Part shown: positions 1 to 64,000 of the stretch, in pieces | Numbering within the stretch: the first letter of the stretch is position 1 | Layout of the letters: every line of letters starts with the position of its first letter | From: an uncultured Gemmatimonadaceae bacterium | GTDB lineage: Bacteria; Gemmatimonadota; Gemmatimonadetes; Gemmatimonadales; Gemmatimonadaceae | Length of the DNA: 64,000 bases | Reading direction: 5' to 3' | Assembly (NCBI GenBank): GCA_963817955.1 | Contig: CAWFQK010000002.1 | Location: 1,056,001-1,120,000 of the forward strand | Notes under the pieces: model-generated | The model's input: only the letters and a program-made list of their open reading frames with translations | What the model was told of the DNA's origin: nothing | The model's database searches: none | Translations under genes and position numbers: made by a program

Positions 1-855
1 GGGGGCGGGGGATATGCGGACGTCGTAGCCGTAAAGGTGCGCCCAATGGTCGACTCGGTCACTCCGGCGGTCTATTTCATACGCTCGAAGGGCACGGACA
101 CCACGGTCAAGCTGAGCGGCGCGGGCAACTCCGTGTACGCGGAGCACACCGTAGGCGTGTACGCGCAGTGGATAACGACGACAATGAAGGTGAAGGCGGC
201 TTGGGTAAGCTTGTCGGGATTGGTGAAGAACGGCGCGGGTACGATCAGTGGCGTCGATGAGTGCGGACAGATGCCCAACGTAGCCGGGGCTCAGGTGGAC
301 AAAGGCGACTTGGTCGTGAACGGAAACGCTTCGTCCTTCCTGGGCAGTCCGCCGGTGGATACCAGCAAGACATTCGCGCAACTCAAGCCAACGGTGGGCA
401 TCGACTGGAACGGCATCGTCAACAACAACGCGATCCCCGCCGAAATCACGATCCCGGGCGGGGCCTTTCCCTCCGCCCATGACTTCGCAGTAGATACGAA
501 CTACTGGCCGATCATCCGCGTTCACACCAACAACTATGGTCTGCCGAATGCCGGACGCGGCATCATCATTGCCGACAGCAATTTCACGATCAGCGGAAGC
601 AACATGTGGAGCGGCATTGTCCTCGTGGGCGGTACGCTGACGTCGAACGGAAACAACACCACGTATGGCGCCACGCTCAGCGGACTGAATTTCCTCATCG
701 GCGGCACCCCGTCTCCGTCGACCGTGGACGATTCGTACGCCAATGGTCAAAAGGACTACGTCTACGATTCCTGCTCCGTGGCCAAGGCATCGTCGATGAT
801 GCGAAAGTACGTCGCAATTCCAAATTCGTGGATGGACAACCTGGCGTCCTGGTAG
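1..855 (+). CDS. 5'-truncated Gly/Asn/Thr-rich protein, probably the C-terminal part of a PilX-like pilus assembly/surface protein
   Basis: Frame 1 is open from base 1 to TAG at 853-855. Beta-rich 'GRGIIIADSNFTISGSNMWSGIVLVGG' segment and a terminal 'NSWMD' resemble PilX-like proteins. The N-terminus lies outside the window. Confidence 0.45.
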   Translation, partial: GGGGYADVVAVKVRPMVDSVTPAVYFIRSKGTDTTVKLSGAGNSVYAEHTVGVYAQWITTTMKVKAAWVSLSGLVKNGAGTISGVDECGQMPNVAGAQVDKGDLVVNGNASSFLGSPPVDTSKTFAQLKPTVGIDWNGIVNNNAIPAEITIPGGAFPSAHDFAVDTNYWPIIRVHTNNYGLPNAGRGIIIADSNFTISGSNMWSGIVLVGGTLTSNGNNTTYGATLSGLNFLIGGTPSPSTVDDSYANGQKDYVYDSCSVAKASSMMRKYVAIPNSWMDNLASW

Positions 856-875
856 CTGCTGATGGCTGGATTATG

Positions 876-912
876 AGAAGGGCGGGAGCGACATCGTCGC
901 TTCCGCCCTTCT
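876..912. terminator. Bidirectional hairpin terminator between convergent genes
   Basis: agaagggcgggagcgac-atc-gtcgcttccgcccttct inverted repeat with one G-T pair, between two stop codons. Confidence 0.75.
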
Positions 913-943
913 TCGCTAGAGTCAGCCGTCTCGCGTCTGGTCC

Positions 944-3400
944 CTACGGCATCCCAAACGGATCCCCCGGAGGCGCAACGAGCGACGGCGAGAACTTGGG
1001 TAGTTCGCGCTTGTCGATCCACCGCGTGAAATCGTTCGAGATCGACAGCCAGTGCGCGCGCTCGTCGTCGCCGCGTGCCGCCGTCTGGCGACTGCGCGCC
1101 TTGGAGCGGAGGTCGGCAATCTTGAGCTCAGCCATCGCACGCACCTCGGCCGCGGCGTCGTTGTCGGCGGCGAGCATCAGCAGCTTGTCGGCCACGGTGC
1201 GCTGGGTGACGCGCTGCAGCGCCGCGAGCTTGGGGGACGGCTGAGCCGGTGCACCCCACGTTGCACCAACGAGAGCGTCGATCGTGCCGCCGAGCGTGAG
1301 GTGTGGCCCGGCACCGCGGTTGCCGAATTCCACCAGCCGGGCAGCTCGATCGCGCTGCAGAATCATGTCGACGATCATCTGCGACAACGTCTGCGCGGCA
1401 CCCAGTTCGTCGAACGCCGGCCGAGTGCGACTCTGGAACAATTCCACGGTCGGCGTCACGGCGTTCGCCCCTGGTGCCATGAGTGTCAACACGGTATCCG
1501 GAATGGCCAGCTCATCCGGACTCAACGCGCTGACCATCAAGTGCAGCGCGTCCATTTGCTGCTTATAGGCGACGGGCCGCGTTGCCTGCTGCGCGTCGCC
1601 ACTGACGGCGTTGGTGTACTCCATCCCGCCTATGGCCTTCGACGTGCCATTCAAAGCGAAGCGATGCATGAAGTAGACAGGGGCAAATCGTTCCTGCAAC
1701 AGCGTGATCGGATCGCCGGGTCTGATGTTGCGCAGCCCGAAGTCGCGCATGGCGACGCGACGTACTGCGGTTTGACTTCTGAGGAAGTCGAGCGGCGTGG
1801 CGTCGTCGTCCCACAGGTTCACGCGCGGGTCGGAGCCGTACTCGGGGCGCGCATCGGCGTCCGAGAGATAGACATAGCCCTTCTTGAGGCCGTCGGCGAC
1901 AATGGCGCGCAGCGAGTCGCGCTCGCTCGAGACCGGAAAGATGCCATAGCCCCAGTGAATGGCCCAAACGTCGTACGGGCCCGGTCCAACCGCGTACGCC
2001 TGCTGGATGTCGATGCGCCCGTTCGCGTCGAGTCGCACGCGCGGCGGCGGGTAGTCCATCACCGAACCGCGCTCGTAGGTCGACGCGATGTAGTTGTGCG
2101 ACAGACCGAGCGTGTGCCCCGTTTCGTGCGCGCTCACCTGGCGCACGCGGGCGAGCACGAACGCCGTGTCGGCCGCAGAGGCGGCGGCGCCCATCAGCCC
2201 GGCGTAGAGATTGTAGTCGGTACGCGCACGATGGGAGTCGAGCCGGGCCATGCCCTTGATCATCTCGCCGGTACGCGGATCGGTGAGCGCACCACCAACC
2301 GACCACCCGCGCTCGTTACGGTTCTCCCACTGTACGACGTTGTACCGGGCGTCCATGGGATCTACCCCTTCGGGGAGCAGTTCGGCCTTGAATCCCCCCG
2401 TGAGACCCGCGCGGTCAAACGCCTGCTCCCACCACTTCACGCCGGCAAGCGTCGCCGAGCGCATCGGTTCGGGAATACCACGGTCGACGTAATAGCGGAT
2501 CGGTTCCTTGATTGGCGATTTGGGATCATTCGGGTCGACGCGTTCCAGGCGATGCCGTGACGCGAGGCGAATCTGTAGCGGGTCTTGAATCGGCTGCGCG
2601 TAGTCCTTGTACGAAACGCCAAAGTAGCCGACGCGCGGGTCGATCGCGCGCGTATGGAAGTTGGCGTCCGGGAGCTTGAGAAAACTCAGGTGCTGTCGCA
2701 GCGTGAACGCTCGGCCATCCGGGACGATCGATGCCACGATGCCGCCTGGGCGCGCTGTCGTGGCATAGGTGAGGGCGACGTCGATTTCCGTGTTATCCGG
2801 AAAGGCTTTGGTGTACGGCCGGTAGATCGTCGAACGGTCGCGCGCCACCGCGTACGTCCCCTGCTGGCTTCGCGTCAGCGTTCCCACGACATCGTTCCAG
2901 TCGCGCATCGCGACGTCGGTCGCATCGACGAGCAGGCGTCCGCCCTCGTCGGCCAGGAGCGGCATGGCCGCCACGGTGCTTGGCGGGAAGGCCTCGGCAA
3001 CGGTACGCAAGTGATCCGCGCTTCCCGACGTGCTGCGATATGCCCAGTTCTCGAGCACGAGGAGCACCCGGTCGCCGTCGCGGTCGAAGCGGGCCACCTG
3101 GGTCTCGCCGCTGGAACCCCGATCGATGCCAATGGGATTCGAACCCAAACCGGTTGCTTGGGTAATGAGCAGGAGGGCACGCGTCGAGTCCCGCGGGATC
3201 TCGATGAGGATGCGCCCTGACCTCGGGTCGAGGTAAATTGGAAGAAACCCGTCTCGGCGCTCCATGCCCGCCGTCCGCGCGGCAATCGACGTTGAGAGTG
3301 GCGCTGTTGTTGCTTGAGCGAGGACAGCCGCGGGACAGGCGAAGAGGATGATCGACGCGAGCGCCAGCGGCGCTCGCCGTGGGCGGGGAGCAGGTTTCAT
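944..3400 (-). CDS. Secreted zinc-dependent metalloprotease (DUF5117/DUF4953 metzincin-like)
   Basis: Signal peptide ending AVLA-Q; HETGHTLGLSH zinc motif; SVMDY Met-turn; 'DPRVGYF' and 'DPRTGE' motifs. Confidence 0.88.
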   Translation of the reverse strand: MKPAPRPRRAPLALASIILFACPAAVLAQATTAPLSTSIAARTAGMERRDGFLPIYLDPRSGRILIEIPRDSTRALLLITQATGLGSNPIGIDRGSSGETQVARFDRDGDRVLLVLENWAYRSTSGSADHLRTVAEAFPPSTVAAMPLLADEGGRLLVDATDVAMRDWNDVVGTLTRSQQGTYAVARDRSTIYRPYTKAFPDNTEIDVALTYATTARPGGIVASIVPDGRAFTLRQHLSFLKLPDANFHTRAIDPRVGYFGVSYKDYAQPIQDPLQIRLASRHRLERVDPNDPKSPIKEPIRYYVDRGIPEPMRSATLAGVKWWEQAFDRAGLTGGFKAELLPEGVDPMDARYNVVQWENRNERGWSVGGALTDPRTGEMIKGMARLDSHRARTDYNLYAGLMGAAASAADTAFVLARVRQVSAHETGHTLGLSHNYIASTYERGSVMDYPPPRVRLDANGRIDIQQAYAVGPGPYDVWAIHWGYGIFPVSSERDSLRAIVADGLKKGYVYLSDADARPEYGSDPRVNLWDDDATPLDFLRSQTAVRRVAMRDFGLRNIRPGDPITLLQERFAPVYFMHRFALNGTSKAIGGMEYTNAVSGDAQQATRPVAYKQQMDALHLMVSALSPDELAIPDTVLTLMAPGANAVTPTVELFQSRTRPAFDELGAAQTLSQMIVDMILQRDRAARLVEFGNRGAGPHLTLGGTIDALVGATWGAPAQPSPKLAALQRVTQRTVADKLLMLAADNDAAAEVRAMAELKIADLRSKARSRQTAARGDDERAHWLSISNDFTRWIDKRELPKFSPSLVAPPGDPFGMP

Positions 3401-3435
3401 TGGGGGTCTTCTCTCAAATGCTTCGTGAGGGTCTA

Positions 3436-4050
3436 GTGCGATCGCATAGAATACAGGTTGTGGCGCTGCTCGCCATCCTTTCTGGCTGTGCCAGTAGTGG
3501 TCCGCTCAAATTTGGCCCGGCCGACGCTCTCGCGCCGCGTGTTGCACCGCAAAAGGGCGAGCGCAGGCCGCTGCACCTCACGCTACAAGTCGACCGCCCG
3601 GCAAATGTCGCCGTGTTCCTGGTGACGCCCGGCGCCGGCAGCGTACTTCTGTTCCCCGACGATTCAACCCGAAGCGGATTCGTGGACGCGGGATCGCATC
3701 TCGTACAGACATCGCTGGCCAAACTGAGTTTGAGCGACACGTCGCGCTTGATTCGCCGGCCGGGCCAGCCGCAGGAGCCGGCGGGTGGCATGGGACGACC
3801 CATGGGTGGCCGGGGGGGCGAGCGTGGCGGACGCGAATCGATGTCGTCGTCCGGGTTCAACCAGCACGGGTATCTGCTGGTGTACGCATCTCAGGACCCG
3901 CTACCCTACAGCATTCTCAACACCCGCGTCTCCGGGATATCTATTCCGATCGACGACAAGGATGCGCTGACCACGGTCATGAAGCTCATTCGCGAGACGA
4001 CGCATACCACTGGTCCGTGGGCCGCGTACGCTACGAGCTTTCCACCCTGA
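3436..4050 (+). CDS. Hypothetical lipoprotein
   Basis: GTG at 3436 after GAGGG (alternative ATG at 3418). Hydrophobic stretch with lipobox LSG-C. Gly-rich internal linker. Confidence 0.6.
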   Translation: MRSHRIQVVALLAILSGCASSGPLKFGPADALAPRVAPQKGERRPLHLTLQVDRPANVAVFLVTPGAGSVLLFPDDSTRSGFVDAGSHLVQTSLAKLSLSDTSRLIRRPGQPQEPAGGMGRPMGGRGGERGGRESMSSSGFNQHGYLLVYASQDPLPYSILNTRVSGISIPIDDKDALTTVMKLIRETTHTTGPWAAYATSFPP

Positions 4051-4074
4051 GCGTCCCCAGGGCACGCCTTGGGG

Positions 4075-5913
4075 CTACGGCCCGGTCGTGCCTGTGAGGA
4101 TGCCGTTCCGGATACGGATTGCCTTCGGCGTCGCCGCAGGATCCGGGGCCACGACCAGGTCCCCAGGCGCGAACTGCAGCTTCCCCGGCAGCGTGATGGT
4201 CTCGGTGCCACGGCGCACCGTGATTGGAAGCGGCGATCCCTCGGCCGACGCGCCGTATTTTGCTCGCAGCTTGGCGCCGAACTGTTGGTCGACGACAGGA
4301 ATATCGCCCACCGAAATCAGGTAATCACCCGCCCGCACGCCGGCCGCAGCGGCTGAGCTGCCTTCGGTGACGTTCGCCACGAGCATTCCGTTGAGGTCCT
4401 GTTGCGTGAGAACTCCCAGGCGGGGAACCTGTTCCTGGTGCGCGCGCAGTCCTACCAGCGGGAGAATGCTGTCCCACGGGAATGGCTCGCGTCCATCGAT
4501 GTAACGCGAGTTGAAGGACGCGAACGACTTTGCGCCTGGGCCGGCCGCGGCACTCACGGCGCTCCACCATTCTGCACCGGTGAAGCCCTGTCCGCGCTTG
4601 TACGTCGTCTGGTACAACGACCGCATGACATCATCGAGCGAATGACGGTTGTTGCTCGCGTCACGGATCAGGACGTCGAGCATGAATCCCGCGAGCGACC
4701 CCTTTGGATAGTAGATGTATTCGGTGCCGTCCACCGGATGCACCCAGGTATTGAGCGACGCGTCTTCGAGGGAAACCGGCACGGCACTCATGACTTCATT
4801 CATCTTGTCACCGGTCAGCTTGTAGAAAGCCGCCGCATCGTTGACGCCGCCGCGTACCTGGGCGAGATCGGCGTAGTAGTCGGTGATGCCCTCCGACACC
4901 CAGAGCCACGGGGTGGGCTGTGGATGTTCGTACTGATATGGCCACATCTCCGACGGGCGCAACCGCTTCACGTTCCACGAGTGGAAGATCTCGTGTGCAT
5001 AGAGCGACGGCTGGAAATCGCTGCCGACGTACGCGGGCGCGACCACGTCGACGTGAGAGCTCTGGTGTTCGAGCCCGCTCGCCCCGCCATAGGTGGAATC
5101 GACGATCTGCATGATCGTGTAGTTCTCCCACGGCGTCTCGCCGAACACCGACGCCTCCACAGGAATCACCCGCTTCAGTTGGTCCCATGCGGTTTGGCGG
5201 ATATGCGCGCTCACGGCGCCCACCGGGTAGGTGGCATATCGCACCCAGCGATTCACGATTCGAGTGCTGTCCAGATCGTAATGTCCAATGAAGAATGGCA
5301 TGTCCACGAGATCGTGGTAGTTGCCCGCCGTGTACGTCCGCGCCCGCGACGCAGGGGACAACCCCGTCGTGACCTGCCAGTCTGCCTCGGTATGCACCGT
5401 TACGGACGACGGATAGTCGAATGACTGGCCATCCGGATACAAGAAGAGATTCGTGCCGTTGAAGAGCAGGAAGTCCGGCTTCGTCCACGCCATGGCATTG
5501 TCGAGCGTATCGGCGACATAGCGGAACGACACGCGTACGTTCTTGGCGCCGTCCGTTCGTATGCGCCACGTCTCGTAATCCATCTTGTCCCAAGTCAGCG
5601 GCTTGCCGTCAGCCGTTGCCTGGAACCCGGTCACCCATCGCGAGAAGTAAGAAATCTCATACGCCCCCGGCGTCCATGCGGGCAACGAGAGTATCGTCGG
5701 AGCTGCGGTGGTCGTGGTAAACGACATCGCGACGTCCACTATGCGCTGTTCGGCGTTGGCGCGCATGAATGTCACGTCGTATCGGACGTCGCGAAGAGGG
5801 GTGGAGACGGTGTCGCCGCGCCGCTGCGCTGCCGCGGCGCTCGAGAACCCCACGATGGCGAAAGCGGCGGCGGCGAGCATTCGGCGCATACGAATCCTTG
5901 AAGGAGCGGTCAT
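4075..5913 (-). CDS. M61 family glycyl aminopeptidase with C-terminal PDZ domain
   Basis: Signal peptide; PAWTPGAY; GLEH; HEIFHSWNVKRLRP; LWVSEGITDYY; YYPKG; PDZ segment SSAAAAGVRAGD. Confidence 0.92.
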   Translation of the reverse strand: MTAPSRIRMRRMLAAAAFAIVGFSSAAAAQRRGDTVSTPLRDVRYDVTFMRANAEQRIVDVAMSFTTTTAAPTILSLPAWTPGAYEISYFSRWVTGFQATADGKPLTWDKMDYETWRIRTDGAKNVRVSFRYVADTLDNAMAWTKPDFLLFNGTNLFLYPDGQSFDYPSSVTVHTEADWQVTTGLSPASRARTYTAGNYHDLVDMPFFIGHYDLDSTRIVNRWVRYATYPVGAVSAHIRQTAWDQLKRVIPVEASVFGETPWENYTIMQIVDSTYGGASGLEHQSSHVDVVAPAYVGSDFQPSLYAHEIFHSWNVKRLRPSEMWPYQYEHPQPTPWLWVSEGITDYYADLAQVRGGVNDAAAFYKLTGDKMNEVMSAVPVSLEDASLNTWVHPVDGTEYIYYPKGSLAGFMLDVLIRDASNNRHSLDDVMRSLYQTTYKRGQGFTGAEWWSAVSAAAGPGAKSFASFNSRYIDGREPFPWDSILPLVGLRAHQEQVPRLGVLTQQDLNGMLVANVTEGSSAAAAGVRAGDYLISVGDIPVVDQQFGAKLRAKYGASAEGSPLPITVRRGTETITLPGKLQFAPGDLVVAPDPAATPKAIRIRNGILTGTTGP

Positions 5914-6078
5914 GGCAAGAAACTACTTGGCGCAGGATTCACGCCGACAGTTGGCGACGAAATCCATACATGGATATGTGAGATGGTGACGAATGCGTCG
6001 ATCGGGGCCGACACCGGCCCCTGTAAACGAGTCTCGATCCCGCTATCGCCCCGCGTAAGGTGCCCCCATATTGCCCGA

Positions 6079-8271
6079 ATGAGCTCTCCCTCTATTCGCA
6101 CCGACGACGCCGTTCATACGCCGTTCATTCCCGCCACTGAAGCCCCGGCGGAATTGACACCTGGCGTCATCATTCTCGGCATCATTCTCGGCCTGATGTT
6201 TGCCGCCTCGAGCGTGTACCTCGCGCTCAAGGTCAGCCTCACGGTCAGCGCGTCGATTCCCGTCGCCGTCCTGTCGATCACGATCTTCCGCTACATCTCG
6301 AAGATCCTTGGCCGGCCGCCAGCCACCATTCTGCAGAACAACATGGTGCAGACGACCGGCTCGGCAGGTGAGTCGATCGCAGCAGGCATTTCGTTCACGT
6401 TGCCGGCCCTGTTGCTCCTCGGCTACAACCTGCCGTGGACCACCGTCATGGCGATCGGCATCGTCGGCGGCATCCTTGGCGTCATCTTCATGATCCCGCT
6501 GCGACGCAGCCTGATCGTGAAGGAGCACGCCAACCTCAAGTACCCAGAAGGGACGGCCTGCGCGCAGGTGCTGATCGTCGGCGAAGAACGCGGCATTCAG
6601 GCGAAAACCGTGTTCATGGGGTTCGGTGTCGGCGCGGTCTACAAGTTCATCGCGTCAGGACTGCACCTGTGGCTCGAGGTGCCGCGCCGAGCGTTCGAAA
6701 CGGCGATAGCGGGAGGACGGACGCAACTGTTTGGGGAAATCCAGGCGGAGATCAGCCCGGAGCTCACCGGCGTCGGCTACATCATCGGGCCGCGTATTGC
6801 CGGATATCTCTTCGGCGGCGGCGTGCTCGCGTGGTTCGCCCTCATCCCCGCGATCAAGTTCTTCGGCTCCGGCTTCACCACGACCATTTTCCCGGCCAAC
6901 AAGCTTATCGCCGACATGTCAGCGAGTGAGATCCGGTCGAACTACATCTACTACATCGGTGCCGGTGCAGTGACTGCGGCGGGCATCATCAGCCTCGGCC
7001 GAACGCTTCCCACGATCTGGCAGGCGCTCGTCGCTGGGCTCAAGGATTTCAAGGGCCGCGGAACGGCCGACGCGACGCGACGCACAGAGCGCGACATGCC
7101 GATGATCGTCGTCGTCGTCGGCGCACTGCTCTGCCTCGTGGCCATGGTCGCATTGCCGCAGATTCACATCAACATCATCGGAGCGCTTCTCGCGCTCTTC
7201 TTTGCGTTCCTATTCGTCACGGTGTCCAGTCGCATCACCGGTCAGATCGGCTCGTCGTCAAATCCGGTGTCGGGCATGACGGTGGCGACGCTGTTGCTCA
7301 CCTCGCTCATGTTCCTCGCCGTCGGGTGGGTTGGCATAGAGTACCGTGTGCTGGCGCTATCGATCGGCGGTGTGGTCTGCGTTGCGGCCTCGACGGCCGG
7401 AGCGACTTCACAGGATCTCAAGACCGGCTTTCTCGTGGGCGCTACGCCTTGGCGCCAACAGTTGGGACTCCTCTTCGGCGTGACGGCCTCCGCGCTGCTC
7501 GTTGGCGGCATCATCCACTTCCTCAACGAAGCCAAGCAGACCATCGTCGTGAAGAACTATGCAGGTGTCGTGGTCCATGACATCGAATCCAGCCCCATGA
7601 CACTGCGCAACGGCCGACTAGTGTCCGTCAGTGGTGGCGAGGCGGACAGCATGGTGTTCCGCGTCGGCCACGTGTATGAACAGACAGGGGCCGCACCGGC
7701 GGGCAAGTATCTCGTCGACCAGGCTGGCGCCATTCGCTATCTGGTGGACCCAGGTCTCGGCGGACGGGAGCGCGTGAACTACGACGGTCGCGAGATCGAC
7801 AAGCTCGAGTCGCCCAAGTCGCAGATCATGGCCCTGGTCGTCGACGGCATTTTGACGCAGAAGCTGCCGTGGGGTCTGATTCTCGTCGGTGCATTTCTGG
7901 CGATTGCCATGGAACTCATCGGCGTGCCGTCGCTGCCAGTGGCCGTCGGTGTGTACCTGCCGATCTCGACATCGGCCACGATGTTCATGGGAGGTATCCT
8001 ACGCTGGATCGTGGACCGCCGTCTCTCGCCGGAAGAACGCCAGGGCGCGAACGCAGATTCAGGTCCGGGCGTGTTGTTCTCGTCCGGCCTCATCGCCGGT
8101 GGCGCGATCACCGGTGTGATTCTCGCGGCATTCCAGGCAAAGGGACTCGACACCGCCATTGACTTGTCGAAGCGGGTCGGATCGTCGAGCAACGCAGTTG
8201 CAATGATCGCATACTTCTTACTGCTTGCCGTTCCGGTGTACCTGGTGGCGCGCGCGAAACGGTCAAAGTGA
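6079..8271 (+). CDS. OPT family oligopeptide transporter
   Basis: Motifs YLALKVSLTVSASIP, NNMVQTTGSAGES, YPEGTACA, SSSNPVSGMTVATL and QDLKTG; many TM helices. ATG 6079 chosen as start. Confidence 0.92.
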   Translation: MSSPSIRTDDAVHTPFIPATEAPAELTPGVIILGIILGLMFAASSVYLALKVSLTVSASIPVAVLSITIFRYISKILGRPPATILQNNMVQTTGSAGESIAAGISFTLPALLLLGYNLPWTTVMAIGIVGGILGVIFMIPLRRSLIVKEHANLKYPEGTACAQVLIVGEERGIQAKTVFMGFGVGAVYKFIASGLHLWLEVPRRAFETAIAGGRTQLFGEIQAEISPELTGVGYIIGPRIAGYLFGGGVLAWFALIPAIKFFGSGFTTTIFPANKLIADMSASEIRSNYIYYIGAGAVTAAGIISLGRTLPTIWQALVAGLKDFKGRGTADATRRTERDMPMIVVVVGALLCLVAMVALPQIHINIIGALLALFFAFLFVTVSSRITGQIGSSSNPVSGMTVATLLLTSLMFLAVGWVGIEYRVLALSIGGVVCVAASTAGATSQDLKTGFLVGATPWRQQLGLLFGVTASALLVGGIIHFLNEAKQTIVVKNYAGVVVHDIESSPMTLRNGRLVSVSGGEADSMVFRVGHVYEQTGAAPAGKYLVDQAGAIRYLVDPGLGGRERVNYDGREIDKLESPKSQIMALVVDGILTQKLPWGLILVGAFLAIAMELIGVPSLPVAVGVYLPISTSATMFMGGILRWIVDRRLSPEERQGANADSGPGVLFSSGLIAGGAITGVILAAFQAKGLDTAIDLSKRVGSSSNAVAMIAYFLLLAVPVYLVARAKRSK

Positions 8272-8324
8272 GCAGGTAACGGTATCCCGCACGCCTCTTT
8301 CATTCAGCCGCACAGTTAACCGAT

Positions 8325-10010
8325 ATGTCATTCGTTCGAATGCTCACCGCGCTCGGCGCGTCCTTCTCGCTCGCGTCGACGCTCGGTGCGCAGCGCGCAG
8401 GGCCGCCGCCGGCCGATCTCATTGTCACCAACGCCCGCGTGTACACGGTGGACGATTCCCGTCCATTCGTGTCCGCGCTGGCGGTGCGTGACGGCCGTGT
8501 GCAGTTCGTGGGATCGTCGCGCGAAGCACTCCTGCTGCGCGGCCCATCGACACGAGTGATCGACGGCACGGGGCTGACGGTGATTCCCGGCATGGTGGAC
8601 GCGCACGCGCACTTGTTCGGGCTCGCCGAATTCCTACGCAGTATCGATCTCACCGACACGCGGTCGTTCGACGAAATCGTTGCGCGCGTTGCGGCACGCG
8701 TGAAGGATACGCCGGCCGGCCAATGGGTGATCGGCCGAGGGTGGGATCAGAACAAGTGGGGCGACACCCGCTTTCCGACGCACGATGCGCTGTCGCGCGT
8801 CTCACCGAATACGCCGGTGGTGCTCGAGCGAGTAGACGGTCACGCCATTCTCGCCAACGCGGCAGCGATGCGCGCGGCGAAAGTCACTGCCGCCACGAAG
8901 GACCCAGCCGGCGGCCGCATCGAGCGCGCAGCGAACGGCGAGCCGACGGGCGTGTTCGTGGACAACGCCATGGAGTTGGTGAACCGCGTGGTTCCGTCGA
9001 TGTCGCGCGCTGAGATGCGCAGCGCGACACTTGCCGCCGTTGCCGAGGCGAACCGCTACGGGCTGGTTGGCCTTCACGATGCCGGCGAGCCCCGCGGCGT
9101 GATCGACGTCTTCGAGGAGTTGGCGCAGGCCGGCACCTTCAATCTTCGCGCGTACGTGATGGTGTCCGACGACAGCGCCGCGATCGAGCACTACTTCCAG
9201 CGCGGTCCGCAGAGCGCCCTGTACGACGGCCACCTCTGGATTCGCACCATCAAGCTGTACGCGGACGGGGCGCTCGGCTCGCGCGGCGCGGCGCTGCTCG
9301 ATCCGTACGCCGATGACTTGAAGAACAACGGCCTGCTCAAGACCACGCCCGAGCACTTGCGCGACGTCTCGACCAGGGCGCTCCAGCACGGCTTCCAGGT
9401 GGCGACCCATGCAATTGGAGACCGCGGGAACCGCGTGGCACTCGACGCGTATGAAGCAGCGCTCAAGGCGGTGCCAACCGCGGACCATCGGTTTCGCATA
9501 GAACATGTGCAGGTGCTCGACCATGCCGACGTGCCACGATTCGCTCAGCTCGGCGTCATTCCATCCATGCAATCGGCACATCAGACGAGCGACATGTACT
9601 GGGCAGCGAACCGGCTCGGCTACGCGCGCACATTCGGTGCGTACGCTTGGCGATCACTGTTGAACACCGGTGTCATCATCCCGAACGGCAGCGACTTTCC
9701 GGTGGAGCGCGTGAACCCGCTCTACTCGTTCCACGCGGCCGTTTCGCGGCAGGATGAATTCGGTTGGCCGCCAGGCGGCTGGTTCCCCGAGCAGAAGATG
9801 ACGCGCGAGGAAGCACTCAAATCCATGACTATTTGGCCGGCCTTCGCTGGTTTCCAAGAGAACATCAGCGGTTCCCTCACGCCGGGGAAGTACGCGGACT
9901 TCGTGATCCTCGACCGAGACATCATGACAGCGCCAGAGAATGACATCCTCGGCACACATGTCCTGGCGACCTATATTGGAGGCAAGGCAGTCTTCGAACG
10001 CAATCGTTAA
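8325..10010 (+). CDS. Amidohydrolase 3 family (YtcJ-like) metal-dependent hydrolase, probably exported
   Basis: PGMVDAHAH, KLYADGALGSRGA, HAIGDRGN, RIEHVQ, GSDFPVE; N-terminal signal-like sequence. Confidence 0.9.
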   Translation: MSFVRMLTALGASFSLASTLGAQRAGPPPADLIVTNARVYTVDDSRPFVSALAVRDGRVQFVGSSREALLLRGPSTRVIDGTGLTVIPGMVDAHAHLFGLAEFLRSIDLTDTRSFDEIVARVAARVKDTPAGQWVIGRGWDQNKWGDTRFPTHDALSRVSPNTPVVLERVDGHAILANAAAMRAAKVTAATKDPAGGRIERAANGEPTGVFVDNAMELVNRVVPSMSRAEMRSATLAAVAEANRYGLVGLHDAGEPRGVIDVFEELAQAGTFNLRAYVMVSDDSAAIEHYFQRGPQSALYDGHLWIRTIKLYADGALGSRGAALLDPYADDLKNNGLLKTTPEHLRDVSTRALQHGFQVATHAIGDRGNRVALDAYEAALKAVPTADHRFRIEHVQVLDHADVPRFAQLGVIPSMQSAHQTSDMYWAANRLGYARTFGAYAWRSLLNTGVIIPNGSDFPVERVNPLYSFHAAVSRQDEFGWPPGGWFPEQKMTREEALKSMTIWPAFAGFQENISGSLTPGKYADFVILDRDIMTAPENDILGTHVLATYIGGKAVFERNR

Positions 10011-10104
10011 AGGCTGCCCGTTCGTAGGCCACACGTTCATTAGGGCCGGTGTACAGGCCACCGGCCGCTGGATTCGGACAGACACCGCCTCAATCCATTT
10101 GCTC

Positions 10105-11175
10105 ATGCTGAGTCCGTCCTCGCTCGCATTCCTCAAGCGGTTGCTTGACACCCCTGCTCCCTCCGGGTTCGAGGGGCCTGCGGCTCGCGTCTGGCGAGAG
10201 GAAGCAGCGACGTTTGCCGACCGTGTCACAACCGATGTCGCAGGGAACAGCATGGCCGAGGTCAACCCGAACGGCTCGCCGACGATCATGCTCGATGGCC
10301 ACATCGACGAGATCGGGTTGATCGTGCAGTACATCGACGACGACGGGTATGTCTATCCGTCGCCGATTGGCGGGTGGGACACGCAGGTGCTCATCGGCCA
10401 GCGCATTCGGTTTCTCGGGCGGGGCGGTGACGTACTTGGCGTGATCGGCAAGAAGCCGATCCACCTGATGAAGGTGTCCGATCGCGACAACGCGACGAAG
10501 ATGACCGATATCTGGGTGGATATCGGCGCATCGAGCCGCGCCGAAGCGGAAGGTCGCCTGACCGTTGGCGACCCGGGCGTCATCGATTCCAAGACGATCG
10601 ACTTTCCGAACAACCGCATCGTCTCGCGCTCGATCGACGATCGCATCGGTGCGTTCGTCGTGCTCGAGGCACTGCGCCGCTACGCGCAGAACCCTGGCTC
10701 GGCACGCGTCGTGGCCGCCGCAACGACGCAGGAAGAAATTGCCTGGCGCGGCGGCGGCGCGCTCGTCTGCACGAATTGCATCAATCCGCAAATGGCCATC
10801 GTCGTCGACGTGACGTTTGCGACCGATCATCCGAATATCGAAAAGAAGGAGATCGGCGATCATCGGATAGGCGGTGGTCCGGTCATCAGTCGCGGCGCCA
10901 ACATTTCGCCGGTCGTCTTCGATGCGTTGCGCGCCACGGCCGAACGCCAGGGCATCAAGTATTCGCTGCACGCCGTTGGACGTGACACCGCTACCAACGC
11001 CGATGCGATTCACCTCGCGCGCGAAGGTGTGGCGACTGGTCTCGTCTCTGTTCCCAACCGTTACATGCATTCACCGAATGAGATGGTGAGCCTGGACGAT
11101 GTTGACAAGACGTCGACTCTGCTCGCCGAAGTGTGTCGTGAGGTGAGCGTGAACACGGACTTCACCGCGCGCTGA
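10105..11175 (+). CDS. M42 family (TET-like) aminopeptidase
   Basis: PAPSGFE, GHIDEIG, DDRIG, QEE, DVT and RYMHSPNE motifs. Confidence 0.92.
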   Translation: MLSPSSLAFLKRLLDTPAPSGFEGPAARVWREEAATFADRVTTDVAGNSMAEVNPNGSPTIMLDGHIDEIGLIVQYIDDDGYVYPSPIGGWDTQVLIGQRIRFLGRGGDVLGVIGKKPIHLMKVSDRDNATKMTDIWVDIGASSRAEAEGRLTVGDPGVIDSKTIDFPNNRIVSRSIDDRIGAFVVLEALRRYAQNPGSARVVAAATTQEEIAWRGGGALVCTNCINPQMAIVVDVTFATDHPNIEKKEIGDHRIGGGPVISRGANISPVVFDALRATAERQGIKYSLHAVGRDTATNADAIHLAREGVATGLVSVPNRYMHSPNEMVSLDDVDKTSTLLAEVCREVSVNTDFTAR

Positions 11176-11209
11176 CGCGCACCATCGACTCACTCGGGGA
11201 AACCATCCC

Positions 11210-12484
11210 ATGTTCGCACTACGTTTCCGCCGGACGCAATGGATCGCGACGGCGGTCGCCGTGTCCGCCTGTGCACCGGCGCGCACCACACCGGTGCCGT
11301 TTGCCATTCCCGACTCCGCCGCGATTCGCCGCGATGTGAACTATCTCGCGAGCCCAGCGCTCGCCGGCCGGCTTACCGGTACCCCGGGCAACGACTCTGC
11401 TGCAGCGTGGATTGCGCGGCGCTATGCCGCACTCGGCTTGCGCTCGCTCTCGCCGTCATACTTGCAGCACTTTGTCGCTCGCCCGGCAGCACGGGGCCCG
11501 AGCCCTTCCCTGCCGACGCAGAACGTGTTCGCGGTGCTACCGGGGACGGACGCGTCGCTGCGCGGCCAATACGTCGTTCTCGGCGCTCACTTCGACCACC
11601 TTGGCACTTCCACTGAAGGTGCGCTCGACCCGGACGCCGTTGGCGCCGTGCGGCTCGGCGCAGACGATAATGCGTCCGGCACGGCCGCGGTGCTCGAGTT
11701 GGCGCGCCTGCTGGCACAGCATCCGACGCGGCGGTCGATCATTTTCGCGAACTTCTCTGGTGAGGAGGAGGGGCTGCTCGGATCGTCGTATTTCGTCGAG
11801 CACATGCCCGTCCCGGTGGACAGTGTGGACGCCATGCTCAATTTCGACATGGTGGGCCGCCTGAAGAACGATCGGCTGATCGTGTACGGTGTGGCAACGG
11901 CGACCGAGTTGTCGGCATTGGTCGACAGCGCCAACGTCGCTCCGCGCTTGTCGGTGGCTGCGCAGGGTGACGGCTCTGGACCGTCGGACCACGCCTCGTT
12001 CAATGCGAAAAACATCCCGGTGCTGCACTTCTTCACCGATCTGCATGAGGACTACCACCGCGCCTCGGACACGCCGGACAAGATCAACGCCGGTGGTGAG
12101 GCACGTGTCGTTGCAATGGCCGAGCGTGTCACGCGTGAAATCGCCGATCGCCCGCAGCGGCTGACGTGGGTGCGCGTCGCGGCGCCCGTCCAGGCCACCT
12201 CGCGCGAAGGGAACGACGTTTACCTCGGCTCCATTCCTGATATGGCCGGCGGCGACACGCCGGGGTTGCGAATCACGGGCGTTCGACCGGGTAGTCCCGC
12301 GGATGCCGGCGGGCTCAAGCCGGATGACATCATCGTGGAATTCGACGGAACGATCGTGAAGGATCTTTACTCGTATTCCGACGCGCTGTACGCCCACAAG
12401 CCGGGAGACGAGGTCACGGTCGTGGTGCTGCGCGGCGGACAGCGAGTTTCGCTGCGAGTGAAGCTCGGAAAGCGCGGTGCGTGA
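11210..12484 (+). CDS. M28 family peptidase with PDZ domain, putative lipoprotein
   Basis: Lipobox VSA-C; GAHFDHLG, GADDNASG, GEEEGLLGS, SDHASF, DYH; C-terminal PDZ (YLGSIPD...SPADAGGL). Confidence 0.9.
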   Translation: MFALRFRRTQWIATAVAVSACAPARTTPVPFAIPDSAAIRRDVNYLASPALAGRLTGTPGNDSAAAWIARRYAALGLRSLSPSYLQHFVARPAARGPSPSLPTQNVFAVLPGTDASLRGQYVVLGAHFDHLGTSTEGALDPDAVGAVRLGADDNASGTAAVLELARLLAQHPTRRSIIFANFSGEEEGLLGSSYFVEHMPVPVDSVDAMLNFDMVGRLKNDRLIVYGVATATELSALVDSANVAPRLSVAAQGDGSGPSDHASFNAKNIPVLHFFTDLHEDYHRASDTPDKINAGGEARVVAMAERVTREIADRPQRLTWVRVAAPVQATSREGNDVYLGSIPDMAGGDTPGLRITGVRPGSPADAGGLKPDDIIVEFDGTIVKDLYSYSDALYAHKPGDEVTVVVLRGGQRVSLRVKLGKRGA

Positions 12485-13383
12485 GTCTTCACGCCTGGTC
12501 CAGCGCCGGCTGCGGCTTTCCCCTTCCTGAAGGGCATCGGTTCCCGATCGCCAAGTATGCGTTGCTGCGGGACACGGTGCTGGCCGAAGGCATCGTCGCG
12601 CCCGAAGACCTGCACGTACCAGCACCGGTCCCGCGCGACGACCTGTTGCTCGTACACACGGCCGACTACGTCGATCGGTTCACGAACGGGGAATTGACCG
12701 CAGCCGACGTGCGACGCATCGGGTTTCCCTGGTCGCCCGCGCTCGTCGAGCGCTCATGGCGCGCGGCGGGCGGCACCTGGGAAGCCACCCGGCACGCGCT
12801 CAGCCACGGCGTGGCCATGAATCTCGCCGGCGGAACCCATCATGCTTTTTCGTCACACGGTGAGGGGTTCTGCGTCTTCAACGACGTCGCCGTTTCCATC
12901 GCGTCTTTGCTGCGCGAGGGACGGATCGATCGTGCCGCAATCATCGACCTCGACGTGCATCAGGGCAACGGCACGCACGCGATCTTCGCCGGAGACGAAC
13001 GCGTTTACACATTCAGCATGCACGGCGCCCGGAATTTTCCGTTTCACAAGGTACCGGGCCGCCTGGATATCGAGCTCGGGGATCGCACCGGAGACGAGGA
13101 GTACCTGGCGCACCTCGCACAGGCGTTGCCTCGGGTGCTCGCCGAATCGCGGCCGGATCTCGTCGTGTATCTCGCCGGCGCGGATCCCCACGAACGCGAT
13201 CGGCTTGGGCATCTTGCCTTGACCTTTGACGGGCTCGCGCGGCGCGACTCGATGGTGCTCGACGCTTGCCGTGAAGTGGGATTGCCGGTGGCGGTGACAA
13301 TCGCCGGCGGGTACGGCGAGCCCATCGAGCATACCGTCCGCGTGCATACGACCACGGCGCGTATTGCCGCGCGCCATGCATGA
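12481..13383 (+). CDS. Histone deacetylase family amidohydrolase
   Basis: HRFPIAKY, GGTHHA, GFCVFND, DLDVHQGNGT, GADP and AGGY motifs. GTGA overlap with the upstream gene. Confidence 0.93.
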   Translation: MSLHAWSSAGCGFPLPEGHRFPIAKYALLRDTVLAEGIVAPEDLHVPAPVPRDDLLLVHTADYVDRFTNGELTAADVRRIGFPWSPALVERSWRAAGGTWEATRHALSHGVAMNLAGGTHHAFSSHGEGFCVFNDVAVSIASLLREGRIDRAAIIDLDVHQGNGTHAIFAGDERVYTFSMHGARNFPFHKVPGRLDIELGDRTGDEEYLAHLAQALPRVLAESRPDLVVYLAGADPHERDRLGHLALTFDGLARRDSMVLDACREVGLPVAVTIAGGYGEPIEHTVRVHTTTARIAARHA

Positions 13384-13497
13384 CCGGGGCGGTCGCCGTC
13401 AGCCCGTTAGCAGACTGTTGAAAGAGTGCTGGACAGGAGTCAGAAGCTCGAGGGCATGCGCATCACTTCGAGGGGCCGAACGGCGTTCTTGACGCAG

Positions 13498-13820
13498 ACG
13501 GCGCAACAGCTTTTGAACGCAGAGGACACAGAGAACTGCAAGAGGTCGCAGAGAACTGCAGGAGAACTGCTGAGAACTGCAAAAGAAAACTGCAAGCGTA
13601 CGGAAGAGGGAGGCGCGTATTGGTGGAATGAACCGTGATTGCCGAGTCCACAATCATTCCGCCTATGTCGTTAATGACCACGACCTGGCGATACCCTCGG
13701 AGCGTCACGACGGCATCAAACAAGACATCCAGGCGAGACCATCCTTCACGGTCCTCCGCAGTTCTCCTGCAGTTCTCCTGCAGTTCTCTGCGACCTCTGC
13801 GTTAAATGCTGTTGCGCCGT
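13498..13820. repeat. Large inverted-repeat (MITE/REP-like) element built from AGAGAACTGC-type units
   Basis: 13498-13510 acggcgcaacagc is the reverse complement of 13808-13820. 13541-13570 is the exact 30-bp reverse complement of 13769-13798. The arms contain 10-11 bp gagaactgc subrepeats. Confidence 0.9.
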
Positions 13821-13825
13821 TCACA

Positions 13826-13852
13826 GGGATCCTTCGCTTCGCTCAGGATGAC
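13826..13852. repeat. One arm of a widespread palindromic repeat (GATCCTTCGCTTCGCTCAGGATGAC type)
   Basis: gggatccttcgcttcgctcaggatgac, recognised from memory as one arm of a common bacterial REP-like repeat. The partner arm is absent here. Confidence 0.6.
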
Positions 13853-13871
13853 AGCCCGTTAGCTTTCTCGC

Positions 13872-14762
13872 ATGCTCCCCATACCGCCACCACGCGAATC
13901 CGGCTTCACGACCAGCACACCCGTGCCGCTATTCTGGGCGGCATATGGGGCGAGCGACGCACCCCCATTGCTCGTGCTCCACGGTGGTCCCGGCGCGCAT
14001 CATGACTACCTGTTGCCGCAGATGCTGCGACTGGCAGACGGGTATCGCCTGGTATTCTACGATCAGCGCGGCGGGGGCCGGTCAAAGACCGACGATCGCA
14101 CCCCGATCACCTGGCAGACGCACGTTTCGGATCTCGATCGCGTAGTGGATGAGCTGTCGATCGAGCCCCTCTCGATCGTCGGGTATTCGTGGGGCGGCCT
14201 TCTCGCCATGCTATACGCAGTCGAGGCTGCGCACGGCCGCACACGGCACGTACCCAAGCGCCTCGTGTTGATCGATCCTGCACCACCGAACCGGCACTTC
14301 CGGCAAATATTTGAAGCCGAATTCGCACGACGACAGAGCGACACCGCGGTCGTGCACCTTCGCGCGGAACTCGCCGGTTCCGGCCTTCGCGAGCGCGATC
14401 CCGAAGCGTATCGGCAGCGCGCGTTCGAGCTCAGCGTCGCCGGGTACTTCGCCGACCCCTCCGCGTCACATGACCTCACGCCCTTTCGCGTCACGGGACG
14501 CGTGCAGCAGTCTGTCTGGGAAAGTCTCGGCGACGTCGACCTCCTGGCGCCGGGCCAGTTGGACTCGGTGAGCGTGCCGACGCTGATCGTTCACGGCAGG
14601 CAAGACCCAATTCCGATCGCCTCGTCGGAATCCGTTGCCGCCACCTTGTCCGCGGCAACGCTTGTGCCCATCGATGGCTCGGGTCACGTACCGTATGTCG
14701 AGCAGCCGGAGCCACTGTTTGAAGCAATCGACCGCTTTCTCCACCGAACCGAACATTTGTAA
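13872..14762 (+). CDS. Alpha/beta hydrolase, proline iminopeptidase-like
   Basis: HGGPG, YDQRGGGRS, GYSWGG nucleophile elbow, GRQD, SGHVPYVE. Confidence 0.88.
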   Translation: MLPIPPPRESGFTTSTPVPLFWAAYGASDAPPLLVLHGGPGAHHDYLLPQMLRLADGYRLVFYDQRGGGRSKTDDRTPITWQTHVSDLDRVVDELSIEPLSIVGYSWGGLLAMLYAVEAAHGRTRHVPKRLVLIDPAPPNRHFRQIFEAEFARRQSDTAVVHLRAELAGSGLRERDPEAYRQRAFELSVAGYFADPSASHDLTPFRVTGRVQQSVWESLGDVDLLAPGQLDSVSVPTLIVHGRQDPIPIASSESVAATLSAATLVPIDGSGHVPYVEQPEPLFEAIDRFLHRTEHL

Positions 14763-14815
14763 GTCCAGCCGGCTCGCGCCTTGCCAGCAACCACCCCGAA
14801 CCGTTAGCAGTTGCC

Positions 14816-15271
14816 ATGCCTTCTCCAGACGCCGCCGAGCATCCGCACATAGCGACCATCGAGCATCTGGGACGCCAGTACACCGTCTCGTGCCGCGTCG
14901 CATTCGACGGGCTCGAGTTCGTCGGCCGGTTGTGGTTCATCGAAACGGGTGCGAGTAACGGCGGCTTGCCCGATCGCGCCGCCATTCCTGGCCGAACCCG
15001 TGACGAGGTATTGCGGTTGGCGCGGCGTCTATCGATCTACGATCTCGGGCTCCGACACCGCCGTGCGCTCGCCGAAAAGCGACGCTTCCTTGCCCTGCGC
15101 CGCGTGACCGATGACGTCCTGACGAAGATCCGCTACCTCAACCAGCTCGCGATTTCCGTGCGCGATGGACTGCTCGACGAAGAGGGCGCGGCCCAGGAGA
15201 TGGAACTCATCGAGCGGCAACTGCACGAGTGCATCGACCATCTGCGGCAGAACGCCGGCGTCGAGGAGTAG
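14816..15271 (+). CDS. Hypothetical protein
   Basis: 151-aa ORF with host-like codon usage that fills the gap between two + strand genes. No recognised motif. Confidence 0.7.
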   Translation: MPSPDAAEHPHIATIEHLGRQYTVSCRVAFDGLEFVGRLWFIETGASNGGLPDRAAIPGRTRDEVLRLARRLSIYDLGLRHRRALAEKRRFLALRRVTDDVLTKIRYLNQLAISVRDGLLDEEGAAQEMELIERQLHECIDHLRQNAGVEE

Positions 15272-15301
15272 CCGCCGTCACGCATGTAATTAGAGATTGC
15301 T

Positions 15302-15964
15302 ATGCCGCGAAAACACGCCGTGCGCCGCACCAAGCCAACCCCGCAGCGAGCCGCCGAGATCTACGACCGGCTACAGACACACTATCCGGATGCGCACACT
15401 GCCCTCCACTTCAAGAACGCTTTTCAACTCCTCATCGCGACGATCCTCAGCGCACAATGCACGGACAAGCGTGTCAACATGGTCACGCCCGCACTCTTCA
15501 AGCGCTACCCGACACCAGCGGCACTTGCCGCCGCCAGACCGGAGGACGTTGAAGAGATCATCAAGACCATCGGCTTCTTCCGAGGGAAGACGAAAAGCCT
15601 GATCGGAATGGCGACGGCGGTGGCCAGCCAATATCACGGTAAGGTGCCAAACGAGATGGACGCGCTGGTCGAGCTGCCCGGCGTCGGCCGGAAGACAGCG
15701 AACGTCGTCCTCGGTAACGCCTACGGCAAGAACGAAGGCATCGCAGTGGACACGCACGTCGGGCGTGTGAGTCAACGCCTGGGGCTGACGGCACAGACTG
15801 ACCCGGTGAAGATCGAGCAGGACCTCATGAAGATCTTCCCGCGCGACAAATGGACCTTGCTTTCACATCTCCTGATCGAGCACGGGCGCACGATCTGCGA
15901 AGCCCGGCGTCCGAAGTGCGAAATTTGTTTCCTGAACGATATTTGCCCGTCTTCGCAGGTATAG
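15302..15964 (+). CDS. nth: Endonuclease III
   Basis: LIATILSAQCTDKRVN; HhH LPGVGRKTANVVLG; VDTHV; C-x6-C-x2-C-x5-C Fe-S motif. Confidence 0.97.
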   Translation: MPRKHAVRRTKPTPQRAAEIYDRLQTHYPDAHTALHFKNAFQLLIATILSAQCTDKRVNMVTPALFKRYPTPAALAAARPEDVEEIIKTIGFFRGKTKSLIGMATAVASQYHGKVPNEMDALVELPGVGRKTANVVLGNAYGKNEGIAVDTHVGRVSQRLGLTAQTDPVKIEQDLMKIFPRDKWTLLSHLLIEHGRTICEARRPKCEICFLNDICPSSQV

Positions 15965-15987
15965 TCATCGTCACCTACCGGTCCGCT

Positions 15988-16479
15988 ATGCGCCGTCCCG
16001 CCCTACCCCTCATCATTATTCTCGCCGCGGCCTGCTCGCGCGTCCCATCGCCCGATGCCGCGCCGGCGATCACACCCGAATCTGTGACGGGCGTGCGCAT
16101 CGCACCAACTGAGCAGCCGGTGGCGCTCGGAGATTGTGCCGAAGCACTCCGACGCGCGGCGGCAAAGCCCGATCTCGCTGTCGATCGCATCCCGTCGCCA
16201 ATCGCCACCAAGCCGGCGCCATTACGGAACGTGCCGAAGTCGGCACTGCGCAAGGACGGCAGCTCCGAAGTGAAGATCGACGTCCTCATCGACACACTGG
16301 GCAAACCCGACATGAAGACCTTCACCGTCGTCGTTTCGTCGCATCCATGGCTGGCGAACAATGTGAAGACGGTCCTGGCGAAATGGACGTTTTCGCCCGC
16401 CGAGCTCGCGGGGTGCAAAGTGCCCCGTGTCTTCCACTTCATGGCATCGTCACCCGCGCGAGGCCGGCCGGGCCGCTAG
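15988..16479 (+). CDS. Lipoprotein with TonB C-terminal-like domain
   Basis: Lipobox LAAA-C. '[14 protein letters not shown]...[13 protein letters not shown]' resembles TonB_C. Confidence 0.6.
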
Positions 16480-16540
16480 ATCGTTTTGGTTATTGGGGCC
16501 GTTACTACCGTCGCGGCGAAGGCCGCCCTACCTTTGGAGT

Positions 16541-17002
16541 ATGTCAAAGACCGCTACGTTCGATACGAACAAGGGTACCATCGTCGCCGAGTTGTTCGAT
16601 AAAGAGGCACCGGGTGCCGTCGGAAATTTCGAGAAGCTCGCCAATAGCGGCTTCTATGATGGCGTGAAGTTTCACCGCGTCATCGATGACTTCGTGGTAC
16701 AGGGCGGTGATCCGCTCTCGCGCGAACTTGCCGCGGGCGATCCGCGCATCGGTACCGGTGGTCCAGGCTGGACGATCAAGTGCGAGACAGCAGGAAACCC
16801 GCACAAGCACGAAGTCGGCTCCCTGTCGATGGCACATGCCGGCAAGGACACCGGTGGCAGCCAATTCTTCATGGTGCTGAGTGAGAACAACACGCGCCAC
16901 CTCAATGGCGTGCATACCGTCTTCGGTAAGATCACGACGGGTATCGACGTGATGAAGAAAATTCAGCGCAACGACGTCATGAACTCGGTCCGCGTCGCCT
17001 GA
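16541..17002 (+). CDS. Cyclophilin-type peptidyl-prolyl cis-trans isomerase
   Basis: [48 protein letters not shown]. Confidence 0.96.
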
Positions 17003-17028
17003 CGGCCGCGCTGCACCATTCCGCTCCA

Positions 17029-17199
17029 ATGACACTCGATCGTCAGCCCAATTCGCATAGGTTCGGCACCGATACCAAGGCTGCATTCCTCGGCTTGGCC
17101 ATTGGCGTCATCGTGCTGTTCGGCATCATCCGCACAATTGTCTCGCTGACGAACGCGAAGTACGCAAACGAAAAACCAGCGGCTACGGCGACGAAGTAA
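17029..17199 (+). CDS. Small single-pass membrane protein (56 aa), absent from the ORF track
   Basis: Manual translation: MTLDRQPNSHRFGTDTKAAFLGLAIGVIVLFGIIRTIVSLTNAKYANEKPAATATK*. One TM helix; starts 26 bp after the cyclophilin stop. Confidence 0.7.
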   Translation: MTLDRQPNSHRFGTDTKAAFLGLAIGVIVLFGIIRTIVSLTNAKYANEKPAATATK

Positions 17200-17435
17200 G
17201 CAGGCGGCCGCCAGCAACGGTCAGGGTTCCTGATCAAGCAAACGCTCGATGAAGACGGGGCATCTTCGCGAGCGTTTTGCGTCCCCACCTCTGCCGACTC
17301 TCCGGTCGAAGCGAGCCCGGGTGCAACGGCATCTCCGGGCTTCATTTATCCCCGCCGTATCCAACATACGAGTCCTTCGTCATACACGGCGGGATCTCCG
17401 CCATCCCATTTCTTCGGCTCCCTTTACCAGCTTAC

Positions 17436-19019
17436 GTGAACCGCTCGATTCACGCCGCGATTCTCTCGCGCCCAAGCTCCGACGGCTCGTCCCAGAACGC
17501 GGAGCGCGAAACAGCGGAACGCTGCCACTCGATCGTGTACAACTCGCCGTACGGCATTTGCCGTGTACGGCTTGGCGGACAGTTCGAGGCGGCGAACCCC
17601 GCGCTTTGCGAAATGACCGGCTACTCCGAGGCGGAGTTACTCGCCTCGAATCTCGACATTCTGAATCCGGAGCCGGGCCTGCGCGCCCGGCTTCTTGCCG
17701 AGTACGAATCGCGCCCGACGGGAATGCCGGTCGAGATGCCGTGGAGGCGCCGGGACGGACGGATCGTTACAGCGCGAGGCTGGGCCTACGCCGAACGTGA
17801 CGACTCTGGAGCCATCGTACACTTCGACTGCTACATCGAGGACGTCACCCCGCTGCGCGCCGCGGAGAACGCACTGCGGCAAGCCGAAAAGCTCGCCGTC
17901 CTCGGACAACTTGTCTCGAGTGTCGCGCACGAGCTGAATAACCCGCTGTCGTCCATCCTGATGTTCACAGAGGACCTCCTTGCGACCGGCCGCTCCACCG
18001 ACGACCAGGAGGCGCTTGGAATCATTGCCCAACAAGCGCGCCGATCTCGCGAGATCGTCCGCGATCTGTTGTCCTTCGTGCGAAGCCACGAGGTGAATGG
18101 CGAGGTGAGCCGCGAACCGGTCAAATCCAGGCTTTTTCTCACCCAACTCACGCGTGCGCTACAACCCCAGCTCGCGGAGTTGGGCGTCTCGCTCCGGTTG
18201 TCCACACCGGACGACGAGTCCGTCATTCAGTTCAACCTGGCGGGAATCGAGCAAGTCGTCACCAATCTGATCGTCAATGGCGCGCAGGCGGCCGGCGCAG
18301 GCGGCACGGTATGGGTGAACGTCCAACCAGATCCGCTCGACTTGGTTATCCATGTCGTCGACGATGGACCAGGGATTCCGGCTGACGTGTTGCCACGAAT
18401 CTTCGAGCCCTTCTTCACGACGAAGTCCACGGGCAATGGAACGGGCCTGGGATTGTCGGTCTCGCTTGGGCTAGTCCAACAGCATGCCGGCACCATCATA
18501 GCCGACAATCGCGACGCTCTCGAGGGTTCGGGCGCGCGTTTTACCGTGCGGATTCCGACCGCTCACGCCAGGCGGACGGACATCGAGGGCTGCGAGGTAG
18601 CGCCGGCCACCGCCGCCGAAACCGTTCGACGTGTGCTCATTGTCGATGATGAGGAGCCGATGCGCTCGGCGCTGGGCAGATTCTACGTTCGGAGAGGATG
18701 GTCGGTGAGCGAAGCCAAGGACGGATTGGCCGCCTACCGGTATCTGATCGATGCCGGGGAGACATTCGACTTGATCGTCTCCGATATGAACATGCCCGAT
18801 CTTTCGGGCATCGAATTACACGCACACTTGCGACAATCTCGGCCTGAGCTGCTCGACCGGTTGCTGTTGTGCACCGGTGAAGCGGAGTCTGCTCGCATCG
18901 CGACGTTCGTGGCCGAGACCAACTGCCGCGTGCTGCGTAAGCCATTCGAGCTACGGGTGTTGGCGACTCTGTCGGACGAGATCGCCGCAGTGGCGCCACG
19001 AGCCCGCCTGGCGAGCTGA
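17436..19019 (+). CDS. Cytoplasmic hybrid sensor kinase (PAS-HisKA-HATPase-REC)
   Basis: PAS (ANPALCEMTGYSEAEL), H-box AHELNNPL, N/G boxes (NLIVNG, DDGPGI, FEPFFTTK, GTGLGL), receiver (VLIVDDE, SDMNMP, KPF). Start uncertain. Confidence 0.9.
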   Translation: MNRSIHAAILSRPSSDGSSQNAERETAERCHSIVYNSPYGICRVRLGGQFEAANPALCEMTGYSEAELLASNLDILNPEPGLRARLLAEYESRPTGMPVEMPWRRRDGRIVTARGWAYAERDDSGAIVHFDCYIEDVTPLRAAENALRQAEKLAVLGQLVSSVAHELNNPLSSILMFTEDLLATGRSTDDQEALGIIAQQARRSREIVRDLLSFVRSHEVNGEVSREPVKSRLFLTQLTRALQPQLAELGVSLRLSTPDDESVIQFNLAGIEQVVTNLIVNGAQAAGAGGTVWVNVQPDPLDLVIHVVDDGPGIPADVLPRIFEPFFTTKSTGNGTGLGLSVSLGLVQQHAGTIIADNRDALEGSGARFTVRIPTAHARRTDIEGCEVAPATAAETVRRVLIVDDEEPMRSALGRFYVRRGWSVSEAKDGLAAYRYLIDAGETFDLIVSDMNMPDLSGIELHAHLRQSRPELLDRLLLCTGEAESARIATFVAETNCRVLRKPFELRVLATLSDEIAAVAPRARLAS

Positions 19020-19062
19020 GTATGTGTCAATCGGGCAAACGAACTGCCGGTATATTGGATTA

Positions 19063-19686
19063 ATGCCCTCCCAAGCCCTCCCGACGCGAGCCGATGCGCT
19101 CGCCTTGATGCACGAGTACACCGCCAGCGAGTCGCTGCGGAAACACATGCTTGCTGTTGAAGCGGCCATGCGTGCCTACGCCGAGCATTTCGGAGAAGAT
19201 CCCGAACGATGGGCACTCACGGGCCTGATCCACGACTTCGACTACGAGCGGTTTCCGAACCTGGCGCATTCGCCGACCGACGAACATCCGTCGGAGGGTG
19301 TACGCATTCTGCGCGAGCACGGCTGGCCCAGCGACATTCTGCAGGCGATTCTCGGCCACGCCGCGTACACAAACGCGCCACGAGAGACGCGTATGGCGCG
19401 CACCCTTTTCGCCGTCGACGAGCTCTCCGGATTGATCACGGCGACCGCACTGGTCAAGCCGACCCGAAGTGTCCATCACGTCGAAGCAAAGTCGGTTCGG
19501 AAGAAGATGAAGGACAAGGCGTTTGCCAAAGGCGTGAGCCGCGACGACGTCCTGCTCGGAGTACAGGAGATGGGTGTCGATCTCGATGAGCACATCCAGT
19601 TCGTCATTGGGGCCATGCAGCGCTCCGCGGACGCCCTGGGCCTGGCTGGCACGGCGGTGCCCGCCAGCGAGGAGCCGGCCGTCTGA
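19063..19686 (+). CDS. HD-superfamily (HDIG-like) hydrolase
   Basis: LRKHMLAVE, GLIHDFDYE, ILGHA, AVDELSG, KDKAFA. Confidence 0.88.
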   Translation: MPSQALPTRADALALMHEYTASESLRKHMLAVEAAMRAYAEHFGEDPERWALTGLIHDFDYERFPNLAHSPTDEHPSEGVRILREHGWPSDILQAILGHAAYTNAPRETRMARTLFAVDELSGLITATALVKPTRSVHHVEAKSVRKKMKDKAFAKGVSRDDVLLGVQEMGVDLDEHIQFVIGAMQRSADALGLAGTAVPASEEPAV

Positions 19687-19722
19687 GCATCAACGTTTCT
19701 CCGCTGACCAGCGTTATGGAGG

Positions 19723-20334
19723 GTGGATACCGACCACGCCTCGATGACCGCTGCGACCACATTCGGAATCTCGTACGGCGTGGCGTCAGTGGCTGACGGC
19801 AAGTCGGAAGAACGGGCGCTCGTGATTGCGGCGCAGCACGGAACCAGCGATGCGTTTGCATCACTGGTTCGGCTACATCAACGTCGGGCGTATGCGGTAT
19901 GTCGCGCGATCGTGGTCACTCACGAGGACGCGGAGGACGCCGTTCAGGAAGGGTTCCTCCACGCATTCAAGGCGTTGGATCGTTTTCTTCCTGATCAGCC
20001 GTTCGGCGCTTGGCTGTACCGCATCATGGCCAATGCGTCGCTGGACCTGGTGCGGCGGCGGAAGGTCCGCGATGCGGACGAGCTGCCGGAAACCATTCCG
20101 ATGCCGTTCCGGGATCCCGGAGAAGCGGACGAGTTGCGGCGGCGCCTCAATCAGGCGCTGACGAAGCTCACCGAGCGGCAGCGATCAGTGATCGTGTTGC
20201 ACGACGTAGAAGGCTTCACGCACGGAGAAATTGGCGAGATGCTCGGAATACCGGAGGGCACGGCCCGCTCGGATCTGCATCACGCCCGAGCGGCACTGCG
20301 CCGCCTGTTGAAAGACGTTCGGAGCGACTTATGA
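19723..20334 (+). CDS. ECF sigma factor
   Basis: Region 2 (DAEDAVQEGFL, FGAWLYRIMAN) and region 4 (EGFTHGEIGEMLGIPEGTARSDLHHAR). Alternative start at 19744. Confidence 0.93.
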   Translation: MDTDHASMTAATTFGISYGVASVADGKSEERALVIAAQHGTSDAFASLVRLHQRRAYAVCRAIVVTHEDAEDAVQEGFLHAFKALDRFLPDQPFGAWLYRIMANASLDLVRRRKVRDADELPETIPMPFRDPGEADELRRRLNQALTKLTERQRSVIVLHDVEGFTHGEIGEMLGIPEGTARSDLHHARAALRRLLKDVRSDL

Positions 20335-20735
20335 CCGACATTCGGCTCTTCTCACGCGACGATGACGAGGTAGTGCGCGGGCTTCGCTCGCTGTACGCGG
20401 CCCCGGCCGGCGACGCGTATTGGAATGAGCTCGAGGCCCGGATCATGTCGCGCGTCGCCGACGTAGAACTGGGTTGGTGGACGGAGCTCGATCGCTGGGT
20501 TCGTCCGGCGATCGCCGCCGCCGCCGTGTTGTTGCTCACTGCCGGGATCGCGATGTTCCGTGCGCGGCAGTCCGAAAATGAAATAGCCATAGACAGTATG
20601 TTGTCCTCTCCGTCGGTTCCGGTATCGACCGCAATTCGTCCGGCGCTGCAAGACGATCGGGAAGCGCGAATCCGCTACCTGTTCGGGTGTACATCCCAGG
20701 AGCCCTCATGCAGCGCCCAAAACAACAAGCGCTGA
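20331..20735 (+). CDS. Putative membrane anti-sigma factor
   Basis: ATGA overlap with the sigma gene; single TM helix (PAIAAAAVLLLTAGIAMF). Function inferred from position. Confidence 0.6.
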   Translation: MTDIRLFSRDDDEVVRGLRSLYAAPAGDAYWNELEARIMSRVADVELGWWTELDRWVRPAIAAAAVLLLTAGIAMFRARQSENEIAIDSMLSSPSVPVSTAIRPALQDDREARIRYLFGCTSQEPSCSAQNNKR

Positions 20736-21100
20736 TGTTTCTGCTCGGCGCCGTCCTCGTGGGCGGCGCCCTCGGCGCCTCGGCCGATCGATATGTCGTG
20801 CACGACCGGTTCGCGTCCCAGTTCGGGCCGCGCCCGCGCTTCTACGACGTCCTCGGGCTGTCGGACCAGCAGCGCGCGACGCTCGACTCGCTCACATTCG
20901 CCCGCGAGTGCGAAATCAAGGCGGTGCTCGCACCCCATGATTCCGCCGTTCGCGCAATTCGGCGACGCTTTTATATGCAGCGCGATTCCCTTCTCACAGC
21001 CGAACAGAAGGCGCTGTTCAACCAGCGCAGACAGGAAGCTGAAAAACGGTTTAAGGCCGAAACGGCCAAGGAGCCCAAGAGGCAATGCTCAGGAAACTGA
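20708..21100 (+). CDS. Helical periplasmic protein, Spy/CpxP-like
   Basis: N-terminal TM/signal; two LTxxQ-like motifs (LGLSDQQ, LLTAEQK). Confidence 0.6.
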   Translation: MQRPKQQALMFLLGAVLVGGALGASADRYVVHDRFASQFGPRPRFYDVLGLSDQQRATLDSLTFARECEIKAVLAPHDSAVRAIRRRFYMQRDSLLTAEQKALFNQRRQEAEKRFKAETAKEPKRQCSGN

Positions 21101-22386
21101 TCACACTGCTCGCTGCGCCGATGGTCGTTGGCGCACAGCAGATGACCGATACGACCTTTCATCCGATCACCAGCGCCGAGGCCGTGCGACTGGCGAAATC
21201 GAACAACGTGAGCGCCATCCAGGCAGCGAACGCGACTCGCACTGCGGTGAACGCCGTGCGGGCGGCGCAGGCACAGCTCTACCCTACCCTCACAGCGACG
21301 GCGGGTCAGAGCAAGAGCGCAGGGCAACGCCTCGGCCAGAGCGGCCAACCCGTCGATTATACCTCGTCATGGACCTATAGCACCGGGTTGAGCACGGGAT
21401 TCACGCTCTTCGACGGCGGCAAGACCTTCGCTGACGTGCGCGCCCGCAGGGCAGATGTGGCCTCGCAGGAGGCGAACGAAACGACCACGGCGTACAGCCT
21501 CGCGCTTCAGGTCAAAACACAGTACAACTCTATCCTCGCGGCAAATGAGCAGTATGCCGCGGGACAAGCGCAGTTAGCACTCGCGCAACAGCAGCTCGCC
21601 GTTTCCATCGCCAAGGTCAATGCCGGCGCGGCGAACGTCTCCGATTCGCTCCGGAGCGTGGTAACCGTTGGAACCGCGCAACTCGCGATCTTGAACGCAC
21701 AGCAGTCTCTGGTAACCGCCAGTGCCGCGCTCACGCGTCTCGTCGGCACGCCGTACCTCGTGACGGCCATGCCAGCCGATACCGGCGATCACCGTAGCGC
21801 ACCGCTCGACAGCATCGCGCTCCTCCAAATGGCACTCGGCGGTCCGGTGATCAAGCAATCGCAAGCGGCGGTGAATTCGTCCGACGCTTCTATCCGGTCT
21901 GCCAAGGCGGCGTACCTGCCGTCGATCTCGGTGAGCATGAGCCTGGGCGGCAACGGGACTGGCACCTACGGCCTGAACAGCGATCCATTTCCATACAACC
22001 GCTCGGTCGGATTGAACCTCAACTATCCGCTGTTCAACCGCTTCTCGCGCGAGAACCAGGTGGCGTCGGCGCAGATCTCCTTGGCCAACGCAGAGGCGAC
22101 CCTCCGCGACCAGCGGCTCGCGGCGCAGCAGACCATCATCACGCAGCTCGGCCTCATGCGGAACGCGGAAGCGCAGGTCCTCGTGCAACAGACCAGCGTG
22201 CGTGCGTCGGAAGAAGATCTTCGTGTCAACCAGCAGCGCTATCAGCTGGGGGCCGGTACGCTCCTCGATGTGCTGACCTCGGAGTCGAGCCTGATCACGG
22301 CTCGCCAACAGCTCATCCAAGCGCGGCTCAACTATCGTAACGCCCGCGCGCAGATCGAAGCGGTCATCGGCAAGGACCTGCCGTAA
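21085..22386 (+). CDS. TolC family outer membrane efflux protein
   Basis: Signal peptide; duplicated OEP repeats (AQLYPTL...TLFDGG; AAYLPSI...PLFN); RYQLGAGTLLDVL. Confidence 0.92.
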   Translation: MLRKLITLLAAPMVVGAQQMTDTTFHPITSAEAVRLAKSNNVSAIQAANATRTAVNAVRAAQAQLYPTLTATAGQSKSAGQRLGQSGQPVDYTSSWTYSTGLSTGFTLFDGGKTFADVRARRADVASQEANETTTAYSLALQVKTQYNSILAANEQYAAGQAQLALAQQQLAVSIAKVNAGAANVSDSLRSVVTVGTAQLAILNAQQSLVTASAALTRLVGTPYLVTAMPADTGDHRSAPLDSIALLQMALGGPVIKQSQAAVNSSDASIRSAKAAYLPSISVSMSLGGNGTGTYGLNSDPFPYNRSVGLNLNYPLFNRFSRENQVASAQISLANAEATLRDQRLAAQQTIITQLGLMRNAEAQVLVQQTSVRASEEDLRVNQQRYQLGAGTLLDVLTSESSLITARQQLIQARLNYRNARAQIEAVIGKDLP

Positions 22387-22422
22387 TCCTTACTCTCGAC
22401 CGAGCACAACCAGCAGACCTCG

Positions 22423-22453
22423 GCAGGCACACCGGCCTTTGCGGTGTGCCTGC
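22423..22453 (+). terminator. Hairpin in the tolC-adaptor spacer (possible internal terminator or processing site)
   Basis: gcaggcacaccg-N7-cggtgtgcctgc, a 12-bp stem followed by ttcgtatt. Confidence 0.5.
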
Positions 22454-22581
22454 TTCGTATTCAGCTCCGGCGGCTTCGTTCTCTACTTCCAGCAGAATGC
22501 GCCGCCACCGCGTAATCTTGGATAGACAGTCCGACCAGTACGCGGCCATCCTACCAGGCCGACTTCAGGAGACAGACCCAC

Positions 22582-24534
22582 GTGAGACGATATCTCGGAG
22601 CGGCCCTGCTCATCGCCGCCGCCGCCTGCGCCAAGAAGCAATTGGCGCCGACCGTGCAGACCGCTACCGTCACCAACCGCGACATCATTGTCGACGCGCA
22701 GGCGAACGGTGCGATCGAGCCGATCGCAATCATCGAAGTGAAATCGAAGGCGTCTGGCATGATCACGCAGATGACCGTCGAAACAGGCACGCATGTGAAT
22801 CCGGGCGACCTGCTCGTGCAGATCGACACGCGAGACGTGCAGAATCGGTTCGATCAGGCCAAGGCCTCGCTCGATGCCGCACAGGCAAAGCTTTCGGTGG
22901 CGGAGAGCGACAAGAAGCGCAATGAGGAAATGTTCAAGGCGCGCGTCATCACGCCGCAGGAGTTCGACCAGGTCGCGGTGAGCTACGAGAACGCCAAGTC
23001 GTCCGTGGTCAGCGCCAAGGCGAACCTCGATCTCGCCAAGCAGAGTCTGGAGGACGCGACCGTCCGCGCGCCGAGCGAAGGCACGATCATCGACAAGACC
23101 GTGTCCGTGGGCACCGTGATCGCCTCGGCCACCGGTTCGGTGAGCGGCGGCACGACCATCGTGAAGATGGCGGACCTCGGCGTCGTGCGCATTCGCGCGC
23201 TATTCAACGAGACTGACATCGGCAACGTGCATCCCGGCGAGCCGGCGAACGTCACGGTAGATGCATATCCCGATCGGCGTTTCAGCGGTGTGGTTGAGAA
23301 GATCGAGCCGCAGGCGGTGATCCAGCAGAACGTGACGATGTTTCCCGTGTTGGTGAACTTGCAGAACGCTGAAGGGCTGCTCAAGCCAGGCATGAACGGC
23401 GAAGTGTCGGTTCTGATCGATGAACGTGACGGAGTGCTAGCCATTCCCAACGATGCGATCAAGAATCCACGGGAAGCCGCGGCCACGGGAGCAATGCTCG
23501 GCCTGAACAGCGACACGATACAGGCAGAGCTCAAGGCACAGGGATTCAGCGGCGGGAATCGAGGCGGCTTTGGCGGAGGGTCCGGCAATGGCGGCGGCGG
23601 TCGTCGGGGCGGTGGTGCTGGTGGCCCCGGTGGCGCTGGCGGTCCTGGTAGCCCTCCTGCTGCTGGCGGCACGAGCGGAAGTGCCGGTGGTGAGGTGGCA
23701 CTGATGGATCCGGTCCAGCAGGGCGGCTTCCAGAGCGGTCAGGGCGGCGGCGGGTATGGCATGCAGGTGTCGGACGCCGACTGCAAGAAAGTCGATGACG
23801 TGCTCAAGGCGCACCCAAAGGAGAAGAAGCAACTCGAAACGTTGCGCGCCAAGCTTACGGCGCTGCGCCCGGCAGGCGGCCGTGGCGGCAATAGTCGTGG
23901 CGGAGCAAATGGTGGCGGAGGATTTGGCGGCGGGAGCCGAACGCGCGGTGACAGTGCCGGCGGCGGCGGGGCGCGCCGCGGAGCGAACGGCGGGGGTGGC
24001 TTCGGCGGCGGGAACCGGACGCGTGGCGACAGCGCCGGTGGCAGTGGGCGTCGTGGCGGCGGCGGAAGCCCCGAAATGCAAGCGATCTCTGAGCAGATGC
24101 GCGCCATCTACACCGCGTTGAATATCGATGCTCGTACTGCTGGCGGGTGCGCGCGGCGGCAGCAGGGCGGCGGGAACGCCGCGGCGGGTGCGGGCACGCA
24201 ACGCGGTCAGCGCGGCGGTATGACGGCGGCGCCTGAGATGGGCGCGCGGCCACAGCGCACGCGCACCGGCCTGGTGTTCGTCTCGGATAGTACCAAGACG
24301 ATCTTCCATCCGCGCATTGTACGCCTGGGCCAGGGCAACCTCGATTACACCGAAGTGGTTGACGGCTTGAAGAGCGGTGAACGCGTCGTCATGCTGGGTG
24401 CGCTCGCGCTGCAGGCGCAGCGTCTGCAGCAACAAGACCGGATGCGGCAGAACGCCAGTCCGCTTGGCGGCCAGCAGGGTCCGGGCGGCGGCGGCGCCCC
24501 GCGTGGTGGTGGCGGCGGCGGCCGGGGAGGCTGA
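22582..24534 (+). CDS. MacA-like efflux periplasmic adaptor lipoprotein with a long Gly-rich insertion
   Basis: Lipobox AAA-C; EVKSKASG, VRAPSEGTI, NETDIG, VDAYPD, LKPGMN; C-terminal EVVDGLKSGERVV. Confidence 0.9.
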   Translation: MRRYLGAALLIAAAACAKKQLAPTVQTATVTNRDIIVDAQANGAIEPIAIIEVKSKASGMITQMTVETGTHVNPGDLLVQIDTRDVQNRFDQAKASLDAAQAKLSVAESDKKRNEEMFKARVITPQEFDQVAVSYENAKSSVVSAKANLDLAKQSLEDATVRAPSEGTIIDKTVSVGTVIASATGSVSGGTTIVKMADLGVVRIRALFNETDIGNVHPGEPANVTVDAYPDRRFSGVVEKIEPQAVIQQNVTMFPVLVNLQNAEGLLKPGMNGEVSVLIDERDGVLAIPNDAIKNPREAAATGAMLGLNSDTIQAELKAQGFSGGNRGGFGGGSGNGGGGRRGGGAGGPGGAGGPGSPPAAGGTSGSAGGEVALMDPVQQGGFQSGQGGGGYGMQVSDADCKKVDDVLKAHPKEKKQLETLRAKLTALRPAGGRGGNSRGGANGGGGFGGGSRTRGDSAGGGGARRGANGGGGFGGGNRTRGDSAGGSGRRGGGGSPEMQAISEQMRAIYTALNIDARTAGGCARRQQGGGNAAAGAGTQRGQRGGMTAAPEMGARPQRTRTGLVFVSDSTKTIFHPRIVRLGQGNLDYTEVVDGLKSGERVVMLGALALQAQRLQQQDRMRQNASPLGGQQGPGGGGAPRGGGGGGRGG

Positions 24535-24538
24535 TCAC

Positions 24539-25759
24539 ATGCTTATTGGCGAAATCATAAGCGTTGCTGTCGGAGCGCTCAGGGCCAACAAGCTCCGCTC
24601 GCTGCTGACGATGCTCGGCATCGTCATCGGCGTCGGCGCGGTAATCGCGGTCGTCGCGCTCGGAACGGGCGCGCAGCAGGCAGTGAAGGATCGCATCGCG
24701 GCGCTCGGCACAACGTTGCTGACGGTCAATCCCGGCCAGCAACGCGGCGGCGGCGTAGCGATCGCTGGCGGTCAGCAGCGCCTGCTGGTCGAGGACGCGA
24801 AGGTCGTCGACGAGCGCGCCACGACGTTGCTCGCGGTGCAACCCGAGATGCGCTCGCAACAGCAAGTGGTGTGGGGCAACAAGAATGCGAGCACCACCAT
24901 CATCGGCACGACGCCGAACTACCTCGATGTGCGCAAGTACACACTCAAGGTGGGTCGGATGTTCACCGCCGCGGACGATGAAGGCCGGCAGCGCGTCGCG
25001 GTGCTCGGCTCCGCGGTCGTGGACAACATGGGCATCACCACGCCTGAAGCGTTGATCGGGGAGTCGGTTCGTATTCGAGGCACCCAGTTCACTGTCATCG
25101 GCGTGCTGGCAAGCAAGGGCACGGCAAGCGCCTTTCAGAATCCCGATGATCAAGTATTGGTTCCGATTCAGACGGCGCGGTTTCGCGTGAACGGCTCGGA
25201 TCGGCTCGCGTCGATCAGCGCCCTCGCCGAAAGCGAAGAGAAGATTCCCGATGCCATGGCGGACATCCAGCGTGTTCTGCGCCGCCAACATAGAATCCGT
25301 CAGGGCGCGCCCGACGACTTCCAGATTCGCAACCAGTCCGACATTCTGGCGACGACGCAGGAGACGACGCAGGTGATGACGTACCTGTTGTCCGGCATCG
25401 CGGCCGTGTCGCTGCTGGTCGGCGGCATCGGCATCATGAACATCATGCTCGTTTCCGTCACTGAGCGCACCCGCGAAATTGGTATTCGCAAAGCGCTCGG
25501 CGCTACGAAGTTCAATATCCTGCTTCAGTTTCTCATCGAAGCAGTGGTGCTGTGCATCCTCGGGGGGGTGGTCGGCATCGCACTGGGCGCTGGCGGCGCG
25601 GCCGTGATGAGCAAGACCGCCGGTTGGTCGACGCAGGTCTCGTCCGCCGCGGTGGTGATGGCCTTCGCGTTTTCGGCCTTCGTCGGTGTAGCATTCGGCG
25701 TCTGGCCCGCGCGACGTGCGGCGGGCCTCGATCCGATCGTGGCGCTCAGATACGAATAG
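24539..25759 (+). CDS. MacB/FtsX-family ABC transporter permease (no ATPase domain)
   Basis: RSLLTMLGIVIGVGAVI, VGGIGIMNIMLVSVTERTREIGIRKALGA, DPIVALRYE. Confidence 0.95.
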   Translation: MLIGEIISVAVGALRANKLRSLLTMLGIVIGVGAVIAVVALGTGAQQAVKDRIAALGTTLLTVNPGQQRGGGVAIAGGQQRLLVEDAKVVDERATTLLAVQPEMRSQQQVVWGNKNASTTIIGTTPNYLDVRKYTLKVGRMFTAADDEGRQRVAVLGSAVVDNMGITTPEALIGESVRIRGTQFTVIGVLASKGTASAFQNPDDQVLVPIQTARFRVNGSDRLASISALAESEEKIPDAMADIQRVLRRQHRIRQGAPDDFQIRNQSDILATTQETTQVMTYLLSGIAAVSLLVGGIGIMNIMLVSVTERTREIGIRKALGATKFNILLQFLIEAVVLCILGGVVGIALGAGGAAVMSKTAGWSTQVSSAAVVMAFAFSAFVGVAFGVWPARRAAGLDPIVALRYE

Positions 25760-25787
25760 GACGTAGCCACTCGTTGTTGGTGAGTTC

Positions 25788-25826
25788 GAAAGCCGGCGCG
25801 ACAATGTCGCGCCGGCTTTCTATTTC
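25788..25826 (+). terminator. Intrinsic terminator after the efflux locus
   Basis: Perfect 16-bp inverted repeat gaaagccggcgcgaca-a-tgtcgcgccggctttc, followed by tattt. Confidence 0.85.
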
Positions 25827-25922
25827 ATGGAAACGGCCTCTCAGCGGAACACCCTGCCCATCGCCACCGGGCGGACGTGGGCTTCGATTCATCATGCAGG
25901 TCCCCATGCCGAAGAGCTTGCG

Positions 25923-25967
25923 CCGATATAACGCCCGATATATCGTAACAGACAACCGATATATCGG
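25923..25967. promoter_or_regulatory. Tandem palindromic operator boxes (CGATATATCG), probable PadR autoregulatory sites
   Basis: cgatatatcg at 25936-25945, ccgatatatcgg at 25956-25967 and a degenerate ccgatataacg at 25923-25933, ending 8 bp before the padR ATG. Confidence 0.75.
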
Positions 25968-25975
25968 AGATTCGT

Positions 25976-26572
25976 ATGTGCGGACCGTTTGGATTTGCCT
26001 TTGGGGCAGCGAGTTGCGGGGAGCGGCGCGGCCGCTGGAATTGGGAATCGTTCGCCGAAGGGCTTGGCGGCCCGCAGCGCGGCCGCGGTCACTGGCGCGG
26101 GCGCGCCGCTCGCCTGTTTGAGCAAGGCGACCTGAAGTACGTCATTCTCCGCCTGCTCGAAGAAAAGCCGCGGCATGGCTACGACATCATCAAAGAGCTG
26201 GAGAGCCGGTTTGGCGGGTCGTATGCGCCGAGCCCAGGCACTGTCTATCCAACACTGACAATGCTCGAGGATCTCGGCTTCGCACGTGTGGTGCCCGAAG
26301 AAGGTGGCAAGAAGATCTTCGAGATCACCGACGAGGGAAGAAAGCACCTCGCCGAGCACAGCACGACAGTGAATGATATCTTCGACCGTATTGCCCGGTT
26401 CGTCGAGGGGTTCACTGACACCCCAATGACCGAGTTGAACCAGGCTTTTCAGAGACTCGCTCGCGCCACATACAAGACAGCAACGTCCCATATTAATGAC
26501 AAAGATAGGCTCGACAAACTGCGAGAGATCCTCCAGCGAGCGGCAGACGAGATGGAAGCAGCAACGAAGTAG
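25976..26572 (+). CDS. PadR family transcriptional regulator (YqjI-like)
   Basis: GDLKYVILRLLEEKPRHGYDIIK, PSPGTVYPTL, ITDEGR. Confidence 0.93.
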   Translation: MCGPFGFAFGAASCGERRGRWNWESFAEGLGGPQRGRGHWRGRAARLFEQGDLKYVILRLLEEKPRHGYDIIKELESRFGGSYAPSPGTVYPTLTMLEDLGFARVVPEEGGKKIFEITDEGRKHLAEHSTTVNDIFDRIARFVEGFTDTPMTELNQAFQRLARATYKTATSHINDKDRLDKLREILQRAADEMEAATK

Positions 26573-26638
26573 TTGCCACCTAAGCACTTGCCGCCCGTCC
26601 CACGCTGGACGGGCCACCGCCAGCCGCTAGATTCATCG

Positions 26639-26669
26639 ATGGGTCGCGAATTTCTTCGCGACCCATTTT
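26639..26669 (+). terminator. Intrinsic terminator between padR and kup
   Basis: atgggtcgcgaa-tttc-ttcgcgacccat followed by ttt. A second hairpin (gcccgtcc/ggacgggc) lies at 26593-26614. Confidence 0.75.
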
Positions 26670-26739
26670 GCGTAATGCCGTTGCGTTCGTCTGCTCCGGA
26701 ACTTCACGCGATCAAGCGGGTTCGCCCGCAGCTCTTTAC

Positions 26740-28824
26740 ATGACAGCCACGTCCTCCGACGCCACCGACTCACCGGGTGATCCCCGATCCAATCAGGCGC
26801 AGCCAACGCACGAAAGCCAACCCGGTAGTGTCCTTCCTCCAGCCTCGACGGTGACGAGCGGATTTCACGCCGCGGTACCGCAGCGGCAGCACGTCGAGAC
26901 ACACCCTACCGGTAAGCGGCTCGGGCTGCTTTCCCTCACGGCGCTCGGCATCGTCTACGGCGACATCGGCACCAGCCCGTTGTACGCGCTGCAGCAATGC
27001 TTCTCGTCGAAGGAATTCGCGATGCATCCGACGACGGAAAACGTCTTCGGCATTCTGTCGCTGATCGTCTGGCTCCTCATTCTCGTCGTCGCGGTCAAGT
27101 ACATCGTCTTCATCATGCGCGCCGACAACCGCGGTGAAGGGGGCATCCTTGCGCTGATGGCCCTCATTCTCCAGCAGGAGCGCCGCAGTACCGACTCGCG
27201 GCGCCGGCTGATCCTCATCTCGCTCGGACTCTTTGGAGCGGCGCTCCTCTATGGCGACGGCATCATCACGCCAGCCATCTCAGTGCTATCGGCGGTCGAG
27301 GGTTTGCACGTCGCGACGCCGGCCTTCGACCAGTACATCGTCCCGATGTCGGTCGTCATCCTATTCGCCCTGTTCACCGTCCAGCGGTTCGGCACGCGCC
27401 GCGTCGGCACCGCGTTTGGGCCGATCATGCTGCTCTGGTTCACGACGATCGGTGCGCTCGGCATCGTCGAGGTCGTGCGCGAGCCACGGATCCTTGGTGC
27501 ATTGAACCCGTGGCATGGCGTGAACTTCTTCATCGCCAATGGTCGCGTTGGATTTCTCACCCTCGGTGCGGTCGTGCTCGCGGTCACCGGCGCCGAGGCG
27601 CTGTATGCGGACATGGGCCACTTCGGCACACGTCCGATCCGCCTCGCATGGTTCGCGCTCGTGCTGCCCGCGCTCCTGATCAATTACTTGGGCCAGGGCG
27701 CGCTGCTCATTCGCGACCCCAGTGCCGTCGTCAACCCGTTCTTTCATCTTGCGCCGCGCGCGATGCTCATTCCGCTCGTCGTGCTGGCGACTCTCGCCGC
27801 AGTCATCGCCTCCCAGGCGCTGATCTCGGGCGCGTTCTCCCTCACGCAGCAAAGCGTGCAACTCGGGTATTCGCCCCGCATGACGGTGGTGCACACATCG
27901 GCACAGGTCGCGGGACAGATCTTCATTCCCGAAGTGAACCGGCTGCTCATGATCGGGTGCCTCCTGCTCGTCATTTTCTTCAAGAGCTCACAGTCGCTCG
28001 GCGCCGCGTACGGCATTGCAGTCACGGGCACGATGGGCATCACGTCGCTCCTTTTCTACGTGGTGGCGCGTGGCCGGTGGAACTGGTCGCTGGGGCACAT
28101 TGTTCCGATCACGGCGGCGTTCCTGATGATCGACATCGGGTTGTTCTCGGCGAACATCATCAAGATCGAGTACGGCGGTTGGGTGCCGATCGCAATCGCG
28201 ATCCTGGTGTTCACGTTGCTCAGCACCTGGAAGACGGGCCGCCACCTCCTCAACCAAGCGCTGCACGCCGGTGCGCTACCACTCGACCTGTTCCTGGGCG
28301 ACGTCGGCCGTCGCAAGCCGTTGCGCGTCCCCGGCACCGCGGTATTCATGACGTCGTCGAATGACGGCGTGCCCGTCGTGCTCCTGCATCACCTGAAACA
28401 CAACAAGGTGCTGCACGAGCAGGTAATCCTCATGTCCGTACTGACCGAGGAAATTCCCGAGGCCAACGCGTTGGAGCGTGTCACGGTCGACAAGCTCGAA
28501 CACGGCTTCTATCGCGTGACGGCGCGTTACGGCTTCATGGAACAGCCAAACGTTCCGCAGATTCTGCAATTGGCGCGCGAATTCGGCATCACGGCCAAGC
28601 CGAACGACACAACGTTCTATCTCGGCCGCGAGCGCATCATCATATCCGACGGCGAGCGTAAACCGGGCACCCGTCGTGCCCCCGACGACATTGGCCTCCC
28701 TCGTATGGCGCGGTGGCGCAAGAAGTTGTTTGTTCTCATGTCGCGCAACGCCCGATCCGCCACCGAATTCTTCGGCATCCCGCCCAACCGCGTCGTCGAG
28801 CTGGGAGCGCAGGTGGAATTCTGA
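26740..28824 (+). CDS. kup: KUP/HAK potassium uptake transporter
   Basis: GIVYGDIGTSPLY, DNRGEGG, GDGIITPAISVLSAVEG, TGAEALYADMGHF, HHLKHNKVLH, NRVVELGAQV. Confidence 0.97.
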   Translation: MTATSSDATDSPGDPRSNQAQPTHESQPGSVLPPASTVTSGFHAAVPQRQHVETHPTGKRLGLLSLTALGIVYGDIGTSPLYALQQCFSSKEFAMHPTTENVFGILSLIVWLLILVVAVKYIVFIMRADNRGEGGILALMALILQQERRSTDSRRRLILISLGLFGAALLYGDGIITPAISVLSAVEGLHVATPAFDQYIVPMSVVILFALFTVQRFGTRRVGTAFGPIMLLWFTTIGALGIVEVVREPRILGALNPWHGVNFFIANGRVGFLTLGAVVLAVTGAEALYADMGHFGTRPIRLAWFALVLPALLINYLGQGALLIRDPSAVVNPFFHLAPRAMLIPLVVLATLAAVIASQALISGAFSLTQQSVQLGYSPRMTVVHTSAQVAGQIFIPEVNRLLMIGCLLLVIFFKSSQSLGAAYGIAVTGTMGITSLLFYVVARGRWNWSLGHIVPITAAFLMIDIGLFSANIIKIEYGGWVPIAIAILVFTLLSTWKTGRHLLNQALHAGALPLDLFLGDVGRRKPLRVPGTAVFMTSSNDGVPVVLLHHLKHNKVLHEQVILMSVLTEEIPEANALERVTVDKLEHGFYRVTARYGFMEQPNVPQILQLAREFGITAKPNDTTFYLGRERIIISDGERKPGTRRAPDDIGLPRMARWRKKLFVLMSRNARSATEFFGIPPNRVVELGAQVEF

Positions 28825-28866
28825 CCGAACGGTGAGAAGGTTACGAGCGGCAGCCCTGGTCCGCGC

Positions 28867-29880
28867 CTACCATTCTACCCGGTTCCCCAGCCTCCCCAGC
28901 ACCCGGCCCGCTTCCTCCAGCGCACCGCCGGTGGCGATACGCGCAGTCTCGAGCGTGCGACGAACTTCGTCGCCCATCCTCGCACCGTCGATGCGCGCGA
29001 CCATGGAAGGAATCATGAAGCTGTCGCCGCCCATGATCGTCATCGCGCTGTTGTGCCGCGGAAGGTCGCTCAAGCGCGCGGCTTTCACCTTCACATTGCG
29101 ATACTGGCCGTTGTAGTAGACGCGCAGTTCCACATCGTCACCAGGCCGCACTTTTCCGACTTCTCGTTCGAGACGGCTGACGGTTGACGGACGCATCATC
29201 AGTTCATCGTCGCCGCCGCGCCTGGCGCGGACGTCGACGCCATTGATCGATGCGATGCGGCTTCCCTCCTCAATGCCTGCCTTCGCCGCCGGACTTCCAT
29301 CCTCCACCGACATGACGAACACGCCAATCGTATCGCGCGCATTTCCGGTCGTGGCGATGTTCACGCCGAGCGTGGCACGGTCCTCGAGTTTCCGCGCCGC
29401 CGGCGCCGCGTACAGATCGTCCGGCGAAACGCTCTTGACCCTGACGTTCTTCGTTTGACCGTTCGCGTAAACCCGGAGATCGACATCGTCGCCGGGTTTG
29501 AGCTTGTTGAGCTCGCGCGAGAGACGGCGCGACATCACTCCCGCCATCTCTTCGTCGCCGATATCGGCAGCCGCGAGCTTGAGGCTGACGCCATTGACAG
29601 ATACGATGCGGTTGCCCTCCTCCAGACCGGCCTTTTCCGCCGGGCTGCCGCCACGCACGTTCGTGACGAGCACGCCAAGGGTGTCGCGGGCCACGGAGCC
29701 GCTATTCGTCGTTACTCCGATGACTGCGCGTGGCGCGTTGAACTGGGGCAGCCCAACCGGCCGAACCATTTGTGTTGCTGAGCCGGGTTGAATGCGTATC
29801 GTGCGGGGCTCCTGTGCGGAGAGCGCCGATGTCATCGCGGTCGTCGCCAGGACCGTTGGTAGCAGTGCAGGGAATCGCAT
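28867..29880 (-). CDS. Secreted tandem-PDZ protein
   Basis: Signal peptide; two PDZ repeats (GSPAEKAGLEEGNRIVSVNGV and GSPAAKAGIEEGSRIASINGV); no protease motif. Confidence 0.85.
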   Translation of the reverse strand: MRFPALLPTVLATTAMTSALSAQEPRTIRIQPGSATQMVRPVGLPQFNAPRAVIGVTTNSGSVARDTLGVLVTNVRGGSPAEKAGLEEGNRIVSVNGVSLKLAAADIGDEEMAGVMSRRLSRELNKLKPGDDVDLRVYANGQTKNVRVKSVSPDDLYAAPAARKLEDRATLGVNIATTGNARDTIGVFVMSVEDGSPAAKAGIEEGSRIASINGVDVRARRGGDDELMMRPSTVSRLEREVGKVRPGDDVELRVYYNGQYRNVKVKAARLSDLPRHNSAMTIMGGDSFMIPSMVARIDGARMGDEVRRTLETARIATGGALEEAGRVLGRLGNRVEW

Positions 29881-29987
29881 AACACCTCATGAAACGTTTG
29901 GGATGTGCTCATGAGTCACTGCGAACCGGTTGAAGGGTTTCCATCGGTCATCTACCCGCCCTTCTCTTCCCGTCCTAGCTTGCTGCC

Positions 29988-31115
29988 ATGGACAGTTCGC
30001 CCACCCCCGACCTCGACGCGTTCGAGCAACACTGGCAGGACGAGGCCGACGCCGCGTACCTGTATCGCCTGTTGTCCGCCGCCGAGCCGGATCCGAAGAA
30101 GAAGGACGTGTATCTGCGCCTCGCGCAGGTTGAGGATCGTCACGTAGAGGTGTGGGGCCACTTGCTGCGCGCGCACGAGCGCGAGCCGGGTCGCTTTCGT
30201 CCGAGCACGCGCACGCGCATGCTTGCTCGCCTCAGCAAACTGTTCGGCCCGGGGTTCCTGCTCCCCATGCTACTCGCCGAAGAAGGGCGCGAGGTCAAAG
30301 GGTACCTCGACATGCATCGCCGCACGAGCAAGAGCGCGCCGGGCGCCCGCGAGTCGTTAGCCCTGGCACGCGAATCGGCGGAGCATGCGCAAACGCTCAC
30401 GTCCATTTCCGGCAAGTCTGGAGAGCCCTGGCACCGGGCGGAATCCGGTGGGTTCCTGCGCAACGTCGTCTATGGCTTCAACGACGGGTTGACGGCGAAC
30501 TTCGGATTAGTGGCCGGCGTGATTGGCGCCGCATCGCAGACGGCCCACCACACGGTGATCGTCGCGGGCCTCTCCGGGGTCATCGCCGATGCGCTGTCGA
30601 TGGGATCGAGCGGGTTTCTCGCCGCAAAGAGCGAACTGGAGGTATACGCCAACGAGATCGCCATGGAGCGCGACGAGATCGCGCTCATGCCCGAGATCGA
30701 GCGCGACGAGCTCGCACTGATCTATGAGGCAAAGGGCATGTCGGCGGAGTCGGCGCACGCGCTGGCAACGGACGTGATGGCCGATCCACAGCGCATGCTC
30801 GATGAACAGGTGACGCAGGAGCTCGGCATTGGCGACCCCCATATGTCACCGCTGCGCGAAGCGTGGGTCACCGGTACCGCGACGGCGATCGGTGCGCTCA
30901 TCCCCGTCTTCCCTTTCCTCATCTGGTCGGGGACCACGGCGATTCTCGTGTCGTTCGGGATCGCGATGGCGTCGCACTGGATCGTTGGCGCGGCGCGCTC
31001 GGTGTTCACCGGTCGCAGCGTCTTTCGCTCGGGGCTCGACATGTTCGTGGTCGGACTCGGTGTGGCCGCCGCCGGCTATTTCGTCGGCGAATGGGTCGGG
31101 CGGCTGATCGCCTGA
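29988..31115 (+). CDS. Ferritin-like/rubrerythrin domain fused to a VIT1/CCC1 transporter (MbfA-like)
   Basis: N-terminal E..ExxH motifs (DEADAAYLY, EDRH, ESAEH); VIT1 motifs VYGFNDGL, ALSMG, GALIPVFPF. Confidence 0.9.
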   Translation: MDSSPTPDLDAFEQHWQDEADAAYLYRLLSAAEPDPKKKDVYLRLAQVEDRHVEVWGHLLRAHEREPGRFRPSTRTRMLARLSKLFGPGFLLPMLLAEEGREVKGYLDMHRRTSKSAPGARESLALARESAEHAQTLTSISGKSGEPWHRAESGGFLRNVVYGFNDGLTANFGLVAGVIGAASQTAHHTVIVAGLSGVIADALSMGSSGFLAAKSELEVYANEIAMERDEIALMPEIERDELALIYEAKGMSAESAHALATDVMADPQRMLDEQVTQELGIGDPHMSPLREAWVTGTATAIGALIPVFPFLIWSGTTAILVSFGIAMASHWIVGAARSVFTGRSVFRSGLDMFVVGLGVAAAGYFVGEWVGRLIA

Positions 31116-31128
31116 CGTGATGCAACGG

Positions 31129-31154
31129 AATGGCCTCGCGTTCGCGAGGCCATT
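31129..31154. terminator. Bidirectional terminator between convergent VIT1 and leuS genes
   Basis: aatggcctcgcg-tt-cgcgaggccatt, a perfect 12-bp inverted repeat. Confidence 0.8.
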
Positions 31155-31162
31155 TCAGTCGA

Positions 31163-33673
31163 TCACACCACGATGTTCAGCAACCGCCCCGGCACGAAGA
31201 TCACCTTCTTCGGCGGACCGATCACGAACTTGGCGATGGTCGGATCCGACATCGCCGCCTCGAGCGCCGCGGCCTGATCGCTGCCGAGTGGCACCTGAAT
31301 CGTGCCGCGCGTCTTCCCGCCCACCTGAACGGCGATCGTCAGCAGATCCTCCGCCGCCAACGATGCGTCGAAGGCCGGCCACCCGGCATCGAACACGCTC
31401 TCGGCGTGCCCATACCTTTCCCACAGTTCTTCGGCGATGTGCGGCGCGAAGGGAGAGATGAGCTGGACCAACGGCTCCACTTCGTCACGATGCGCCGTCC
31501 GCTCACCCCGCCGCACCACGTTGAGATACTCCATCATGGCGGCAACTGCCGTGTTGTAACTCAGCGCCGGGATATCGGAGGACACTTTCTTGATCGTCTG
31601 GTGCAGCTTGCGCAACACTAGCGTTTCCGGCGTGCCCTCGCTGGTGGCATCCGAGACTGACGACCAGAGCCGATCGAGAAAACGGCGAACGCCCGCTATG
31701 CTCTGATCGCGGAAGTCACCTCCCTCCTCATACGGACCGAGGAACATGAGGTACGTCCGGAACGTGTCCGCTCCCCAGCGCTCGACGTACTCGTCGGGAT
31801 TCACCACGTTGCCGCGACTCTTCGACATTTTCGCGCCGTCGCGAATGATCATGCCATGAGCACGGAACTTCGCGAACGGCTCCTCAAAGTCGAGATGTCC
31901 CGCATCGCGCAGTACCATGGTCACGAACCGCGAATACAGCAGGTGCAGCACCGCGTGCTCGTTCCCGCCGATGTACGACGTGACAGGCAGCCATTTCCTC
32001 GTGAGCGCGGGATCGAACGGCACGTCCGCGAAGTCCGTGCTCGGGTACCGAAGGAAGTACCACGCGCTGTCGAGGAACGTGTCCGACACGTCAGTCTCGC
32101 GTCGCGCCGCCCCGCCGCACGACGGGCAGGTCACTCGATACCAGGATTCGACCCGCGCCAACGGCGAGATGCCGGTGTCGTCCGGCTTGAAATCTTCGAC
32201 GAACGGCAGCTCGACGGGCAGGTCGCGCTCCGGCACCGGCACCGTACCACACGTGTCGCAGTAGATGATCGGGATGGGCGGACCCCAGTAGCGCTGTCGA
32301 GAAATACACCAATCGTGCAGACGGTAGTTCACGACACCCCGTGCGTGGCCGCGCCGCTCGAGCCACTCAACGATACGCGCCTTTGCCTCGCCGACGTTCA
32401 ATCCACTGAACTCGCCCGAGTTCACGATGTGGACATTGTCCGTTTCGGTATATGCTTGCTCGGCGGGCGGCTGCGTGTCGTTCGTGACATCGTCCGCGAC
32501 GACACGAACGATCGGCAGATCGAATGCCCGGGCAAATTCGAAGTCGCGTTCGTCGTGTCCCGGCACGGCCATGATCGCGCCGGTGCCGTACTCCATCAAC
32601 ACATAATCCGCGATCCAGATCGGGATCGGCTGCTGCGTGGCGGGATTGATCGCGAACGAACCGGTGAACACACCCGTCTTGTCCTTGTTCACCTTGCGCG
32701 AGACGATGTCCTGTTTCGCCGCGCGATTCTTGTACTCCTGCACATCGGCGCGCTGCTCGTCCGCCGTCAAGGCGTCGACGAGCGGGTGCTCTGGCGCGAG
32801 CACCAGATACGTCGCCCCGAAGATCGTGTCGGGACGCGTGGTGAACACACGGATGTCGATCGGCTGCGCGGTGAACTCACCGCTCATGCCGCTGGCAATC
32901 GTCGCGCTGCCAGTGAGCTCCTCCAGGTCCTGCACACGGAAGCCGATCTCGGCGCCGTCCGAGCGTCCGATCCAGTTGCGTTGCGCTTGCTTCGTGGAGT
33001 CCGACCAATCCAGCCAGTCGAGATTGGAAAGCAGACGTCCCGCATAGTCGGTAATGCGGAAGAACCACTGCTCTAGGAAACGCTGTTCGACCTTGGCGCC
33101 ACAGCGTTCGCATTCGCCGGCAATGACTTGCTCGTTGGCGAGAACCGTCTTGTCGTTCGGGCACCAATTCACGGCTGCCCGCTTCTTATAAGCGAGGCCG
33201 CGCTTGAATAATTCCAGGAAGACCCATTGCGTCCACTTGTAGTAGTCGGCGTCCGTGGTGGACAGCTCGTGCCGCCAATCGATCATCAACCCAGCACGCG
33301 TGAGCTGACGCCGGAAGTTGTCGATGTTCTTGGGGATGAGCACCGAGGGATGCGTCCCTACCTTCAGCGCAAAGTTTTCGGAATGGATACCGAACGCGTC
33401 GAACCCCAGGGGTTCGAATACTGTGTGCCCTTGAAGCCGCTGGAATCGTCCATAGATGTCGTTGCCCGTGAAGGCGAAGAGATTGCCCACATGGAGCCCC
33501 TCGGCCGACGGGTACGGAAACATCATGAGCGCGTAGAACGGACGCACGCCGGCAGCGAGGTCGGTGTGGTTCGTACCGCGCGTTTCCCAACGCTCCTGCC
33601 ATTTCCGCTCGATGGCGGCGGGATCGTAGCCGGCCGACTCTTCAGCCGGCGTCTGATGGATCGATTCTGTCAT
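31163..33673 (-). CDS. leuS: Leucine--tRNA ligase
   Basis: MFPYPSAEGLHVGN (HIGH-type), FTTRPDT editing motif, DWCISRQRYWG, KMSKS. Start trimmed to ATG 33673. Confidence 0.97.
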   Translation of the reverse strand: MTESIHQTPAEESAGYDPAAIERKWQERWETRGTNHTDLAAGVRPFYALMMFPYPSAEGLHVGNLFAFTGNDIYGRFQRLQGHTVFEPLGFDAFGIHSENFALKVGTHPSVLIPKNIDNFRRQLTRAGLMIDWRHELSTTDADYYKWTQWVFLELFKRGLAYKKRAAVNWCPNDKTVLANEQVIAGECERCGAKVEQRFLEQWFFRITDYAGRLLSNLDWLDWSDSTKQAQRNWIGRSDGAEIGFRVQDLEELTGSATIASGMSGEFTAQPIDIRVFTTRPDTIFGATYLVLAPEHPLVDALTADEQRADVQEYKNRAAKQDIVSRKVNKDKTGVFTGSFAINPATQQPIPIWIADYVLMEYGTGAIMAVPGHDERDFEFARAFDLPIVRVVADDVTNDTQPPAEQAYTETDNVHIVNSGEFSGLNVGEAKARIVEWLERRGHARGVVNYRLHDWCISRQRYWGPPIPIIYCDTCGTVPVPERDLPVELPFVEDFKPDDTGISPLARVESWYRVTCPSCGGAARRETDVSDTFLDSAWYFLRYPSTDFADVPFDPALTRKWLPVTSYIGGNEHAVLHLLYSRFVTMVLRDAGHLDFEEPFAKFRAHGMIIRDGAKMSKSRGNVVNPDEYVERWGADTFRTYLMFLGPYEEGGDFRDQSIAGVRRFLDRLWSSVSDATSEGTPETLVLRKLHQTIKKVSSDIPALSYNTAVAAMMEYLNVVRRGERTAHRDEVEPLVQLISPFAPHIAEELWERYGHAESVFDAGWPAFDASLAAEDLLTIAVQVGGKTRGTIQVPLGSDQAAALEAAMSDPTIAKFVIGPPKKVIFVPGRLLNIVV

Positions 33674-33697
33674 ATTGACAGCGAAATTTAGCGGCTG

Positions 33698-35926
33698 ATG
33701 AACCTCCGTCCCAGTACAAGCATTCTCTCGATCACCGATGGCGCTGTTGGCGAGCGGTCGGCACAGTCGCTCCGCCGGCGTATGAGCATCAGCGCCGGCA
33801 TGATCGCGCTGGTCGTCCTGGCCGCCGTCGGCTACGCAGGACAGCTGTTCCTCAAGCGTTCCATGGCTGGTGAGGAGGATGCACGCATCGCGAATGCGGC
33901 CTCGCTCTCCAAGCAGTTGGTCGACCGGGTCCTCGAGGAACGGATGCGGCAGGTTGAGCTCATTGCCTCGGCGCCCACCGTCATTGGAGCCGCCAAGAAG
34001 GGCGGCGAGCTCTCGCGCCAGCGCAACCTGCCCAAGCTGACCATCGATCAGCTCGAGGCAATGTTCAAGGCGACGCGCTCGCAACAGGTGGACCAGGCGG
34101 CCCGCCGGTATCTCACCGACTTGCTCCCGAAACTCGATATCGCCGAAGTCATGGTGACCGACGCGTACGGGTACAACGCCGAGACCACCTCGCCCTCGTC
34201 CGACTTCGTACAAAGTGACGAAGGGTGGTGGCAGACAACCTGGGCAAAAGGTGCGACCACCGCGCAGGCAGCTGCAGACCCGGCCACACAAAAGACTGTC
34301 GTCGAGCTCGCCGGAATTGTCCGTGACGGGCCCACAAGAGTTGGCGTGGTCAAGGTGAAGTTCGGTTTGTCGGCGGTAGATTCGGTGCTCTCCCAGGGGA
34401 GTGCCGGGGGCACGATGCTACGGGTTGATCTCGTAGACTCGACGGGCAAGATCATCGCCAGCTCAATCCCCGCGACGCGATTCAAATCGTTCGGAGGATG
34501 GGGATCAGTTGGCTCGCACGAGACAGCCCAGGTCTTCGATTTCACCGGCGATTCCAGCCTGCAACGGGGCGCGGTGGCGCGTTCGAATGGCGGACAGTGG
34601 CGAATCGTCGCCCACATGAGCGAAGCGGATGCGACGCAGTCGTATGACGTCGCGCGTTGGGCACTCGCGGCAGGACTAATAGTCATGCTGGGGATGGCCG
34701 TCGTCGCCCTGATAGTCGTCGGCCGGTTCGTGGAGCGGCGCATCACCGGACCTGCCCTGGAACTGGCGACAATCGCCGAGGCGGTGGCCGGCGGCGACCT
34801 ATCGAAGCAAGTCACCAACATCGAGTCGCACGACGAGATCGGCCGCCTGGCCCGAGCGATTTCCGCAATGATCGCCGAGCTGCGCCGCTTGGCGATGGCG
34901 CTCAACGAGTCTGCAACGGAAACGGCGAGCATGACGGCAGAGATCACCGCCAGCTCAGAAGAAATGGCGGCATCGGCTGGGCAGATCGCTTCCACCGCGT
35001 CGGATCTGAGCCAACAATCCAATGCTATGGCCGGGACAATTCAGGCATTGGTCGGCTCGTCGGAACACCTTGTCGGAGTGGCTGCGGGTTTGGACAAGGG
35101 CGCCCAAGAAGGGGTGGAGCGAAACACGCGCCTGCGGTCCCTGGCGCTCGACAACCGAGCGCGACTCGACGACAGCTCGCGATCGCTGACCATGCTGTCG
35201 GATGACGTCGCGGCCAGCGCGTCGGCGATCGACCAACTCGCAGTGGCGTCGGAAGAGGTGCGGACCTTCGTGTCGCTCGTGCAGAAATTGGCGCGGCAGT
35301 CCAAACTCCTGGCCCTCAATGCGGCGATGGAAGCGGCACGCGCCGGCGAGCACGGGCATGGTTTCGCAGTTGTCGCCGAGGAGGTACGCCGACTCGCGGC
35401 AATGTCATCTGATGCCGCGGAGCGTACGGAACGGGTCGTGAGCGGCGTGCTGAACGGCATTGCCCAGTCGCGCAGTTCGAGCGAGCGCACTGTGGAGACG
35501 GTGCGCGCAGTACGCGGCGCCACGGAAGAGGGTTCTCGTTCCTTTGGACAGATCGAAACCGCAGTCGCCGAAGCGGACGCTTGGACATCCTCGATTCAGG
35601 GCGCGGTTACAGCGGCCAACGAGCTCGCGCGAGAGATGAGCGTACGGCTGGATTCGCTCTCCAGCGGCACCGAGGCGTTCGCTGCAGCAATGGAGGAAGT
35701 GGCTGCTTCGAGCGAGGAGCAAAGCGCGAGCACGGAGGAGATCGCTGCAGCCGCAGCAACACTGGCCGGCGCGGCGGACCGCCTCATGAGAATCGTCTCG
35801 AATCTCCGGCTCGATCAGGCGTCGCGACCGTCCGGTGAGCATGTGCGCGTGGGCGTCCCCGTTCGTGTGCCCCCCGATGTCACCATTGGTCGCCCGACTC
35901 CGGTACGCGGAACGGCGAAAGTCTAG
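33698..35926 (+). CDS. Methyl-accepting chemotaxis protein (Cache-like sensor, HAMP, MA domain)
   Basis: Two TM helices; HAMP (DEIGRLA); LLALNAAMEAARAGEHGHGFAVVAEEVRRLA. The start may be ATG 33782. Confidence 0.92.
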   Translation: MNLRPSTSILSITDGAVGERSAQSLRRRMSISAGMIALVVLAAVGYAGQLFLKRSMAGEEDARIANAASLSKQLVDRVLEERMRQVELIASAPTVIGAAKKGGELSRQRNLPKLTIDQLEAMFKATRSQQVDQAARRYLTDLLPKLDIAEVMVTDAYGYNAETTSPSSDFVQSDEGWWQTTWAKGATTAQAAADPATQKTVVELAGIVRDGPTRVGVVKVKFGLSAVDSVLSQGSAGGTMLRVDLVDSTGKIIASSIPATRFKSFGGWGSVGSHETAQVFDFTGDSSLQRGAVARSNGGQWRIVAHMSEADATQSYDVARWALAAGLIVMLGMAVVALIVVGRFVERRITGPALELATIAEAVAGGDLSKQVTNIESHDEIGRLARAISAMIAELRRLAMALNESATETASMTAEITASSEEMAASAGQIASTASDLSQQSNAMAGTIQALVGSSEHLVGVAAGLDKGAQEGVERNTRLRSLALDNRARLDDSSRSLTMLSDDVAASASAIDQLAVASEEVRTFVSLVQKLARQSKLLALNAAMEAARAGEHGHGFAVVAEEVRRLAAMSSDAAERTERVVSGVLNGIAQSRSSSERTVETVRAVRGATEEGSRSFGQIETAVAEADAWTSSIQGAVTAANELAREMSVRLDSLSSGTEAFAAAMEEVAASSEEQSASTEEIAAAAATLAGAADRLMRIVSNLRLDQASRPSGEHVRVGVPVRVPPDVTIGRPTPVRGTAKV

Positions 35927-37860
35927 CGCGTGGCGGGCGAAAGCGGACGGATCCACCCATTGAACCGAATGGGGATCCATCGGCTGTCGGGCGAACCGTG
36001 CTCCGGGCCGATCGACGCAATCGCAACCGTCGCGCCCGCCGCCGCGAATTCGGCGAGCAGCGAGTCCTGCGCCGCTGAAGGCAAACTCCAAAAAGCGGCG
36101 GCGCGGGGCTTGGGGACGTTCGCGGCGATGTGCAACCTGGCAGTACGCACCCAATAAGATTCCGCGTGCGGCCCAACGAGCGCGATGCGTGTGCCGGGGG
36201 TGATACCGTGCGCCGCGAGTTCGCGCGCGATGTTCCACTGCACGTTCCCCCATCGTCCGGACGCGCCACGATCGCGCGCATCCAGGTCTTGATTGAATCG
36301 GAGCTGCAAGCGCAGAAGCAGCGTAATGAGAAGCAGCAGTCCCATTGCCCCCAGTGTACGCTGCGCAAAGTCCACGGTTCTCCGATTGCGCACCGCCGCC
36401 CGTGACGCGAACCACAAGCCGATGGCGAGGGACACGGCGCCCAGGCGCAGGAGCGTTGGCGCGAACGGTGGGAAAATCACGCGGGTGACGACGAGCGCCG
36501 CCACGACGAGTATGCCCCACGCGACGCGTGACCGCACGCGAAGCACGGCACCGGCAAGCATGCCGCCGAGCACGGACGTGATCAGTGCAAGTCCGAGGAT
36601 GGTCTGGGGACTCAATGCCTCGAGCGCGATTGGAACGGCCACGCCGAACAGGGCCAGCAGCGGCAGCATGCGTCGGGGACGAGGGAGTGTCGCAAGCAAC
36701 ACCAACGTTCCGGATAGCGCAAAGGGCATGACGTACCGCGCAGTGACTATCACCATCGCGTAGGCGAGCATGCCTGCGAGCGCCGGCACGTAGACGATCC
36801 AGCCGCCCCACCACGCGACCCTGCGCGTCCCCCGCGGCGCGCACGCAATGAGCAGAAACAGAAAGAGCAGCGGCGTCAGATTCTGCACGTAGAACCGCTG
36901 AAAGACTCCCAGCGTGCCCAGTTGCTGACTCAGGCTGAAACGTGGGTGCAGCACTGCGTTCCACCGCGCGGGATCGTACCACATCGGATCGCTGCCCGGC
37001 GCAGCCCCGGTGACGCCGACACCTGGCAGTATCATCTCCGTACGCGCCGTGCGCGTGCCAGGCGGAACACCGCCGCGCGACGGCGCATCTTCCATGTTCA
37101 CGTACCACACGTACGTCAAGCGACCCGTGTCGCCGAAGGTGGGATGTCCGGCCACCCGCGACAGCGCCACGGTCCAGGGCAGCACGATCGCGAGCCACAC
37201 CCCGGCGCTCACGGCCACCGTCTTCCACCGCCGTTGGCGCATGGCGCTAGCGAGCGTCCCGAGACAAACGAGCGCCCACGGCACCATGAACGATTTGGCT
37301 AGCGCGCCGACACCAAGTGCGACACCGAGCACGGCGGCATTGCGCCAAATGTGTTCCTCCGAGCCCCGCAATCGTAACAGTGCGCCGAACGCGACGAAAA
37401 CGGCCGCACCACTCAACAGGTCGGGCGTCGTGAGCTCTAGCGGAATCATCGTGAGCGCGAAGCAGCCGAACAGCACGAACGCGCCGGCGAGGCCCCAGGA
37501 GCCGCCGAGCACCGATCCTCTGGTAGATGACGCGATGGCGCGCACCGCGCCGAGCATGTAGTCGAACGCCGCCAGCATCGCGACGAAGCAGGCGAAGTTG
37601 ACGGCGTGCACCACGCCGATCTCCGTCGCGGGGCCGGCGCCGCTTATGGCACGCGCAATTCCGATCAGCGCTGGGTAGAGGGGACTCCAGTAGACGTTGA
37701 GCAGCTCTGACCAGCGGCCGTTGACCACGGCGTCGCTCAGGTCCAGATACGACATGCCGTCCGGACTGATCGTGAATCGCTGCGCGTATGCTTGAAAGCC
37801 CGCGAGCGCCAGAAGGATCACCCAGGCTCCGACGCGAATTCGTGATTCTCGCCGCGTCAC
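35923..37860 (-). CDS. Polytopic membrane protein, GT-C/ArnT-like glycosyltransferase candidate
   Basis: First loop 'SPDGMSYLD...YWSPLYP', 'TPDLL', 'LAKS'; many TM segments. GTG 37860 overlaps the upstream stop (GTGA). Confidence 0.6.
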   Translation of the reverse strand: MTRRESRIRVGAWVILLALAGFQAYAQRFTISPDGMSYLDLSDAVVNGRWSELLNVYWSPLYPALIGIARAISGAGPATEIGVVHAVNFACFVAMLAAFDYMLGAVRAIASSTRGSVLGGSWGLAGAFVLFGCFALTMIPLELTTPDLLSGAAVFVAFGALLRLRGSEEHIWRNAAVLGVALGVGALAKSFMVPWALVCLGTLASAMRQRRWKTVAVSAGVWLAIVLPWTVALSRVAGHPTFGDTGRLTYVWYVNMEDAPSRGGVPPGTRTARTEMILPGVGVTGAAPGSDPMWYDPARWNAVLHPRFSLSQQLGTLGVFQRFYVQNLTPLLFLFLLIACAPRGTRRVAWWGGWIVYVPALAGMLAYAMVIVTARYVMPFALSGTLVLLATLPRPRRMLPLLALFGVAVPIALEALSPQTILGLALITSVLGGMLAGAVLRVRSRVAWGILVVAALVVTRVIFPPFAPTLLRLGAVSLAIGLWFASRAAVRNRRTVDFAQRTLGAMGLLLLITLLLRLQLRFNQDLDARDRGASGRWGNVQWNIARELAAHGITPGTRIALVGPHAESYWVRTARLHIAANVPKPRAAAFWSLPSAAQDSLLAEFAAAGATVAIASIGPEHGSPDSRWIPIRFNGWIRPLSPATR

Positions 37861-38951
37861 TTCATTCCGGCCACGCCACGCGCGGGCGTCGGCATTACAC
37901 CATTGGCAACACCGCAGGTGGTGCGCAGGACATTCACGCCAGCCGGGTCGCCCATCACGATCAGCACGAGCCCCGGAACGATGCGATGCGAATCCGGCGG
38001 GTTGTACCGGTAGTCGCCGGTGAGCGGATCCTTGATCGCCAACAGCAGGCAATTCGCCCGATCATGCGTGTTGAGCTGCAGGAGGGTCATACCAACTACG
38101 GGCGAATTGTCAGGCACCACGACTTCTTCAATGCGCAGGTTGCGATCGGTATCGCGCAGCATCATATCGAGAAAGCTGACGACGCTCGGCCGAATCAACT
38201 CACTTGCCATGCGCATGCCGCCGATCAACGCGGGCGACACGACGCCGTCCGCGCCCGCTTGCCGCAGGCGCACCATGGACCGCTCGTTCGCGGCGCGGGC
38301 AATGATGCGTATCGCGGGATTGAGCTGGCGCGCCGTCACGGTGGTGACCAGCGAGTCCTTGTCGATTGTCGTGCAGATGACGATGCCTTCGGCCCGGTTC
38401 ACGCCGGCCTGAAGCAATACCTGATCGTCGGTGAAATCCGCCTGCAGCACCGGCACGTCGGGAAAGTCGTGTTCGACGCGACTGACGCGCGCCGGTTCGA
38501 CCTCGAGCGCCACGACGGCCCGTTGCGTCTTCACCAACTCGGCGATCACGGCGTAGCCGGTGGCGCCGGCACCGCACACGATGTAATGGCCGCTCATCTC
38601 CTTGACCGCGCGCCGCATGCGGTGTCTCCTGAACCCCTGCGTGAGATCGCCCTCGATGACGAAGGCAGTGATGATCGAGATCGCGTAGACTACACTGCCG
38701 GCGCCGATGAACAGCATCACGACAGTGAACAGCATGGCGGTCGGATTGTCGGCGATGTCGATCGCCTCTCTGAAGCCGGTCGTCGTGAGAACGTTCGCGG
38801 TCATGTAGACCGCTTGCATCCACGTATGCTGCGGACCGCCAAGCCACTTGTACCCGAACACCCCGATCGCGAACAGACTGCCGATGAGCAGCCCGGCGAA
38901 CCGAAGCCGTTTGCCCAACGGCGAAAGTTCCGGCGGTGTACGGTCTGCCAT
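37857..38951 (-). CDS. 2-TM potassium-channel-like protein with RCK (TrkA-N/TrkA-C) domains
   Basis: TM-pore-TM followed by HYIVCGAGATG Rossmann motif, AGADGVVSP, and TrkA-C (YNPP). Confidence 0.9.
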   Translation of the reverse strand: MADRTPPELSPLGKRLRFAGLLIGSLFAIGVFGYKWLGGPQHTWMQAVYMTANVLTTTGFREAIDIADNPTAMLFTVVMLFIGAGSVVYAISIITAFVIEGDLTQGFRRHRMRRAVKEMSGHYIVCGAGATGYAVIAELVKTQRAVVALEVEPARVSRVEHDFPDVPVLQADFTDDQVLLQAGVNRAEGIVICTTIDKDSLVTTVTARQLNPAIRIIARAANERSMVRLRQAGADGVVSPALIGGMRMASELIRPSVVSFLDMMLRDTDRNLRIEEVVVPDNSPVVGMTLLQLNTHDRANCLLLAIKDPLTGDYRYNPPDSHRIVPGLVLIVMGDPAGVNVLRTTCGVANGVMPTPARGVAGMK

Positions 38952-38966
38952 GGGCCGGAAAGACCG

Positions 38967-40169
38967 CTACGGCTTGACCATCACGCCGCTGATCGGGCCC
39001 TTCGGCTGCTCCGATTGCTTGAACAGGTAGGCGCAGTCCTCCAGCCGGGCACCGCTCGCGTCCGCGACGGCAAACTTGGAATTCTCATAACAGCAGGCAC
39101 CGGCGTACTCACCCTTCTTGTTCACGGCGTAGTACTGGAGCTGGAAGTACGGGCGGCCCCGATCGTCCAACAGACGTTTCTCTGTCATGGCAATGACACG
39201 CTCCATGACCTTCATGAGCGCCTGCTGCGGCGCCATGCCCTGGCGCATGAACTCCACGGCGAGGAACGCGCCGCAGACCTTCATATTGGCCTCGCCGCGA
39301 CCGGTCGAACCGGCCGCACCGATGTCGTTGTCGCAGTACTGGCCGGCACCAATGATTGGTGAGTCGCCCACGCGCCCGGGAATCTTCCACGACAGTCCGC
39401 TCGTCGTCGTTACCGACGCGATGTCTCCGCCTGCCGTGACCGCGTTCATGTTGATCGTGCCGTACGTATACGGTACGCCCTGCGCGTCAAAGTACACATG
39501 GCTGACCGAACGATCATCGCCCTCGCCCGGCCGGCCCGCACCGTTCGGCAAGGGGCGCCGCGCAGGCGAATCGACCGGGTCCAGCCAATTGTCGGTCGGG
39601 TTGAGCTTCGACTTCCACCGCAGCCAGGCACGACGGCTGTCTTCGGTAAGCAGATTCTGCTCTTTGAAGCCCAGTTCGAGCGCGAACTTCTTTGCGCCGG
39701 CGCCCACCAACATGATGTGATCGGTGTGGTCCATCACCGCCTGCGCCACCGCCGCCGCCGTAGCCACGTCCTCTAAACAACCGACTGCCCCGGCACGTTT
39801 CGTGGGTCCATGCATGCAGCTCGCGTCGAGCTGCACCACGCCTTCCTCGTTCGGCAAACCGCCGAGTCCAACGCTCTGGTCGGCCGGATTCAGCTCGACC
39901 ACCTGCACCCCGGCGACAATGGCATCCAGCGGATCCGATCCGCCGGCCACCATATCGTACGCCACTTGAATGCCGCGTTTCCCGTTCCCGTCGACCGTGT
40001 AGCCATTCGCCGCAGACACCACTACTGGCCGGCCAACGAACAATGATGGCACGAGTTCGGAACGGTCGCGGACGGTAATGACTGGCAAAGCGTTGGCGAA
40101 CTTTGGCAGCGCGAGGCCGGCCGCGGCTGCGGCACCGGCGCCGAGGAAATCACGGCGGGAAACGGACAT
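38967..40169 (-). CDS. Tat-exported glycosylasparaginase / type 2 (Ntn) asparaginase
   Basis: SRRDFL Tat motif; SVGLGGLPN, LDASCM, nucleophile GTI, TTSG, GRVGDSPIIGAG, TGRGE. Confidence 0.9.
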   Translation of the reverse strand: MSVSRRDFLGAGAAAAAGLALPKFANALPVITVRDRSELVPSLFVGRPVVVSAANGYTVDGNGKRGIQVAYDMVAGGSDPLDAIVAGVQVVELNPADQSVGLGGLPNEEGVVQLDASCMHGPTKRAGAVGCLEDVATAAAVAQAVMDHTDHIMLVGAGAKKFALELGFKEQNLLTEDSRRAWLRWKSKLNPTDNWLDPVDSPARRPLPNGAGRPGEGDDRSVSHVYFDAQGVPYTYGTINMNAVTAGGDIASVTTTSGLSWKIPGRVGDSPIIGAGQYCDNDIGAAGSTGRGEANMKVCGAFLAVEFMRQGMAPQQALMKVMERVIAMTEKRLLDDRGRPYFQLQYYAVNKKGEYAGACCYENSKFAVADASGARLEDCAYLFKQSEQPKGPISGVMVKP

Positions 40170-40268
40170 AGGACGCTCCGGGAAGCGAGGGAGAATCGGA
40201 ATCATACTGCCCCGGTCGGCCGTCGGCCATCCACTTGGCTGTCACTTTCCAATTATTATGAACGCACT

Positions 40269-42131
40269 ATGTCCTCCTCCCTAGTCCGCAACCGCCTCGG
40301 CGGCGCGAAGTTTCTCGACGGCCTGACTGAATCGGCCCTCCACCAGCTCACTAAGCTCGTCGCACCGGCCACCTACGAGTGCGACCAGATCCTTTTTGAA
40401 GAAGGGTCGCCTCGTACGTTCATGGCGATCCTCGTGTCCGGTGCCGTCGCCATTGAAAAAGGGCTGAACGGCCGGTCAGTCCGGCTCGTTACCCTCGGCG
40501 CGGGCCAGGCGCTGGGCGAAGGGCTGCTGCTCGATTCATCACCGCACGGCACAAGTGCCCGCGCCATACAGCGGACCGAAGCCTATGTCCTTACGGACCA
40601 GCAGATCCAGGACTTGGTGAAGGACTATCCGACCGTATACGCGGCGCTGGTCGCGAGAGCTGCACGTTCGATCTCGCAACGACTTGCGGCGACTGATGCC
40701 ACGCTCGTCGGTCACGGCCGGGCGCTCGGTTTCACCGGCGCTCGTACCCGCTCAGAGCACGACCTGCTCGGCGATCGCGACGTTCCCCAGGAAGCGCTCT
40801 ACGGCGTGCAGACGCTCCGAGCCATGGAAAATTTCCCGATCACGGGCATTCCGCTGCGCGAATTTCCCGTACTGATCGAAGCACTGGGAGCCGTGAAAGA
40901 GGCTGCGGCACTCGCCAACGCCGAGCTAGGACTCCTCGACAAGGGCGTTGCCGAACTCATCGTCCGTGCCTCGGCCGAGTTGCGCGCCGGCCGACACCAC
41001 GAGCACTTCGTGGTCGACATGATCCAGGGCGGCGCTGGAACCTCTACGAACATGAACGCCAACGAGGTCATCGCCAACCGTGCGCTGGAATTGATGGGGG
41101 CTGAACGAGGCGATTACACGAAGGTGCATCCAAACAGCCACGTGAACCTCAGCCAGTCGACGAACGACGTCTATCCCACGGCGGTCAAGCTCGCGCTCCA
41201 TCACGCGATCGAAGAACTGCGCACGGCCATGAGCCAGCTCGCCGCCGCCTTCCTGGCGAAGGGTGAAGAGTTCGCGCCGCACATCAAGATGGGCCGCACA
41301 CAGCTTCAGGACGCGGTGCCAATGACCCTTGGCCAGGAATTCCGCGCCTTCGGTCATACTATTCTCGAAGACGTCGAGCGCCTGGGCGAAGCCCAAGCAC
41401 TCATCCGCGAGATCAACATGGGCGCCACGGCAATCGGCACCGGCATCAATGCGCCGGCCGGCTATGCCGCCACCGTCTGTCGGGAGTTGTCGCGTATCAC
41501 CGGGCTGTCCCTGATCACGGCGTTCGATCTCGTCGAGGCGACGGCGGACACCGGCGCGTTCGTACAACTCTCCGGTGTGCTCAAGCGCTGCGCCGTCAAG
41601 ATATCCAAGATCTGCAACGATCTCCGCTTGCTCAGCTCAGGACCGCGCGCTGGGCTCGGCGAGATCAACCTTCCGGCCATGCAGCCCGGGTCGTCGATCA
41701 TGCCGGGCAAGGTAAACCCGGTGATCCCGGAGGTCGTGAACCAGGTCTGTTTCGATGTGATCGGCGGCGACATGACCGTGACGATGGCGGCCGAGGCGGG
41801 TCAGCTCCAACTCAACGTATTCGAGCCTGTGATCGCCTATCGTTTGCTGCGCAGCATCGAGATGATGCGGAACGGATGCAACGTGCTACGTGAGCGTTGT
41901 GTGGACGGCATCACGCCGAATCCATCACGCATGCGGTACTTCGTCGAGCATTCCATCGGCATCGTGACGGCGCTCGTTCCGGTGATCGGCTACGAGCAAG
42001 CCACGTCAATGGCCAAGGAGGCACTCGATTCAGGGAAGGGCGTCTTCGAGGTAGTGTTGGCGCGCGGAGTGCTCACTCGAGAACAGCTCGACCGCATCCT
42101 CGATCCAGAAGCGATGCTCGGCGCGACGTAA
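40269..42131 (+). CDS. aspA: Aspartate ammonia-lyase with N-terminal cyclic-nucleotide-binding-like domain
   Basis: HDLLG, YGVQTLRA, QGGAGTSTNMNANE, KMGRTQLQDAVP, GSSIMPGKVNPV; residues ~10-150 are CAP/cNMP-like. Confidence 0.93.
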   Translation: MSSSLVRNRLGGAKFLDGLTESALHQLTKLVAPATYECDQILFEEGSPRTFMAILVSGAVAIEKGLNGRSVRLVTLGAGQALGEGLLLDSSPHGTSARAIQRTEAYVLTDQQIQDLVKDYPTVYAALVARAARSISQRLAATDATLVGHGRALGFTGARTRSEHDLLGDRDVPQEALYGVQTLRAMENFPITGIPLREFPVLIEALGAVKEAAALANAELGLLDKGVAELIVRASAELRAGRHHEHFVVDMIQGGAGTSTNMNANEVIANRALELMGAERGDYTKVHPNSHVNLSQSTNDVYPTAVKLALHHAIEELRTAMSQLAAAFLAKGEEFAPHIKMGRTQLQDAVPMTLGQEFRAFGHTILEDVERLGEAQALIREINMGATAIGTGINAPAGYAATVCRELSRITGLSLITAFDLVEATADTGAFVQLSGVLKRCAVKISKICNDLRLLSSGPRAGLGEINLPAMQPGSSIMPGKVNPVIPEVVNQVCFDVIGGDMTVTMAAEAGQLQLNVFEPVIAYRLLRSIEMMRNGCNVLRERCVDGITPNPSRMRYFVEHSIGIVTALVPVIGYEQATSMAKEALDSGKGVFEVVLARGVLTREQLDRILDPEAMLGAT

Positions 42132-42175
42132 TGGGGCGCTGCTCGTAACTCGAATCTCGTCCCATATCCATCGCC

Positions 42176-43237
42176 ATGCCTCCTCGTCGGCGTAAGAGAC
42201 TGGACCCGGCCGCGTTCGGCTTGCCGGTCGAACAGGTACAGAACGGCTTCTATTCCGACGCGTATTTCGTGCGCGCTCGAGAGATCGTGCGGCAGGCCGG
42301 ACAGTCGCCGAAGGTGCTGATGCAGTTCACCGGGAAGAACGAAGCATGGCTGGGCGGTATCGACGAGGTGATCGCCATTCTGAAGCTGTGCAGCGAGGAC
42401 TGGAGCGCGCTCGCCGTGCATGCGCTATACGAGGGCGATCGCTGCGAGAGCTGGGACACGGTGTTGACAGTCGAAGGTCCATATGAGGCATTCGGGCATC
42501 TCGAGACGCCCTGCCTCGGCACGCTGAGCCGGCGCACGCGGATCTGCACGAATGCAAAGCGGATATGTCAAGCCGCGCGATCCAAGCCGGTGATACTCTT
42601 CGGCGCCCACGACGACGTCTACTGCACGCAGGTCGGCGACGGCTACAGCGCGATGGTCGGCGGCGTGAAAATGGTGTCCACTGAGGCGCAGGCGTCGACG
42701 TTCGGCGGCCGCGCCGTGGGCACCATTCCGCATGGCCTGATTGCGGCATACGATGGCGACACGGTGAAGGCAACGAAGCGCTTCTGCGAGACGATCCAGG
42801 AGGTAGATGTCATTGCGCTCGTGGACTACGACAACGACTGCGTGAGGACGAGCCTCGAAGTCGCGCGCGCCATTGAAGACCGGCTGTGGGCCGTGTGTCT
42901 CGACACCGCTGAGAACATGGTAGACCAGTCGGTGTTGCCGCAGATGGGATCGTTCAGGCCGACGGGCGTCAACGAACATCTGGTGTGGAACGTCCGCAAT
43001 GCGCTCGATGCGGAGGGTTTCGGGGCTGTGAAGCTCATCGTCTCCGGCGGGTTCGACGCGGCGCGGATCAACGCCTTCGAGGAGAACGGCGTTCCCGTCG
43101 ATGCGTACGGAGTGGGTGCAGCGATGATGGAGGGCCGCTACGACTTTTCGGCGGACATCGTGCAGGTCAACGGCAAAGCGCAGGCGAGAGCCGGCCGAAC
43201 GCTCCGCGATAATCCGCGGCTGGAACGCGTGAAGTAA
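42176..43237 (+). CDS. Type II phosphoribosyltransferase, nicotinate PRTase-like
   Basis: YSDAYF, ETPCLG, GTIPH, LVDYDND, LDT, SGGFD, DAYGVG. Confidence 0.8.
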   Translation: MPPRRRKRLDPAAFGLPVEQVQNGFYSDAYFVRAREIVRQAGQSPKVLMQFTGKNEAWLGGIDEVIAILKLCSEDWSALAVHALYEGDRCESWDTVLTVEGPYEAFGHLETPCLGTLSRRTRICTNAKRICQAARSKPVILFGAHDDVYCTQVGDGYSAMVGGVKMVSTEAQASTFGGRAVGTIPHGLIAAYDGDTVKATKRFCETIQEVDVIALVDYDNDCVRTSLEVARAIEDRLWAVCLDTAENMVDQSVLPQMGSFRPTGVNEHLVWNVRNALDAEGFGAVKLIVSGGFDAARINAFEENGVPVDAYGVGAAMMEGRYDFSADIVQVNGKAQARAGRTLRDNPRLERVK

Positions 43238-43635
43238 TGGCTGGGGGCCCCAAGCTCGATGGCGCCGGAATTGCCAAGCTGAAGACGCTGGATGAGGCGA
43301 TGCTCCTGCTGCAGCGAGTCCATGCCCTGGTTGAGCAGTACGCGCTGGCGATGAAGCGCAATCAGCCAGGCGGACCACTCGTTCAGACGATTCGTCGTAC
43401 GCTTCCCTCCCTCTCGGAGAATCTCAAGAACCAGTTCGGAACAATTTCCGAGCTCGTGATGTCTGTAAATCTGGCGGCAACTCGCGGCGCCAGCGAAGCC
43501 GTTCGGGTCCGTACGTTGCGTGAAGGCGTCGCACAGATCAAACAGGCGCTGGAGATCGCGATGAAGCAGACAAGAGACAGGCATACGTCCAAAGATGATC
43601 GAGGCCAAGCCCCAAAGGATCAAGGCGCATCGTAA
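43237..43635 (+). CDS. Hypothetical alpha-helical protein
   Basis: TAATG coupling to the upstream gene; amphipathic helices; no recognised motif. Confidence 0.75.
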   Translation: MAGGPKLDGAGIAKLKTLDEAMLLLQRVHALVEQYALAMKRNQPGGPLVQTIRRTLPSLSENLKNQFGTISELVMSVNLAATRGASEAVRVRTLREGVAQIKQALEIAMKQTRDRHTSKDDRGQAPKDQGAS

Positions 43636-43779
43636 CTCAATGTAGGACAAGCTCCTACATCTGGGCTTCCTCGCTTGCTTTGATCGTCTGGTGCCGATAT
43701 GCTCTCAGGTGACCTGTCGGTTTATTGCCTACGACGTGTAAGGATTTCACGCAAACGAACGACGGTTCAAGGACCTAAC

Positions 43780-45009
43780 ATGCACGTTCCTACCCGCCTG
43801 CGCTGGCCGGGTATCCGCAACGCGAGTGCGGTCGCATTGACGATTGGCCTGGCCATTTTCCTGGCCGCCTGTGGTCAGAACCACCCCAACTCGATCTTCC
43901 ACAGACGCACGGAGATCAATCGGGACGTCGATCATCTTTTCCAGATTCTGATCTGGGCGGGAACGGCGGTGTTCGTTCTCGTCGAGGCGATTCTGGTCCT
44001 GACGCTCATTCGGTTTCGCAGGCGCCCCGGACAGCCCGAACCGAAGCACGTACACGGGAACACCACCCTCGAGATCACATGGACGGTCATTCCGCTCCTG
44101 ATCTTGATTATGATCGCGATTCCCACCATTCGAACCATCTTCAAGAGTCAGACGAAGGCGAGCGCCAACGCACTGCAAGTCGAAGTGATCGGCCATCAGT
44201 GGTGGTGGGAATTCCGCTACCCGCAGTACCAGATCGTCACGGCGAACGAGTTGTATCTGCCGATCGGCCGGACGGTGAACTTCACGCTCAAGACGCAAGA
44301 CGTCATTCACTCGTTCTGGGTGCCGTCGCTCGCGGGCAAGCGCGATGTCGTGTCGAACCACGTGAACTATCTGTGGTACACTCCAGACTCGACGACCGCG
44401 AACGTGTTCAATGGATCCTGTGCCGAGTATTGCGGCACGAGCCACGCGAACATGCGCTTCAAAGTGTTCACGGTGGCGGCAGCCGACTTCGAGAGCTGGG
44501 CCAAGCATCAGCAGGAACCCGCGGTCGGCAGTCCGAGCGGCACTGACACGACGACGCGAGCCGCTCCGGCGCCGGTGACGCAGGCCGGCTTTCTCTCCTT
44601 CCCGAAAGAGCAGATCCCGGGCTACGCCGTGCCGCAGACGCCGCTGCCGCCGTCACTCGCCTTCAACGACAACTTGACGGGCGACCCGGCAAGCGGCGCG
44701 AAACTCATTGTCGGCGCCGGCGGCTGCCTCGCCTGCCATTCCATCAAGGGCAATCCCATGATGGTCGGCGTCATCGGGCCGAATTTGACCCACATCGCAT
44801 CCCGGACGACGATCGGTGCGGGTCTCTACCCAAACGATGCCAGACACCTCGCCCGGTGGATCAAGAACGCGCCAGTCATGAAGGCGGGAATTCTGATGCC
44901 GTCGCTCGGCGCCAACCAATATGACCCTGTACGCAAGATGACGATGCGGCCCGGTCTCAGCGACCAGCAGATCGCCGACATCGTGGCATACCTGCAGACG
45001 CTGAAGTAA
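43780..45009 (+). CDS. ctaC: Cytochrome c oxidase subunit II with fused cytochrome c (caa3-type)
   Basis: Lipobox LAA-C; LEITWT; HQWWW; DVIHSFW; CuA motif CAEYCGTSHANM; heme c motif CLACH. Confidence 0.95.
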   Translation: MHVPTRLRWPGIRNASAVALTIGLAIFLAACGQNHPNSIFHRRTEINRDVDHLFQILIWAGTAVFVLVEAILVLTLIRFRRRPGQPEPKHVHGNTTLEITWTVIPLLILIMIAIPTIRTIFKSQTKASANALQVEVIGHQWWWEFRYPQYQIVTANELYLPIGRTVNFTLKTQDVIHSFWVPSLAGKRDVVSNHVNYLWYTPDSTTANVFNGSCAEYCGTSHANMRFKVFTVAAADFESWAKHQQEPAVGSPSGTDTTTRAAPAPVTQAGFLSFPKEQIPGYAVPQTPLPPSLAFNDNLTGDPASGAKLIVGAGGCLACHSIKGNPMMVGVIGPNLTHIASRTTIGAGLYPNDARHLARWIKNAPVMKAGILMPSLGANQYDPVRKMTMRPGLSDQQIADIVAYLQTLK

Positions 45010-45037
45010 CGAACCGCTGAATCGGAGACACAGACGA

Positions 45038-47035
45038 ATGGCAACCGCCGCCGTCAGCCCATCGTATGCTCATGCCGGCATGCATCAGCCCAGTGGGCTC
45101 TGGAGTTGGCTCACGACCGTCGACCATAAGCGCATCGGCGTGCTCTATCTGTTCACGGCGCTGACGTGGTTCCTGGTCGGTGGGATCGAAGCGATCATCA
45201 TGCGGGCGCAGCTCCAGGGACCGAACGGTCGCGTGGTCTCGCCCGAGACATTCAACATGTTGTTCACGATGCACGGCACGACGATGATCTTTCTCGTCGT
45301 CATGCCGTTGTCGGCCGCGTTTTTCAACTTTCTCATCCCGCTGCAGATCGGCGCCCGCGACGTCGCGTTCCCGCGACTCAACGCCTTCAGTTATTGGGTG
45401 TACCTGTTCGGTTCACTCTTCATGAACTCGTCGTGGCTCATCGGCGCGGCGCCCAACGACGGTTGGTTCGGCTATGCACCGCTCACGACGCTCGCCTACT
45501 CGCAGGGCCTGAACATCGACTTCTGGATGCTCGGCCTGCAGATCCTCGGCGTGTCGTCGCTCGCGGCGGCGTTCAATTTCATCACCACGATCATCAACAT
45601 GCGCGCACCGGGGATGAACCTCATGCGCATGCCGATGTTCACGTGGATGGCGTTCATTGTGCAGTTCCTCCTCGTGCTGGCGTTCCCGGTCATCACGGTC
45701 GCACTCGTGTTTCTCCAGTTCGACCGCTTCTTCGGCACGAACTTCTACACGATGACCGCGGGGGCCGACCCACTGCTCTGGCAGCACCTGTTCTGGATCT
45801 TCGGCCACCCCGAGGTCTACATCCTCATCCTGCCGGCATTCGGGCTCGTGTCGGAGATCCTGCCGACCTTCTCGCGCAAACCGATCTTCGGGTATCCGGT
45901 CATGGTGTATTCGGGGATTCTCATTGCCTTTCTCGGCTTCGGCGTGTGGGCGCACCACATGTTCGCCGTCGGCATGGGCCCGATCGCCGACTCGGTGTTC
46001 TCCGTGACCACCATGCTCATCGCGATCCCGACCGGTGTGAAGATCTTCAACTGGATCTTCACCATGTGGGGCGGCACGTTGCGCTTCACCGTGGCGATGA
46101 AGTTCGCGATCTCGCTCGTCGCACTCTTCACGATCGGCGGCATCTCCGGCGTGATGCACGCGTCACCGCCGGCCGACTTGCAGCAGACCGACACCTACTT
46201 CGTCGTCGCGCATTTCCACTACGTGCTCGTCGCCGGTTCGCTGATGGGTCTCTGGGGCGGCATCTACTATTACTTCCCGAAGATCACGGGTCGCCTGCTG
46301 AGCGAGAAGATCGGCAACTGGCACTTCTGGCTCACCTTCATTGGCGTCAATCTCACGTTCATGCCGATGCACTGGTCGGGTCTGTACGGCATGCCGCGCC
46401 GCATCTACACCTACGACGCGGGCCAGGGCTGGGGGATGTTCAACCTGATGAGCTCCCTCGGCGCGTACCTCCAGGGACTCGCCGGGATCGTGTTCGCGTA
46501 CAACATCTTCCGTAGCCGCAAGCACGGCGAGATCGCCGGCAACGATCCGTGGGGCGCTCCGAGCCTCGAGTGGTCGACCACGTCGCCGCCGCCAGACTAC
46601 AACTTCGCCGTGATCCCGACCGTGACTTCGCGGTATCCGCTCTGGGACGTGAAGTCGCCGGAGCTGACGGCCGACGTGCCGCATAGCCGGCACGGAGATG
46701 AGCGCAGCGAGATCTCCCTGGGCGGCAAGAAGGTGGCAGAGTTCCACGATCACATGAGTGCCGGTACGCCGGAAGGCGGACGCAACCCGGGCGCGGTGCA
46801 ACCACCGACCAAGCTGTCACAGAAGACGGCGGAAGAACTCGGCATTCCAATGCCCTATTCCACGATCAAGCCATTGTTCGTCGCACTGTTCATGGTGTTG
46901 ATGTTCGGAAGCCTGTTGCTCATTCACAAAGACAAGACGACGCTCGCGATTGGCGGCGTCCTCGTCTTCGCCACCATGATGACGACCTCTCTTTACGCCT
47001 GGCTGACAGCGCCGCTCGAACCGCAGCACCACTAG
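45038..47035 (+). CDS. ctaD: Cytochrome c oxidase subunit I (A1 type)
   Basis: VDHKRIG, HGTTM, GHPEVY, WAHHM, AHFHY, MPRR; C-terminal extension with two extra TM helices. Confidence 0.97.
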   Translation: MATAAVSPSYAHAGMHQPSGLWSWLTTVDHKRIGVLYLFTALTWFLVGGIEAIIMRAQLQGPNGRVVSPETFNMLFTMHGTTMIFLVVMPLSAAFFNFLIPLQIGARDVAFPRLNAFSYWVYLFGSLFMNSSWLIGAAPNDGWFGYAPLTTLAYSQGLNIDFWMLGLQILGVSSLAAAFNFITTIINMRAPGMNLMRMPMFTWMAFIVQFLLVLAFPVITVALVFLQFDRFFGTNFYTMTAGADPLLWQHLFWIFGHPEVYILILPAFGLVSEILPTFSRKPIFGYPVMVYSGILIAFLGFGVWAHHMFAVGMGPIADSVFSVTTMLIAIPTGVKIFNWIFTMWGGTLRFTVAMKFAISLVALFTIGGISGVMHASPPADLQQTDTYFVVAHFHYVLVAGSLMGLWGGIYYYFPKITGRLLSEKIGNWHFWLTFIGVNLTFMPMHWSGLYGMPRRIYTYDAGQGWGMFNLMSSLGAYLQGLAGIVFAYNIFRSRKHGEIAGNDPWGAPSLEWSTTSPPPDYNFAVIPTVTSRYPLWDVKSPELTADVPHSRHGDERSEISLGGKKVAEFHDHMSAGTPEGGRNPGAVQPPTKLSQKTAEELGIPMPYSTIKPLFVALFMVLMFGSLLLIHKDKTTLAIGGVLVFATMMTTSLYAWLTAPLEPQHH

Positions 47036-47049
47036 CAACGGCAATCAAC

Positions 47050-47703
47050 ATGGCTACCGCAGTGGCATCCCACGCGCATCCCCCGACCAGTACGGGTCTC
47101 GATCACCGCAAGATCGGAATCTGGGCGTTCATCGGGTCGGAGTGCATGCTGTTCGCGTCGCTCATCTCGACCTATCTGATCTACAAGGGACGCAGCGTCG
47201 TCGGGCCATTCCCGCACGAGGCGTGCGATCCACCGAAATGCGCGACGCACCTCAATGCCATCCTCAACATCCCGGTCACATCCATCTCGACGTTCGTGCT
47301 CCTCATGTCGTCGCTCACCATGGTACTCGCGCTCGCGGCGGTGGAGAACAAAGGCAAGCCGGGCTACGAAGGCATCAAAGGCTCGTCCAAGCTCTGGCTG
47401 TTGGCGACGGCGCTCCTCGGCACCACGTTCCTCGGCTTTCAAGCGTTCGAGTTTACGTCATTCGTCCATGAGGGACTGACCCTCAGGACCAACCTCTTCG
47501 GCTCGTCGTTCTTCACACTGACCGGGTTCCACGGAGCCCACGTTACGGTGGGCGTCCTCTGGCTGGTGACCCTGTTGGCGATCGACATCAAACGCGGGCT
47601 CGGTCCAAAGGATGCATTGATCGTCGACATTTCCGCGCTGTATTGGCACTTCGTCGACGTCATCTGGATCGCGATCTTCACGCTGGTGTATCTCATCAAG
47701 TAG
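47050..47703 (+). CDS. ctaE: Cytochrome c oxidase subunit III
   Basis: FIGSECMLF, TGFHGAHV, YWHFVDVIW. Confidence 0.95.
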   Translation: MATAVASHAHPPTSTGLDHRKIGIWAFIGSECMLFASLISTYLIYKGRSVVGPFPHEACDPPKCATHLNAILNIPVTSISTFVLLMSSLTMVLALAAVENKGKPGYEGIKGSSKLWLLATALLGTTFLGFQAFEFTSFVHEGLTLRTNLFGSSFFTLTGFHGAHVTVGVLWLVTLLAIDIKRGLGPKDALIVDISALYWHFVDVIWIAIFTLVYLIK

Positions 47704-47721
47704 CAGCCGGAGCCGACGACC

Positions 47722-48069
47722 ATGGCTGATCAGGATTTCACGCACACGAATCCCGCGATCGACGTGCACGCAATGGGCGAGATGCACGAGCACCCCACGT
47801 GGCGCGAGTACAGATGGGTGGCGCTCGTCCTCGCTCTCATCACGGTCTTCGAAGTCTGGGTGTACTACACGCCGTTCAACGCTTCACGGTGGTTCGTGCC
47901 GGTGCTGTTGGTCATGTCGGCAATGAAGTTCTCGATCGTCGTCCTCTTCTACATGCACCTGAAGTACGACCATAAAGTGTTCAGGGCCCTGTTCACCGGA
48001 CCGCTGATGATCGCGATCTCCACCGTCATTGCGCTGTTCTTCCTCCTGGCGAAGATCGCGGGGCGGTAA
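47722..48069 (+). CDS. ctaF: Cytochrome c oxidase subunit IV
   Basis: Three TM helices; FYMHLKYD motif; operon position. Confidence 0.85.
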   Translation: MADQDFTHTNPAIDVHAMGEMHEHPTWREYRWVALVLALITVFEVWVYYTPFNASRWFVPVLLVMSAMKFSIVVLFYMHLKYDHKVFRALFTGPLMIAISTVIALFFLLAKIAGR

Positions 48070-48071
48070 GA

Positions 48072-48965
48072 ATGGTGTCCCTCGCGCTGCTGCACACCGG
48101 TGCGCGGCTGAGCCCGACCACTTTCACGGTTCATTCGAGCACCGTCGTCGGCATTGCCGGCTTGGCCGCGTTGTACGAATGGGCAGCGCGCCACGAGTGG
48201 CAAACGGTCACCGGCGACGAATCGGGCCATGCGCCTCACTCGACACGCACCGCCCAACCGTCTACCGGGCAGCGCGCCTGTTACTATGGCGCGCTCGTCA
48301 CGATGTTCTTCACACTGAACGGCTGGCTGCACGATCTCAGCGATTCCTACCTGTTCAGCGCGCATATGCTCCAGCACCTGTTGCTGAGTCTCGCCATCGC
48401 GCCACTGATGGTCATGGGCACTCCCGGCGGCATGTTGCGGCCAGCGCTCTCGGTGCGCGGCGTGCGCGCCGTCGCTGCATGGCTGACCAAGCCAATGCAC
48501 TCTTTCGCAATCTTCATCGTCGTCATGGCGGCTTGGCATCTGCCGCCTCTGTACAACTATGCCCTGGCGCACCATCCCGTGCACATTCTGCAGCACCTGA
48601 TGTTCCTGGTCGCATCGGTGCTGATGTGGTGGCCGGTTCTCAGCCCGCTCCCGGAACTGCCACGGCTCAGCTACCCGGGACAAATGCTATACATGTTCCT
48701 GCTCACCATCCCGATGGCGATTGTGGCCGTATACATCACGTACGCCGATACCATCCTCTATCCGCTGTACGCCAGCGCGCCCCGTATCTGGGGGATCACC
48801 CCAATGAACGATCAGCTCATCGGCGGGCTCATCATGTGGATTCCTGGCGGGTTGTACTTCTACACCATCATTTCGATCGTCTTCTTCCGGTGGCAGCAAC
48901 GAGACGGGGTCGAAACACAAGCCGGCGCGCAAGTGGATTGGCGGATCGAGGAAGGGGCCGTCTGA
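48072..48965 (+). CDS. ctaG: caa3-type cytochrome c oxidase assembly factor
   Basis: FSAHMLQHL, WHLPPLY, HILQH, DQLIGGLIMWIPG. Confidence 0.88.
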   Translation: MVSLALLHTGARLSPTTFTVHSSTVVGIAGLAALYEWAARHEWQTVTGDESGHAPHSTRTAQPSTGQRACYYGALVTMFFTLNGWLHDLSDSYLFSAHMLQHLLLSLAIAPLMVMGTPGGMLRPALSVRGVRAVAAWLTKPMHSFAIFIVVMAAWHLPPLYNYALAHHPVHILQHLMFLVASVLMWWPVLSPLPELPRLSYPGQMLYMFLLTIPMAIVAVYITYADTILYPLYASAPRIWGITPMNDQLIGGLIMWIPGGLYFYTIISIVFFRWQQRDGVETQAGAQVDWRIEEGAV

Positions 48966-48993
48966 GAGCAGCGCTTTCAGGGTGGCTACTCGG

Positions 48994-49076
48994 CGAGTGT
49001 CGAGTTGCCAGTGATGAGTTATGCGTTGCGCGTTTTTAAACACTCACAACTCACAACTCACAACTGGACACTCGAA
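48994..49076. repeat. Inverted heptamer-repeat arrays downstream of the oxidase operon
   Basis: (actcaca)x3-actggac-actcgaa at 49042-49076, opposed by cgagtgt-cgagttg-ccagtga-tgagtta-tgcgttg at 48994-49028. Confidence 0.75.
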
Positions 49077-49251
49077 CCTCGCCGACCGGCGATGGTGGCC
49101 GGCAAACCAGGCCCCCCGCGCGACTACTCTGCACGATTGATGAGATTTCCTCCGCGTTCCTCCGCGCGCTCTGCGGTGTGCTCGCACGGGCACCATCCGC
49201 GATCCGTCTGGAGAGGTAGCCACTACCACAAGCCTAGCTCATAGTAGTTCC

Positions 49252-49563
49252 ACGATCGCGACGGCGATGCTCGGCAACCTGCTCGGCAACCTGCTCGGCC
49301 AATGGATCGGCACCAAACGCCCCCTCATTGAGCGGCTCAACGGCATGTTCGCGGTCGGCGCGCTCGGCATGATGGGGGCATGATGGGAACTGGTCAATTA
49401 CCACGGCAAGGTCATGCCGCTCGAGGCCGTCAATTTTCAGTCGGTGTTCCGGACGTGGCTCGATCCGGTAAACGCGTCGCTCGCCTTCGCCCTCACGTTC
49501 GTTCTTGTTTGGTTCGGCGCCCTCTACGCGCTTTACCGCAAGGATATCTTTTTCAAGGTGTAG
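49252..49563 (+). pseudogene. Remnant of a NagX/HGSNAT-like (DUF5009-like) membrane protein gene
   Basis: Frame reads TIATAMLGNLLGNLLGQWIG...ERLNGMFAVGALGMMGA*WELVNYHG...PVNASLAFALTFVLVWFGALYALYRKDIFFKV*. In-frame TGA at 49381, no N-terminus, short tandem duplications. Confidence 0.7.
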
Positions 49564-49597
49564 TGCCTGGGTACCATAGTTGCCCGTTGATCATGAC

Positions 49598-51229
49598 ATG
49601 ACGCAGACTTTTTCCCGAGCGGGCTTCGCCGCCCAACTCACCATCGCAGCATTCGGCGCCGTACTCTTCGCCGTCCCAACTGCCGGGGCCGTGGCGCGCC
49701 CAAGACTCGAGGTTCGCGCCGAAACAACGGTTGCCGGACACGCACCCGGCAAAGCCGCCCGGACCTCGAAGAAGGCACAGCGCCGTCCGAAGAAAAGACC
49801 GCCAACCCAGGCACGGGCGGCTGCCGCCAGGAAACCGCCAGCGGGACCCGCGTGGAGCAGCCCGCGTGGCGCGGTTGCCCTGTCCAGCGCGGTGGGCGCG
49901 GCGCTGGCCGGCCACACCCGCAGCGGTGAGTGGGGAGCCATGATCGTATCGCTCACCCGCGGCGACACGCTATTCGAGCAGAATGCCGACACCATGATGC
50001 AGCCAGCGTCAACGATGAAGATGTACACGTCGGCGGTAGCGCTCGATCAATTCGGCCCCGATTACACCTTCCGAACGCCGGCATTACGCGACGCACCGGT
50101 AGGTACCGACGGCACGCTCGCCGGCAATCTCTATCTGCGGGGGGTCGGCGACCCGTCGATGAGCGCGCGCTTCTGGCACCAAGAAGAGCCGATGGACGTG
50201 TTGGCCAAAGCGATCGCCGCCGCCGGGATCAAGCACATTCGCGGCGACATCGTGGGCGATCCTTCGGCGTTTGATGAGAAGCTGGTGCCGGACGGATGGA
50301 AGACCAGCTACCTCGGCGCTGCCTACGCGGCACGTGTCTCGGCGCTGTCGCTCAACGAGAATCTCGTCTGGGTGGTGGTGAAGCCCGACGGTAACAAGGC
50401 GTCGGTCACGCTCGACCCCGCGACGACGGCCATTCCTCTCGAGAGCTCGGTGCGCGTCAGCGGTGGAGGGGGCGGCCAGATCAGCGCGTCGCGCCGCTCG
50501 GACGGCACGATTAGCGTACGCGGCTCCATCGGCTCACGTTCTGGGCCCTTGAAGTACTCATTGGTAGTCGACAACCCTGCGTTGTTCACGACCGGTGCGC
50601 TACGCGCCTCCCTGATGAAGGTCGGCGTCACGATAGACGGTCAAACGCGTCTCGGTGCGACACCGGAGAACGCCACACAAGTGGCGGCCGTTGCATCGCC
50701 GCCACTCGCCCAGATCATTGGCGAAATGGACCGCGAGAGCATCAACGTGTTCGCCGAGCTGTTGTTCCGCGCATCCGCGCACGCGGCGACGAATCGCGTC
50801 GGATCGGCCGAAACCGGACTCGCCAATCTACGCGACTTTATGTCCAAGAAGGTGGGGGCGCCGGGCACGATGGTGGACGTGATGGACGGCAGCGGTCTGT
50901 CTCAGCTCGATCACGTCACGCCGCGCTCGATGGTGGAACTGCTCGGGTACGTGCATCAGGCGCCATGGGGACCGGTGTTTCACGCCGCGTTGCCGGTCGA
51001 GGGCGAATCGGGCACACTCAAGCGCCACGGCAAGGGCGCTCCATCGCGCGGCAACCTGCATGCGAAAACCGGGACGACCAACACCGTCGCGGCACTTGGC
51101 GGTTATGTCACCGCCAAGAACGGCGAGGTGCTGGCCTTTTCGCTGATCTACAACGGCAGCGATCGATGGAACGCCAAAGCCGCGATGGACCAGATCGGCG
51201 CGACCATGGCGGAGTTCGTGAGAGAATAG
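49598..51229 (+). CDS. dacB: D-Ala-D-Ala carboxypeptidase/endopeptidase (PBP4, S13)
   Basis: SxxK (PASTMK), GVGDPS, SxN (ESIN), DGSGLS, KTG. Confidence 0.93.
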   Translation: MTQTFSRAGFAAQLTIAAFGAVLFAVPTAGAVARPRLEVRAETTVAGHAPGKAARTSKKAQRRPKKRPPTQARAAAARKPPAGPAWSSPRGAVALSSAVGAALAGHTRSGEWGAMIVSLTRGDTLFEQNADTMMQPASTMKMYTSAVALDQFGPDYTFRTPALRDAPVGTDGTLAGNLYLRGVGDPSMSARFWHQEEPMDVLAKAIAAAGIKHIRGDIVGDPSAFDEKLVPDGWKTSYLGAAYAARVSALSLNENLVWVVVKPDGNKASVTLDPATTAIPLESSVRVSGGGGGQISASRRSDGTISVRGSIGSRSGPLKYSLVVDNPALFTTGALRASLMKVGVTIDGQTRLGATPENATQVAAVASPPLAQIIGEMDRESINVFAELLFRASAHAATNRVGSAETGLANLRDFMSKKVGAPGTMVDVMDGSGLSQLDHVTPRSMVELLGYVHQAPWGPVFHAALPVEGESGTLKRHGKGAPSRGNLHAKTGTTNTVAALGGYVTAKNGEVLAFSLIYNGSDRWNAKAAMDQIGATMAEFVRE

Positions 51230-51247
51230 AGACTCGGGTCCCGTCTC

Positions 51248-52384
51248 TTACGACTCCTTGATGTCGACTCCGCGCTTGCGCAGCTCATCGATATATCCCT
51301 GAGCGGGCACGCACTCGTCCGGGGTGTGCACGCCAAGGGGCTGCACTTGGCCGCGCACCTGCATCAGCCCGGTGATCGATAGCGAATACCCCGTCGTCCG
51401 CATCATCGCGCTGATCTCGTGCTGCTGGTCATAACAGTCGACCAACTCGAACGTCTTCTTCGCAGCCGCACCGTTCTTCTTGCCGCTCACGATCACGCGC
51501 AGCGCCACGAGGTCATGCCCTTTCGGCTTGTTCAGCTTCGGCATCACCGAGGCGATGAACGCGTCCCGCGGCACGATCATATGGCCCTTCACATCCACCG
51601 GCTTGAGATCGAGCAGGCCCATCTCCCGAACATCTTCCATGAGCCGGGCGTGCCCGGGATATCGAAGCGTCTTGTACTCCATCGTCGGGATCTTGCCTTC
51701 GTACGTGAACGCCATGGTGGACAACCCGCCCGCCGTATGAAACGCCTCGAGATCCGAAAAATCGAACTTCACCGGCTCGATCTCCGACAGCGCCTTCACC
51801 TGCGTGCGCTTGCCGTTTCGCAGCACCCACGACAGCGTGGTGTAGTAGTCGAGTGCACCCTCGAGCGAATACACCAGCATGTAGTTGAGCGGCGGCTCCG
51901 GATGTTGTGGCAGACCGCCAACAAAGATCTTCACGGAGTCGACGCTATCGAGTTGCCGGATCCCGTACTCAGCGAGAATGTTCACCATGCCGGGCGCCAA
52001 CCCGGAATCGGGCACCACGGTGATCTTCTTCCGCCGGGCTTCGGCGTCGAGCTCCTTCTGCTTGAACACGATCTCGGTATTGCCGCCGAGATCGCAAAAA
52101 TGAACGCCGGCCTCGACGGCAAGCCGCGCCATGTCGTAATTGAAGTAATATGGAATCGCGCTCATGACCGCATCACACTCGCGCATCACACCCAACACTG
52201 CGGCGTTGTCGCGAACGTCGAGCGGCGTCGGGAGCAGCCGCGGCCCGGAGTAGGGCGCCAGAAACTCAGGAATGTGTCCGACGTGAATATCGGCGAGACG
52301 TACCTCGGTAACGTCCTTATCCTGCAGCAGGTCGTAGGCACATGCCGAGCCTTGCAAACCCGCACCCAATACGAGCATCCGCAT
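51248..52384 (-). CDS. Saccharopine dehydrogenase / lysine 6-dehydrogenase family oxidoreductase
   Basis: VLGAGLQG Rossmann motif, DLGG, GLAPG, VGGLPQHP, YKTLRYPGH, MMRTTG. Confidence 0.88.
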   Translation of the reverse strand: MRMLVLGAGLQGSACAYDLLQDKDVTEVRLADIHVGHIPEFLAPYSGPRLLPTPLDVRDNAAVLGVMRECDAVMSAIPYYFNYDMARLAVEAGVHFCDLGGNTEIVFKQKELDAEARRKKITVVPDSGLAPGMVNILAEYGIRQLDSVDSVKIFVGGLPQHPEPPLNYMLVYSLEGALDYYTTLSWVLRNGKRTQVKALSEIEPVKFDFSDLEAFHTAGGLSTMAFTYEGKIPTMEYKTLRYPGHARLMEDVREMGLLDLKPVDVKGHMIVPRDAFIASVMPKLNKPKGHDLVALRVIVSGKKNGAAAKKTFELVDCYDQQHEISAMMRTTGYSLSITGLMQVRGQVQPLGVHTPDECVPAQGYIDELRKRGVDIKES

Positions 52385-52485
52385 GCGGTCAGTCTCCGTG
52401 AGAGCGTGAAAGCTGTCGAAACCTACATGAGGCCGACTCAGCCGTCACCTGCGCGCGCGCAGGTTCCTCGTTCATTTCACCTGGC

Positions 52486-52941
52486 ATGATGTTTTTTGGA
52501 AGAAATTCCGACTGGCGTAGACATCTCATTCACGACGATGCCGGCATCGCCGCCGTGCTCTCTGCGACTCATCGTATCGCGGTGCTGGGCATCAAGATGG
52601 ACCCCTCCCAGGCCGCATATTACGTCCCCGAATACGCGCAGGGCGCAGGGCTCGAGATCGTGCCGGTGCCAATCTACTACCCGGACGTGACGGAGATTCT
52701 CGGCGAGCGTGTGTACCGGAACGTATCCGACATTCCAGGGGATGTGGACATGGTGAACGTTTTTCGTCGTCCGAGCGACGTCGCGGCGCACGTTGACGAC
52801 ATACTGGCCAAGAAGCCAAAGTCGGTCTGGATGCAACTCGGAATCCAGAATGATGCGGCGGCGGAGCGTCTGGCCCGCGCCGGCATCGACGTCGTACAGA
52901 ACCGCTGTCTGATGGTGGAGCTGCGCCAACACGGCAAATGA
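52486..52941 (+). CDS. CoA-binding protein (YccU-like)
   Basis: IAVLG, VDMVNVFRR, VWMQLGI, NRCLMVE. Confidence 0.9.
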   Translation: MMFFGRNSDWRRHLIHDDAGIAAVLSATHRIAVLGIKMDPSQAAYYVPEYAQGAGLEIVPVPIYYPDVTEILGERVYRNVSDIPGDVDMVNVFRRPSDVAAHVDDILAKKPKSVWMQLGIQNDAAAERLARAGIDVVQNRCLMVELRQHGK

Positions 52942-52956
52942 GGCGCGATGCAGCGC

Positions 52957-53916
52957 CTACTCTATCCGGATCTGCCCGCGCCTGGCGTCGAGAGTCCACC
53001 GATGCTCGGCGAGCCGTTGCGCTATGCTACGCTCGCCGATCGATGCCCAGTGGCCGGCTTGAAGTACAAGAATGTCATCGTGGGTCATGCGCGTCGCCTG
53101 GCCGCTCAGCGCCCTTTCCGCATCCGGCAGCGCTCCGCCCACGCGCAAGCTGATGCGATCGGTGCGTGGATCGAACGTAGGCGCGAAACGCGACAGCACA
53201 TCCAGACCGATCACGACGCCGCTATCCATACCGCGCGCGACTGAAACGGGAATGTTCGTATAGGTGAGGCGCCCAATCGTGACCGAGTCGGCCGTTGCTG
53301 GCCCAGCGCTGGCCGCGGTACCTCTTCCATCCGTCGATGCGAACCGGCGAATGCGTAGTGCCGCTGCCATCGAGTCGCTGAGCATGATTCCGCGCGGCCG
53401 GCACGAGATCACCGCCTCCACCGGATGCCCGTTCACTCGGAGCGTCGTACGACCAATGGTGTTATCGACGTCCGTATGTTGGTAGCCCACCGTTAGCACG
53501 GAGTCCGGCGCGATGATGCGCGTCGGATGCGCTATCAGCCATTCGGCGCGTTCGCGCTCACCAGCGCCAAGCGACGGCGCCAGGCCGGCGAGTGCCCGGT
53601 ACTCGCCAATCGAGAGATACACTGGCGCGAGATCGCTGGCGACCAGGGGAGCCCAGTCGCGGCCGCCAAACTGGATCGCCTCCTCCATCAGCGTTGCGCC
53701 CACTCGGGGCGCGCCGCGTTCTACCAGGTATCGTCCGAGCGCCCATCGGGCGCCTGGATCATGCGGCTTCGCGTTGACGGCAGCGTAGAACTCCGATTCC
53801 GCGCGAACAAGTGCGCCGGCGCGGAGCAGCGAATCAGCGGCGTGATTGAGCTGCGCGTCCGCGCCAGCGGCGAGCGCGAGCGTCCAGCCGATGGCGATGT
53901 AACCACGAACCATCAT
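52957..53916 (-). CDS. Secreted hypothetical protein, TPR-like plus retropepsin-like region
   Basis: Signal peptide; helical repeat; 'VNGHPVEAVI...ADSVTIG...VIGLDVL' resembles an aspartyl-protease fold, but no DTG motif. ATGA overlap with the upstream gene. Confidence 0.55.
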   Translation of the reverse strand: MMVRGYIAIGWTLALAAGADAQLNHAADSLLRAGALVRAESEFYAAVNAKPHDPGARWALGRYLVERGAPRVGATLMEEAIQFGGRDWAPLVASDLAPVYLSIGEYRALAGLAPSLGAGERERAEWLIAHPTRIIAPDSVLTVGYQHTDVDNTIGRTTLRVNGHPVEAVISCRPRGIMLSDSMAAALRIRRFASTDGRGTAASAGPATADSVTIGRLTYTNIPVSVARGMDSGVVIGLDVLSRFAPTFDPRTDRISLRVGGALPDAERALSGQATRMTHDDILVLQAGHWASIGERSIAQRLAEHRWTLDARRGQIRIE

Positions 53917-55559
53917 TGCTGCATCAACACCAGTGAAGCGAGTAATTCGACATCTGGATCCAACACGACCCGGGCAGGAGGAGTGCCGAGCGGAATCCGA
54001 AGCTCCGTCGTCGTACCCGGCGCCGCCGGCACCTGCATGATCCCGCGATGCATGGTCCCTGACGAATCGACGACGGCCACGGTGAGAGGAAACCGAAATA
54101 CGCCGAAGCGAGCTCGTTGCGTCACTCTGATGACGACCTCGCGTGCACTCGAGTCATACGACCACGTCGCGTTCACTTCAGGGAAACCCGGCCGTCGCAG
54201 CCACTGGTCGAAGAACCAGCCCAGCGACTGTCGAGACTCGTGCTCTAGGGCGGCGCGCAGATCGTCGGTCACGGCCGTGCCGTGCCGGTGCGCACGATAG
54301 TAACTCCGGAGGCCATCGAAGAAGGCGCGTTCGCCAACCTGAACACGCAGCATGTGCAGCACGAACCCACCTTTCTCGTAGCTATTCCTGTTCAGTAGCG
54401 CAAACAGATTGGTTTCGATCGTGTCGATCACGGGCCGCTTGGGAACCGAGATCGTGTCGTAGAGCACGGCCCGGCGGATTCCACTCATCTGCCCATGAAA
54501 TGCGCTGTCGCCACGTGCTGCACGAGTCCAGAGAGCGGAGAAATACGTGGCGAATCCCTCCGATAACCACAGGTGTGGCCAATCGCGCTCCGTCACAGCA
54601 TCGCCAAACCACTGATGCGCCGTCTCATGCGCGATCAACACGTCAGACACACTGTGGCGGCGGAACGCCTCGTCCGAGTAGAAGATCTCGCTGGCGTTCT
54701 CCATGCCGCCAAAGCGGGTGGACGACTGCACGTGCGCGAGCTTCTCATAGGGAAACGGACCGATGAGGCTCGAGAATAGCTGCACGATCTCACCCGCGCG
54801 CGCGAAGGGACCGGGCATGTAATCGCGCTGTTCCGGCGCCGTATACACTGATTGGGAAACACACCGTTGCAGCTCGGCGAGCCCACAATCCGTCTCGCCA
54901 AGGTCGAATCTCGCCAGCGGCGCCGCTGCAATTGCCATGAGATAGACAGGAATGCGCCGCGTTTCGCGCCACACCCACTCGACGTGCGATACGCCATCCG
55001 CCGTGGTCACCGTACGCGAAGAGAGAAGCATTCCGTTAGCGACTACCGTACGACCGGCGGGCGCGCGCACGCGCCAGGTCACCGTTGCCTTGTCGCTGGG
55101 ATGGTCGATACTCGGAATCCAGTGCCGCGCGCGATTCGGCCAGTTGTCGCTGAAATACGTCCACCGTCCAGCGCTATCCTGGTGCACGATGAGCCCATCG
55201 CTCACTGCGCCGCCATAATCCACTACAACAATGCGCGTGTTCGGGCGCCCTCGGGCCGTTGGAATCGCGACGATGCCGTCATGCTGCACGAAGGGCGTTT
55301 GTCGGCCATCCACCTTGACGCCATTCACCCGAAGATCGAGCAAATCGAGCATGAGCGAGTCGGCCGGCGCCGTGCGCGACACCGTCAACGTGGCGACCGC
55401 ATGAATGATCGACCCGCTGTCGGGGAGTTCGATCGCGATCGCGTAGTCCGTTACGGCGAACGCGGAACGATACGGGCGAATCTGCTGGGCGCCGGCCGCG
55501 GCGACAGACAGACACGCCATCGCGGCGGTGAAGCACGCTGCGCGCGAGAGGCGAATCAC
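53913..55559 (-). CDS. M1 family aminopeptidase, secreted
   Basis: GGMEN; HETAHQWFG...WLSEGFATY; YEKG. GTG 55559 immediately follows the kinase stop. Confidence 0.92.
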   Translation of the reverse strand: MIRLSRAACFTAAMACLSVAAAGAQQIRPYRSAFAVTDYAIAIELPDSGSIIHAVATLTVSRTAPADSLMLDLLDLRVNGVKVDGRQTPFVQHDGIVAIPTARGRPNTRIVVVDYGGAVSDGLIVHQDSAGRWTYFSDNWPNRARHWIPSIDHPSDKATVTWRVRAPAGRTVVANGMLLSSRTVTTADGVSHVEWVWRETRRIPVYLMAIAAAPLARFDLGETDCGLAELQRCVSQSVYTAPEQRDYMPGPFARAGEIVQLFSSLIGPFPYEKLAHVQSSTRFGGMENASEIFYSDEAFRRHSVSDVLIAHETAHQWFGDAVTERDWPHLWLSEGFATYFSALWTRAARGDSAFHGQMSGIRRAVLYDTISVPKRPVIDTIETNLFALLNRNSYEKGGFVLHMLRVQVGERAFFDGLRSYYRAHRHGTAVTDDLRAALEHESRQSLGWFFDQWLRRPGFPEVNATWSYDSSAREVVIRVTQRARFGVFRFPLTVAVVDSSGTMHRGIMQVPAAPGTTTELRIPLGTPPARVVLDPDVELLASLVLMQQ

Positions 55560-55560
55560 G

Positions 55561-56679
55561 TCAGCGGCCGAACAACTTGCCAAACAACCCGCCCTCGCCG
55601 GGCTGGGACGTGCCCTCGGCGGCCGCGGCCGCGAGCGCATCGGAGAATTCGATCGTGTTCTGGTGCCGCTCGTCCGGATTTCGCTGCAATGCCTTACCGA
55701 GTACGCGCTCGACACTCTCCGGAAAGCCAAATTCCGGCCGCATCTTCCGGAGCGGTGTTGGGTCGCTGCGCAGACGAGCGATCATCAGCTCTTGCTGCGT
55801 GCGCCCATTGAATGGAAGCTTGCCGGTAAGCATCTCATACGTCATGAGTGCGAGCGAATAGATATCGGTACGCGCATCGAGCGGCTTGCCACGCAATTGC
55901 TCCGGGCTCATGAATTCCGGCGTGCCGAGAATGATACCGGTCGCTGTGAGTTTCTGCAGCTCCGTGCCCGCCTTGCGTTCCTTGGCGAGACCGAAGTCCA
56001 TGACCACGGCGTAGTCGGAGCCATCGGCGGCCTTGCACACCATCACGTTCTCAGGCTTGAGATCGCGATGCACGATCTTCAGGTCGTGCGCCACGTGCAG
56101 ACCGGCCGCAATGTCACGCACCAGGCGCACGACCGAATCGAGCGGAATATGTCCGAGCCGATTCGTTCGATCGGAGAGGATCTCGCCATCGACGAACGGC
56201 ATCACCACGTACACCAGACCGTCTTCGGTCTCGCCGAGGCGGATGATATGGCAGACATTCGGATGGGCGAGCCGCATCCCGAGGCTCGCTTCACGTCGCA
56301 GACGCGCCATGGCGTTGGCGTCCTGTGACAGCGCCGCTGATAATACTTTGATTGCATATCGCTCGCGCGTCGCGACGTCATTTGCATGATACACGAAGGA
56401 CATCCCGCCCTCGCCCACTTTTTTCACGATCTCGTACCGGCCCTGAAGCGTCGTGCCAACGAGATTGACGTACGTGAGCGGCACACCTGCATCGACGTGA
56501 CCGTGCGGAGTCGTGGCGCGAGGTGGCGTCGCGGTCCCGGCGGAGCTTTCCACAACTGGCGTGGAGATCGCCGGGGTCATCACCGCATTTCCCGACGGCG
56601 TGAGCAACCGCGTCCCGTCGCGCGTGCAGAAGCGCGCGTCATCGGGGTACGTCTTGCCGCAGGCGGGGCAACGATTCAT
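55561..56679 (-). CDS. Hanks-type Ser/Thr protein kinase with N-terminal zinc ribbon
   Basis: CPACG...FCTRDG; GEGGMS; AIK; HRDLKPEN; DFG; GTPEFMSPEQ; no TM segment. Confidence 0.95.
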   Translation of the reverse strand: MNRCPACGKTYPDDARFCTRDGTRLLTPSGNAVMTPAISTPVVESSAGTATPPRATTPHGHVDAGVPLTYVNLVGTTLQGRYEIVKKVGEGGMSFVYHANDVATRERYAIKVLSAALSQDANAMARLRREASLGMRLAHPNVCHIIRLGETEDGLVYVVMPFVDGEILSDRTNRLGHIPLDSVVRLVRDIAAGLHVAHDLKIVHRDLKPENVMVCKAADGSDYAVVMDFGLAKERKAGTELQKLTATGIILGTPEFMSPEQLRGKPLDARTDIYSLALMTYEMLTGKLPFNGRTQQELMIARLRSDPTPLRKMRPEFGFPESVERVLGKALQRNPDERHQNTIEFSDALAAAAAEGTSQPGEGGLFGKLFGR

Positions 56680-56724
56680 AGAGAAAAATGGCGATGCCAT
56701 TGCCCACCGTCAAATGCGCCTACG

Positions 56725-57681
56725 TCACCCCCCGAGAAGCTCGTGCAGTCCGTCCCATTCGATATTGCCGCCGCTCAGAATCGCCACGGTGGGGCCGCGA
56801 GGCGTGAACTTCTTCTCGAGAAGTGCCGCGACGGTGATCGCCCCGCTGGGCTCGACGACGAGCTTCATGCGGTCGAGCAAGAGCCGCATTGCCCGACAGA
56901 GTGCCGCGTCGTCCACGAGCACGACGTCGTCGACGTACCGCTCATGGTGCGCGAACGTCAGCTGCCCCACCTCGACCGCGAGGAGCCCATCCGCGAGGCC
57001 GCCGGTGTGCTCGAGTTTCACCGGCCGTCCCGCTGCGCGGGCGCGACTGAGCTTCGGTGCTCCCGTCGGTTCCACGCCGATGACACGCGCGTTCGGCAAC
57101 CGCAACTTGATGGCCGCTGACACGCCGGCGCTGAACCCGCCGCCGCCAACCGGCACGAGCACGGCCTCGACGTCCGGAAGGTCTGCCGCGATCTCCAAGC
57201 CCACGGTGCCCTGCCCTGCGATGATCGTCGGATGATCGTACGGCGGAACGAGCGTCGACCCGTCCTGTTTCACCAGCTCCTCGGCCTTGCTCATGCGATC
57301 GGCCGTCGTCCTGCCGGCCAGAACCACCCGTGCCCCTAGGCGCTCGGCACCACCGCGCTTGGCGGCCGTGACGGTCGTCGGCATGACGACCGTGGCTGGG
57401 ACTCCAAATAGTTTCGCGGCGAGCGCAACGGCTTGCGCGTGGTTCCCCGATGAGGGCGCGATGACGCCACGCTTCCGCAGCTCCGGATCCATGCGCGACA
57501 GAAAATTGTACGCGCCCCGGAACTTGAACGCGCCGCCACGCTGCAACACCTCCGGTTTGATCCAGACCGGTGCGCCGACCTGTTCGGAGATCGCGTCAGC
57601 AGGAAGTAAGGGCGTGCGAACGGCGACGGGCGCTAGCACCTTCGCTGCAGCCTCCAGATCGTCGATGGTCACCAAATGCAT
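56725..57681 (-). CDS. PLP-dependent serine/threonine dehydratase (or serine racemase-like), no ACT domain
   Basis: AFKFRGA, SSGNHAQA, PVGGGG, EPSGA, LSGGN. Start trimmed to ATG 57681. Confidence 0.92.
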   Translation of the reverse strand: MHLVTIDDLEAAAKVLAPVAVRTPLLPADAISEQVGAPVWIKPEVLQRGGAFKFRGAYNFLSRMDPELRKRGVIAPSSGNHAQAVALAAKLFGVPATVVMPTTVTAAKRGGAERLGARVVLAGRTTADRMSKAEELVKQDGSTLVPPYDHPTIIAGQGTVGLEIAADLPDVEAVLVPVGGGGFSAGVSAAIKLRLPNARVIGVEPTGAPKLSRARAAGRPVKLEHTGGLADGLLAVEVGQLTFAHHERYVDDVVLVDDAALCRAMRLLLDRMKLVVEPSGAITVAALLEKKFTPRGPTVAILSGGNIEWDGLHELLGG

Positions 57682-57686
57682 GTCGC

Positions 57687-58970
57687 TCAAGAGAACACCC
57701 GGTTCCGGCCAGTAGTTTTTGCCTTGTAGAGGGCGGCGTCGGCTTCCTGCAGCAGCACCTCGGTCGAGATGGAATCGTTGCCGCGGCCGAGCGCCAGCCC
57801 GACGGAAATGGTTTGACTCAATGAAGCTCCGGCAGGGCCGAATGTGTAGTCGTCGACGTGCTGCCTCAGGCGCTCGGCAAAGGTGATCGCCCCCTGCCAA
57901 CCCGTGTCCGGCAGAACGATCACGAACTCGTCGCCGCCAAAGCGTGCGACGGCGTCCGTATCACGCGCCGTGGATTTCATGATCGCCGCGAGCTGCTGCA
58001 ACACGATGTCGCCCACCGGATGTCCGCGCGAGTCGTTGATGTCCTTGAAGTGATCGAGGTCGATCGCGACGACGGCCACTGTGGAGCCCCGGCGGCGCGC
58101 GTGGCGCAGGTCGGAGCGGAGCCGCGCTTCGAGGGAACGACGATTCATGCAACCGGTGAGCGGGTCGCTGCCCACCTGTTCCGCCAAACGGTCGTGCATC
58201 GCCTGGAAGCTGCGAGCCAGCAGCGTGAGCTCATCGGGCCAGCGCTCCGCGCCAAGCTGCGGAAGCGTCGCGATCTCGCCGCGCTCCACCACCTTGCAAT
58301 ACATCCTCAATGCATCCATGCGTTCGCGAAAGCTGCCGAACGTAGAGATGAGCACCGTGCTGATGATCGAGAACAACACCACGTTGAAGGCGACAGCGAG
58401 CGTCGTGGGACGCGGGCCGGTCACGAACTCCGGCATGCGGAGCGTCGCCGCCACATACGCCACGACCGTGAGCGCCGCAGCCAGCGAACCGTGACGACGG
58501 CCGAAGTAGAACACTCCGAGCTGCATTGAAAGAAAACCGAGCAGCAGAATGCGATGCATCTGCTCCGGCGTGCTCGTGAGATAGCAAAACGTGGCGAGTG
58601 CGCCGATGTCGGCCGTGAGCAGCAGCGATGGGAACCAGAGCTGGACGCGGCGCGACGGCGAGTGCTGAAGCATCCAGGTCGTCGCCATGACGACGCCGAC
58701 ATAACAGGCGCCGATGGTCGCCATCGCGACGAACCCGTCATCGACCGTCGAGGGGAACAGGAGGGTCAGCAGCACCATGGCGCCGAGCGCGAGGTACCGG
58801 ACCCAGCGCTGCCACAGGAGCACCTCGCAACGCAGCTTTGCCTGTTCGGCGAGCAGTGCCTCTCCGAGCTCCACGGAAACCAGTGGCAGCTCCTGCGTGA
58901 CCCCCGCCACAGACAGTGGCAGGGTCGTCATCGTCGTCGGTTCGGGCTGACTGCGGACTGGAGAGGACAC
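57687..58970 (-). CDS. Membrane-bound diguanylate cyclase
   Basis: Several TM helices; DPLTG, DLDHFKDIND, RDTD I-site, GGDEF, ADAALYKAK. Confidence 0.93.
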   Translation of the reverse strand: MSSPVRSQPEPTTMTTLPLSVAGVTQELPLVSVELGEALLAEQAKLRCEVLLWQRWVRYLALGAMVLLTLLFPSTVDDGFVAMATIGACYVGVVMATTWMLQHSPSRRVQLWFPSLLLTADIGALATFCYLTSTPEQMHRILLLGFLSMQLGVFYFGRRHGSLAAALTVVAYVAATLRMPEFVTGPRPTTLAVAFNVVLFSIISTVLISTFGSFRERMDALRMYCKVVERGEIATLPQLGAERWPDELTLLARSFQAMHDRLAEQVGSDPLTGCMNRRSLEARLRSDLRHARRRGSTVAVVAIDLDHFKDINDSRGHPVGDIVLQQLAAIMKSTARDTDAVARFGGDEFVIVLPDTGWQGAITFAERLRQHVDDYTFGPAGASLSQTISVGLALGRGNDSISTEVLLQEADAALYKAKTTGRNRVFS

Positions 58971-59071
58971 ATCTGGCTTCGCGGGACGAGACTAAGCTAC
59001 AGTGTGGCAGCAGGGCCGGAAAGATTAGCACCTGCAACGATGTGTTCCATCCATCTGCCAACCCATCTCAG

Positions 59072-59110
59072 GACAAACGGGGTCAGCGCCAGGCGCTGAC
59101 CCCGTTTGTC
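59072..59110. terminator. Perfect 19-bp inverted repeat downstream of gyrA
   Basis: gacaaacggggtcagcgcc-a-ggcgctgaccccgtttgtc, 19 bp past the gyrA stop. Confidence 0.7.
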
Positions 59111-59129
59111 ACGCCGCGAACTCGGGAGG

Positions 59130-61655
59130 CTATTCCTCGTCGCCCTCGGATTCCGGGCTCACGCCTGCGGACTCGTCCATCCCCTCATCGCCCAGATCCA
59201 CATCGTCGTCGGGCACGACACGCGCGACGTCCATCACTGAATCGTGCGACTCGAGGTTCACGAGCCTCACTCCTTGCGTGTTGCGTCCAGCCACCCGGAT
59301 GCCCCGAACCGGCATGCGGATCGCGATGCCCTGCTTGGTGATGAGCATCAACTCATCGTCCGGCAGGACTTCCTTGATGGACACCGCGTCGCCGGTCTTG
59401 TCAGTGCGGTGGACGGTGATGATGCCCTTGCCGCCGCGCTTCTGCACGCGATACTCGTCGATCGGCGAGCACTTGCCCATGCCCAGCTCTGTGACCACCA
59501 GCAGGTTGGCCTCACGCTTGATGACCACCATGCCGATCAACGCATCGCGCGGTCCGAGCTCGATGCCCTTTACACCCGTGGTATCGCGACCCATCTCGCG
59601 CACGTCCTGCTCGTGGAAGCGAATGGACAGCCCGTGGCGCGTCGCAAGGACGATGTCGCTCGTGCCGCTCGTCACCTGCACGTCGATCAGCTCGTCGCCC
59701 TCCTCGATCTTGATCGCCTTGATACCCGTCGTGCGCACGTTCGAATACTGCGAGAGCGCCGTCTTCTTCACCGTGCCTTTCTTCGTCGAGAAGAGCAGGA
59801 ATTGATCGTCGGGGAATGAACGCACGGTCACGATGGCCGAGACCTTCGTATCGGCCGACACGTTGATCATGTTGACGATCGGCTTGCCCTTGGCTGCGCG
59901 CCCCGCCTGCGGAATCTCGTGCACCTTGAGCCAGAAGCAGCGGCCATCGTCGGTGAACACGAGTACATAGTCGTGCGTCGACGCGACGAAGAGATGCTCG
60001 ACAAAATCCTCATCCTTGAGCGTCGCACCGTTGTTTCCACGTCCACCACGTCGCTGCTTCTTGTATGTGGACGCCGAGGTGCGCTTGATGTAGCCCGAGT
60101 GCGAGATGGTGACGACCATCTCCTCTTCGGCAATCAAGTCCTCGATCGTAAACTCGCCCTCGTCGCTCGTGATCTCCGTGCGGCGCTCGTCGCCATACTT
60201 GCGAGCGATCTCCGTGAGCTCATCCTTGAGGATCTTCATGCGCGCGTCCTTGGAGGCGAGGAGCGCACGCAGATCCTTGATGAACGCCTGCACTTCCGTC
60301 AGCTCTTCTTCCAGCTTGTCGATCTCGAGGCCGGTGAGCTTGGCGAGGCGCATGTTGAGGATCGCCTCGGCCTGCCGGTCGGACAACTTGAACCGCTTCT
60401 GCAGTTGCGCGCTCGCCGACGGTGTATCCTCGGCCTTGCGGATGAGCTTGATCACTTCGTCGATATTGTCGACGGCAATCTTGAGCCCCTCGAGTATGTG
60501 TTCGCGCTCGAGTGCCTTGTCGAGATCGAACTGCGTGCGACGGACAATGATCTCATGTCGGTGCGTGATGTAATGCTCCAGCACCTCCTTGAGCGGCATC
60601 ACCTTGGGCACGAGGCTGCCCGTGGCCGGATCCGGCACGAGCGCCAGCATGATGACGCCGAACGTCGACTGCATCGCGGTGTGCTTGTACAGCTGGTTCA
60701 GCACCACACGCGGAATGGCGTCACGCTTCAGCTCGATGACAATGCGCATTCCGTCCTTGTCGGACTCGTTGCGCAGGTCGGATATGCCTTCGAGTTTCTT
60801 GTCACGTACCAGGTCAGCGATGTTCTCGATGAGCTTGGCGCTGTTGACCTGGTACGGGATCTCGTTGACGACGATTTGCGACTTGTTCGAGGATTCCTTT
60901 TCCTCGATGACCGCGCGGGCGCGCATGACGATGCGTCCGCGCCCGGTTTCCTGGTAATCCGTGATGCCGGCGCGGCCGTAGATATAGCCGCCCGTCGGAA
61001 AATCCGGACCCTTGATGAACTTCCGGATGTCGGCGCCGCTGGCCTCCGGATGCTCGACGAGGTGGATAATGGCGCTGACGACCTCGCGCAGGTTGTGCGG
61101 CGGAATGTTCGTCGCCATGCCCACAGCAATGCCCGACGATCCGTTGACGACGAGATTGGGAATGCCGGCCGGCAGAACCGAAGGTTCTTCGAGGTGGTCG
61201 TCGAAGTTCGGAACGTAGTTGACGGTGTTCTTCTCGATGTCCGCCAACAACTCCATCGCGATCGGCATGAGCCGCGCTTCGGTGTAGCGGTACGCCGCCG
61301 CCGGATCGCCTTCCACCGAACCGAAGTTGCCCTGGCCGTCGATCAGCGGACACCGCAGCGAGAACTCCTGCACCATACGCACGAGCGCGTCATACACGCT
61401 CGAGTCGCCGTGCGGGTGATACTTGCCTAGCACATCACCGACCACGGTCGCCGACTTCTTGTATGGACGTCCGGGCACCAGACCGAGATCGTTCATCGCG
61501 TACAACACGCGGCGGTGCACAGGCTTGAGCCCGTCACGCACGTCGGGAAGTGCGCGAGAGACGATGACGCTCATCGAGTAATTGATGAACGACTCTTTGA
61601 TCTCGTCGTCGATCAGGCGCGGGAGAATACGTTCGCGATTGTTGGGAGCGGTCAT
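59130..61655 (-). CDS. gyrA: DNA gyrase subunit A
   Basis: [20 protein letters not shown], catalytic AYRYTE, GyrA-box QRRGGRG, beta-pinwheel repeats, acidic tail. Confidence 0.98.
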
Positions 61656-61859
61656 GTCGTGTCGGAGGAAGCGATCAGCGAGCGGCAAGTGCCTGGGCGC
61701 GCGCGGACTTCAGCACGCGGCGAAGGACCCCAAAATGGAGACATTCCGAGACTTCTAAATGTACCCGAAAACACAACGAAACGCAACGGCAAGAAGGCGC
61801 TGTAAGTTGTTAATTGTCAATAGCTTGCAATGATCGTATTTCCGGTACTGTTGGGTGCG

Positions 61860-61885
61860 AAAAAGGGCGTCCGAACCGGACGCCC
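61860..61885 (-). terminator. Intrinsic terminator of the TM-helix gene
   Basis: gggcgtccg-aac-cggacgccc preceded by aaaaa, which is a U-tract on the minus strand. Confidence 0.8.
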
Positions 61886-61915
61886 CTCGCACCATGACGC
61901 CGAACCGTCGAGTGC

Positions 61916-62722
61916 TCATTCCGGCGGTGTGGACGATTCTGGCCGCCGCAGATCGGGGTTCGCCGGGCGGCGCATTTGCGCCTCTTCCTCATCAGCTTCG
62001 GCATCGGCCTGCTCCTCCTCGTGCCGTTCGCGCGCCAGCGCTTCCGAGCGCTCGCGACGATAGCGCTCGTACCAGTCGCGCGTGATCTCACCGGCAAGCT
62101 CACGGTTGCCGAGCCCGAACGACAGCGACAGCGCCAGCGCGATCGCTCCAAACAAAATGGCGAATGCTGTCGTCACGATGTCCGTCGCGATGCCCAGCTG
62201 CTGCAACGCCATGAAGATCGCGAGCAGGATGACGCCACCACGGCCCAATCGGGCGAGCGAACGCCCGCCGTGCACCGCACCCGCCGATGCGGCGATCAAT
62301 CCCCCGACGAATCCCCCGAGCACGATGCCGACGAGAATGATCACGATCGCCGCGATCACGCTCGGGATGTAGCTCACCAGCGTCGACACCACGTTTGCCA
62401 GCGAGTCGAGTCCGAGCGAGTTCGACGCGAGCAGGATCACGGTGAACATCACCAACCAGAACACCAGGTTGGCGAGCACACGCGTCGGATTCACGTGCGT
62501 CCCGGAGCGCTCCACCGCCTGAGTAACGCCGCCGCGCTCGAGCAGGTAATTCAGCCGAATCCGACGCAGCCCCCGCTCGACCCATCTCTCGAGCAGCTTC
62601 GCGAGCAGATAGCCGGCGAAGAGAATGACCAGCGCGCCGAGCAAGGCCGGAAGCGTCTGTCCGAACACCCGCTGGAAGCTCGTTTGCAGGCGATCGCTAA
62701 AATCGGTCGTGTCTTGTTGCAT
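61916..62722 (-). CDS. CmpX-like / MscS TM-helix repeat membrane protein
   Basis: Two TM_helix repeats (LPALLGALVIL, YIPSVIAAIVII); LSFGLG; charged tail. Confidence 0.85.
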   Translation of the reverse strand: MQQDTTDFSDRLQTSFQRVFGQTLPALLGALVILFAGYLLAKLLERWVERGLRRIRLNYLLERGGVTQAVERSGTHVNPTRVLANLVFWLVMFTVILLASNSLGLDSLANVVSTLVSYIPSVIAAIVIILVGIVLGGFVGGLIAASAGAVHGGRSLARLGRGGVILLAIFMALQQLGIATDIVTTAFAILFGAIALALSLSFGLGNRELAGEITRDWYERYRRERSEALARERHEEEQADAEADEEEAQMRRPANPDLRRPESSTPPE

Positions 62723-62808
62723 TGTGGGTGAATCTAAGGAGCTTGCGTCTGTGGCATAGGGTCAAACGGTCAGGCATCTCGTCTCCCGTGTCCCGTTGTC
62801 TGTGTGAC

Positions 62809-62870
62809 CGCAGACGGCGCAACAGCCATTTAACGCAGAGAACTGCAAGAGAACGCAGAGAACTGCAGAG
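62809..62870. repeat. Further copy of the AGAGAACTGC repeat arm, ending at the IS110 boundary
   Basis: 62809-62826 is identical to 13493-13510 (cgcagacggcgcaacagc). It continues catttaacgcagag and gagaactgca units. Confidence 0.9.
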
Positions 62871-64000
62871 CTATCTGAGGTTATCCGTCAAGGGGAAAAG
62901 GACGTCATGCAGTCGCGGGGACGAGGTGCGCGGTGAGGGGTGAGCCGCGGTGTTCGAGCGCGCGGACATAGCGCGCGTCGTCATACGGGATGCTGTCGTG
63001 CCAGCAGCGCCAGAGAATCCGGATCCATTTGAACGCGAGCGTGCGAATGGCGGCGTGATGCGACTTGCCGCGTTGTCGTTGCAGGTGATAGAACGCGCGC
63101 GCCCAGGGGACGTGCGGTAGCGAGTACTGTGCGAACTCATGAAAGGTCTGGCGAAGAAACTTCGAGGTCGCCCAGCGCCAGTGCACCACGCAGCTCTTGC
63201 CGCTGCGCACGGTAATCGGGGCGATCCCTGCGGTTTGCTGCACGTCCGCCGCTGAGGGGTAGCGCGTGCGGTCCGAGCCAAACGCGACCAGGAGCCGCGG
63301 TGCGAAGGCCGCGCCGGCGCCCGGCACTGACTGAAAGATCACTGCATCGGGATGGGCGGCGAACGCCGCGGCGATCCGCTTCTCGAGCGCGACCAGACTC
63401 GGGTGCAGGGCCAGCAACTGGCGGGCGAGCATCTGCGCATGGAGGGCATGGGACTCGATGATGGCCGGGTCGCGCGTCAACGGGGTGGCCGTGGCGATTG
63501 CCTCCAGGCGCGCCGTGATGCCCGACTGGCTGCGGCAATTGTGCGCCGTGTAGAACGTCCGCACCGTCGCGGGGCGCGCGCGCTGCAGGGCTTCCAGCGT
63601 GGGCCACCGCTCCAGAAAGTCGCAGGCCAGGGGCGCACTGAGGTCGGTGCCGGCCACGGTGAGGGCGAGGGGGAAATAGGCCTTGAGCACGGCCTGCAAC
63701 TGCTGCGTGAGCCGGGTCCGCATGTCCACGAGCGTGCGCCGGATCTGCACGAGGTAGTTGAGCGAGCGCGTGGCGGCATCCTCCGGCATCCAGGGGTGCA
63801 ACTGGGCCTGATGGTGCGTCAGCAAGGCGAGCAGGAGCCGCGCATCCGGCACGTCGTCCTTGGCGCCGTTGGGGGAGAACACTTGGCGGAAGCGGCACAG
63901 GCTGCGCGGATTGACGGGATAGAGCACGAGGAACGGCGCCTCGAGGAGCGCGTGGACAATCGGGCCCCGCGAGGTCTCCAGGGCGATGCCGATCGGTTGG
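62871..64000 (-). mobile_element. IS110 family insertion sequence: right end and most of the transposase; left end outside the window
   Basis: Transposase ORF, then 34 bp of non-coding end containing TTGACG, then an abrupt switch to the repeat. The boundary is inferred. Confidence 0.85.
62905..63999 (-). CDS. IS110 family DEDD transposase/recombinase, 5'-truncated
   Basis: Frame open to the window edge: IALETSRG (E), YPVNP, AKDDVPDA (DD), SVPGAG, GIAPITVRSGK (Tnp serine), GKSHHAAIRTLAFKW. Confidence 0.95.
   Translation of the reverse strand, partial: QPIGIALETSRGPIVHALLEAPFLVLYPVNPRSLCRFRQVFSPNGAKDDVPDARLLLALLTHHQAQLHPWMPEDAATRSLNYLVQIRRTLVDMRTRLTQQLQAVLKAYFPLALTVAGTDLSAPLACDFLERWPTLEALQRARPATVRTFYTAHNCRSQSGITARLEAIATATPLTRDPAIIESHALHAQMLARQLLALHPSLVALEKRIAAAFAAHPDAVIFQSVPGAGAAFAPRLLVAFGSDRTRYPSAADVQQTAGIAPITVRSGKSCVVHWRWATSKFLRQTFHEFAQYSLPHVPWARAFYHLQRQRGKSHHAAIRTLAFKWIRILWRCWHDSIPYDDARYVRALEHRGSPLTAHLVPATA

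Follow-up and report, generated by a model that had tools for sequence, protein, structure and literature searches.

An IS110-group insertion sequence with a predicted bridge RNA in a dispersed repeat of an uncultured Gemmatimonadaceae bacterium

Our analysis identifies a 1680-bp element, here called IS-A, as an insertion sequence of the IS110 group that was very probably mobilised by bridge-RNA-guided recombination (a reading that we put at about 0.9 from the comparison of sequences) and that occupies one copy of a dispersed repeat. The window, meaning the whole stretch of 64,000 nucleotides that was analysed (G000:C2:1056001-1120000), ends within the recombinase gene of the element; positions above 64000 are extrapolated and were read from the same contig. 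A preliminary description made from the window had put forward a candidate repeat-targeting bridge system with a new pair of recombinase and target, and this proposal is supported, with the qualification that IS-A represents one more naturally occurring case within the described bridge-RNA IS110 group and not a new type of system. In the mechanism that we propose, transcription of the left end (LE) would yield an RNA of about 200 nt that the 432-aa DEDD/Tnp recombinase binds and that folds into two stem-loops, whose internal loops form a target loop and a donor loop. The target loop would recognise CACGGTC+CT through base pairs between its left target guide (LTG) and the bottom strand, and CT+CTGCAG through base pairs between its right target guide (RTG) and the top strand; within the donor loop, LDG would match the right end (RE) and RDG, with the sequence CUAUAAG, would match the canonical start of the family, CT+TATAG. 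Recombination at the CT core would then place IS-A in one copy of the ~375-bp repeat and leave a CT at each junction, and circularisation would join the -35 box of RE to a -10 box at the start of LE, creating a promoter for the bridge RNA. We infer that IS-A would be transcribed, would pass through a circular intermediate and might still be active today.

The element and the repeat that it occupies

Comparison with intact copies of the repeat sets the ends of IS-A, on the minus strand, at extrapolated 64550..62871, and its parts follow in the order LE (347 nt), recombinase gene and RE (34 nt). The non-coding LE, which is predicted to encode the bridge RNA, lies on the minus strand at extrapolated 64204-64550 (G000:C2:1120204-1120550; L001 2704-3050), outside the window as had been anticipated. 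The recombinase gene, also on the minus strand, starts with an ATG at extrapolated 64203, and its in-window part (62905..64000) comprises the stop codon and the C-terminal 364 codons. RE (62871..62904, minus strand) carries an outward -35 box, TTGACG, at 62891-62886 and finishes with CCTCAGATAG (62880-62871), the left-donor segment. The layout read earlier from the window, in which the stop of the open reading frame at 62905 is followed by 34 nt (62904-62871) with TTGACG, 15 nt and then CT and CTGCAGTTCTCTGCG, is borne out. Beyond RE lies the right arm of the repeat (62809..62870, minus strand; the right side of the target, RT), which opens with the CT core at 62870-62869 and CTGCAG, and many genome-wide BLAST matches begin exactly at 62870. 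On the far side, where resumption of the repeat had been predicted, this copy does continue, with its left arm and central core at extrapolated 64551-64815 (minus strand), and ends in CACGGTC and the CT core at 64552-64551. The occupied copy therefore reads CACGGTC-CT-(ATCTTTAG...CAGATAG)-CT-CTGCAG, where intact copies have a single CT; the core is present at both junctions of IS-A and once in each empty site, with no longer target duplication. With its ends taken from these empty sites, IS-A has no terminal inverted repeats, a long non-coding LE and a short RE. A BLAST search of extrapolated 66200..62700 against the whole genome found no second copy of IS-A.

The repeat is a MITE-like sequence of about 375 bp with inverted ends of about 28 bp (CCTGTCATCCTGAGCGAAGCGAAGGATC) and a 165-nt central core, and within it CTGCAGTTCT-type units are arrayed in opposite orientations. 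Its central core gave 48 HSPs in the genome (38 reach 150 nt or more), and the arms around IS-A are matched by other copies over 64815..64539/64551 and 62870..~62807. One unoccupied copy lies in the window itself on the plus strand (13541..13820), identified by the BLAST match C2:1069541-1069820, in agreement with the preliminary description, which had assigned the flank to a repeat family also present at 13.5-13.8 kb; its site, CACGGTC-CT-CCGCAG, differs from the target of IS-A at one position. Fifteen intact copies run straight across the insertion point as ...CACGGTC-CT-CTGCAGTTCTCTGCG..., with small variants, and because they read GGTC-CT-CTGCAG across that point the match at the repeat boundary is not a matter of chance. 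The exact 15-nt target occurs unoccupied 14 times in the genome. A search of 80 further sampled genomes from this family, among them a member of the same genus, did not recover the long form of the repeat; 7 of these 80 contain unit-array matches of 26-50 nt only.

The IS-A protein (P0001) has 432 aa and is encoded by an intact reading frame with no stops. Its in-window part matches PF01548 (E 1.7e-16) and PF02371 (E 1.3e-12), corresponding to an N-terminal DEDD (RuvC-like) domain and a C-terminal Tnp domain, and the full-length protein scores 151.7 bits against NCBIfam NF033542, 'IS110 family RNA-guided transposase', for which the cut-off is 140. The Tnp domain aligns to the transposase chains of IS621 and ISCro4 (E 5e-8), including the ...SG.S segment. 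The IS621 chain is shorter, at 328 aa, and the match to it is partial (whole-sequence E 3.4e-7, best stretch at query 261-412). No match to the protein at E<=1e-40 turned up in a sample of 80 other genomes from this family, a result to be read as 'not found' rather than 'absent' given that metagenome-assembled genomes (MAGs) are often without insertion sequences. Five IS110-family genes are present in this genome in total, and the repeat is not at the flanks of the three that lie on contig C4.

Guides, scaffold and relatives

The pairing rules that we applied assign LTG to the bottom strand and RTG to the top strand, with the core included in both; they are those given in the available part of the IS621 account (PMC11208160). 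The predicted RNA scaffold spans about LE 99-294 and holds four candidate guides. LTG, UACGGUCUU, lies at LE 121-129 (64430-64422) and matches CACGGTC+CT with seven identities and two wobbles (U opposite bottom-strand G), so that 9/9 positions are pairable; RTG, CUGCAGAG, at LE 143-150 (64408-64401), is the reverse complement of CT+CTGCAG at 8/8 positions. As expected earlier, the predicted target loop matches this repeat, on both sides of the CT and with the core included, and the guide segments responsible are located in the left end. LDG, CCUCAGAUA, at LE 188-196 (64363-64355), matches the end of RE, CCTCAGATA(G)+CT, at 9/9, with one G separating the match from the core. The fourth guide, RDG (LE 269-275, 64282-64276), is the reverse complement of CT+TATAG and fits the start seen in the family and in a remnant on contig C8, not the CT+ATCTTTAG of IS-A. 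Across 20000 shuffles of LE, the RTG 8-mer turned up 137 times, the LDG 9-mer turned up 19 times, and no shuffle had both. A search of Rfam found no bridge RNA family matching the left end of IS-A.

Homologues at 42-78% protein identity come from soil metagenomes and from MAGs labelled Gemmatimonadaceae, Acidobacteriota, Verrucomicrobiota and others. The homologue loci (L002-L161; proteins P0002-P0120) were drawn from 105 matches in genomes and 228 in metagenomes, the top 80 of each set being taken. An HMM built from the left ends of IS-A, L021, L037 and L002 gave 57 nhmmer matches in 161 loci; the 15 LE rows that score more than 70 bits were analysed, and the other 42 matches, which score less, were set aside. 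These 15 close rows amount to 13 distinct elements, L141, L154 and L158 being one element at different sites, and in L154 and L158 that element has entered its own repeat twice, at the same site of two separate copies. The 13 closest elements share with IS-A the scaffold RNA, the CT core and an RE end of the form TTGAC[AG]...C[CT]TCAGAT[AG]G followed by CT. Among the 12 other LE starts recovered, 11 are TATAG and one (L037) is TACAG; the ATCTTTAG start, like a tandem expansion in the donor loop, is found in IS-A only.

Upon this common scaffold the guide columns vary from element to element and track the flanks of each. The RTG positions pair with the core and 5 nt of the element's own right flank in 13/15 rows, the guide-flank mismatches falling in L037 (5/7) and L084 (6/7). 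At the five non-core positions, RTG identity averages 4.8/5 with an element's own flank against 3.5/5 with the flanks of other elements (196 cross pairs). For LTG compared with its own LT7+core, the mean is 8.4/9, against 6.3/9 across elements, over the 12 rows whose left flank is available (128 cross pairs). Own and cross comparisons alike used whichever of two registers fitted better, and the best fit has one extra base before the last position in seven rows (L037, L084, L002, L104, L154, L158 and L083). The cross values are raised by the similarity of the repeat arrays that the clade as a whole targets; the targets of the relatives are short tandem arrays of the CTC[TC]G[TC]G type.

The RNAalifold consensus of the 13 elements consists of two stem-loops. 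Stem-loop 1 combines an extended outer stem with an inner UUCG...CGAA stem, and its internal loop holds LTG and RTG; stem-loop 2 is built from the stems GCUUC-GG/CC-GAAGC and CGAA/UUCG, and its internal loop holds LDG and RDG. In this scaffold 96% of cells are paired, 13 pairs show changes on both sides, and helix 2 has a compensatory change in 10/11 pairs. None of 500 shuffles reached as high a value and slid partners were at most 42% paired; since the sequences are related, the shuffle control overstates significance, and the slid control together with the compensatory pairs is the stronger evidence. A third helix proposed by RNAalifold, which would pair LTG with RTG, was taken as a by-product of targets that are direct repeats of one unit and not as part of the scaffold. 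When single sequences are folded by minimum free energy (MFE), the closest relative, L084, reproduces the consensus architecture and IS-A departs from it.

RE-LE junctions were joined by script and scored out of 12 for a sigma-70-like match, a score that reflects agreement with the consensus only. All 12 rows of relatives with both ends show a TTGACA-like box separated by 17 nt from a TATAGT-like box directly after the CT, with scores of 9-11/12, the weaker boxes being GTGACA/TACAGT in L037, TTGGCA/TATAGA in L104 and TATAGA in L002. The junction of IS-A would read TTGACG, 16 nt and TATCTT (9/12), with the first T of the -10 box supplied by the core. The promoter geometry foreseen in the preliminary description, a -35 box with a 17-nt spacer and a -10 box at or just after the core, therefore holds throughout these relatives, whereas in IS-A itself the spacing is shifted by one. 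We also considered by eye a hybrid promoter reading from the -35 box of RE into the downstream gene, and rejected it: the hexamer 17 nt after TTGACG is CTGCAG, which is no -10 box.

A second, independent insertion at the same site of the repeat has left a trace on contig C8 (4667..4624), where 44 nt of an IS-A-type LE directly follow the CACGGTC-CT of another repeat copy. This remnant has the canonical TATAG start and, besides the changed start, differs from the LE of IS-A by three substitutions. It ends ...GCACGT and continues as CT-CTGCAG, where the equivalent sequence of IS-A is GCACGT-CT-TCCGCG, and it is consequently the expected product of a deletion from an internal CT to the CT of the right junction. 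The remnant shows that the repeat site has been used at least twice and that the ancestral start was TATAG. Applied to the whole genome, the checks put forward in the preliminary description gave the expected outcome or one close to it; for the flanks of genomic and homologous copies, the C8 remnant lies at the identical position of the repeat and the relatives' guides follow their own flanks.

Condition of this copy and other readings

Several signs, none of them decisive, indicate that this copy of IS-A may be weakened. Because LE starts with ATCTTTAG and not with TATAG, the copy's own RDG pairs only at the core or in a bulged form: aligned by hand with its own core+RD, either the two core positions alone pair or 6 bp form with a bulge at the inner CT. 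The donor loop also contains a 13-nt tandem expansion (LE 224-255, 64327-64296). An alternative that we rate at somewhat less than an even chance is that IS-A belongs to this class of elements but that the copy is immobilised or strongly weakened, a change of the start after insertion (TA to ATCTT) having broken RDG pairing and weakened the -10 box; the tandem expansion may disturb the fold as well. Such a state would concern the present activity of the element and not its identity, and it is compatible with bridge-RNA-guided mobilisation as the best explanation of the locus. It would fit the presence of a single copy in spite of 14 perfect empty targets, the canonical start retained in the C8 remnant and in nearly all other LE starts, the promoter score of 9/12 at 16 nt compared with 9-11/12 at 17 nt in the relatives, and the departure of the MFE fold from the consensus, although single-sequence MFE folds are unreliable and donor-loop length is variable among the relatives. 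Further against it, the 432-aa reading frame is intact and LTG, RTG and LDG are all preserved. The RDG of IS621, moreover, pairs discontiguously according to the portion of its description available (PMC11208160), so a bulged pairing may be tolerated.

A look through the listed sequencing runs found none recorded as RNA. Four metagenome runs of one study contain parts of the stretch (shares 0.09-0.30), and their contigs include fragments identical to parts of IS-A. One contig joins L001 1368 to 3051, skipping 1682 nt, with a side of 31 nt; we examined it as a possible excision from this locus and read it instead as an unoccupied copy of the repeat. No back-joined (circle) form was found among the metagenome contigs, a kind of data that cannot show rare forms.

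It is very improbable that the association with the repeat is accidental, with IS-A landing unguided and the short matches in LE arising by chance. The repeat is abundant, as its 48 core HSPs attest, random insertions will sometimes land in it, and the guide matches are only 8-9 nt long; yet the two guide matches never occurred together in the 20000 shuffles, across 13 elements the guide positions vary in step with the flanks, another repeat copy has received an insertion at the identical nucleotide position, and the L154/L158 relative likewise sits at one site in two copies of its own repeat. Even less credible is the notion that the repeat arms are the terminal inverted repeats of the element itself, as part of a larger composite or a MITE-parent element, and not its target: the arms flanking IS-A are indeed mutually inverted, but dozens of recombinase-free repeat copies are continuous across the insertion point, relatives with the same RE and LE ends have different flanks, and IS-A lies asymmetrically in the repeat, which extends 265 nt from one junction and about 64 nt from the other.

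Known systems and a second element on the repeat

Bridge-RNA-guided mobilisation being the preferred reading, IS-A can be set beside elements of the same group. IS621 targets the REP repeat of E. coli, whereas the target of IS-A is a MITE-like repeat in a Gemmatimonadaceae-like genome, and we know of no studied example of a bridge recombinase from this phylum. In the clade of IS-A the RTG has 7-8 nt (the core and 5-6 further positions), compared with 4 nt in IS621, and the LTG of 9 nt is extended in some clade members to 10 nt by an extra nucleotide, unlike that of IS621. IS621, an IS110-group element of Escherichia coli, is a bridge RNA system described in detail (Durrant et al. 2024, PMC11208160; structures 8wt6 and others), and as far as the available part of that account extends, IS-A resembles it in its DEDD and Tnp recombinase, its long LE and short RE, its predicted two-loop RNA, the putative inclusion of the CT core in all four guide pairings, the predicted pairing of LTG with the bottom strand and of RTG with the top strand, and a promoter that would be rebuilt across the RE-LE junction. 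At the level of sequence, this copy departs from the family in its RDG-RD match. ISPpu9 and ISPpu10 of Pseudomonas putida are IS110-family elements which, in the available portions of the published accounts, insert into repeated extragenic sequences of which many identical copies exist (PMC12288879; bioRxiv 10.64898/2026.03.19.712850). Compared by description only, ISPpu9 has seven copies where IS-A has one, and the host phylum and type of repeat differ. As repeat-targeting IS110 elements have already been described in these cases, IS-A adds to a known kind.

What IS-A contributes is a natural triple of recombinase, predicted bridge RNA and target, with a recombinase that is longer than that of IS621 and distantly similar to it, and the 13 elements with differing guides and known flanks can yield guide rules for the clade without experiment. 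For annotation, the analysis explains a recombinase gene at a repeat of contig scale and turns the 'intergenic' 347 nt upstream of it into a predicted RNA gene.

The same repeat copy holds a second, unrelated IS110 element, IS-B, directly beyond IS-A at extrapolated 66052..64816. IS-B measures 1237 bp, with an LE of 243 nt, a 323-aa protein and an RE of 22 nt; the protein scores 213.5 bits against NF033542 and has 22% identity to the IS-A protein over 120 aa. Its site, CTGTCATC-CT-GAGCGAAGCG, lies in the terminal inverted end of the repeat, and the 14-mer spanning its CT occurs 131 times in the genome. By eye, a small hairpin in the LE of IS-B is bordered by UCAUCCU (left target guide) and CGCUCAG (the reverse complement of CT+GAGCG), and the LE also contains ACAGUUG, which matches the end of the RE of IS-B. 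A stretch of 82 nt on contig C7 (126283-126364) is 100% identical to IS-B from its left junction to the CT of the guide-encoding TCATC-CT. The short LE remnants of IS-A and IS-B thus each stop exactly at an internal CT, which for IS-B lies inside the DNA of the left target guide.

Taken jointly, these observations allow a tentative reading, which we hold to be rather unlikely as a whole, in which the repeat, confined to this one of the genomes searched, would be a landing pad for two unrelated bridge systems, each with a CT site of its own, and the remnants would be products of guide-directed self-deletion at internal pseudo-sites. Such a route would be open because a guide gene necessarily copies half of its target. 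Recombination with half-matching substrates is reported in the available part of a recent preprint (10.64898/2026.08.31.748434), with which remnants ending at internal cores may be compared. Two orthogonal systems on one repeat, together with remnants at internal CTs, would offer a natural view of the choice of safe sites and of decay. Two shorter sequences, C2:827355 (CT-TATAGTT-CT) and C6:111433 (CT-TGTAGTT-CT), were considered as 7-nt footprints and set aside, as TGTAG/TATAG variants of the unit occur elsewhere as well. The sole match returned by Rfam was a sub-threshold sX15 in the left end of IS-B, on the opposite strand.

The dispersed repeat and a second element within it

The repeat that houses IS-A, the IS110-family bridge-RNA element inserted at a CT site, is represented in the window by a copy at 13541-13820 and occurs at about 48 places across the genome. 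It takes a MITE-like form of ~375 bp with ~28-bp inverted ends and a 165-nt core, and contains arrays of 10-13-nt units in opposite orientations. A search of 80 other genomes of the same family returned no copy of this long form.

The same copy that received IS-A also carries a second IS110-family element, IS-B, which is unrelated to IS-A and lies beyond the window (extrapolated coordinates 64816-66052, L001 3316-4552, minus strand), encoding a 323-aa protein between a 243-nt left end (LE) and a 22-nt right end (RE). Its insertion site is a CT within the terminal inverted end of the repeat copy, CTGTCATC-CT-GAGCG, both sides of which are matched by segments in the IS-B LE, and its 14-nt target is present in 131 copies across the genome. 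Three more IS110-family genes are clustered within 15 kb at G000:C4:1383251-1398526 (NF033542; 169, 114 and 106 bits), and the ~375-bp repeat flanks none of the three.

The IS-B LE also gives a sub-threshold match to Rfam RF02234, the Xanthomonadaceae sRNA sX15, at L001 4359-4516 on the plus strand, antisense to the IS-B gene (35.4 bits against a gathering score of 55, E 0.0034). In the original description, sX15 and its complement asX7 are plasmid-borne, with 10 homologues in one Stenotrophomonas chromosome (PMC3300014). This plasmid location and the multiple chromosomal homologues would fit an IS110 LE RNA that was catalogued as an sRNA, with both strand and homology uncertain.

Left-end remnants and possible footprints

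At G000:C8:4624-4667 (minus strand) there is a 44-nt remnant of an IS-A-type LE that begins with the canonical TATAG, and its position in its repeat copy is identical to that of the IS-A insertion. The remnant terminates at an internal CT and is joined directly to the right target, a pattern suggestive of a deletion extending from an internal pseudo-core to the right junction. An 82-nt match at G000:C7:126283-126364 shares 100% identity with the left junction and LE start of IS-B. It stops at the CT in the sequence that encodes the left target guide of IS-B itself, and an inverted repeat end (GATGACAGG) comes next. This match may have arisen by deletion or by inversion.

Repeat copies at G000:C2:827355 and G000:C6:111433 read GGTC-CT-TATAGTT-CT-CTGCAG and GGTC-CT-TGTAGTT-CT-CTTGCAG, respectively. 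Their inserts could be 7-nt LE footprints, or merely variant repeat units.

Variation in IS-A and its relatives

The donor loop of the IS-A RNA contains a tandem expansion (extrapolated 64296-64327, beyond the window) comprising about 2.5 copies of the 13-nt unit GACGACTGCGAGA together with additional GACGAC starts; L084, the closest relative, is without it. Another element related to IS-A (L037 1180-1245) immediately follows a tRNA-like T-arm sequence (GGTTCGATTCC...). Its LE begins with TACAG rather than TATAG and its guides are mismatched to its own flanks. The insertion may be off-target, or it may have decayed. In another relative, the terminal ~24 nt of the RE are tandemly duplicated (L083 1753-1800), giving two -35 boxes and two left-donor segments.
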